Origin: Thermoflexibacter sp.
GTDB lineage: Bacteria; Bacteroidota; Bacteroidia; Cytophagales; Thermoflexibacteraceae
Direction: 5' to 3'
Length of the DNA stretch: 39,668 nt
Assembly: GCA_025455345.1 (NCBI GenBank)
Contig: JALOMS010000002.1
Span: 1 to 39,668, forward strand
Under the pieces are notes generated by a model, which saw only the letters and a program-made list of their open reading frames with translations, was not told the DNA's origin and did no database searches. Shown one piece after another: positions 1 through 39,668 of this stretch. A program made the position numbers and the translations under genes. Position 1 is the first letter of the stretch; the number at the start of each line of letters is the position of its first letter.

Positions 1-33
1 ATAAATAAACCATGGATAATATACTACTATATA

Positions 34-705
34 ATGCAAGATGATAAGAAAGTGCGAATTAGAGAGCTTTACATAAATCGTTTTAAAACTAAGGAAGAAC
101 GATATAAATATGCAGAATCAAGGATGGCATATCTTAAACAATATTTAGATAAATTTGGATGTGTAGAATTACCATTAGAGGAAAAAGAAAAACTTAGGCA
201 ACAAAGTCTTATAAAGCAAGCAAAGGAAAATGCAATTGTTAGAGAGAAGATATATTTCAATTCAAAATCTAAATTGGATAAAAATAAAAAATTACGTAAT
301 GATTTTATTCCTGTAATTGAACTTGAACGTGCTTTGCTTAAAAATGATTGGACTACTTTCTTTATGATTTTACAAAGTATTTTTAAACGCATACCATACT
401 CATTATTTATTGATAAAGAAGCTTATTATCATACTGTTATTCACTTAATTTTTGAATTATTTGGATTTTCAACACAAAGTGAATTTCCTACAAGTATGGG
501 AAGAATAGATATTATTTGGGAAACAAAATCATCATTTTATATATTTGAACTTAAAACAACTACCGCAAAAGAAGCACTTATACAAGTAAAAGAAAAATGT
601 TATGGGGAAGGAATAAGTGCCCAAGGCAAAAGTGTTTTTTTGATTGCAATAGCTTTTGACATGAAAAAAAGAAGTATTAAAGAGTGGATAGTTGAAGAAT
701 TATAG
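34..705 (+). CDS. PD-(D/E)XK nuclease superfamily 9 (PDDEXK_9)-like domain protein
   Basis: The C-terminal half EAYYHTVIHLIF..QSEFPTSMGRIDII..YIFELK..ALIQVKEKCY..F matches the C-terminal nuclease domain of AAA-ATPase-like/PDDEXK_9 proteins. The N-terminal ~95 aa are charged and helical, with no Walker A. Confidence 0.75.
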   Translation: MQDDKKVRIRELYINRFKTKEERYKYAESRMAYLKQYLDKFGCVELPLEEKEKLRQQSLIKQAKENAIVREKIYFNSKSKLDKNKKLRNDFIPVIELERALLKNDWTTFFMILQSIFKRIPYSLFIDKEAYYHTVIHLIFELFGFSTQSEFPTSMGRIDIIWETKSSFYIFELKTTTAKEALIQVKEKCYGEGISAQGKSVFLIAIAFDMKKRSIKEWIVEEL

Positions 706-833
706 TCTTTTCTGTGCTGAAAATTAATAAAACTCACGGAAAAGTTTCTCAAAATCAATTTGCGGTACAAATTCATCTTGCTCTATATCAAATTAAAAAT
801 AAACTAAATAATTTTCTGTAATTCAAAAAAAAC

Positions 834-1451
834 ATGGCATACAGTGATTTCTTAACTTTAAAGCAGGTAGAAGAAGCCTTTGGCTTTGAGCAGGAGCGCA
901 AAGAAGTTTTTGCAAAAAAGAAAATTCGTGCAACAAGACTTTCTAAAAGGCTTTCTATGGACATAGAAGATAGCACACGCTTGCCTATTTTGAGTGAAAA
1001 GGCAAAATCAGAGGGTATTATTTATCCTATTTTGAGGGAAATTAATCATAAAAATAAAGAGTTTAGTATTTTTTCAGGCTATACTTTTGATGTAGATAAG
1101 TCTTTGTCTTTGAATGGAATATGTGATTTTGTGTTGAGTGCAGATACCAAAAGCATAGACATAGAGGCTCCCGTATTTTGCGTAGTCGAGGCAAAAAATA
1201 GGTCAGTAGAAGAGGGCTATGGGCAGTGTGCGGCAGAGATGTATGCCGCTTATTTGTTTAATCAAAAAAAAGGGGAGGAACGAAATATTATCTACGGTTG
1301 CGTAACTACGGCTTTCGAGTGGGCTTTTTTGCAGTTAGAAGGCAAAAAAATATACATAGATACAGAAAGATATTATTTGAATGAAGTTGGAAAAATATTA
1401 ACAGTCCTGCAAGAGATTATTAATTTTTACAAATCTTACCCTGTGTCGTAA
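834..1451 (+). CDS. Conserved hypothetical protein, restriction-endonuclease-like (PD-(D/E)XK) fold
   Basis: MAYSDF start followed by LNGICDF..VVEAK..GQCAAEM..IYGCVTT..W.FL, a D..EAK..Q catalytic pattern recognised in a family widespread in cyanobacteria and Bacteroidota. Confidence 0.65.
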   Translation: MAYSDFLTLKQVEEAFGFEQERKEVFAKKKIRATRLSKRLSMDIEDSTRLPILSEKAKSEGIIYPILREINHKNKEFSIFSGYTFDVDKSLSLNGICDFVLSADTKSIDIEAPVFCVVEAKNRSVEEGYGQCAAEMYAAYLFNQKKGEERNIIYGCVTTAFEWAFLQLEGKKIYIDTERYYLNEVGKILTVLQEIINFYKSYPVS

Positions 1452-1586
1452 TCATTGATGTAAAGAAAGACTCCCCCCACGATTTTTGGTTATTGACGTT
1501 TATCAGAAGGCTACAACTCGCATAATGAAGTTGCATTTATCAATTGAATATACGAAATCAAATTTGTAAATGGTACATAAGACACT

Positions 1587-2363
1587 ATGAAACAGCAGTT
1601 TTACTTTCTTCTTGGCGCACTCATTGCCCTACCCTTATTTCCTTTTCTCTTGTATTTGGGTAAAAAAGTAAGGAGAAATATACCTCAGTTAGGGGAGGCT
1701 ACTAAAAATCTAAACTCAGAAATCATGGGTAGCCAAGAGAAAATTCATTTACTCTGCTTAGGAGAATCTACTTTTGCGGGTGTAGGCGTAAATGACCACC
1801 AAGAAGGCATCGTTGGGCAGATAGCCCAAAGCATACACCAGCATACAGGAAAAACCATTACATGGAATGTATTGGCAAAGAGTGGCTATACTGCAAAACA
1901 AGTAAGCGAAATACTTGTCCCACAAATTCAAGAATCTGCTTTTGACTTCATTATCATTGGTTTAGGAGGAAATGATACCTTCAAACTATCTTCCCCACTT
2001 TCATTTAGAAATAATTTCATTAAGTTGATAAAAGCAATCAGAGCAAAGCAACCCACAGCAACCATTGTCATAGCCAATCTTCCCCCTGTAGGAGAATTTC
2101 CTGCTTTTCCACCTCTCTTGCAGTTTTTCTTGGGTCATTTAGTCAGATTACATGGAGAAATTATAGCAGATTTGCCTTCACTATTCAAAAATGTTAGGTA
2201 TGCGAATAAGCAAATACGTTTCAATGATTGGTTGAACAAAATCAATCAAAACAATGCAACTGTGAATTCCTTTTTTAGTGATGGTGTTCATCCCTCAGCA
2301 CTTACCTACACCCTTTGGGGCAAGGAAATAGCAACCTTAGTGATAGGAAAAGAACTTCTTTAA
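1587..2363 (+). CDS. SGNH/GDSL hydrolase family protein
   Basis: Block I LGESTFAGVG, block II AKSG, block III LGGND and block V DGVHPS; N-terminal hydrophobic anchor. Confidence 0.9.
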   Translation: MKQQFYFLLGALIALPLFPFLLYLGKKVRRNIPQLGEATKNLNSEIMGSQEKIHLLCLGESTFAGVGVNDHQEGIVGQIAQSIHQHTGKTITWNVLAKSGYTAKQVSEILVPQIQESAFDFIIIGLGGNDTFKLSSPLSFRNNFIKLIKAIRAKQPTATIVIANLPPVGEFPAFPPLLQFFLGHLVRLHGEIIADLPSLFKNVRYANKQIRFNDWLNKINQNNATVNSFFSDGVHPSALTYTLWGKEIATLVIGKELL

Positions 2364-2555
2364 AAATACAACTTCTCTGTGTTATGCCTATGACTTATCA
2401 AACTGGTTCAATGCCCAGCCTTGAATCTTTTTTGGTGCAAGTTGGTACCAGTCGGGTATTTTTGAGAAAATAATTGTGCAAGAAAAGTGTATTTTGTACC
2501 GCTTTGAAGTAATTTTGTGTTGATACTTCCAAAACATTAAACAGATAAATTGACC

Positions 2556-3197
2556 ATGAATCTTAAACTTTTATTTTCTCTCATTCTTATTTGCCTCTCT
2601 TTCTTATTGCTACTCTCTTGTAACGTACCTAATGAAATTCCATTATTTGATGGTAAAACCCTTAGTGGCTGGGAAGGAGATACCACCAAAACGTGGAAAG
2701 TAGTAAATGGGGCAATTGTTGGAGGTTCTCTTACCGAAGATGTACCTCACAATGACTTCCTTTGTACTACACAATCCTATGATAATTTTGTCCTGAAATT
2801 AAAGTTCAAATTAGAAGGTAATGGAGGATTTATCAATGCAGGTGTCCAATTTAGAAGCAAGCGAGCAGCAGCTCCTTCTTATGAAATGATTGGCTATCAA
2901 GCAGATATGGGAGATAAATATTACGGAGCATTGTATGATGAGTCAAGAAGAGATGTCGTATTGGCTGGAGTTGATTCGATTACCTCCGCTAAGATAGTAA
3001 AACATGGCGAATGGAATGACTATGAGATTAGGGCTGATAAACAGCATATTCAAATTTTTTTAAATAGGCAACAAACCGTAGATTACCAAGAATTAGACCC
3101 TCAAATACCTCAAAGTGGACTGATTGGATTGCAAGTTCATGGTGGGGGAAAAGCACTTGTGTCTTTCAAGGATATTGTCATTAGGAAAATTGATTGA
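2556..3197 (+). CDS. DUF1080 (3-keto-disaccharide hydrolase-like) lipoprotein
   Basis: Lipobox LLSC; motifs LFDGKTLSGW, NAGVQFRS, GYQAD, GEWNDYEI and GLIGLQVH. ATG at 2556 preferred over the TTG at 2550. Confidence 0.88.
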   Translation: MNLKLLFSLILICLSFLLLLSCNVPNEIPLFDGKTLSGWEGDTTKTWKVVNGAIVGGSLTEDVPHNDFLCTTQSYDNFVLKLKFKLEGNGGFINAGVQFRSKRAAAPSYEMIGYQADMGDKYYGALYDESRRDVVLAGVDSITSAKIVKHGEWNDYEIRADKQHIQIFLNRQQTVDYQELDPQIPQSGLIGLQVHGGGKALVSFKDIVIRKID

Positions 3198-3424
3198 GTA
3201 ATGGTGTAATCTTTTCAGGTGTTTAGGGAATTATCGGACATTGGGTGTCTAATAAAATAATCTAAGAAGTTAATTTTTTAAAAACTTCATTATAAGTAAT
3301 TTATATATCTAATTTTTGTACTCAAACAATACTGTACGAATAAACCGACAATTCCTATTTTTTAAGTATTTTCACTCACTATTTTTGAGCAAAGTATGCT
3401 ATTGGTTACGATATAAAAACCCAT

Positions 3425-3432
3425 TATCTTTG
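3425..3432 (+). promoter_or_regulatory. Bacteroidota sigma-70 -7 element (TATCTTTG)
   Basis: Exact TAnnTTTG. It lies ~130 nt upstream of the intrinsic terminator at 3556. Confidence 0.5.
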
Positions 3433-3442
3433 TAACATCAAA

Positions 3443-3502
3443 GTAACATAGACTTCAGTCTGTGAAATAAAATATACAATCACACGCTAAAGCGTATGTT
3501 AC
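3443..3502. repeat. Inverted pair of 23-bp REP-like palindromes (REPIN-like doublet)
   Basis: 3443-3465 reads GTAACATAGACTTCAGTCTGTGA. The reverse complement of 3480-3502 reads GTAACATACGCTTTAGCGTGTGA. Each copy is an internal hairpin. Confidence 0.7.
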
Positions 3503-3555
3503 AAGATATTATTAAGGGGGTAAATCGGGCGGCGAACCGCTTGAAAATTTATTGG

Positions 3556-3591
3556 AACAGTCCTTTCGCTTTGTGGAAGGACTGTTTTTTT
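3556..3591 (+). terminator. Intrinsic terminator
   Basis: Stem AACAGTCCTT..AAGGACTGTT followed by a T run. Confidence 0.75.
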
Positions 3592-3654
3592 GTTTCCCCA
3601 ATTTTTTCATTAAATTTACAGAGAAATTTAGTAAATTTATGAAAATATTTAGCA

Positions 3655-3975
3655 ATGAATAAGATAGAACTTGTCAAAGAAAAATTTAAACAGGAAATAA
3701 GCAAACTCTATGGGGATAGACTTTCGCAAATTGTCTTGTATGGTTCTTATGCCAGAGGTGATTACAATGAAAACTCTGATATAGATTTCTTGGTTGTGCT
3801 TAACGAAGAGGAGATAGCCACAGGCAGAGAACTCTATTTTATGAATCCTGCTATTTTTCATATTTCCTTAAACTATGGGATAATGATTTCGCACTATCCT
3901 ACCACCAAAAAAAGGTTGGAAAGTTCCCAAAGTATGTTTTACAGACAAATCAGAAAAGAAGGGAAAGTAATATGA
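3655..3975 (+). CDS. Minimal nucleotidyltransferase (MNT, MntA-like antitoxin)
   Basis: LYGSYARGD..SDIDFLVV signature; 106 aa; ends IRKEG. Confidence 0.9.
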   Translation: MNKIELVKEKFKQEISKLYGDRLSQIVLYGSYARGDYNENSDIDFLVVLNEEEIATGRELYFMNPAIFHISLNYGIMISHYPTTKKRLESSQSMFYRQIRKEGKVI

Positions 3976-4064
3976 ATGAAGAAGTTATAAAAGTATTGCA
4001 ACATCACACAATTATTTTTAGAAACTACAAAAAAATTGATTTTGTGAAGTTCGTTATGGTGTAA
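3972..4064 (+). pseudogene. Possible remnant of the HEPN partner gene (30 codons)
   Basis: ATGA overlap with the MNT stop. It translates as MNEEVIKVLQHHTIIFRNYKKIDFVKFVMV*, far shorter than a HEPN domain. The assignment rests on position only. Confidence 0.4.
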
Positions 4065-4111
4065 TTTTCACTTTAATTCCAGATTTTCACATTCCAAATT
4101 ATAAAAAGTCT

Positions 4112-7100
4112 ATGCCTCAATTTACTCATTTACACTGTCATACCCAATTTTCGCTCTTGGACGGGGCGGCAAGCATTTCGGGCATGATGAAAAAAGCGGT
4201 CGCAGACGGCATGAAGGCGGTTGCCCTGACCGACCACGGCAATATGTTCGGGGCGTTCAAGTTCGTGAGCGAGGCGGATAAGCAAGGGCTAAAACCCATC
4301 ATTGGTTGCGAGTTTTATGTGGTAGAAAATCGCCACCATAAGACGTTCAGCAAAGGCAATAAAGACATTCGCTATCACCAATTGCTCTTGGCAAAAAATC
4401 CAAACGGGTATAAAAATTTGTCCAAATTGTGTTCTTTGGGCTTCATTGAGGGCTATTACAGCAAGTTTCCACGCATAGACAAGGAGTTGATTCTCAAATA
4501 CCATGAGGATTTGATAGCGACCTCTTGTTGCATAGGTGCGGAAGTTCCGCAGGCGATTCTGCACAAGGGCGAAGAAGAGGCAGAAAAACTCTTAAAATGG
4601 TGGATTGATGTATTTGGAGAGGACTATTATATTGAATTACAGCGACATAACTTAGAAAACATAGACGGCACAGGCATTAGCCAAGAAGATGTAAACCAAG
4701 TCCTACTCAAATGGGCTAAGAAGTACAACCTCAAAGTGATAGCGACCAACGACTCGCACTACATAGACGAAAAAGATTGGGACGCACACGATACCATGCT
4801 TTGCATTAACACAGGGGAAAAAAAAGCAACGCCCAAAGGTGATGGAAAAGGTTTCCGCTTTGGTTTTCCCAACAGTGAGTTTTATTTCAAGACACAGGCG
4901 CAGATGAACGAGATATTCAAAGATGTGCCTTTTGCGATAGACAATACCAACGAAATAGTAGATAAAGTAGAGAAAATCAAGCTGAAACGCGACATTTTGT
5001 TACCCGCTTTTCCGCTCCCGCAGGAGTTTGCCAACCAAGATGATTTCTTGAAACACTTGGCATTTCTGGGGGCGCAAAAGCACTATGGGACTATCACAAC
5101 CGACATAGAGCAACGCATTAATTACGAATTAGATATCATCAAAAAAATGGGCTTCCCTGGCTATTTCCTCATTGTGCAGGACTTCATCAATGCCGCCAAA
5201 AACATGGGCGTAGCGGTGGGCCCTGGACGAGGGTCGGCAGCAGGTTCCGTAGTTGCCTATTGCGTAGGGATTACCAACATAGACCCGATAAAGTACAATT
5301 TGCTCTTTGAGCGTTTTCTTAATCCAGAGAGGGTAAGTATGCCCGATATTGATACGGATTTTGATGACGAAGGCAGGGGTAAAGTGATTGATTATGTGGT
5401 AGAAAAGTACGGAAAAAACCAAGTGGCGCAAATCATTACTTACGGCACGATGGCGGCAAAAATGTCCGTCAAAGACGTGGCGCGCGTCATGGACTTGCCC
5501 TTAGATGAGTCTAATAATATTGCCAAAATGATTCCTGAAAAGCCAGGGACTACTTTGGCAATGGCATTTGAGGAGAATCCTGATTTGGATAGCTTGCGAA
5601 AAGGTAACGACCTCAAAGCCAAGATTTTACAAGCGGCTCAGGTCATTGAAGGCTCGGTGCGGAACACAGGCGTACACGCCGCAGGAGTCATCATTGCGCC
5701 TGATGACCTGACGAACTACATTCCTGTTTGCATTGCCAAAGACAAGGGGGGCGACAAAAAAACAGACGAAAGTGATGAGGAAGGCAGTGGCGAAGCCCTC
5801 GACTTATGGGTTACGCAGTTTGACGGCAAGGTGATAGAGGACGCAGGAATGTTGAAAATGGACTTTTTGGGGCTTAAAACCTTGACTATCATTAGGGACG
5901 CGCTGGGGCTTATCAAGAAAAACAAAGGCATTGACATAGACATTGACAAAATCCCTTTTGATGACAAAAAAACCTATGAACTCTACCAAAGAGGCGAAAC
6001 CGTAGGCACGTTTCAGTTCGAGTCCGAAGGTATGCGTATGTACCTCAAAGAGTTGAAACCCACCAATATAGAGGATTTGATTGCCATGAACGCTTTGTAT
6101 CGCCCAGGTCCTATGCAGTTCATTCCCAACTATATAGGTAGGAAGCAAGGCACTGAAAAAACAGAATTTCCTCATCACCTTTTAGAGCCTATTTTGGGCT
6201 ATACCTTTGGAATCATGGTCTATCAGGAGCAAATCATGCAGACCGCGCAAGTCTTGGCAGGGTACTCTTTGGGGGGTGCTGACCTCTTGCGTAGGGCAAT
6301 GGGGAAAAAGGACAAGGAGAAAATGGCAAAGGAAAAGGACAAATTCATTGCGGGAGCGGAAAAAATCCACAACATTCCCCAAGAAAAGTCTGCGGAAATC
6401 TTTGCAATCATGGAAAAGTTTGCGGAGTACGGCTTTAATCGCTCACACTCAGCCGCTTACTCTGTTTTGGCATACCAAACAGCTTATCTGAAAGCAAACT
6501 ATCCTGCCGAGTACATGGCTTCGGTGATGACGCACTCTATTGGGCAAATAGAAAAAATAGCCTTCTTTATTGAGGAATGTAAACGCATGAATTTGAAGGT
6601 ATTAGGACCTGATGTAAACGAAAGTGCGCGTACTTTTGATGTAAATAAAAAAGGACAAATCCGCTTTGGCTTGGGCGCAGTCAAAGGCACAGGCGAGGCG
6701 GCAGTGGGCAACATCATAGAGGAAAGAGAAAATAATGGATTTTTCAAAGATATTTGGGACTTTGCCAAGCGGGTAAATTTGCGAACCGTAAACAAGAAAA
6801 CCTTTGAATCCTTGGCACAGGCAGGCGGATTTGACAGTTTTGGCGAGATACATCGCGCTCAGTTTTTCTATGTCCCTACTAATGAGCAAACTACGGGCAT
6901 AGAAAAAATATTGAAGTACGGTGCAAATGAGCAATCCAACAAAAATAATTCAGGCGTTTCGCTTTTTGGCTTAGGCGGCGGAAATGGAATTAGCAACCCC
7001 AAAATTCCTGATTGTGAGAAATATACGGACTTAGAACAACTCAAATTAGAGAAAGACGTGTTGGGCTTTTATCTTTCTGGACACCCCCTTGACCAGTACA

Positions 7101-7660
7101 AAATAGCGATGGACAAAAACAAGGTCATCAGCTTGGCAAATATTGAACTTTTCAAAGGCAAAGAGGTATTGGTGGGTGGCATAGTTACCCAAGTAGATTT
7201 GCGAACTGACAAAAATGGTCGTGCCTTTGCTTTCGTGAATTTGGAAGACTACGAAAAGGCGAGCCGCGTTACTTTCTTCAACAATATCTATGAAAAAGTA
7301 AAAGACCAACTGAAAACGGGTGCATTTGTGGCTATCAAAGGCAAGGTGAGGGAACGCTACAACCAACCTGGCACTTGGGACTTTGACCCTATGGAAGTAA
7401 AGCCACTCTCCGAACTGAAAGCGGGGAATGTAGGTGTGGAAGTAACGATAGACGTTCAATTGCTTCAAAATCAAGGCTTTTTGGATAAGTTCATGGAGGT
7501 TTTGCAGAAAAACAAGGGCGGTAGCGACCTCAAAGTAAAACTCTTTGACCGCAGAGAAGGCATAGCTGTCCCTACGGCGGCACACCAGTTCAAAATTAAT
7601 CCTTCTCCACTCTTAATCAAGGAATTAGAAGAAATAGAGGTGGAGTGTAAGGTGGGGTAG
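4112..7660 (+). CDS. dnaE: DNA polymerase III alpha subunit
   Basis: PHP domain HLHCHTQFSLLDG and TDHGNMFG; GPGRGSAAGS; PDIDTDF catalytic motif; KMDFLGL; GFNRSHS; C-terminal OB fold. Confidence 0.99.
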   Translation: MPQFTHLHCHTQFSLLDGAASISGMMKKAVADGMKAVALTDHGNMFGAFKFVSEADKQGLKPIIGCEFYVVENRHHKTFSKGNKDIRYHQLLLAKNPNGYKNLSKLCSLGFIEGYYSKFPRIDKELILKYHEDLIATSCCIGAEVPQAILHKGEEEAEKLLKWWIDVFGEDYYIELQRHNLENIDGTGISQEDVNQVLLKWAKKYNLKVIATNDSHYIDEKDWDAHDTMLCINTGEKKATPKGDGKGFRFGFPNSEFYFKTQAQMNEIFKDVPFAIDNTNEIVDKVEKIKLKRDILLPAFPLPQEFANQDDFLKHLAFLGAQKHYGTITTDIEQRINYELDIIKKMGFPGYFLIVQDFINAAKNMGVAVGPGRGSAAGSVVAYCVGITNIDPIKYNLLFERFLNPERVSMPDIDTDFDDEGRGKVIDYVVEKYGKNQVAQIITYGTMAAKMSVKDVARVMDLPLDESNNIAKMIPEKPGTTLAMAFEENPDLDSLRKGNDLKAKILQAAQVIEGSVRNTGVHAAGVIIAPDDLTNYIPVCIAKDKGGDKKTDESDEEGSGEALDLWVTQFDGKVIEDAGMLKMDFLGLKTLTIIRDALGLIKKNKGIDIDIDKIPFDDKKTYELYQRGETVGTFQFESEGMRMYLKELKPTNIEDLIAMNALYRPGPMQFIPNYIGRKQGTEKTEFPHHLLEPILGYTFGIMVYQEQIMQTAQVLAGYSLGGADLLRRAMGKKDKEKMAKEKDKFIAGAEKIHNIPQEKSAEIFAIMEKFAEYGFNRSHSAAYSVLAYQTAYLKANYPAEYMASVMTHSIGQIEKIAFFIEECKRMNLKVLGPDVNESARTFDVNKKGQIRFGLGAVKGTGEAAVGNIIEERENNGFFKDIWDFAKRVNLRTVNKKTFESLAQAGGFDSFGEIHRAQFFYVPTNEQTTGIEKILKYGANEQSNKNNSGVSLFGLGGGNGISNPKIPDCEKYTDLEQLKLEKDVLGFYLSGHPLDQYKIAMDKNKVISLANIELFKGKEVLVGGIVTQVDLRTDKNGRAFAFVNLEDYEKASRVTFFNNIYEKVKDQLKTGAFVAIKGKVRERYNQPGTWDFDPMEVKPLSELKAGNVGVEVTIDVQLLQNQGFLDKFMEVLQKNKGGSDLKVKLFDRREGIAVPTAAHQFKINPSPLLIKELEEIEVECKVG
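7592..7660 (+). repeat. Direct repeat copy 1 (last 23 codons of dnaE)
   Basis: 65/69 nt identical to 10071-10139. Confidence 0.97.
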
Positions 7661-7723
7661 AATTGTCGTGCAAGATTTTATGAAAATAAAATCTAACTCT
7701 CTATTAGATTTAAAACTAAAATA

Positions 7724-9142
7724 TTGTCTATTTTTGATAAAATGTATTTGAATGATATGAAAACAAGCAATATAAAATCTTTTTCAATTAAAGGGCTTTT
7801 TGGAACTACCGACGTGCATATTCCTTTTGATGAAGGTGTAAAAATCTTAATAGGTGAGAATGGATTAGGAAAAACGCAGGTGTTAAGTATATTTTATTAT
7901 ACTTTGATGAAAAACTTTTATAAACTATCTGATTTTAGCTTTGAAAGCGTAAATATTGAGTTTGCTAAGAAACAAATCACATTTAAGAAAAATGAAATAC
8001 AAGATAGTATGTTTCCTTTTAGCACAAACCCAAGTTTCAGACGCTTTTTAAACTCTCCTGATGATTTAGACATATTTGCAAGTTTAAGAAATGAGGTTAT
8101 GAATAAGGGTTTATCGCGAAGTGAGTTTAGAAGATTTCTTATAGAAAATAAAGTTGATATATCTACTCCTTCTGAAATAATATATGACCTAATTAGATTT
8201 GAGTTTAGAGATGATAGAGAAGAAGATATTTTTTCTCAAAATATAAAAGATTGTATTAAAGCAATAGATAATGAAACTTCTCAAAAACAAATTTTATATT
8301 TTCCTACTTTTAGAAGAGTAGAAGAAGACCTTAGAAATTTAGGCTATGAGGAAGAAGCCTTTGGATTAAAAAAGAATGACAGTAGATTGATAAATTTTGG
8401 AATGGGAGATGTTGCTTCAAAATTTAAAGATATAAGTAATATTATTAAAACCCTTGCAAGTGAGGGTTTTGCAAAAATTTCAAGTGAAATTTTAAGCCAA
8501 TTAGTAAAGGGACTACCTAAAATAGATAAAACTACCTTAGAAAGTATTAATCCTGCTGATATTGAGATTATTTTAGCAAGAGTAGGGAATAAAATATCAA
8601 ATGATGATAAAAAAAGGATACTGAACATAGTTCAAACCAAAGAGTTTGATTATGAGAATGATATTTCATTAATTTATTTTCTGCAAAAACTGATTGATAT
8701 TTATGACCAGCAAAGAGATTTAGATAAAATGATAAAATCTTTTGTTTTTGTCTGCAATAAATACCTCGTTCAGAAAGAAGTTGTTTATGATGAAAGTGAG
8801 GTAAAAATATACATCAAATCTCAGCTTTCTAATAATGAAATCAAATTGAGTAAGCTTTCATCAGGAGAAAAGCAAATTATTTCTATCTTCTCAAAGATAT
8901 ATCTTTCTAATGAAAATGAGAGATTCATTATACTTTTTGACGAACCAGAACTTTCCCTATCAATTATTTGGCAAGAAATGCTCTTACCTGATATTTTAAA
9001 CTCTGGTAAATGTGAATTTTTATTGGCAGCAACTCATTCTCCTTTTATCTATGATGACAATGGATTGACAGGATATGCAATTACTTTAAGCGAATATATG
9101 TCAATACCTCATGCCCAAGAACCTATATTGATAGAATCATAA
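7724..9142 (+). CDS. ABC-type AAA ATPase (AAA_15/AAA_21-like), PARIS AriA-like
   Basis: Walker A GENGLGKT, signature LSSGEKQ, Walker B ILFDEPE and H-loop ATHSP. It lies directly upstream of a DUF4435 gene. The real start is probably ATG 7742 or 7757. Confidence 0.85.
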   Translation: MSIFDKMYLNDMKTSNIKSFSIKGLFGTTDVHIPFDEGVKILIGENGLGKTQVLSIFYYTLMKNFYKLSDFSFESVNIEFAKKQITFKKNEIQDSMFPFSTNPSFRRFLNSPDDLDIFASLRNEVMNKGLSRSEFRRFLIENKVDISTPSEIIYDLIRFEFRDDREEDIFSQNIKDCIKAIDNETSQKQILYFPTFRRVEEDLRNLGYEEEAFGLKKNDSRLINFGMGDVASKFKDISNIIKTLASEGFAKISSEILSQLVKGLPKIDKTTLESINPADIEIILARVGNKISNDDKKRILNIVQTKEFDYENDISLIYFLQKLIDIYDQQRDLDKMIKSFVFVCNKYLVQKEVVYDESEVKIYIKSQLSNNEIKLSKLSSGEKQIISIFSKIYLSNENERFIILFDEPELSLSIIWQEMLLPDILNSGKCEFLLAATHSPFIYDDNGLTGYAITLSEYMSIPHAQEPILIES

Positions 9143-9143
9143 A

Positions 9144-10064
9144 ATGGACTTAAAACAAACTCAGCAAAGTAAAAAAAATAAGGCAACAGTTGCCTTTCAT
9201 CGATTTTCCTTGCATTTAACCCGTTTTGCTGGGGATTTATTTTGCTTTTTCGAAGGCAAAGGAGATAGCTATTATTATGTACCAAGAATAAAAGCTTATT
9301 ATTCAGGTAATTATCACTCTATCGATTGCAAAGGTAGGGAGTCTGTGATAGACGTTTACAAAATGATTAATCATAGACCTGAATATGTAAAATATAAGAA
9401 GGCATTTTTCATAGATAGAGATTTTAACTTACCTCTAAATAAATTTGATTATCCTTTAATCTATGAAACACCTTGCTATTCTATTGAAAATATGTATGTT
9501 TCTGATAAAGTCTTTAAAGAAATTCTGAAAAATGAATTTTATTTATCTGAACTGGATTCTGAATATGATAACTGCATTGCTTGGTATTTAGAACGGCAAA
9601 ACGAATTTCATGAAGCAGTGCTATTATTTAATGCTTGGTATGCTTGCCTTATCGATTTGAGAAATGAGAAAGGACTTAACACCAATGTAAATTTAGAAGA
9701 TTCCTTCCCCAAAGATTTTATAGTCTTTTCTTTACAAAACATCTCAAAGAATTATGATTTAGCAAAAATACAAGCAAAATTTCCCAATACTCCTATTATA
9801 GACCAAGAAACATTAGACGCAAAAGTGGCTTTTTTTGATAGTATCTCCACAAAATATAAAATCTTTCGAGGTAAGTATGAGATTGAATTCCTTGTCAAAA
9901 TGCTCAATTATATTATTTCTGATTCTGTAAATACTCAATCTCTAATTAAAAAGCATATAAAATATACACTTGTTGGCACTCAAATACTTTCTCAATTTAC
10001 ACAATATGCTGAAACTCCATCAGATTTAATAGCATACATTAAAGACATAATCAAAACTAATTAA
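9144..10064 (+). CDS. DUF4435 TOPRIM-like nuclease, PARIS AriB-like
   Basis: TOPRIM motifs FFEGKGD, CKGRESV, IDRDF and YSIEN, plus RGK in the C-terminal part. Starts 1 nt after the ATPase stop. Confidence 0.85.
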   Translation: MDLKQTQQSKKNKATVAFHRFSLHLTRFAGDLFCFFEGKGDSYYYVPRIKAYYSGNYHSIDCKGRESVIDVYKMINHRPEYVKYKKAFFIDRDFNLPLNKFDYPLIYETPCYSIENMYVSDKVFKEILKNEFYLSELDSEYDNCIAWYLERQNEFHEAVLLFNAWYACLIDLRNEKGLNTNVNLEDSFPKDFIVFSLQNISKNYDLAKIQAKFPNTPIIDQETLDAKVAFFDSISTKYKIFRGKYEIEFLVKMLNYIISDSVNTQSLIKKHIKYTLVGTQILSQFTQYAETPSDLIAYIKDIIKTN

Positions 10065-10070
10065 AATTCA

Positions 10071-10139
10071 AAAATCAACCCTTCTCTACTCTTAATCAAG
10101 GAATTAGAAGAAATAGAAGTGGAGTGTAAGGTGGGGTAG
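10071..10139 (+). repeat. Direct repeat copy 2 (orphan dnaE 3' end including stop codon)
   Basis: Translates KINPSLLLIKELEEIEVECKVG* versus dnaE KINPSPLLIKELEEIEVECKVG*. Confidence 0.97.
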
Positions 10140-10205
10140 AGGAAAATTCTGTTGGTGTGTGCGTATGTGGGTGGGGAGAAGGGCATAGCGGTTTTAAGAA
10201 ACTGC

Positions 10206-10230
10206 GCTGTCAGGTAAGGCACCTGATAGC
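10206..10230. repeat. Palindromic hairpin between convergent genes (REP-like or terminator)
   Basis: GCTGTCAGGT-AAGGC-ACCTGATAGC, a 10-bp stem with one G-T pair. Confidence 0.5.
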
Positions 10231-10291
10231 ATAGAAATCAGCAAAGTTTATAACTGTTGCAGAAGTTTTTGTTGCCGTTCTTTATACTGGT

Positions 10292-11575
10292 TTAAGACTG
10301 AGTCTTGAATCTTTTTTTGGTATACGATAATCCTACTCCTAAACCTTTAATGTATAATTTTAATCTGTCATAAAACAAAACATCGTGCCTACCAGATATA
10401 TACTCACTTCTTAGCAGTAAAAATTCAGAACTTCTTACCCCCAATTCAAGTAAAAGCATAAATACTTCCGCAATTCTCCTCTCATCAACCAAATCTAATA
10501 ACTCATTAATTGTTTCACGCTTAATACGTCTTCCCTTTGAAAATGAAGCTATTGGGGTGTGATTTTTTTTACTTTTTTCTACTAAATCTTTCTCATTGAA
10601 GACCCTAATAAATTCAGCAATAAACACATAATTTTCTCCCAATCCTCTTATTAGGCTTGCTTTTTCTGAAAAAAGGATATTCTCCCCAATCGCAATAAAC
10701 TTATTGTATCCTAATAAACTATCATAGAAATAAGAGTCCTCCATTCTTAGGAGAATTTCATCATAAATTATTTGATTATCAAAAAATTGATTTAGTAAGT
10801 TTTCAATTAAAAAGCCATATTTTTCTTGGTAGGCATTAAAAAAAGGCTCAAATTCAGGTGATTCTACTTCTACCCTTGACAGTACAGGCAAGACGACTCC
10901 TCTGCGGAATTTGCCACTTGTTACATAAGGAGAATTTACAATGCTTTTTGCTACTTGTAGGCAGCCTTCCAAATTTTGGTAAGTAGGTGCAATCACCAAA
11001 ATATTAACTTCGGGTAGTTGGATGTTACAAATATTGGAGTAGTCGCTTAGTCCTGTACGGCTGTCTATGAGAATATAATCATAATCCAAACCTTTCAATT
11101 CTTTTTTGATGTACTCTATATATCGCTTTCCGTCCAAAGTTTCGTAAAATTCGTACCAGTCAAAATCTATCACATTTCGCTTGTACTCCTCTGCTTCGCT
11201 GTATTTTCCTGCGGGAATCAGGTCTATTTTCCCTGTTCTAATTTCTTGTTTTTCAGTTGTTTGAGTAAGTTGAGAAGTATCTATTAATTTGATAATGTTT
11301 TCATCTGTAAATTTGGGAAAGTCCTCAATTTTAAGGTCTTGTAAATTTTCTGCACTGCGAACCAATTTACAGTAATCTTGGAAAACTTCTACAATACCTT
11401 TATTAGTGATGTCTTGATTGCTCTTTTTAAAATAAAAATGTATCCCAGGAGCCTCCAAATCCCAGTCAATCAACAAAACTTTCTTGTTATGCTGATAGCA
11501 AAGGTAAGCGGCAATATTTGCCATGAGTTGTGTGCGCCCTACACCGCCTTTATATGAATAAAAAGTAACTATCAT
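10292..11575 (-). CDS. ParA/MinD-like KGGVGR-motif ATPase with C-terminal helical adaptor-like domain
   Basis: N-terminal TFYSYKGGVGRT (deviant Walker A with K to R), IDWDLEAPG, DLIPAG and IDSRTG. Residues ~356-412 resemble the C-terminus of the CHAT protein. Confidence 0.85.
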   Translation of the reverse strand: MIVTFYSYKGGVGRTQLMANIAAYLCYQHNKKVLLIDWDLEAPGIHFYFKKSNQDITNKGIVEVFQDYCKLVRSAENLQDLKIEDFPKFTDENIIKLIDTSQLTQTTEKQEIRTGKIDLIPAGKYSEAEEYKRNVIDFDWYEFYETLDGKRYIEYIKKELKGLDYDYILIDSRTGLSDYSNICNIQLPEVNILVIAPTYQNLEGCLQVAKSIVNSPYVTSGKFRRGVVLPVLSRVEVESPEFEPFFNAYQEKYGFLIENLLNQFFDNQIIYDEILLRMEDSYFYDSLLGYNKFIAIGENILFSEKASLIRGLGENYVFIAEFIRVFNEKDLVEKSKKNHTPIASFSKGRRIKRETINELLDLVDERRIAEVFMLLLELGVRSSEFLLLRSEYISGRHDVLFYDRLKLYIKGLGVGLSYTKKRFKTQS

Positions 11576-11591
11576 CTTGAGAATTAGTGTT

Positions 11592-12368
11592 TTAATTATT
11601 TAAAGTAAGCGGTATTTCTTCTTCAAATTGGTCTTGCAAGGCAGGAATCGCACACGTCAAATCAAACTGTAATCTTGCTATGCTTGTCAATCTCCTAAAA
11701 AATGTATTTCTGTCCGCTACTTCTAAATCTATGTAAAAATAACCACTATCTTGCCTTTGTTGCAAAAAAACATCAGCATATTTGTAGTGAAAGTTATATA
11801 ATGAACTGAAAATCTTTTGATTGCGCTTAAACATTATTTCTTTGTGTGCAGTAGTATGCGTTTGGCAAATAGGTATTAAGCAACCACCAATTTCTTTATC
11901 ATTAAAAACTTTGGCTAATGCCTCATTACCAGCAAAATGAAGTGCAAAACTATCTACCAGCAAGACAAGATTCTTTTTCATATTTTTAAGACTATCGATG
12001 AAAATGTTATCTATTTCTTCATTTTTAAAATCAAGAATAAAAGCATTCAGGCGATAGCCCGACTTATCTTGGTAGTCTTTCAAGAGTTTTAAAATTGTAT
12101 CTTCTTTGCTGTAAGGTTTCCAATTTTCATGCTTTTCATCATAATGTGTCTTTAAAAGAGAAAAGTCTATTCCTTTCACTTCATTTTCAATACTTTTAGC
12201 AGAAGTCGTGATAATGAGCAGATGTAAAGGCTTTGTTTGAGTATGAATAATATTTCGCAAAGATTGCTCAAACTTCTGCAAATCTATGTGATTTACAGAA
12301 ATTTGACTTAGGTTGCAGCCTTGAATGACTATATTAGCATTGCCTGTAATTTCACTTGTATTGGGCAT
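11592..12368 (-). CDS. Hypothetical protein, FxsC C-terminal-domain-like, with N-terminal N/Q/G-rich motif
   Basis: HYDEKHENWKPY, LVLLVDSFAL and CLIP recall FxsC C-terminal motifs (from memory, not searched). N-terminus ITGNANIVIQGCNLSQISVN. Gaps of 8 and 16 nt to its neighbours. Confidence 0.55.
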   Translation of the reverse strand: MPNTSEITGNANIVIQGCNLSQISVNHIDLQKFEQSLRNIIHTQTKPLHLLIITTSAKSIENEVKGIDFSLLKTHYDEKHENWKPYSKEDTILKLLKDYQDKSGYRLNAFILDFKNEEIDNIFIDSLKNMKKNLVLLVDSFALHFAGNEALAKVFNDKEIGGCLIPICQTHTTAHKEIMFKRNQKIFSSLYNFHYKYADVFLQQRQDSGYFYIDLEVADRNTFFRRLTSIARLQFDLTCAIPALQDQFEEEIPLTLNN

Positions 12369-12376
12369 ATTTTAAT

Positions 12377-13405
12377 CTATTTTAAAGCTGTACTCAAATA
12401 AACTTTTAACCTATCTACAAAATCACTCAAATCTATCCCTTTTAATCCCGCAGAAAACTCCTTTTTAAAGCGATTGTATTGAAAATCTTTGAAGCCTTTT
12501 TTGTCCAATTGATTGAAAGCCTCTGTAAGATTTCCTTGCTCAATCAAATCCATAATTCCATTTTTGTCCATTTCAGAATTGCTTTGGTTATTGGGTGTTT
12601 GTGGATTATTGGTTACAATATTAATCGTAACATTCGAATTTTCTATTCCTTGAAGGTTTAAATTATTATTCCCCTCAATTTTGCTTTCATTTTTCTTTTC
12701 TGGATTCATGTTATTTTCAACTTTTTCTAATTTCCAATTTTTACTTTCCCCTTTGGCAACATACATCTCCCAAGGCGTTTTCTCCTTCATTGGCTCTTTC
12801 AAATCTCTGCGGTACAGTCCACGAAAATTATCCTTTCCATTTTTCATGGTGATTTCATCTTGTGCCTCGCTCCACGCCCTATCTATGTCCATGCCCTGCC
12901 CCACGCCCCTGTAAAAGCGAATCGCCAAGTGGGTAGCTACCTCATCACTGATTTCGCTCACCGTTCCTATCACTACGGGAATCCCTGTGTCAGAGAGTTC
13001 TTTTGCTTGCTTTTCCGTAGTGCAGCCATTGAAAAAGACGAGTTGCAAGCCTTTCTGCTTGGCAAAAAAGGAAACCAAACCTTCGCCATGGGCAAGGCTG
13101 TTTGAACCACTGTTAGCGTCTTTGACGACTAACAGGGTCTCGAGGAGGAGTTGGTAGCCATCGGCATGACCGCCAAAGTGGAAAACGGCAATCCTATCTC
13201 GATAACGGCTATCTTGGAATACATCTATGATGTTTTCTATGCTTGCGTTGGCGCGCTCTACTATCTCGCAAAGCCCTTGTTTTTCAGCTTCTTGGAGTGC
13301 CTTGCGGATTCCATTGTGTTCCGCAGGAATATTTCTCAAATACCTTGCATTGTCCTCTCTGTCATTGGCAAAGGCAAGGAAAATCACAGGTTTTTGGTTG
13401 GGCAT
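12377..13405 (-). CDS. CHAT (caspase-like) domain protein with C-terminal low-complexity motif and helical adaptor-like domain
   Basis: VIFLAFAN start, catalytic His in VFHFGGHA, catalytic Cys in LVFFNGCTT, VVIGT..EISD..A..FY; then an N-rich linker and a ~64-aa helical tail. Confidence 0.9.
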   Translation of the reverse strand: MPNQKPVIFLAFANDREDNARYLRNIPAEHNGIRKALQEAEKQGLCEIVERANASIENIIDVFQDSRYRDRIAVFHFGGHADGYQLLLETLLVVKDANSGSNSLAHGEGLVSFFAKQKGLQLVFFNGCTTEKQAKELSDTGIPVVIGTVSEISDEVATHLAIRFYRGVGQGMDIDRAWSEAQDEITMKNGKDNFRGLYRRDLKEPMKEKTPWEMYVAKGESKNWKLEKVENNMNPEKKNESKIEGNNNLNLQGIENSNVTINIVTNNPQTPNNQSNSEMDKNGIMDLIEQGNLTEAFNQLDKKGFKDFQYNRFKKEFSAGLKGIDLSDFVDRLKVYLSTALK

Positions 13406-13477
13406 GACGGCTTTTTTTTGGGTTTTTTAGCAAGTTAGGGAAACTTTTTGAAATGTTAAAAATACCTTAGAGATACT

Positions 13478-13885
13478 TTACTTTGTTGCCCAATAATCTA
13501 CGACCAAAGCCTTGTCTAAGTGTGGTTTTAAGACTTCCACAAATGCTTTATGGTCAGGATGCGGCAAGTAAATTTCTCTATCTTTTTCTGAAGTAAAACT
13601 TACAAAGAAACAGTGTGTAAATCCTTGATTGAGGTTTTCTGGGCTATTGTTAGTCCCCCATTCGAAGTCCTTGATTTGCTTAATTTTAGCAGGTAATCCC
13701 CTAAAAGCATCTTCTACTTTTTTGACATCGGCGGCAGAAGCACCGTCCTTAAATTTGAATAATACGACATGACGTAACATTTTTTTTCCTTGTGTTTCAA
13801 CAGTGGCTTTGGCAATAGAAAAAGCAAGTACAATTGCCAAAAAACTAAAAAGTACAATGCGATAATTTGTAAAGTGTTTTTTCAT
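13478..13885 (-). CDS. Dabb family (stress-responsive A/B barrel) protein
   Basis: LRHVVLFKFK, WGTNNSPE, GFTHCF, YLPHPDH and VVDYW; signal peptide. Confidence 0.92.
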   Translation of the reverse strand: MKKHFTNYRIVLFSFLAIVLAFSIAKATVETQGKKMLRHVVLFKFKDGASAADVKKVEDAFRGLPAKIKQIKDFEWGTNNSPENLNQGFTHCFFVSFTSEKDREIYLPHPDHKAFVEVLKPHLDKALVVDYWATK

Positions 13886-13918
13886 TTTCTTTGAAAATTA
13901 ATGTGTTAATTGACTTTA

Positions 13919-13926
13919 CAAATATA
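13919..13926 (-). promoter_or_regulatory. Bacteroidota -7 promoter element (TATATTTG) for the Dabb gene
   Basis: Exact TAnnTTTG on the minus strand, ~34 nt upstream of the start codon. Confidence 0.55.
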
Positions 13927-14017
13927 AAAACTATCTTGTATTTACAATGATTTTCATTTTATTTTGCTGTTTTTATGCCATTAATTTGCCCTTATCCGAG
14001 TCCACTCGAACGACTTG

Positions 14018-14170
14018 TCATTTGCTTACTTCGCTTTTCCATCCATGCTCCACATTATAGACTTTGGGTCTAAAAGGAGAAGGAATGATTTTTTCCACTG
14101 CTTTGGGGTCAGCAGTGAAATTGATTAAAATTCTGTGGTCTATGTAACCATGTATGGTCGGGATTTTCAT
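14018..14170 (-). pseudogene. Truncated or internally deleted DUF2071-family gene (50 aa)
   Basis: Manual translation gives MKIPTIHGYIDHRILINFTADPKAVEKIIPSPFRPKVYNVEHGWKSEVSK*. The first ~38 aa match the DUF2071 N-terminus as I recall it. Not in the ORF track. Confidence 0.65.
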
Positions 14171-14255
14171 TGGGTGTTGGTTTTTGTTGTTGACTGGTAG
14201 TTAAATCATTGTTTTTGCGAATTTTTAACTATTGTGCTTTTAGATTTAGTGCTTT

Positions 14256-15878
14256 TTAACTGTATTTTTCTGTCAATATCTGGTCAATTTTACTAATTAT
14301 TTTTTCGCCATTTTGATTGTTAATAGTCATAAATCTATACTCATTATATAAGTCTAAAATCTTATTTTGTGTCTGTGCTTCAAGTAATCCTAAATTAAGC
14401 ATCATGCCTTTGTTAAGGTCATTTGGTTCAAATTTTTGAAGTCCATTGCCATATTGTCGACTATTATCCTCAAAAATTTGTTTGGCTGTGTCCGTTAGGA
14501 GATAAGCAAAAAGTAAATCAATGTGAATTTCTGAAAACAAACTTGTCTGCTTTGGATAAATACAATGATAGGAAGTCAAGTTAGCAATATTTGCTTCATT
14601 TCTAATAAAGCGTAAACCTGTTCTGTTAAAAACAGAAACCCAAATAGGGGCAGGCTGTCTATTCTCTAACGCATACCAAGGTGTTCTACTTGCTGTTAGA
14701 AATCGTTGATTTACTCCTTCTATTTCGCCTTTTTGAATGTAAGAATTTACATTCTTATCGTTTGGATTTAAGGCATTAAAAAGAAAAACTAATTTGTCAT
14801 TCTTTTTTAATTCCTCAAAATCTTGTATGGCAAAAAAAGATGTTCTGGCATCTTTGGCACTGCAAATACAAGGTAATAAATATTGTTCTTCAATATTGTA
14901 TGCTTTGGCTTTTGATAGATTGAATGTAAAATATTCATTTGAGCCTGTGGCAATCCCACGAACTACTTTTGCATAGGTGGAGAATGGAACAAGATTTTTA
15001 AACTTAATACCATTTTGTTTTTGATAATAGGCTTTCCATTTAATTTCAGGATTTAGTTCCGAAAAATTATAGGTTCGGGCGGCGTTCCGCTGTTCTGTTT
15101 CTGAAAAATTTGGGTAATTAACTATAATATCTTCAATTTTGGTTAAATCTTCCAATGATTGAATATTATGAAAATGAACGTTTTGGGTTAGGTTATCATT
15201 TGCACAAAGTACAATTGACGCTGTTGTTAAGGCATCATCAAATACATTTTCTTCAAAACCAATGACAATAATATGTCTTAATGCTTTGCTTTTTATCAAA
15301 TAGGTTTTTACTAATTTTCCATAGTCTGAATTTAGAAATTCAGAAGGAATAATATACGCACAGCGACCATTTGGTTTTAATTGATGAATAGATTTTAATA
15401 AGAATAAAGTATAAAGATTTGTAAAACCATTCAGCTTGCATTTTAAATTAGTTTCAATTTCTTTTAAGATGTTTTTATTGTCGTAATCGTGAAATTTAAA
15501 ATATGGTGGATTGCAAATGATACCATCATATTTATTTTCCCAATCATTATACATATAATCTTGTAAAAGGAGATTTACATTTTCTATTTCATCAAATTGT
15601 TGTTTTGCTTTTTCAAAAATAGTTTTATCAACTTCAAACCCCTTAATATCAATATTTTCTTTGTAATTTAAAATTGCCCTTGAAAATACACCCAACCCAA
15701 ATGCTGGTTCAAGTACAGCATTAAGATTTTCGTTTCCTAAAATCCATTTTGCCATAAAATCTGCAATAGAGAAAGGAGTAAAAAATTGAGCAAATTTTTT
15801 ACGGTGTTCTATTGAAATTGATTTTGAGTATTGATTTTCAATAGAATTATCAGTGATATATCCCTTTAATTCTATCAT
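14256..15878 (-). CDS. Type II N6-adenine DNA methyltransferase (gamma class), M.AccI-like
   Basis: AQFFTP, motif I LEPAFGLGVF, motif IV ICNPPY and NLYTLF. ATG at 15878 overlaps the REase stop (TGATG). Confidence 0.92.
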   Translation of the reverse strand: MIELKGYITDNSIENQYSKSISIEHRKKFAQFFTPFSIADFMAKWILGNENLNAVLEPAFGLGVFSRAILNYKENIDIKGFEVDKTIFEKAKQQFDEIENVNLLLQDYMYNDWENKYDGIICNPPYFKFHDYDNKNILKEIETNLKCKLNGFTNLYTLFLLKSIHQLKPNGRCAYIIPSEFLNSDYGKLVKTYLIKSKALRHIIVIGFEENVFDDALTTASIVLCANDNLTQNVHFHNIQSLEDLTKIEDIIVNYPNFSETEQRNAARTYNFSELNPEIKWKAYYQKQNGIKFKNLVPFSTYAKVVRGIATGSNEYFTFNLSKAKAYNIEEQYLLPCICSAKDARTSFFAIQDFEELKKNDKLVFLFNALNPNDKNVNSYIQKGEIEGVNQRFLTASRTPWYALENRQPAPIWVSVFNRTGLRFIRNEANIANLTSYHCIYPKQTSLFSEIHIDLLFAYLLTDTAKQIFEDNSRQYGNGLQKFEPNDLNKGMMLNLGLLEAQTQNKILDLYNEYRFMTINNQNGEKIISKIDQILTEKYS

Positions 15879-16993
15879 CAAAAATCAATATTGCGAAGGT
15901 CGCCCCCGTTAATTTCTAAAATAGTTTTCAAATTCTCAATATCAAGATAAGCCGTTCCTCCTTTGAATGTTACATAGAAAAGCAATCTCCCTCTGTCCAT
16001 TTCTTTTCTTACACTTTCGTGCAAAGGTTCATCAACTTTTGAGGCAATAGGAATGCCTAATTTTGAGTTGATTTTTATAGTTGTCTTATTTTGGTTTTTA
16101 GTATCAGTTTCAACCGAAAATACTACACCCTCATTATTAGAGTCAGAAATTATTTTTAGAATTTGCTCAAATGAAATACCATATACTTTATCAAAAAATA
16201 CTTGAAAATAAAAATGTGGCACATTGAATGTTTCAATCCATTTATAAACAACTTTTATGTCTTCAACTTTGGGTGTGATTGAAAGATAATCTCGTTTCTG
16301 AATTTCTTTTATAGCTATTTTTAGTTGTCTAAAAAGCTCCTTTACTTGAATTAATCTTTCCGAAGAACCCCAATTTGGTGTTCTAAAATCTGTAACATTT
16401 AAAGTTTTTGCGGTTATTCCATTGAGCAAATCAATATAATTCTGTCTTGCAGGGTGTTGCAAAACATCTGAATATTCAGTAAGTATTTGGTCTTTTGTTT
16501 GTAATGCAATTTGCATAAACTTTTCAGTTCGCACTTGCATTGCTTCTTCGTATTTGTCAATTAAAAATGCACTTGAACGCACTTCAATGCCTACAATCGC
16601 TTTTTTTACATATTCTGTAATTTGGTGATGAGGAATTTGGCTGATGTCGAAGCCTAAATTTTGGTCAAAATCTGCTTTATTGAAAATTAACAGGTCAGGT
16701 CTTTTGCCAATGGTATCAAGTTCGTTTTGAAAGTCTTGATAAAAAGTATCAAAGCCATCTTCTCCTGCCACTAAATCATCAGATTTCCCATATTTTACTG
16801 CTACAAAATTTTTAGAAGTTTCATTTATAGCTCTTGTTACGAGATTTTCAGCCCAATCACCTTGTTCTTTATTGGTAATAAAATTAGAAGACGCTTGTGT
16901 AGGTGTCCTTGCAGGGTCTCTTGGCTGTTCAAAATCAACTAATTCCACAGGAACATTTTTTGTTAATTCTCTAATTCGGTCGTAATAACTCAT
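15878..16993 (-). CDS. AccI-family type II restriction endonuclease
   Basis: [33 protein letters not shown] and [10 protein letters not shown]; translationally coupled to the MTase. Confidence 0.85.
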
Positions 16994-17018
16994 TTTCTTA
17001 TTGTAAAATTTTGCTTTA

Positions 17019-17026
17019 CAAAGTTA
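17019..17026 (-). promoter_or_regulatory. Bacteroidota -7 promoter element (TAACTTTG) for the R-M operon
   Basis: Exact TAnnTTTG on the minus strand, ~26 nt upstream of the REase ATG. Confidence 0.55.
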
Positions 17027-17147
17027 AACTTTTTTGTTGGTTTGAGAAATTCGTTGAACATTCCTGATGTAAACGGTAACATTACATCTAACTTATTAAC
17101 ATACACAATTCCTCTACAACTATGAAATTTTTTACACAAACGATTCC

Positions 17148-20100
17148 TTACTCCCTATACCACTTTATAAAACTCACCAAATCATTCATGTCCTTGGGCG
17201 TGATAGACTGCTCGAAGCCTGCGGGCATGATAGACGTATTGGAGGCGGATAGTTTGGCGATTTCACTTCGTGGAATGACCGTTTCGCTCCCTGCCAAGTC
17301 TTTCAGCGTAATTGCTGTTGCGGTTTCAGTGCTGATGATTCCGTAGCTTTTTTCACCATTTTTCTTTTCTATTGTCCAGTATTCGTAACCATCTGCAATA
17401 GAGTTACTTGGGAGCAAGACTTCTAAGGCAATGGAAAGCGGTTGCCTATTTCGCAGTGTCCCCAAGTCAGGGGCAATGTTTTTTCCTAACTTTCCATTGA
17501 TTTGATGACACTGGGCGCAGTAGGTATTGTAAATCTTCAAACCATTGGTTTCATTGCCTTTTTCAGCAAAAGCAGATTTGTACTTTTCTAAGATTTGCGC
17601 TTTGTCTGTTTCGTTTACTGCCAAGATTTTTCTTGCTTTCTGCCGAATTTCCATGTCGTCATTATTCATAAGGCGCACCTGATTGTGCCAAGCAATCGCG
17701 GTACTTGGAATCTGCTTTTTTTCCAATGCAGTAAGTAAAAATTGAGTTCTTTCTTTACTTTTCATAAAAACGCCAATTGCCTCGTCCTTGATTTCAGGGG
17801 TGAAATTAGCCCATTCTTTGAGTAAAAAGCTACAAACTTGCGTGCCTTTGGTCTTATTCAAGGCTTGCATTGCTATTTTTTGAATGTCAATAGAACTTTG
17901 TGGTGTAATCACTTCTTGAATTTGGGAGGCGTACTTTTCAGGTTGGTAGAGTGCCAATACCCTAATCGCACTTGCTTTGGAGGTTTCATCTGTTTTTTTA
18001 TCATTTAAAGCACTTAAAGCATTGGTAATGAAATATTTTGCTATATTTTCTTGTGGTAATCCTATCACTTCCAAGAGTTTTGCACTTGCATTTTGCAGTT
18101 CAGGTACTTTACTTTGAGCAAGATTCACTAATAGTATTTTTCTAATATTCTCCATTGTATTCATCATTCCCAATTCCCGATTTTCAGATTTTGTACTCAT
18201 TCCAGATTCCAAATCCCACACCTGCGAAGCCTTCACTATTCCCTCTAAACTTGCCGCTTGCCACCACGCACTTTCTGGATTTGGGTTTTGCAAGATTTTC
18301 CCAATTAAAGTGCTGATTTTCTGCTTGTCTTCACTCAACCCAATCAGTCCACACACATTCGCAAAAAACAAACCCTTGCCTTCCGTAGGGTTTTTTGTCA
18401 AGTTTTTTACGGCAAAATCAAAAACTTCCATTTCCCTGCCTTGTGAAGCAGAAAGTGCGGCATAGTGTACCCATTTGTCCTCTATATCTTTCAGTAAGAG
18501 TTCGTTGCGAACTGCCAAAGACTTCTCATCATTCAAAAAACCAAGCGTGCAGAGCAACTGATAGCGCACCTTGGGGGAAGGGTCATTTTTTAAGTTGTCT
18601 AAATCCAATATTTTGTGAATCATATTTGGGCTAACATCTCCACTTGCCTTACCCTCTCCTGTGGGGAGGGCTGGGTGGGGCAAGAGCATTTCCACTATCT
18701 TAATTGCATTTTCTCTTACTCCTGCATTTTCATTTTTCAGTGCTAACGTCAGAGGTTGTTCATCTGATTGTAATTTCCCAAAACCTTGTAAAGTCCAAAG
18801 CGCGTGAACCACGCTTTCAGGAGATTCATTTTCTTTCACTATTTCCTTCAATAAAGGGATAATTTCAGGATTCTTTCTGTCCAATAAAAGGCGTTGTGCG
18901 GTACGCCTGTACCAAATATTAGGGCTTTTTAAGAAGCTAACTAATTCTTTATCTTCTACCTTTATCTTTGACAAAGTTTCAAACTTTGTCAAAGGTGAGT
19001 TTTTCGGAAAAATCCTATAAATCCTTCCCTTGTCTGTCCCGTTGTAGAGTTTGCCAGATTTGCCTATGTCCTCCGCCATCCATTCGGGGTGTTCCACGAT
19101 TTGTCGGTAATAATCAAGCACATACAGCCCACCATCAGGCGCAACGTAAAAGTTCACAGGGCGAAACCATGCGTCTTTGGAGGCGAGAAATTCCTTTCGC
19201 TCAAAGGCACGACTTGCCGTAAAACTTGCACCATTGTCCTTGATAATATCGGCATGAACCAAGTTATGCACAGGCTCGGCAATGAAGGTCATATTTTTGT
19301 ACTTTTCTGGGAAAAGCCCACCCAAATACCACATCACCCCGCAGGAAGAAGTAACTACACCTACATCTGTAAGTAATTGATGTTCAGGATTTTGTGTAAT
19401 TGGATAAATTTCGCAAGCGTCCCCATGGTCGGGCATAGATTGGGTAGCGTCTGCCACTAAAAGGTCGGGATTCCTTCGCAAATAGCGGTCTGTAATCACC
19501 TCATGGAAAAGGTGGTGAGCATTGCTCGTGAGGATATGATGACCAAACTCGTCAAAAGTTTGCCCAAATTGCGTTTCGCCAGAAAGCATTTCCAACTCAT
19601 AAGTATCTGGTTTAAAGCGTACATTGCGACCATTGGCATTTTTAGGAAGTCTGATTTCGGGCTTGTCAGGGAAGTGGATTTCTGTACCCTCATCTCCAAA
19701 TTCATTTTTATACACATTGGGCGTGATAGAACTTTCATGCGCCAAATATACCCAACCGTCTAAGCCAAAGATAGGATTGTTCAGGTTGTGCTGTGGATTG
19801 GAGAGTGCAAAACCCGTGAGTAGGATTTTTTTTATATCCGCTTTGTCGTCATTGGTGGTATCTTCCAAGTATAGGACATGAGGAGGGTCAGTAACAATTA
19901 CGCCATTTTTCCACCGCATAATGCCCGTAGGTAGCACCAAACTATCTGCAAAAATAACACTTTGGTCGGGGTAGCCGTCTTGGTCTGTATCTTTGAGGAT
20001 TTTTACCTTGCCTGTTCCGCTTTTGTCCAAGGGGTAGCCGTGCATTTCCACCACATAGACTTTGCCATTTTCATCGACTTCCATCGCCACAGGGTCAGCG

Positions 20101-20273
20101 ATAAGAGGCTCTGCGGCAAAGAGTTCTATTTCAAAATCTTCGGCAATCTCGAAATCTGCCAATGCTTTTTGCAGTTCGGGCGTGAGCGTTCTTTTGGCTT
20201 GGGTTTGCGTGTTTTTATTTTCGCAAGCGAAACTAATCAAAATCAGAACTAAAAAGGTGATAATCAGGCGCAT
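17148..20273 (-). CDS. PVC-type heme-binding CxxCH lipoprotein (dehydrogenase-like beta-propeller, HEAT repeats, cytochrome c)
   Basis: Lipobox SFAC; FAAEPLIADPVAM; WFRPVN..PDG.LY..DYYR.I.EHPEW; HEAT-like middle region; C-terminal CAQCH with GKNIAPDL and SIMPAGFE. Confidence 0.92.
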   Translation of the reverse strand: MRLIITFLVLILISFACENKNTQTQAKRTLTPELQKALADFEIAEDFEIELFAAEPLIADPVAMEVDENGKVYVVEMHGYPLDKSGTGKVKILKDTDQDGYPDQSVIFADSLVLPTGIMRWKNGVIVTDPPHVLYLEDTTNDDKADIKKILLTGFALSNPQHNLNNPIFGLDGWVYLAHESSITPNVYKNEFGDEGTEIHFPDKPEIRLPKNANGRNVRFKPDTYELEMLSGETQFGQTFDEFGHHILTSNAHHLFHEVITDRYLRRNPDLLVADATQSMPDHGDACEIYPITQNPEHQLLTDVGVVTSSCGVMWYLGGLFPEKYKNMTFIAEPVHNLVHADIIKDNGASFTASRAFERKEFLASKDAWFRPVNFYVAPDGGLYVLDYYRQIVEHPEWMAEDIGKSGKLYNGTDKGRIYRIFPKNSPLTKFETLSKIKVEDKELVSFLKSPNIWYRRTAQRLLLDRKNPEIIPLLKEIVKENESPESVVHALWTLQGFGKLQSDEQPLTLALKNENAGVRENAIKIVEMLLPHPALPTGEGKASGDVSPNMIHKILDLDNLKNDPSPKVRYQLLCTLGFLNDEKSLAVRNELLLKDIEDKWVHYAALSASQGREMEVFDFAVKNLTKNPTEGKGLFFANVCGLIGLSEDKQKISTLIGKILQNPNPESAWWQAASLEGIVKASQVWDLESGMSTKSENRELGMMNTMENIRKILLVNLAQSKVPELQNASAKLLEVIGLPQENIAKYFITNALSALNDKKTDETSKASAIRVLALYQPEKYASQIQEVITPQSSIDIQKIAMQALNKTKGTQVCSFLLKEWANFTPEIKDEAIGVFMKSKERTQFLLTALEKKQIPSTAIAWHNQVRLMNNDDMEIRQKARKILAVNETDKAQILEKYKSAFAEKGNETNGLKIYNTYCAQCHQINGKLGKNIAPDLGTLRNRQPLSIALEVLLPSNSIADGYEYWTIEKKNGEKSYGIISTETATAITLKDLAGSETVIPRSEIAKLSASNTSIMPAGFEQSITPKDMNDLVSFIKWYRE

Positions 20274-20395
20274 GACTTAGTATAATTTGAGTGAGAGATA
20301 AGGTTTTCTAAATTTCCAAGTATTTCATTTAAAAAACAAGTTTTAAGAGTTTTGTTGTTGAAAAATCATAAAATTGCTATTTTCTACGAAATGAT

Positions 20396-20403
20396 TATAT
20401 TTG
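20396..20403 (+). promoter_or_regulatory. Bacteroidota promoter (-7 TATATTTG with TTG about 19 nt upstream)
   Basis: Exact TAnnTTTG with TTG at 20374-20376. It points toward the repeat element and the ATPase at 20842. Confidence 0.5.
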
Positions 20404-20428
20404 TTACTTGAAATTTCCAAATACATTC

Positions 20429-20676
20429 TAAGTATATCAGTAAAAATAAACGTTTTTTAAGTCCCATTAGGGACATGAGCTTTGTAGAAAATAAATTAAG
20501 TCCAGCATATAAGTCCCGTTAGGGACGCAATTAATAGGTTATCAATGTTTTGTGTCGTTCCTGTGGAACTTGTGAATTGTGCTGAAATTCCATTTTCTAC
20601 AAATATATCGTTTTCAATGGGGACTTCCTGTATGAGATTGTAATATAAAGAACTTTTTAAATTGTTGAATTACTTA
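20429..20676. mobile_element. 248-bp non-autonomous four-palindrome element (REP/MITE-like), copy A
   Basis: Hairpins at 20460 AGTCCCATTAGGGAC, 20512 AGTCCCGTTAGGGAC, 20557 GTTCCTGTGGAACT and 20610 (degenerate). Inverted boxes TTTGTAGAAAAT (20481) and ATTTTCTACAAA (20592). Ends TAAGTA..TACTTA. Confidence 0.65.
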
Positions 20677-20707
20677 GGGTGTGCAGAAATCTATCGTAGA
20701 GTTTAAC

Positions 20708-20780
20708 CTTTCGCCTCTACGAGGCTTAAAATGAAGGAGATTTTCTATACTTCTACCAATATTTAAGCCTTAATAGGCTT
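20708..20780. repeat. Right-half fragment of the same palindrome family
   Basis: GCCTCTACGAGGCT (20713), TTCTACCAATATT and AGCCTTAATAGGCT (20766). 20708-20726 is the exact reverse complement of 35055-35073. Confidence 0.65.
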
Positions 20781-20841
20781 CAAAATACACATTTATTTAA
20801 ACAAGCTATCTAATAAAAGATAAAATACGCTCAATAACACC

Positions 20842-22245
20842 ATGCTTTTCAAGATACAAAACTTAGGCGCAGTCAAAGAAGCAGAAATAGACCTCAGCAA
20901 AGACCTCATCTTGCTCTGTGGGCATAACAATACAGGTAAAACGTATGTGGCGTATGCAATGTATCGTTTTATCCAATTTTTAGCAGATTGGATTTCAGGA
21001 GGTGGTGAAAGTACAGACGAAACATTACCTAAATTTTTTAGTAAAAGAAAAAAGCAATATAAAATTAACTTAAAAGACTTTTTTGATAAAATTGATAAAG
21101 ATATTCTTTTCAACATTCTAAAAGGAGACTTAAATAATATAGATAAATTAAAATACTTTTGGAGTGTTTCACAAGAAAATCAACTATTTAATAATATTAA
21201 ATTTGATTTTAGCATTTCAAATGATGATGTTTATGCTAACATATTTGCAAAAAGTATCATACAAGAAAAAGTAGATATTGGTAATGCTTTTGTTGTTATT
21301 CTTATTAAAGAAGAAAATACTTATGATATATCATTGTTTATCAAAGTTTTGGATGTTAAAGAGTTTAAGAATGATTTAACTGAAAGGGAATATACCTCTT
21401 TTCTTCACTCTCTTATAGAAGAGGTTATTCTGAATCTAATAAGCAATAAACCTTATATATTTCCTGCTGAACGTTCTGCAACTAATATTTTCAGTACAGA
21501 GCTATCATTAATCCAACATAGAATTTGGATAGCAGCTCTAAAAGATAATCCTCTTATTGAATTAGCAAAAAGACGAGTAAACCGCTATCCTCAACCTATT
21601 CGTGATAGCTTAGAACTTTCCCAAGATTTGGAAACATTGGCTAAAACTACAAGCCCTTTTTCCTACTTAGCAGATGAGTTAGAGCAAGCCATTCTGAAAG
21701 GGAAAATCAGCGTAGGGCAGTACGGAGATTTGCGCTATTCCCCTGCGGAAAGTCCAGATTTGAAGTTAGAAATGCACGTCAGTTCGTCTTTGGTGAAGTC
21801 ATTAGCTTCCATTTCCTTCTACCTGCGCCACATTGCCCAAAAAGGGGATTGTATCATTATAGACGAGCCAGAACTTAACCTGCACCCTGACAATCAGATT
21901 TTGGTGGCTCGTTTCCTTGCCCGCTTGGTAAACGAAGGCTTCAAGGTCATTGCAAGTACGCATAGTGATTATATTATTCGGGAAATCAATAACTTAATCA
22001 TGCTTGGCAAAGAAGATGAAAAGGCAGTAGCGTTGAGAAAAAAATATGAATATAGTGAAAAAGAAGTGCTGAAATCAGAGCAGGTACAAGCATTACTATT
22101 CAAGAGAAAAAAAGGGGAGGAAAAAGTAGTTGCTGAAAATCTGACTGTGAGCGAAACAGGACTTGCGATTGAAACGATTGATGAAGTGATAGAAGATTTG
22201 GAAAATAGAACTGAAGACATTTATTTCAACCTTTTTGAGCAATGA
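20842..22245 (+). CDS. ABC-type AAA ATPase (AAA_15/AAA_21-like)
   Basis: Walker A CGHNNTGKT, FPAERS, degenerate signature SSSLVKSL, Walker B IIIDEPELNLHP and STHSD. Confidence 0.88.
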   Translation: MLFKIQNLGAVKEAEIDLSKDLILLCGHNNTGKTYVAYAMYRFIQFLADWISGGGESTDETLPKFFSKRKKQYKINLKDFFDKIDKDILFNILKGDLNNIDKLKYFWSVSQENQLFNNIKFDFSISNDDVYANIFAKSIIQEKVDIGNAFVVILIKEENTYDISLFIKVLDVKEFKNDLTEREYTSFLHSLIEEVILNLISNKPYIFPAERSATNIFSTELSLIQHRIWIAALKDNPLIELAKRRVNRYPQPIRDSLELSQDLETLAKTTSPFSYLADELEQAILKGKISVGQYGDLRYSPAESPDLKLEMHVSSSLVKSLASISFYLRHIAQKGDCIIIDEPELNLHPDNQILVARFLARLVNEGFKVIASTHSDYIIREINNLIMLGKEDEKAVALRKKYEYSEKEVLKSEQVQALLFKRKKGEEKVVAENLTVSETGLAIETIDEVIEDLENRTEDIYFNLFEQ

Positions 22246-22793
22246 TAAACTTTATAGACAAAATAAATCAAATTATTGACAATCAGTTTTTTACTCCTCA
22301 TGACAAAGGCACTCAAATTAATCTAAAAGGTTCTGGTGAGTGCAAAGAAATTCCTTTTGAAAAGGGTAACGTAAAAACACTAACAATTTCAGTAGATAAA
22401 GAAGGTTTTGATGGGCATCCTTTGTTGAAAACGATAAAAAACCTCAAAAAATATCCTGACTACATCATTTTTTGTCAAAAAGGAAATCAATTATTTGTTT
22501 TGGTAGCAGAATTAAAATCGACTAATTCAGACGATTGGCATAGACAAGCAAAAGCAGGTTTAGCTTTTGCCCAATATTTAGTAGGAATGTTAGAAAGTTT
22601 TGAAAAAAAAATATTTGATATTGAGTATCGCTGCCTTTTATTTCATACAAAGAAAGAAACAAGAAGTATGAAAAAAGGGAAAACAGAAAAAAAACAATTT
22701 AAGTATAGTAAACACCCTATTTTTAAATATCAATTTTCCGATAAACCTTGTAATGTAAAAACACCCTATTCTTTGGAGATATTTTTACGTTGA
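22242..22793 (+). CDS. Hypothetical protein, probable PD-(D/E)XK-type nuclease
   Basis: KYPDYIIF..VAELKS..RQ gives a PD..ExK..Q pattern; ATGA overlap with the ATPase stop. Confidence 0.6.
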   Translation: MINFIDKINQIIDNQFFTPHDKGTQINLKGSGECKEIPFEKGNVKTLTISVDKEGFDGHPLLKTIKNLKKYPDYIIFCQKGNQLFVLVAELKSTNSDDWHRQAKAGLAFAQYLVGMLESFEKKIFDIEYRCLLFHTKKETRSMKKGKTEKKQFKYSKHPIFKYQFSDKPCNVKTPYSLEIFLR

Positions 22794-22857
22794 AAAAATA
22801 AAAGAATGTTGGAAAACGAAAATCTATATTATAAATTATAAAATAAAAAAATGACTA

Positions 22858-25800
22858 TCAATTACTTGTAAATACATTTAGCCAGCCTTTACAGCTCTTT
22901 CCATCTGAAGAAGTAACCATGTAATAATATACACCAGCGATTCCTTCGCCTTTCCAATCGTTTTGATAATTATCACTTTGGTAAACGAGCTTCCCCCAAC
23001 GGTTATAAATTTCTATTTTCACCCCTAAAATGGGCGAATTAAAAATCAGTGTTTCATTTTTTCCATCTCCATTGGGTGTAATGACATTGGGGAAAATGAA
23101 TTCCTCTATTGCCACATTTTGAACGAATTGATTAGTACATCTTCCTTCTCTGGCGATTAAGGAGATTCTATAATTGCCATTTTGTGAATATTTGAATGGG
23201 GGAGGTTCCTGCCCTGTAAAAGTTTGTCCATTGCCTAAGTCCCAAAAGAAATTTGCCCTCGCTGGGCTTGTATTCACTAATCTTACTGTGGGAAAAGGAG
23301 CGCAAAAGTCTTCATAATTGACCGCGAAGCTTACGGTAGTGAGGTTGGCAACATTGACTAAGGTAGAAAGTTCTTGTACGCAACCTTCTCTGCGTGTTAT
23401 GCTTACAGTATATCGTGTGGTCTGCGTAGGGCTTGCGATGGGATTGGCGATATTAGGATTGCTCAAGCCTGTGGCAGGACTCCATCGGTAAGAAATTCCT
23501 CCCGTGGCGATTAATTGGAGGGTTTCGTTGTTACATAGCGTTGTATCTCTGTTTACAGAAGGCGTAATGTCAGGAATAATAGACACGGAAATCATTTGAG
23601 AAAAACGATTAGAGCAGGCTCCTCTCTGTGCGGTCAAAGAAATTTGATAATTACCACTTTGTTGATACCTTATTGGGGGAGGGTTTTGCCCTGTAAAAGT
23701 TTGTCCATTTCCAAAATCCCAAACGAAATTAGTAGCATCTGTACTTGTATTCGTTAGTCTAATCGTAGGAGAAGGAGCGCAGATGTCTTCTGTTCTGACA
23801 GAAAAATTGGCGATGGGGTTTGCTACACTTACAATAACAGAAGTATCTCTACGACAATTGTCGCGATTAATAATAGTTACAGTATATCTTGTCGTTTGTA
23901 TAGGCTGGGCAATAGGATTGGGAATGTTGGGGTTACTCAGACCTGTGGCTGGCTGCCAAAGATAAGAGTTCCCTCCCGTCGCATTCAATTGTAGGCTTTG
24001 TCCTCTACATATTATGGTATCTCTGGTGAGTGTTATCGGGGGGAGGTCAGCCTGAACCACTATGGATAAATCTTGCGTAGCAATATTGGTGCAATTCCCT
24101 GTTTTGGCTGTCAAAGAGATGCGATAATTCCCTGTACGTGTATATTTGAAAGGGGGTGGGGTTCTACCCAAAAAAGCCCTTCCATCACCCAAATCCCAAA
24201 TATACTCGGAGGCAGTTGGGCTTGTATTGTTTAGTCTAACCGTAGGGGAGTTATCGCAAAGATTATCTAATGTAAAATTAAAACTTGCCAAAGGATTTAC
24301 AATGGTAATAAGGATAGATGTATCTCTGGAGCAACCTTCGGCATTCGCCACTGTTACTGTATAACGTGTAGTTTGATTAGGTCGTGCCACTGGCGTAGCA
24401 ATGTTGGGGTTGTCTAAACCTTCTGCGGGACTCCAACGATAAATAGTTCCGCCTGTGGCTCTTAGTTGCAAAGCTCCTCCTCTACATATTATTGTATCTC
24501 TATTTACTGTGGGATTTGTAACTGCAAATACAGTAATGGTATCATAAGCAAACAAAGTCGCACAAGTCAATCTACTGCTCACTCTTTGCCTAACGACATA
24601 CCTTCCTGGTTGTGTAAAGGTATAAATAGGCTCACTTGTTTGAGTAACCAAAAGACCATTACCAATATTCCATTCTATTTCCTGAGCGTTTGCGCTTTGG
24701 TTTTGGAAACGAATACGCAAGGGAGCGCAACCTCTCCGTCTTTCTGCGCCCGTAGAGGCATCCAAAGGTCGTAAGCCTGCTCTCAAAATCTCAATATCTA
24801 TCTTAAATGCCGCATTATTACATCCTTCTGTATCTGAGGCTGTGGGAGCGGCATTATTTACTCGCGACCATACACCAGGGGTAGTAAAAAATCGGTTAGA
24901 GCGACATACACAAGCGGCATGATATACTACTCCTTTCTTGTCGAAACGGCACGTTCCTCCATCTATGTGGTCGCCTTCTCCACCAACTCCACCAAAAAAT
25001 GTCCCATACAATAGAGATTTGGCATCTTTTTCTAAAAGCATTAAGTGAAAATCTAATCCATCGGTAGTAGTCCTAATCGCATCTGCGGTAACAGGCAAAC
25101 CAACAGAAGAACTATTGGCAGGATAGCCTTGTTGCAAATTTCCTCCCCAGCCTGCGACATACAAGTTCCCACACTGATTGACCAAAAAGGCAGTCAAAGA
25201 CAAATCAGGAGAGCCGCGCCTTGCTCCTATAACCGTTGACCAGAAAGAGGTGCTAAGCGTAGGATTGAGTTTTTGGATAAATTGACCGCTATTGGGATTG
25301 TTATAAACTCCTTGACTAATAGGATATTGTCCACGGGTATTGCCAAGAATATAGACATTATCTTCTGTATCCAAATCTAAAAATAAGGCTTGGTCGTATT
25401 CTGATGTTCCTAAGTAAGAACCATCTAAAAAAGTACCGTTGGTTGTATATCGCACTACAAAACCATCAGAAGTGCCGCCCTGATAAGTCGGACGAAAGGC
25501 AGTCGCAGATGTGCGAATATTATTGCTGGTAGTACTTCCACAAACTAAAATTTCATTCTTTTTATTGATTTTTACTGAATATCCTACATCAAGCCCACTG
25601 CCACCCCAATAGGTACTCCAAAGTAAATTGTTTAATCCTTGACTAATTTTGATAAATACAGCATCTTGCAAACCTAATAAGTTGGTTTGTGTTGCCGTCT
25701 GCAAGGGGAAATTAGTTGAACGTGTAGTAGAGGCAATATAAACGTTATTTAGATTATCTACATTGACCTCACCTCTTAGCTCGTCCCCGTAGTTATGCAC

Positions 25801-27102
25801 AAAGGTAGAACCAAAGATATTTAAACCGTCATTTCCTGAGCCACCGAGATAGGTAGATGCCAAAAGTGCATTCCCAGATTCAGTAAGGGTACTGACAAAT
25901 ATATCACTGCCATTGTTGTAAGGAATCCCGCCGATTGCCTCAAAACTATTTCGTCCATCTCCTCCGTTGTATGTCCTATCAAAAGCACCAAAACTTGTGG
26001 GGAAATTGACAGAACTTGTTGTCCCCATGACGACTAATTGGTTTAACCCATTCACTACCAAACTATGAGGCACTTCTGAAGATGTACCACCTATAAAAGT
26101 TGCATAAAGTTGTCGCGTTCCCGTAGGGTTGTATTTGGTAATTCCAACATCTATTAAACCTCCAAAAAATCGCTGAAAAGCACCAACAGTAGTGGGGAAA
26201 TTTACTCCAAATACAGTCCCTGCGGTGTAGAGATTTCCCAAAGAGTCATACGTTGCTGTATTGCCCCAGTTGTTAGCGGTAGAGCCAGAAAAAGTAGAGA
26301 ATACCAATTGGGGGTCAATGACCAAAGGCAGATTCGTATTATAATCTCCCAATTCAAAACCTACAATATGATTATCTTTTAAAATAAATTGAGAAGGTAT
26401 TTCTACTTTTTCTCCATTAATTATCTGATAAGTATATGGTTTTTTCTCCCCAAAAGTATGGACAGACGTTTCTATTTCTAAATAACCGTCATCTCTAATT
26501 TGTATTTTATCTGCACCTTCATATTGCAATTGGATTAAATGCGGATTTGCACCAGCCTCTACGACAAACTCATATTTTAATCGCTCACCCTGCGTAAAAA
26601 ATCTAAAGCTAATGCCCTTATAAATAGATAAATAATTGACTTCTTTGAAGGAACTTACGTTACTTGCCCACTTGTTCTCATCTTCCCCAATAAAATAATT
26701 ACGCATAGCCCCTGTTTGCCCTTTGCCATTGATAAAAGGTTGTGGATTAGCATTTAGGAAGGTTACTGATACCCCGTGTCCCCTGATATTATACTTAGAT
26801 TCGTTAGGCTGTTGCTTATCCTCAACTCTTGCTTTTATACTATTATGCTCTTCTTTTTTCTTAGGGTGTCTGAGTTCTCCAATAGCTTCTCCGTCATAGA
26901 AGCCATAGTGTAGTCCATTTTTCTTTAAAAATAAAAAACCGTTAGGTATTTCTGCTCGGAAAATGACCTCTTTCTCCCATTGATTTTTATTCTCCGTAAA
27001 CTGGAATAAAGGAGAGGTTTCTGTCTGTGGCGATTTGATGTCCACCTGAGCAAATGAGCAAAGGGAAACGGCTAATAATACACAAATCAAATAAACTCGC
27101 AT
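22858..27102 (-). CDS. T9SS type-B (gliding motility-associated C-terminal domain) protein with SBBP-type beta-propeller and PKD repeats
   Basis: Signal peptide from ATG 27102 (MRVYLIC..SFAQ); FTENKNQW; LVIDPQLVFSTF; STYLGGSG repeats; WDFGNG PKD motifs; C-terminal PNVITPNGDGKNE..IYNRWG..Y.NDW.G. Confidence 0.92.
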   Translation of the reverse strand: MRVYLICVLLAVSLCSFAQVDIKSPQTETSPLFQFTENKNQWEKEVIFRAEIPNGFLFLKKNGLHYGFYDGEAIGELRHPKKKEEHNSIKARVEDKQQPNESKYNIRGHGVSVTFLNANPQPFINGKGQTGAMRNYFIGEDENKWASNVSSFKEVNYLSIYKGISFRFFTQGERLKYEFVVEAGANPHLIQLQYEGADKIQIRDDGYLEIETSVHTFGEKKPYTYQIINGEKVEIPSQFILKDNHIVGFELGDYNTNLPLVIDPQLVFSTFSGSTANNWGNTATYDSLGNLYTAGTVFGVNFPTTVGAFQRFFGGLIDVGITKYNPTGTRQLYATFIGGTSSEVPHSLVVNGLNQLVVMGTTSSVNFPTSFGAFDRTYNGGDGRNSFEAIGGIPYNNGSDIFVSTLTESGNALLASTYLGGSGNDGLNIFGSTFVHNYGDELRGEVNVDNLNNVYIASTTRSTNFPLQTATQTNLLGLQDAVFIKISQGLNNLLWSTYWGGSGLDVGYSVKINKKNEILVCGSTTSNNIRTSATAFRPTYQGGTSDGFVVRYTTNGTFLDGSYLGTSEYDQALFLDLDTEDNVYILGNTRGQYPISQGVYNNPNSGQFIQKLNPTLSTSFWSTVIGARRGSPDLSLTAFLVNQCGNLYVAGWGGNLQQGYPANSSSVGLPVTADAIRTTTDGLDFHLMLLEKDAKSLLYGTFFGGVGGEGDHIDGGTCRFDKKGVVYHAACVCRSNRFFTTPGVWSRVNNAAPTASDTEGCNNAAFKIDIEILRAGLRPLDASTGAERRRGCAPLRIRFQNQSANAQEIEWNIGNGLLVTQTSEPIYTFTQPGRYVVRQRVSSRLTCATLFAYDTITVFAVTNPTVNRDTIICRGGALQLRATGGTIYRWSPAEGLDNPNIATPVARPNQTTRYTVTVANAEGCSRDTSILITIVNPLASFNFTLDNLCDNSPTVRLNNTSPTASEYIWDLGDGRAFLGRTPPPFKYTRTGNYRISLTAKTGNCTNIATQDLSIVVQADLPPITLTRDTIICRGQSLQLNATGGNSYLWQPATGLSNPNIPNPIAQPIQTTRYTVTIINRDNCRRDTSVIVSVANPIANFSVRTEDICAPSPTIRLTNTSTDATNFVWDFGNGQTFTGQNPPPIRYQQSGNYQISLTAQRGACSNRFSQMISVSIIPDITPSVNRDTTLCNNETLQLIATGGISYRWSPATGLSNPNIANPIASPTQTTRYTVSITRREGCVQELSTLVNVANLTTVSFAVNYEDFCAPFPTVRLVNTSPARANFFWDLGNGQTFTGQEPPPFKYSQNGNYRISLIAREGRCTNQFVQNVAIEEFIFPNVITPNGDGKNETLIFNSPILGVKIEIYNRWGKLVYQSDNYQNDWKGEGIAGVYYYMVTSSDGKSCKGWLNVFTSN
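23090..24510 (-). repeat. Three tandem ~158-aa Ig-like + PKD units within the T9SS protein
   Basis: RDT..C....LQL.ATGG..Y.W.PA.GL.NPNI..P.A.P.QTTRYTV recurs near 24500, 24025 and 23550 (periods of 477 and 474 nt). Confidence 0.88.
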
Positions 27103-27165
27103 GAGATTGGAAGAATAATAATGTTTGATAAATAAGATATAAGTTGGGTTCAAAAACTCTATAAA

Positions 27166-27173
27166 CAAAGATA
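27166..27173 (-). promoter_or_regulatory. Bacteroidota -7 promoter element (TATCTTTG)
   Basis: Exact TAnnTTTG on the minus strand, ~64 nt upstream of ATG 27102. It supports that start over 27168. Confidence 0.5.
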
Positions 27174-27237
27174 CGAAAAGAAATTCAGATTGGGTTGCAA
27201 AAGGTAAAGAAAAACCAATAGATGTACTAAGACAAAT

Positions 27238-27274
27238 AAAAAAAGCAGATTAGACAACCTAATCTGCTTTTTTT
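27238..27274 (-). terminator. Intrinsic terminator (bidirectional shape) after the TPR gene
   Basis: AAAAAAAGCAGATTAG-ACAAC-CTAATCTGCTTTTTTT, a perfect stem with A and T tails, ~17 nt past the stop at 27292. Confidence 0.88.
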
Positions 27275-27291
27275 ATGATAAAAGGGAAAAT

Positions 27292-28740
27292 CTATTCTTC
27301 TATAAGTTTGACTTCTCCTGCACCTGCGTCCTGCATCTCCTCTTCTTGTAACTCTGTCAAAGCCCCTGGCAATCCTTCCATTTCGGCTCGTGCCGCGTGC
27401 ATGTATTTATTACTTTTTTGAGCTATTTTGAAGTTTTCTATGGCAAAATAATTTTGAGAAGCAGGGTCTCCTTCTGGCGATTTTGCCGCATCTTTCATAA
27501 TAATCCCCAAGGCAAATGCAAAACGGGCTTTGAGGTCAGTAGGAAGATCTTCAGACTCTGTAACGTTCTGCAAATCAGAAGCCGCATCATTAAACTTACC
27601 TACTTTATAGAGAGCAATTGCTTTCCAAAGCACTACTTGCAGGTTTGTTGGGAAAAACTTCAAACATTCATTGGCAGAAAGTGCCGCACCATCAAAATTA
27701 TAAGTTTCAAATTGTAATTTACACAAACGGCAATAAACACTTGCTCTTCTCTTTTCATCTTTATTAATCTTCACTGAATCTTCTAATAGTTTAATGCCTC
27801 TTTGCTTACCTTTTACCGACTCCTTCATCGTGGTTATTTTTACCTCTAAGTCTTTGGGTTCTCTGTACTTAGGGTCCATCTGTAAGGCTCTGGTAACGGC
27901 TTCTTGTGCTTTATCATAATTAAAAATATCAAAATAAGCAACAGCTATATCGTACTGATAGCTTGGCAATAACAAAGCAACGCGCTTTTTGAATTTGCCA
28001 AAATCTGCTTGCTTCAAAAATACAAGAGAACTGTCAAATTTCCCTTTTTTATTATAAGAATACCCTATTTCATAATTAAATCTGTCTAAATCTCGTGGCG
28101 GTTTAATAGTTGCCATCTGCCCTGCCTCATTGCGTGCTTTGTACTTTGCAAAGTTTTTCAACATAAATTTTGCTTTAGTAATCGCCGAGTCATAGCGTCC
28201 CAATTTGTTCAGATTTCTAATTTCCATATACATAATATCTCCATTAGAAGGGTCTAATTTTTTGGCTTGCTCCACCAAGGAAGGAATAGAATCAAATTTT
28301 TGGGTAACATTCATTAAGGTAATGACTCTATTGAGCGTTTCTAACTTAGTTTTAGAATCAGTATCAAACTGTGCCGCTCTTTTATAATAAGAAGCCGCCG
28401 TAGCAAAATCTTTTTTTGCCTTTTCATAGCTCACAGCTAACATTTTGAGCGCATCTACATAATCATTTTTCCTACCAACTGCTCCTTCAAAGGCTTTGAT
28501 AGCATTATCAATATCCCCTAACGCCCTATGACACAGCCCCATATCATAAAAATATCTTGCCGCCTTCTCTCCCTTCTCTAACTTGATAGCTTCTTGGTAC
28601 AATTGAATAGCAATATCATATTTTTTTGCTTTACGCGCTCTATCTGCTTCCAAATACTTATCCAAACCATCTTGGGCAAATGTACTACTCAATGATAGAA
28701 TCGTAATAACCAACACTAAATATATCCTTATAATTTTCAT
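27292..28740 (-). CDS. Exported tetratricopeptide repeat protein
   Basis: Signal peptide ending TFAQ; repeated TPR patterns (YDIAIQLYQEAIKL, MGLCHRALGDIDNAIKAF, YDKAQEAVTRALQMDP). Confidence 0.85.
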   Translation of the reverse strand: MKIIRIYLVLVITILSLSSTFAQDGLDKYLEADRARKAKKYDIAIQLYQEAIKLEKGEKAARYFYDMGLCHRALGDIDNAIKAFEGAVGRKNDYVDALKMLAVSYEKAKKDFATAASYYKRAAQFDTDSKTKLETLNRVITLMNVTQKFDSIPSLVEQAKKLDPSNGDIMYMEIRNLNKLGRYDSAITKAKFMLKNFAKYKARNEAGQMATIKPPRDLDRFNYEIGYSYNKKGKFDSSLVFLKQADFGKFKKRVALLLPSYQYDIAVAYFDIFNYDKAQEAVTRALQMDPKYREPKDLEVKITTMKESVKGKQRGIKLLEDSVKINKDEKRRASVYCRLCKLQFETYNFDGAALSANECLKFFPTNLQVVLWKAIALYKVGKFNDAASDLQNVTESEDLPTDLKARFAFALGIIMKDAAKSPEGDPASQNYFAIENFKIAQKSNKYMHAARAEMEGLPGALTELQEEEMQDAGAGEVKLIEE

Positions 28741-29195
28741 ATAGTAAAAGATTTATTAAAATGCTTATTAAAATCAAATTCAGTTATAATAAAATAATTT
28801 TTTAACACACCATAGCAAAAAGCATACTTAAATTCTATAAAATGAACGAGATAATTATATAATTTATTTGTAATCAAATAGATACAAATGAAAAATTAAC
28901 AAATTTTAGTCAAATCCTTTTTAGATTGTTCAAATATCGTATAAAATTAGTACAAATCTTTCTTAATTTTTCACAAAATTAGTAATGAGAATAGTATTTT
29001 TCATTAAAATCCAATGAATAAAACAATCCAGACATTATCTTCATAGATTATAGAAGGAAATTTTGCTAACTTATTTGAAATTATCACTTTGTTGTCTAAA
29101 TTGCGCCAAAATTATAGCTGTGTTATAGAATTTTAGTGAATATTTTTTTGATTATTAGGAACTTAATCGAATTTTAAGCGGATAAACATTCAAAA

Positions 29196-30266
29196 ATGAA
29201 AACATATACAAATAGATTCTTACTTTCATTTTTCTTACTTTTTTTGATTTTAGGTATATCTGTGCCTCCAGCGAACGCAAGGGAAGGTGGTAATGAAGGG
29301 GAAAAGTTTAATCCCAAAGATATGATTATGCACCACGTCATGGATAGCTATGAATGGCACTTATTGGATTATAAAGATGCTAATGGAGAAGAACATCCTG
29401 TAAGCATCCCACTCCCTGTTATATTATTTACAGATGGTAGCTTAGATGTTTTTATGTCAAGTTCTTTTCATCATGGGAAAGAACAAGTCATCAAAGGAAG
29501 CAATGTCTATCGCATGGACGAGCATGGTCATATCAAAGAAGCCAATGGGAAGAAAATAATAGACATCTCAATTACTAAGAATGTGGCTTCTATGTTTATC
29601 GGTGCGCTTATAATAATTTGGTTATTTACTTCATTAGCAAAGGCATACGTCAAACAAGCAGGCAAAGCTCCCAAGGGGACGCAAAACTTCTTTGAGATGA
29701 TTATAGTTTTTATTCGCGATGAGGTAGTCATTCCCAATCTTGGAGAAAAGCACTATAAAAAATACCTTCCTTACCTACTTACTTTATTTTTCTTTATTTG
29801 GGTAAATAATATGCTGGGCTTGATACCTGGAGGTGCGAATACTTCTGGTAATATTGCTTTTACCATGACTTTGGCGGTGATTACCTTCTTAGTTACCAAT
29901 ATTTCAGGAAATAAGGAGTATTGGGGGCATATTTTTTGGACACCGGGTGTACCAAAACTATTGATGATTATCTTAGCTCCTATCGAGTTTATTGGCATTT
30001 TCACCAAGCCTTTTGCCTTGATGATTCGTCTTTTTGCCAATATTACAGGTGGACACATTATCATATTGAGTTTAGTTAGTTTTGCGTTTATTTTCAAGAG
30101 TATGACCGTAGGTTTTGCGGCTTCGGCAGGAGTAGTAGTGATGATGTTCTTAGAACTTTTTGTTGCCGCTTTGCAATCTTATATCTTTACGCTTTTGACT
30201 TCCCTATTCATAGGAATGGCAATTGCCGAACACGAGCATGAACACGAACACGCAGAGCATCATTAA
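29196..30266 (+). CDS. atpB: F0F1 ATP synthase subunit a
   Basis: Bacteroidota-type long N-terminus (HHVMDSYEWH, PLPVIL); KPFALMIRLFANITGGH; LQSYIFTLL. Confidence 0.98.
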   Translation: MKTYTNRFLLSFFLLFLILGISVPPANAREGGNEGEKFNPKDMIMHHVMDSYEWHLLDYKDANGEEHPVSIPLPVILFTDGSLDVFMSSSFHHGKEQVIKGSNVYRMDEHGHIKEANGKKIIDISITKNVASMFIGALIIIWLFTSLAKAYVKQAGKAPKGTQNFFEMIIVFIRDEVVIPNLGEKHYKKYLPYLLTLFFFIWVNNMLGLIPGGANTSGNIAFTMTLAVITFLVTNISGNKEYWGHIFWTPGVPKLLMIILAPIEFIGIFTKPFALMIRLFANITGGHIIILSLVSFAFIFKSMTVGFAASAGVVVMMFLELFVAALQSYIFTLLTSLFIGMAIAEHEHEHEHAEHH

Positions 30267-30407
30267 GCGTTTAATTACTAATTCTTAATGACTAATTACT
30301 TTAATTTATTCATTATCAATCAAGTATTTATGTTAAGATTAGTAATTCATCATTCGTAATTAGTAATTTAGATTTGTTTTTATAATTCATATTTAATTTT
30401 TAAAACT

Positions 30408-30665
30408 ATGTTAGCTAATTTATTATTGGAAATCGGTGGTAGCATGAGTACACTTGGCGCAGGTATTGGCGCAGGTTTGGCGGTAATCGGTGCAGGTGTA
30501 GGCATTAGCGGTGTGGGTGGTCGCGCGATGGAAGCTATGGCTCGTCAGCCAGAAATCTTTGGCAAGTTGCAAACTGCAATGATTATTGCGGCGGCTTTGG
30601 TCGAAGGTGCGGCTCTTTTCGCTATCGTTGTTTGCTTGCTTATCGCAGGTAATCCAAACGCATAA
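30408..30665 (+). CDS. atpE: F0F1 ATP synthase subunit c
   Basis: GAGIGAG glycine motif, MARQPE loop and ALVEGAALF carboxylate. Confidence 0.98.
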   Translation: MLANLLLEIGGSMSTLGAGIGAGLAVIGAGVGISGVGGRAMEAMARQPEIFGKLQTAMIIAAALVEGAALFAIVVCLLIAGNPNA

Positions 30666-30689
30666 CTCTAACTACGCATAACTCTAACT

Positions 30690-30726
30690 ACAGGACATTC
30701 AGGCGGATTGCGCCTGATAGTCCTGT
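30690..30726 (+). promoter_or_regulatory. Stem-loop after atpE (partial terminator or mRNA stabiliser)
   Basis: ACAGGAC..TCAGGCG-GATTG-CGCCTGA..GTCCTGT, followed by TTGTTTGTT. Confidence 0.6.
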
Positions 30727-30902
30727 TTGTTTGTTATAAATAAGCTAATAATTTATTAATGAGCGATTTAGTATTTGTACTTTACAATTAACAATTCATA
30801 ATATAGTAATTTGTAATTATCCATTAGTAATTCATAATTATTCATTAGTAATTACATATAAGACATTTATAATTCATAACTTATAACTCATAACAGAATA
30901 AA

Positions 30903-31397
30903 ATGGATTTAGTAACACCGGGCGTAGGTCTAATATTTTGGACAGCATTGACATTTATCATTGTTTTGTTGATTCTTCGTAGATTTGCTTGGAAGCCAAT
31001 CTTAGGTGCTTTAGATGAAAGAGAAAAGAGTATCGCAGAATCTTTGGAGGCGGCAGAAAAAGCAAAACAAGAAATGGCAACACTCAATTTAGAAAACCAA
31101 AAACTCTTACAAGAAGCCAAGTCTGAAAGGGAGAAAATTTTGAGAGATGCCAAAACGGTAGCCGAGAGATTGGTTAATGAAGCCAAAGAAAGAGCGATAG
31201 AAGAAAGTAATCGAATCATCGCTTCGGCTCAGGAAGCTATACGCAATGAGAAACAAGCCGCAATGACTGAAGTAAGAAATCAAGTGGCTCATTTGTCTTT
31301 GACCATTGCTGAAAAATTGCTTAGAAATGAGTTGAGTAATAAATCTACTCAAATAGATTTAGCAAAATCTTTTATGAACGAAATTAAAGAAAACTAA
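30903..31397 (+). CDS. atpF: F0F1 ATP synthase subunit b
   Basis: [19 protein letters not shown] and a coiled coil; operon position. Confidence 0.97.
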
Positions 31398-31398
31398 A

Positions 31399-31956
31399 AT
31401 GTCAGAAATCAGAGTAGCTACGAGATATGCAAAATCCTTAATCGAACTTGCTGAAGAAAAAGGAGTTTTGGAGTCTATAAATAATGATATGCTATTATTT
31501 ACGAATACCTGTGATAAAGCAAGAGACCTCAAGCTCATGTTGAGAAATCCTATTATTAACAGGGATGCAAAATTGAAATCGCTGAATCGCATTTTTGCAA
31601 ATCATTTCAATCAAATAACACTTGCTTTTTTTGACATCTTAGTGAAAAAGCACAGAGAATCCATCTTAGACGTAATTGCCAAAGAGTTTCATAGACAGTA
31701 CAATGAAAAAATGCATATAGAAAATGCGGTGATTACAACTCCTTTTGTATTGACAGATGAGCTTAGAAACAGTTTTATGGCAGCAGTAGAGGAACTTTCT
31801 GGTAGAAAAGTAGAACTTAAGGAGAAAATAAATCCAGAATTGATAGGTGGGTTTGTATTACAAATCAATGATAAACAGATAGATACTTCCATTAGTAGTC
31901 GTTTGAAAGAGCTAAGAGTCAAGTTCTCCGAAAATCCATATATCAGAGAGTTCTAA
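31399..31956 (+). CDS. atpH: F0F1 ATP synthase subunit delta
   Basis: RVATRYAKSL and PELIGGFVL..D.SI; operon position. Confidence 0.97.
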   Translation: MSEIRVATRYAKSLIELAEEKGVLESINNDMLLFTNTCDKARDLKLMLRNPIINRDAKLKSLNRIFANHFNQITLAFFDILVKKHRESILDVIAKEFHRQYNEKMHIENAVITTPFVLTDELRNSFMAAVEELSGRKVELKEKINPELIGGFVLQINDKQIDTSISSRLKELRVKFSENPYIREF

Positions 31957-32102
31957 GATTCAAATTACTCATTGTATAATTACTAATTTTTATAATTACG
32001 TTTGTATTTTATTTATAATTGGTATTATATAATTGGTATTGATAAATGTAATTAATCATTGGTAATTAGTAATTTAATTAGTCATTAAAATATATAAATA
32101 AC

Positions 32103-33686
32103 ATGGTGCAAATTAGACCTGATGAGGTTTCTGCTATATTGAGAGAGCAGTTATCTAACTTCAAAACTGAAACTGAATTAGAAGAAGTTGGTACAGTTTT
32201 GCAAGTTGGTGATGGGGTAGCTCGTATTTATGGACTTACCAAAGTACAGTCTGGTGAGTTGATAGAGTTTGCAAACGGTTTGAGAGGATTGGTATTGAAC
32301 TTGGAAGAGGACAATGTAGGTGCGGTTATTTTTGGAGATTCCAGTGGTATTAAAGAAGGAGATACCGTCAAAAGAACACGCACGATTGCTTCTGTAAAAG
32401 TAGGCGAAGGTATGTTGGGACGTGTAGTAGATACACTTGGTAATCCCATAGATGGCAAAGGACCTATTCAAGGAGAGTTATTTGAAATGCCTTTGGAAAG
32501 AAAAGCTCCCGGAGTTATCTACCGACAACCTGTAAATGAGCCTTTACAAACAGGTATCAAGGCGATTGATGCGATGATTCCGATAGGAAGAGGGCAACGC
32601 GAGTTGATTATCGGCGACCGTCAGACAGGAAAAACCGCAGTAGCTATCGATACGATTATTAACCAAAAAGAATTTTATGAAGCAGGCAAACCTGTTTTTT
32701 GTATCTATGTAGCGATTGGGCAGAAAGCCTCTACAATAGCTGGTATTTTGAATACTTTGGAGAGAGCTGGCGCAATGACTTATACGATTATCGTGGCTGC
32801 TGCCGCTTCTGACCCTGCGCCTATGCAGTTCTACGCTCCATTTACGGGTGCGGCGATTGGCGAATATTTTAGAGATACAGGCAGACCTGCTTTGGCAATT
32901 TATGATGACCTTTCTAAGCAAGCTGTGGCATATAGAGAAGTATCTTTGCTTTTGAGAAGACCTCCTGGACGTGAGGCATACCCTGGAGACGTATTCTATT
33001 TGCACTCTCGCTTACTGGAACGTGCCGCAAAAATCAATAACTTTGACGAGGTAGCACAACAGATGAATGACCTTCCTCCTTCTTTGAAACACAAAGTAAA
33101 AGGTGGTGGTTCTTTGACTGCCTTACCAATTATTGAAACACAAGCAGGGGACGTTTCTGCCTATATTCCTACTAACGTAATCTCTATTACAGATGGTCAG
33201 ATATTCTTAGAATCTAACTTGTTTAACTCTGGTATTCGTCCCGCGATTAACGTAGGTATCTCTGTATCAAGAGTAGGTGGTTCTGCACAGATTAAATCTA
33301 TGAAGAAAGTAGCTGGTACACTAAAACTTGACCAAGCACAGTTCCGCGAATTGGAAGCATTTGCAAAGTTCGGTTCTGACCTTGATGCCGCAACAAAATT
33401 GACGATTGACAGGGGTAGGAAAAACCAAGAAATCTTAAAACAAGCACAATACTCTCCTGTAGCCGTAGAGAAACAAGTAGCGATTATTTATGCTTCTACG
33501 AATGGATTGTTGGACGCTATACCTGTAAATAAAGTAAAGGATTTTGAAGTAGAGTTTTCTATAAGATTAGATGATGTAGTTTACAGCGATGCGCTTAACA
33601 AACTCAAAAATGGAGTATTAGATGATAGTGTAACAAGCGCATTAAAGTCTTTGGCTTCAGAATTGACTAAAAACTATGCAAAATAG
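32103..33686 (+). CDS. atpA: F0F1 ATP synthase subunit alpha
   Basis: [32 protein letters not shown] and [14 protein letters not shown]. Confidence 0.99.
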
Positions 33687-33727
33687 TTTAATCACTGTTT
33701 GATAGATATATTAGAAAAGACAATCGC

Positions 33728-33766
33728 AAAGTGCCAAACTTGACAAGGTTTGGTACTTTTATTTTT
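33728..33766. terminator. Terminator between convergent atpA and the cyanophycinase-like gene
   Basis: AAAGTGCCAAAC..GTTTGGTACTTT stem with a downstream T-rich tract. Confidence 0.7.
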
Positions 33767-33784
33767 GTTTTAAATGAATGATTG

Positions 33785-34858
33785 TTAGTAAATTAATACA
33801 CCATCATTTGCTGACATAAATTTCCAAATTCCATTTGTTCCCGTAGCCCAAGTGTTTAGATTAAAAGAGCCTGCCGTCTTCATCGTAGGACTCGCCTGCA
33901 ACTCATAAACCCGTACAGCTTGTTGCCCAACATCCCAGGTAAGAGGCTTTTTTGACACACAAACTTCTGGTATGGAGTGATTATAACGTTGAAAAAAGAA
34001 TGCTTTGTTCAATCCTACTACTTTGGCTATCCCGTCTGCGTCAATCAATACTGCCGTTTTTTCATCTACCCCAATCCCCTTAATATCTAATGTCCAATCT
34101 TTGACTATTCTTGCCATAAACCCCAATAACCTTCCTTGTCTATTTCTTTGGGAAAAATGTTGGTCTGTAATTGTATTGGTCAATAATGGACTATTTACAA
34201 AATCATCTTTACCTATTGTAACTCCTTGATGATATGGGTCGCTTAGTACTTCAGAAGAGGTTACAGAGCCATTGAGTGCGGAGAAGTAAAGTTTACCTAA
34301 TATGGCACAGCCTGCACTCGTTCCTCCCACAGGTACTTTTTTAGTATTTATCAAATAATTAATAGCGTCTTCTACGGGTGTATCTCTCCAATTATTCACA
34401 TAGTCCGCTTGGTCGCCACCAGCGATGAACAAAGCTTCTGCATTCCTAATTTTATTGATAACTTCTGAATTTTGAGCAATTGTACGAGAGGTAATCATAA
34501 TAGTTTCGCAAGAATTTACTCCGCCCAACTCAGAAAATATATATGGATTGTAACCATCTGCGCCTGTAACTCTTATGACTACAAAATCTCCACCACCTGA
34601 CTTTTGTATCATCCAACGCAAAGCCTCATCTACATCTGTACTGCCACCCATTAGAACAATACCACCCGAAGTAGCTGTCTGTACATCTGTAGCACTACCA
34701 ATAAGATATGAGGTATAATCCTTCTTAGCCACGTCAGTACGGCTATCAGATACTTCTGTGGGCATATTTCCACTTATTCCTCCTTTTCTACACGCATAAA
34801 ATGAGATACTTAGCAATAAAAGTAATAATGATAAAATACGTAAATGGTTGTTTGACAT
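33785..34858 (-). CDS. Cyanophycinase-like peptidase S51 family lipoprotein
   Basis: Lipobox FYAC; LMGG, FIAGGDQ, nucleophile GGTSAG, DQHFSQRNRQGRL and GVDEKTA. Confidence 0.9.
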   Translation of the reverse strand: MSNNHLRILSLLLLLLSISFYACRKGGISGNMPTEVSDSRTDVAKKDYTSYLIGSATDVQTATSGGIVLMGGSTDVDEALRWMIQKSGGGDFVVIRVTGADGYNPYIFSELGGVNSCETIMITSRTIAQNSEVINKIRNAEALFIAGGDQADYVNNWRDTPVEDAINYLINTKKVPVGGTSAGCAILGKLYFSALNGSVTSSEVLSDPYHQGVTIGKDDFVNSPLLTNTITDQHFSQRNRQGRLLGFMARIVKDWTLDIKGIGVDEKTAVLIDADGIAKVVGLNKAFFFQRYNHSIPEVCVSKKPLTWDVGQQAVRVYELQASPTMKTAGSFNLNTWATGTNGIWKFMSANDGVLIY

Positions 34859-34900
34859 AATGATACTTTATTTTGTCAATTTTAAAATGAATTCGTGCAA

Positions 34901-35042
34901 TAAGTGATTCAACTTTTCTAAGTTCCCCTGCGGGGAAAGACTTGCTGTAAATGTGTATTTTGGCTCCCTTCTCCTTCGGGGAAGGGCTGGGGTTGGGGCG
35001 GTTATTTTTGCTCACTTACTTAAGTGATTCAACTTTTCTAAG
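34901..35042. repeat. 22-bp direct repeat flanking a GC-rich REP-like palindrome
   Basis: TAAGTGATTCAACTTTTCTAAG at 34901-34922 and 35021-35042. Between them lie TTCCCC-TGC-GGGGAA and CCCTTCTCCTTCGGGGAAGGGCTGGGGTTGGGG (34966-34998). Confidence 0.85.
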
Positions 35043-35268
35043 CGTTCTTTATTTAGCCTCGTAGAGGCGAAAGTTTTGTAAAAAACAAGTATTATTCTAT
35101 CACAAAGTCACGTATGGACGAAACGGACATCTTGTTAGTTAGCAAGTTACGCCTCCATGAGTTACGCCTCCATGAGGCTTTACATATAAGCATTATCTGT
35201 TAGTTTTACAAAACGCAAGTTCCTAACGGAACTGCATACAAAAACGTTTACTTTTGTTGAATTACGTA
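35021..35268. mobile_element. 248-bp non-autonomous four-palindrome element (REP/MITE-like), copy B
   Basis: Ends TAAGTGATTCAAC and GTTGAATTACGTA form an imperfect inverted repeat. Hairpins at 35055, 35106 (degenerate), 35166 and 35219. Inverted boxes TTTTGTAAAA and TTTTACAAAA. 15-bp tandem duplication at 35146-35175. Confidence 0.65.
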
Positions 35269-35333
35269 GAATATTCTTATAAATAACAAGAGTTTTATGC
35301 CTAATTATCAATCTTTTACCTAATTAGATAAGG

Positions 35334-35642
35334 TTACAATACTTCTTCTAATAAAGACCTAAACGCATAATATCGCCCACTAAATTTTTTTTCTACTTCT
35401 TCTCTTAAGGCTTTTGCGTACTTTGCCTCATATTCTTGGAATTTTTCCAAACTTTCACAAAAATATTGTACTGCGTAGTTTGTACCTGTATTATCTTCTA
35501 CGCTTGTTAAGAGTCTGAAGAAACGATAATGAGAAAATATGCCTGTTCGCATTACATCAGGAATATGCACCTCTTTCATCCATTTTACCCAACTTTCGTG
35601 GGATTCATCTTCTATATTGATAGTTACATTGTATAAAATCAT
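35334..35642 (-). CDS. DUF4286 family protein
   Basis: MILYNVT..W..WMK..HIPDV..TG.F..YAVQY..F..FRSLLE; ATG 35642 preferred. Confidence 0.88.
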   Translation of the reverse strand: MILYNVTINIEDESHESWVKWMKEVHIPDVMRTGIFSHYRFFRLLTSVEDNTGTNYAVQYFCESLEKFQEYEAKYAKALREEVEKKFSGRYYAFRSLLEEVL

Positions 35643-35686
35643 ATTATTATTATTTTGTATATTGTGTTTAGTTCGGTTTATCATGG

Positions 35687-36457
35687 CTAATAAAAGGCTT
35701 TGTGCAAAAGAACTATCCCACCATTATGAGCATACTTTTCTATACGCATAAAGAGTTCTAAAGGAGAGTTGCGTTTGATATCCCAATCATAAGTGTCTAT
35801 TGACCAGTTGATTATTTTGTAGCCTCTTACTCCAAGCTCTATAATCTGCTCATCAGAAATCATACCATACGGCGGACGGAAAAGCAAGGGTTTTATCCCA
35901 AGTTCTTGTACAAATACGTCTTCTGATAGCTTCAAATCTTCCATCATCTGTTCGGTAGTGATTTGTGTAAGTTTGTCATGAGCAAATGAATGATTCCCTA
36001 TCAAATGTCCAGCATTTTGAATAGCCAAAGCATTATGTTTATACGTTTTGATTCGATTCCCAATGAGAAAAAAAGTTGCTTTGATTTTGTACTTTTCCAA
36101 TATTCTTAATACTTGGGGGCAATACCAATCATCTGGGCTATCGTCAAATGTAAGTGCTATTTGTTTGATAGTTTTACGTTTTTTGATAGGTTGTTCTAAA
36201 AAATAAACTTCAGAAAAAGCTTTTGCCTGTCTTTCCACTTCACTTTTAAAGATTTTTTCTGAGATGCTTTCTGCCTGATTTTTCAGATAGCTTTTATCTA
36301 ATAGCCAATTAGGGAAATCTTCAGACGAGATAGAAAAAGCAGGCGTATATTGATAGCTATTTGTGTCAATGAATGGCTTGATAATAAGCAACATGACATA
36401 AAATATCGTAAATAAAATAGCTACTCCTACGCCTCGTCTGATAAACCGATTTCGCAT
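35687..36457 (-). CDS. Polysaccharide deacetylase (NodB/CE4), apparently C-terminally shortened
   Basis: ALTFDDSP, GNHSFAH, FRPPYG, DTYDW and IVLLH, with a stop 4 residues later; N-terminal transmembrane anchor. Confidence 0.85.
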   Translation of the reverse strand: MRNRFIRRGVGVAILFTIFYVMLLIIKPFIDTNSYQYTPAFSISSEDFPNWLLDKSYLKNQAESISEKIFKSEVERQAKAFSEVYFLEQPIKKRKTIKQIALTFDDSPDDWYCPQVLRILEKYKIKATFFLIGNRIKTYKHNALAIQNAGHLIGNHSFAHDKLTQITTEQMMEDLKLSEDVFVQELGIKPLLFRPPYGMISDEQIIELGVRGYKIINWSIDTYDWDIKRNSPLELFMRIEKYAHNGGIVLLHKAFY

Positions 36458-36465
36458 ATAAAATA

Positions 36466-37707
36466 TTATTTTTTGATTGCCCTAATCAAGTTATTTTCTT
36501 TTGTTCCCCAGTGATACCCTAAATCAAAAGGCAAAGAGGTTACTTTGCCAAGGGCATGAAGGCTATCATAAAACCCTTTCAAATCTTTCTGTCCCATATT
36601 TTTGAAATCGCGTATAGGCTTGTCGTATATCCCATATACCGTCAAATCCCACTGAGAACGATTAAAAAATCTAAAAGGCATGCCAGTATCATCTTGTAAA
36701 ATAAAACGACTTTTCTCTAAGACAATAGGTCGCAAATCTGTAAAATAGGGGAAGTGGAGTAGATAAGAGGCTGATTTGAAGTAGCTATTGCTTATGGGTA
36801 AGTTTGCTAAAAATTTCGCAAAATTGGGATTCTGCTTCAGTCCACTATTGGAAAGGTCTTGGCGAAAATAATAAACGGTCTTGGTGCGATTATCTTTGGG
36901 TGCAAAGAAACTCACTTTTACACCTTTGAGCTTTACATCTACGGTGTCTATGACTGTACTTATGATTTTCCCATTTTCAGCCAAATTTACCTGCTCTATA
37001 TTGGTGATAGTATGACCTGTACGTACAATAAAAAGGCAAAGTACGGGCAATATGCCTTCTGTACGCCCTCTTTGGAAGTCTTTGGACATTTTGCGCGTGA
37101 GGAAATAACTCTTGTCCAATAAGTCATCAATGGATTCCAACACAGAAATGAAATAATTGTCTATCATTTTTGCATTGAAAGTGCTAAGGTCGGGAAAAGG
37201 CATCACTGTTTCTAAACCAATCAAAGTATAGCTATCTGCTTGAGGGAAAAGATTGTAAGCATTGACAAAATCAGGACCCGAAAATGGATAGAATAAGGGA
37301 GTGTGGTCTTGGTTGGCTACGACTAATTCTTGATTAGCCCATGCACGCATTTTAGCAAAGCGGTCAGAGTCGACTTTGGCCCATGATTTTTCCATATTTC
37401 CCATGAATGTCTTGTAGTTATCCGTTTGTGTGTAAATGGCTAACTCACTTCCACTTTCTAAAGGCAAACCAGCCACCAAGCGAGCAAAATCATTGAATTT
37501 GGGATTGATAATCTTGGGTACGTTAGGAGTAGTAAGGGCTTGGTTATCAGAAGAAGTTATAGGAATATCAAATCTTTCAGATTTGGCAGTATCTTTTTGT
37601 AAATGAGTGGATTGATTTTGGGAACTGTCTTGCCCACAACCTTGTATTAGCAAAACAATTAATAAAAACAAGATAGGGAATCTCATATTTGTCGGTAAGT
37701 AATTCAT
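36466..37707 (-). CDS. Conserved hypothetical lipoprotein
   Basis: Lipobox IQGC; conserved-looking blocks FYPFSGPDF, KSASYLLH, QDDTGMP and LPFDLGY. Function unknown. Confidence 0.75.
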   Translation of the reverse strand: MNYLPTNMRFPILFLLIVLLIQGCGQDSSQNQSTHLQKDTAKSERFDIPITSSDNQALTTPNVPKIINPKFNDFARLVAGLPLESGSELAIYTQTDNYKTFMGNMEKSWAKVDSDRFAKMRAWANQELVVANQDHTPLFYPFSGPDFVNAYNLFPQADSYTLIGLETVMPFPDLSTFNAKMIDNYFISVLESIDDLLDKSYFLTRKMSKDFQRGRTEGILPVLCLFIVRTGHTITNIEQVNLAENGKIISTVIDTVDVKLKGVKVSFFAPKDNRTKTVYYFRQDLSNSGLKQNPNFAKFLANLPISNSYFKSASYLLHFPYFTDLRPIVLEKSRFILQDDTGMPFRFFNRSQWDLTVYGIYDKPIRDFKNMGQKDLKGFYDSLHALGKVTSLPFDLGYHWGTKENNLIRAIKK

Positions 37708-37841
37708 TTATAATAATTTGATAAGCAATTACTTAGATTTTAAAGTTTTATAAAATTCCATACAAACGCAATAGTTTTTATTAACCTTGAATTACGTTTG
37801 TATGGGTAGAGTTTACAAAAAATTTATTCTTCTGTATTATT

Positions 37842-38837
37842 TTATGCCAATATCCATTTAAACTTATATTCTAAGTTAGGGGTTTTGATTCTTTCCGCAA
37901 TTCTATTTAAGCGTTCTGGGAGTTTAATCAAGTATTCTCTTGCTTTCTCTCCAGAGTCTTTCAATCCTGAAATATTTTCTATATTCCACGCCTTGATTAG
38001 GCTTTTGAGAATATCTGCATAGTCTATTGCTGTATAGACTCCTAAGCGTTGGGCGGCATCTGTAAAATGTCCAAAAGTCTTACCTACTTCCAGACCTACC
38101 TCGCGCAAGAAATGGGCGGGCATGACGATTTTCTTTTTCATCATGTCCTCAAAAGCAAGCATCATTTCGTTAGGGTCAAGCTCGAATATCTTCTCTACAA
38201 AGTGCATGTACGCCTTGGCGTGTCGCGCTTCGTCTCCTGCCACAAACCCACAAATTTTACTCAAGGCGGCATCTCCTTCTTTTCTTGCAATCGTGCCTAC
38301 TCTTCGGTGTGAGATATTAGTGGCTAATTCTTGGAAACTTGTATAAACAAAGTTACGATACGGGTCATCACCTGTTTGTATATTAAAGCCATCAGCAATT
38401 AAGTATTGGGTAGAGATTTCCATTTCTCTCATATCTACCCTTCCTGTCAGATATAAATACCTGTTCAGTACATCACCATGTCTATTTTCTTCGGCTGTCC
38501 AATTACGCACCCACTTCTTCCAACCACTCTCTTCGCTTGCTTCTTTGATACCATCTACGGCAAACAACCAAGATTCATACGTAGGCAAGGCTTCTTCAGT
38601 AATCGTATCACCAATCAATACAGCTATCAAATCATAAGAGAGAGCCTTTGCTCTTTCTTGTAACCCTTTGATTTCATCAAAGAAATTGTCCAAACTTGCA
38701 TTGGGTAAGAAATCAGTAGGTTGCCAGTATTCTTCTATGGGTTTTAGGAAGTCATAAATCGCTCCTGAGACATAGCCCTCAAGGTGTTTCATTACTTCTG
38801 AGCGTGTTAAGTCTGAAAAATTCATTGCTTTTTCCAA
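37842..38837 (-). CDS. Acyl-ACP desaturase (soluble di-iron family)
   Basis: WQPTDFLP, GDTITEEALPTY, WTAEENRHG, YTSFQE.AT.ISH, DEARH and IVMPAH. Start is TTG 38837 or ATG 38825. Confidence 0.95.
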   Translation of the reverse strand: MEKAMNFSDLTRSEVMKHLEGYVSGAIYDFLKPIEEYWQPTDFLPNASLDNFFDEIKGLQERAKALSYDLIAVLIGDTITEEALPTYESWLFAVDGIKEASEESGWKKWVRNWTAEENRHGDVLNRYLYLTGRVDMREMEISTQYLIADGFNIQTGDDPYRNFVYTSFQELATNISHRRVGTIARKEGDAALSKICGFVAGDEARHAKAYMHFVEKIFELDPNEMMLAFEDMMKKKIVMPAHFLREVGLEVGKTFGHFTDAAQRLGVYTAIDYADILKSLIKAWNIENISGLKDSGEKAREYLIKLPERLNRIAERIKTPNLEYKFKWILA

Positions 38838-39101
38838 ACAAACTATTTTATCTTAAATATTTGAATCTCTATTTTTTTTGCATCGTTATAAGGAATAGAT
38901 AATGATTAGACACGCAGACATGAGCAGTGCTAATATGAGATGGTCTGATACTGGATTTTTTAATAATATCTTATTGCTCATTTATCGCCCTTGACTATTT
39001 TCATGTATTTTTTGTATTTACTTTCAATAGATTTTTGCAATTCATATAATAAAACGTTGAGATTATACGTAATTCTTTTAGAACTAAATGCTGTAAGAAA
39101 A

Positions 39102-39668
39102 ATGAAAAAAATAGCTGTTTTTATTCATATTTTTATGATTTTATCCCTTTTGCTATCTGTATCTCCTATGGCAATGGCACAGACCAAAGCGCAAGAAGGT
39201 ACTTATGCCTTGTATATCAAACTGGGGAATCTACTCCGAAGAGGGTCTCAAGATGAGTTAGGAGAATATTTTATCAGAAAAGGACTTTCCGTAGTCAAAG
39301 ACAGAGACCGTTATTGGGAAGCGGCGGCTTATGAGGGCTTAGGTCTAATCTATAGAAGTAGAGGAGATGAGGAAACTGCCAATAAATACTTTTTAGATGC
39401 TTTGGGCTTGTACGGTATGGAAAAAATCACGGTTTGTGAAAAAGCCATGCACGCATTGATAGATAGCTCTGCCTCTAATAAAGAAGTGTTTAAGAATTTC
39501 AATGACTATAAGCCAAGCAATGTAAGAGAGGCTTTTATCAATATTAGAGTAGCCAATGCCCTGATAGAAGCCAAACAGTATGAAGTAGCACAAAAGTTAC
39601 TTTTAGAATCGCTAAGTATGGTCAAAGACGCAAATATGTATTGGGAGGCTTCTGCATACGAGTATCTG
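39102..39668 (+). CDS. Exported TPR-like protein, 5' part (runs off the window)
   Basis: Open frame from ATG 39102: signal peptide MKKIAVFIH..AMAQ and the repeated unit YWEAAAYEGLG / YWEASAYEYL. It has no stop in the window, so it is absent from the ORF track. Confidence 0.8.
   Translation, partial: MKKIAVFIHIFMILSLLLSVSPMAMAQTKAQEGTYALYIKLGNLLRRGSQDELGEYFIRKGLSVVKDRDRYWEAAAYEGLGLIYRSRGDEETANKYFLDALGLYGMEKITVCEKAMHALIDSSASNKEVFKNFNDYKPSNVREAFINIRVANALIEAKQYEVAQKLLLESLSMVKDANMYWEASAYEYL

Follow-up and report, generated by a model that had tools for sequence, protein, structure and literature searches.

Closest described systems

The TIR-ParA class of conflict systems, described as enriched in multicellular bacteria, has been catalogued by Li, Burroughs & Aravind (bioRxiv 10.64898/2026.10.19.760177, section 25), who also list less common variants where EAD5/EAD6 adaptors, or else a caspase, take the place of the TIR-FC component. 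In the actinobacterial FxSxx-COOH locus (TIGR04276, NF040588, NF040586), an FxsC C-terminal domain (FxsC-C) stands beside a KGGVGR ATPase, as it does in the locus described here. In BASS pairs, a motif of ~20-25 aa at the C-terminus of an effector is matched at the N-terminus of the product of the adjacent gene (Dyrka et al., bioRxiv 10.1101/2020.01.06.895854), a layout of adjacent genes that is the same in Bab/Agp (Ibarlosa et al., bioRxiv 10.1101/2024.11.07.622273); the amyloid signalling of bacteria, as these works present it, involves NLRs and a single TPR-GreA/B-C-PIN sensor. The EAD principle, finally, is that a core component bears one copy of a small all-alpha domain of which further copies sit on effectors, in the operon as well as across the genome; such domains are also found at the C-terminus of LRR-AP-GTPase-COR proteins (Kaur et al., PMC7159879, PMC8195603). 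In the main text of Li et al. the word amyloid is applied to nothing but an extracellular glycine-rich domain, and the terms prion, RHIM, Bacteroid- and Cytophag- do not occur; in such text as searches on amyloid, ParA, TIR and BASS brought up, no description was found of a motif pairing between effector and FxsC-C on ParA, and searches on KGGVGR found no paper. Measured against these portions of the literature, what is new here is the presence of matching beta-motifs on effector and FxsC-C, the class itself having been described by Li et al.

Organization of the locus

The window, i.e. the whole 39,668-nucleotide stretch of Thermoflexibacter sp. DNA that was analysed, holds three ORFs in series on the minus strand (to which all feature coordinates below refer), a CHAT gene followed by an adaptor gene and then by an ATPase gene, co-oriented and separated by 8 and 16 nt, just as the initial annotation had it. 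The effector gene (12377..13405, 342 aa) encodes a CHAT caspase-like protease domain, a beta-motif and an EAD11-like helical domain. The His/Cys dyad claimed to be intact is indeed so: the CHAT domain (residues 4-230, 12716..13396; Pfam PF12770, E 2.6e-11) carries His80 within HFGGH and Cys128 within FNGC, both invariant in 6 aligned proteins, and the protein is one of 9 CHAT paralogues in the genome, with dyad motifs in all 9.

The adaptor gene (11592..12368, 258 aa) joins an N-terminal beta-motif to a divergent FxsC-C (inactive TIR-like) domain, whose core (residues 45-238, 11655..12236) gives a five-stranded alpha/beta model and has no invariant glutamate; the most conserved Glu column of FxsC-C (63%) is Gly in the window adaptor. 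The earlier description of this protein as FxsC-like holds transitively and fails directly, the direct similarity being under the curated cut-off (17.3 vs 55 bits). TIGR04276 is matched weakly by 15 of 30 members, and the core profile matches domains that pass the TIGR04276 cut-off (L077, E 5.8e-9). The adaptor is, on this sequence evidence, a predicted divergent FxsC-C domain, by transitive homology only. Its Atlas leads are TIR clusters (score 0.78). Foldseek, to which the initial annotation had looked for confirmation, returned no match at E<=0.001 in the PDB for either the adaptor or the other model, the adaptor giving weak flavodoxin-like and TIR rows, and PDB sequence searches gave no credible match; the fold call for the adaptor is made on homology and not on a structural match.

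The ATPase (10292..11575, 427 aa) is a KGGVGR ParA-like protein of ConB2 type, with an Arg replacing the Walker A Lys and PG after the DxD sensor, and matches NF047398 at 136.7 bits (cut-off 90). The motifs S-x-KGGVGRT, DWDLEAPG and DYILIDSRTG are conserved among aligned ATPases, R14, D39, P43 and G44 being invariant in all 29. Its EAD11-like tail (residues 353-416, 10328..10519) sits in the place filled by TPRs in most relatives and is an adaptor-like domain, not an evident sensor. The tail is only 24% identical to that of locus L032, whereas the ATPase domains of the two are 84% identical. Across loci it is variable, with TPR matches in 21 of 43 and with LRR-TIR, TIR, EAD11 and DO-GTPase1 also found. 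Domain searches gave no TIR or NF040588 match in any of the three window proteins.

A conserved pair with interchangeable effectors

What, then, is the conserved unit? In all 43 loci, of which 35 were found through the middle gene and 8 through the ATPase, the ATPase gene is immediately preceded by an FxsC-C gene, and it is this FxsC-C + ParA pair, not the CHAT triad, that is conserved. The proposal of an undescribed three-gene system with CHAT as its hub is not supported, and the triad is rare: among the 35 middle-gene loci a CHAT gene is directly upstream in only 3 (the window, L032 and L051), two genes away in one (L058) and fused in another (L064). A conserved CHAT triad was also rejected as a candidate in its own right, the CHAT-motif-EAD tail having turned up in no more than 6 protein clusters (one, a caspase, with EAD alone), and most loci being devoid of CHAT. 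The effectors are interchangeable, with CHAT, TIR, cyclase-like, membrane and helical types; TIR effectors are encoded upstream (L040) or fused (P0081, P0090), and direct CHAT-FxsC-C fusions occur among the relatives. As to whether the system already bears a name, no named PADLOC 2.0 system has all its components matched by the trio: the CHAT protein and the adaptor have no match, and the ATPase has a partial one to PDC-M28B only (E 1e-16).

The presence of FxsC-C and ParA in every locus places the pair among the TIR-ParA systems. As far as section 25 of Li et al. describes the class, the window has in common with it a ConB2 ParA, an inactive TIR (FxsC-C) encoded upstream, a fixed gene order, with the partner upstream of ParA throughout, and a ParA tail that varies across loci; in the class as described this variable C-terminal part is a sensor, and in the window it is adaptor-like. 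By contrast, the window has no active TIR, the upstream TIR-FC gene being absent, and no STAND or TIR-FT; its effector is a separate gene, linked by beta-motifs, and its tail is EAD11-like. Since the same section allows for displaced variants, the window can be taken as a variant and not as the canonical form. Compared with the FxSxx-COOH locus, it is without a TIR-FC match, an NB-ARC/TPR fusion and peptide-processing neighbours, no genes of the latter kind having been found by domain annotation around the locus. The view of the initial annotation that this is a conflict-type system related to FxsC/FxsT, lacking active TIR, NB-ARC and TPR parts and with one amyloid-like and one EAD-like module for coupling, is supported, and the locus is, on balance and taken jointly with the mechanism proposed below, probably a Bacteroidota variant of TIR-ParA (FxsC/FxsT-like) conflict systems.

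Matching beta-motifs on effector and adaptor

The CHAT protein carries at residues 239-262 (12620..12691) an Asn/Ile-rich beta-motif, a candidate amyloid signalling motif that we call family A, and a matching copy occupies residues 3-26 of the adaptor (12291..12362); the two are identical at 10 of 24 positions (pairwise E 0.003). A profile built from nine other loci alone, run on 17,864 genome ORFs, ranked the CHAT copy first (E 1.3e-7) and matched the adaptor copy at E 0.02. When the adaptor motif was compared with 7,829 genome ORFs, the neighbouring CHAT motif came out as its best non-self match (score 54 vs 50). The motif is also present, weakly, on 2-4 other ORFs of the genome, so that the shared segments noticed earlier are real but not exclusive to the two proteins. 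Adaptor residues 1-27 are 89% identical in L032.

Across loci with an attached effector gene, the effector and the FxsC-C protein carry matching Asn/Ile-rich motifs of ~22 residues, belonging to several families (13 loci, permutation P 5e-6, with 0 of 200,000 permutations reaching the observed pairing score). A co-oriented gene no more than 45 nt upstream is present in 16 loci, and in 10 of these the locus's own partner ranks among the top 3 of ~37; the same is true of 0 of the 5 loci with wider gaps. The 45-nt threshold was chosen after a first look, and related loci are not independent. The pair test uses a fixed 35-residue window, which misses the internal motif of L051, and replaced a first decoy test that was confounded by CHAT and EAD domains; for the locus studied here it supports pairing at the family level only, the CHAT protein scoring higher against the N-termini of other loci (rank 10 of 36). 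Motif pairs of visibly different families lie on different branches (the ATPase tree is a quick version with SH-aLRT values only and hand-made labels, two short ATPases being excluded). With the near-identical ATPases L040 and L042 the motif is kept and the effector swapped, and in L058 a match of 15 of 26 residues (rank 1 of 37 in a post hoc check) spans two inserted genes. Since the codons differ at 81 of 151 identical motif residues, the motifs are not fresh duplications, and recent tandem duplication is disfavoured as their source.

In composition the motifs are enriched in Asn (+2.1 log2) and Ile (+1.1), depleted in Leu (-1.8) and free of Pro; there is hardly any enrichment in Gln, Gly or Val and no depletion in Lys. 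They partly resemble BASS motifs, given as ~25 aa long, N/Q/G/V/I-rich and K/P/L-poor in section 9 of Dyrka et al. Placement across the loci is that of BASS pairs, C-terminal on the effector and N-terminal on the adjacent product, the motif in most relatives lying no more than ~30 residues from the effector C-terminus, but in the window CHAT protein it is internal. As in the BASS systems of the same source, the effectors of the relatives include TIR, CHAT and cyclase types and fused all-in-one forms; the BASS partner, however, is an NB-ARC/NACHT NLR, whereas here it is FxsC-C beside a ParA ATPase. Some nine adaptors bear a motif but lack a partner upstream. Of 256 family representatives, the best 150 include 51 with the family-A motif and 11 with CHAT fused directly.

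The EAD11-like helical domain

The C-terminal four-helix domain of the CHAT protein (residues 278-342, 12380..12574; model pLDDT 90.7) is common to it and to the ATPase tail (15 of 56 residues identical, pairwise E 2e-4). That the two proteins share a helical domain of ~60 aa, as was claimed, is therefore borne out, but exclusivity is not: a profile from 15 copies matches 18 ORFs of the genome. The two copies are 24-27% identical and neither is the other's best match, the ATPase copy matching other proteins (E 2e-10) far better than the CHAT copy (E 0.13) in a whole-genome search and being closest to LRR-GTPase-like proteins; an exclusive EAD pairing within the genome was rejected on these grounds. 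EAD11 (PF19964) is matched weakly by 6 of 27 copies (best E 0.043), all 27 being under the Pfam cut-off, and the top three Atlas clusters for the domain carry EAD11 (score 0.85-0.86). In G060, the best match of the ATPase tail is the EAD of the adjacent CHAT protein (E 1e-12 vs 0.01, in a first-look search that scored 8 candidates), although an EAD copy from the window's genome is equally identical. In fold and distribution the window domain agrees with the EAD principle as given by Kaur et al.; the expected closeness of cognate copies is not seen in the window, and the MoxR-vWA or GTPase ternary core of EAD systems is absent from it.

Proposed mechanism

The explanation that we favour, and on balance hold to be probable, is that the FxsC-C/ParA pair carries a swappable CHAT effector, likely recruited amyloid-style by the matching beta-motifs and likely killing or arresting the infected cell. 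A signal would arrive at the ATPase tail, which is made of TPRs in about half of the relatives and is EAD11-like here, and which would then bind EAD-bearing proteins, either CHAT itself or LRR-GTPase-like proteins encoded elsewhere in the genome. ParA would change its nucleotide state and oligomerise, clustering the catalytically dead FxsC-C domain; the clustered N-terminal motifs would template the matching effector motif, and proximity would activate the protease. The motif may thus replace the covalent link seen in the TIR-FxsC-C and CHAT-FxsC-C fusions.

By analogy, the layout is that of bacterial amyloid signalling, with a ParA switch seemingly in place of the NLR; if true, this ParA-driven version would widen amyloid signalling to another NTPase class. 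A bolder and more tentative proposition, which may well prove wrong, is that of a third amyloid immune route, in which a ParA/MinD-type switch would nucleate, via a dead TIR-like adaptor, any of at least six interchangeable amyloid motif families and so fire plug-in effectors of caspase-like, TIR, cyclase-like or membrane type, with motifs, helical adaptors and fusion as equivalent wiring within a single family. Within the family a single core is wired to its effector in several ways (fusion, helical adaptors, several beta-motif families), a natural swap series in which it can be tested directly whether an amyloid motif and a death-like domain can stand in for each other as couplers. The family also supplies new candidate motif families and, in the window, a small three-gene test case for the TIR-ParA class.

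Alternative explanations and genomic setting

Do the motifs have to form an amyloid at all? In the same system they could pair as a finite beta-strand or beta-helix interface that does not propagate itself; we regard this as rather unlikely, although the pairing evidence shows homotypic matching only, Gln and Gly are barely enriched, and the CHAT motif, being internal and followed by a folded domain, departs from the terminal BASS position. Length, Asn/Ile richness, lack of Pro and placement at termini nevertheless mirror BASS pairs, as do the effector spectrum (TIR, CHAT, cyclase-like) and the occurrence of split and fused forms, and the low confidence of the motif in the monomer model (pLDDT 46-57) also speaks against such an interface. 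A different possibility, and an unlikely one, is that the pair is one node of an adaptor network that spans the genome: the CHAT next door would be just one of its clients, and the EAD tail and the motif would mainly recruit proteins encoded elsewhere. The 18 EAD11-like ORFs and 9 CHAT paralogues of the genome point this way, as do the likeness of the tail to LRR-GTPase-like proteins, its sharp divergence from the L032 tail and the many loci without an upstream effector; against it, no motif match elsewhere in the genome is better than that of the adjacent CHAT, and in G060 the tail is closest to the EAD of its neighbour. The network is compatible with recruitment by matching motifs as proposed above and differs from it mainly in weight.

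The immediate surroundings are those of defence genes, and every position given for them in the initial annotation proved right: a PARIS-like AriA/AriB pair (E 9e-31, 4e-42) abuts the locus, and a type II R-M pair lies <1 kb away, with a Dabb gene and a 50-codon gene remnant (14018-14170) between. These PARIS/R-M surroundings are absent at the orthologous locus L031/L032. An enrichment of defence genes in the flanks of relatives, metagenome loci excluded, was looked for and not found: they make up 7 of 105 flanking genes, as against 10 of 124 in a control of 20 stretches drawn at random from the genome of the window, the single control genome. The flanks, mostly housekeeping, the failure to find relatives in viral contigs, and the positioning roles of ParA proteins would all fit a module that is not anti-phage and reuses immune parts for developmental or stress-related cell death, or for positioning. 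We consider this improbable, given the patchy presence of the pair within families (10 of 19, 9 of 25 and 6 of 17 genomes), the rapid swapping of tails and effectors, the TIR, caspase and LRR partners, and one copy that lies within a type I R-M locus (L068), all of them typical of conflict systems.

The named carriers of the pair are Thermoflexibacter, Hugenholtzia and Bernardetia, all of filamentous habit.

A TIR-ParA-type locus with proposed BASS-like coupling

The initial annotation took the locus for a candidate undescribed system, which is not borne out: its class is that of the described TIR-ParA systems, among them variants in which EAD5/6 or a caspase displaces the active-TIR part TIR-FC (Li, Burroughs and Aravind 2026, bioRxiv 10.64898/2026.10.19.760177). 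Pairs of bacterial amyloid signalling sequences (BASS) with CHAT, TIR and cyclase effectors have been described for NLRs (Dyrka et al., bioRxiv 10.1101/2020.01.06.895854). The window locus appears to work like a BASS-coupled effector set on a TIR-ParA core; it misses the canonical form of TIR-ParA systems on one defining feature and that of BASS pairs on one as well. No text joining TIR-ParA and BASS was found in the portions of the literature covered, and the figures or supplements of the 2026 preprint may show this clade.

The three minus-strand ORFs, with gaps of 8 and 16 nt as annotated, encode a CHAT protease (12377-13405; Pfam E 2.6e-11) with the dyad residues His80 and Cys128 present, a middle protein (11592-12368) and a KGGVGR ParA-like ATPase (10292-11575) scoring above the NF047398 cut-off. 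The CHAT and middle proteins share a short Asn/Ile-rich segment, the beta-motif (10/24 identical), and the CHAT protein shares a helical domain with the ATPase (15/56 identical).

Is the middle protein FxsC-like? Its direct match to TIGR04276 (FxsC_Cterm) is sub-threshold (E 0.003) and a Pfam search gave none, so the description holds only by way of homologues and canonical FxsC: 15 of 30 homologues match TIGR04276 weakly, and the core profile matches the C-terminal domains of canonical FxsC proteins (best E 5.8e-9) that are encoded upstream of more distant KGGVGR ATPases, all eight canonical-type proteins tested exceeding the TIGR04276 cut-off. The model, of mean pLDDT 80, shows an alpha/beta domain with five strands, for which Foldseek returned nothing significant, the non-significant rows being only flavodoxin-like and TIR; TIR clusters lead its Atlas matches (0.78), and the FxsC-C homologues have no invariant glutamate. 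These data fit the view of FxsC-C as an inactive TIR (Li, Burroughs and Aravind, bioRxiv 10.64898/2026.10.19.760177).

A conserved pair with exchangeable partners

The middle-gene profile finds matches in 27 of 401 genomes of the order searched (one, L065, by the motif only), concentrated in three families (10/19, 9/25 and 6/17 genomes), and in 1 of 400 other genomes sampled phylum-wide; a full-library search yielded 256 clusters at 50% identity. We take the order to be Cytophagales from the names of relatives such as Thermoflexibacter ruber, the nearest named one, whose middle protein is 82% identical. A strong core match was obtained at 43 loci (35 reached via the middle gene, 8 via the ATPase), and in every one of them the KGGVGR ATPase gene directly follows the FxsC-C gene. 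The expected constant CHAT-containing triad dissolves upstream of this pair, where many loci have no partner and the others encode CHAT, TIR, a cyclase-like protein (identified by eye; neither Pfam nor NCBIfam matches it), EAD-bearing membrane proteins or EAD9-like helical proteins. ATPase tails are TPRs in 21/43, the rest being LRR-TIR, TIR, EAD11, DO-GTPase1 or others; in the window and its relatives L031 and L032 the tail is EAD11-like, without an evident sensor. A quick tree supports the clade (SH-aLRT 99) and shows adaptor types switching repeatedly across it; near-identical ATPases retain the motif while the effector is exchanged.

Several further arrangements were encountered. L070:2649-5866 encodes a CHAT-FxsC-C fusion followed by a ParA ending in a second CHAT-like domain with an altered second motif. 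A three-gene metagenome variant (L078, L081, L085, L088, L091, L093 and L094) comprises a multi-pass membrane protein of ~290-300 aa, a bare FxsC-C-like protein (211-224 aa) and a ParA, which has a membrane tail in L081, the one locus inspected; the first two genes had no NCBIfam match in those tested. The CHAT protein P0024 is 49% identical to the window's, yet retains motif and EAD tail, and the adaptor P0006 is 69% identical; both come from 22,527-nt contigs and possibly form one further triad.

Matched beta-motifs

The beta-motif is the informative part of the system. In tightly attached effectors, an end segment of ~20-26 residues usually matches the N-terminus of the locus's own FxsC-C protein, and the matched segments vary from locus to locus. 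By families assigned by eye, the window's motif (family A) recurs in L032, L048 and, weakly, L037, the others being those of L040/L042, L043/L045/L050/L053, L051, L058/L076 and L068; in L073 and L074 a matched helical segment takes its place. When, under a fixed rule, the first 35 residues of each FxsC-C protein were ranked against whole upstream proteins, the own partner was among the three best of about 37 in 10 of 16 tightly linked loci versus 0 of 5 loosely linked ones, and a permutation test on 13 loci, three near-siblings dropped, gave P 5e-6, with the gap threshold for tight linkage set post hoc and related loci not independent. The window's own pair ranks only 10/36, outscored by other family-A motifs and by CHAT-fused N-termini. 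Of the 7,829 ORFs in the window's genome, however, the adjacent CHAT gives the best motif match, if narrowly (54 vs 50), and an independent profile search also places it first (E 1.3e-7). In matched motifs, 81 of the 151 identical residues are encoded by different codons.

Motif composition is BASS-like in part only; in about nine cases an adaptor bears the motif but has no partner gene upstream, and L039 and L062 carry motifs that look alike by eye on downstream genes. Among the best 150 of 256 representatives, 51 carry the family-A motif (including some of the nine sequences from which the profile was built) and 16 an EAD11-like domain, CHAT is fused in 11, and TIR, EAD11, NNH5 and SMEK fusions also occur, which indicates that fusion, helical adaptor and beta-motif alternate at one position. 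At L068:5301-9496 a motif-linked version combines an FxsT-like ATPase with an effector that looks TIR-like by eye; it lies within a type I R-M locus, inserted immediately behind the specificity gene. At L058:1075-3617 two small genes, nucleotidyltransferase-HEPN-like by eye, lie between the CHAT and FxsC-C genes, whose motifs still match at 15/26.

What is observed is the anatomy, the order of the genes, the swaps and the matched motifs. Beyond that, ParA likely acts as the switch, as proposed for the TIR-ParA class (bioRxiv 10.64898/2026.10.19.760177), and would cluster FxsC-C, whose motifs would then template that of the effector; such templating has been demonstrated for Bab/Agp (Ibarlosa et al., bioRxiv 10.1101/2024.11.07.622273). 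Proximity would switch the protease on, with cell death or arrest as the presumed outcome. In the window locus the signal may enter via the EAD tail, or the tail may provide a second link to the protease.

The helical module and the genomic setting

Each CHAT module had been thought to recur in one partner only; both shared segments are real, but the helical domain occurs on 18 ORFs of the genome. It is modelled as four helices (pLDDT 91); EAD11 is its commonest weak Pfam match (6/27 copies) and its top Atlas family, and true EAD11 occupies the same positions in relatives. In another genome, G060, the ATPase copy best matches the adjacent CHAT copy (E 1e-12 vs 0.01); in the window the adjacent copy is not the best match. 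Between the window and L032 the ATPase tail is just 24% identical and the ATPase domain 84%, so one lineage's tail has been exchanged for another or has drifted. Five LRR proteins among the products of these 18 ORFs, Roc-COR-like by eye, end in the domain (contigs C488, C234, C513, C597 and C646) and are candidate sensors acting in trans; Roc-COR GTPase architectures with EAD tails are known (Kaur et al. 2021, PMC8195603). The same genome has eight more paralogues of the N-terminal CHAT domain (C181, C540, C667, C613, C169, C769, C282 and C738), with dyad motifs in 8/8 and differing C-terminal fusion modules.

The flanks are as annotated: a PARIS-like pair, a type II R-M pair, a Dabb gene and, between methyltransferase and Dabb, a 50-codon ORF (14018-14170, minus strand), apparently a truncated gene. 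PADLOC matches in relatives' flanks were not above random (7/105 vs 10/124 genes, the control being genes of the window's own genome), so that the PARIS/R-M setting is not general. On the plus strand, 20842-22793 encodes a second defence-like pair, whose PADLOC matches are PD-T4-4 A (E 2e-101) and PD-T4-4 B (E 3e-21).
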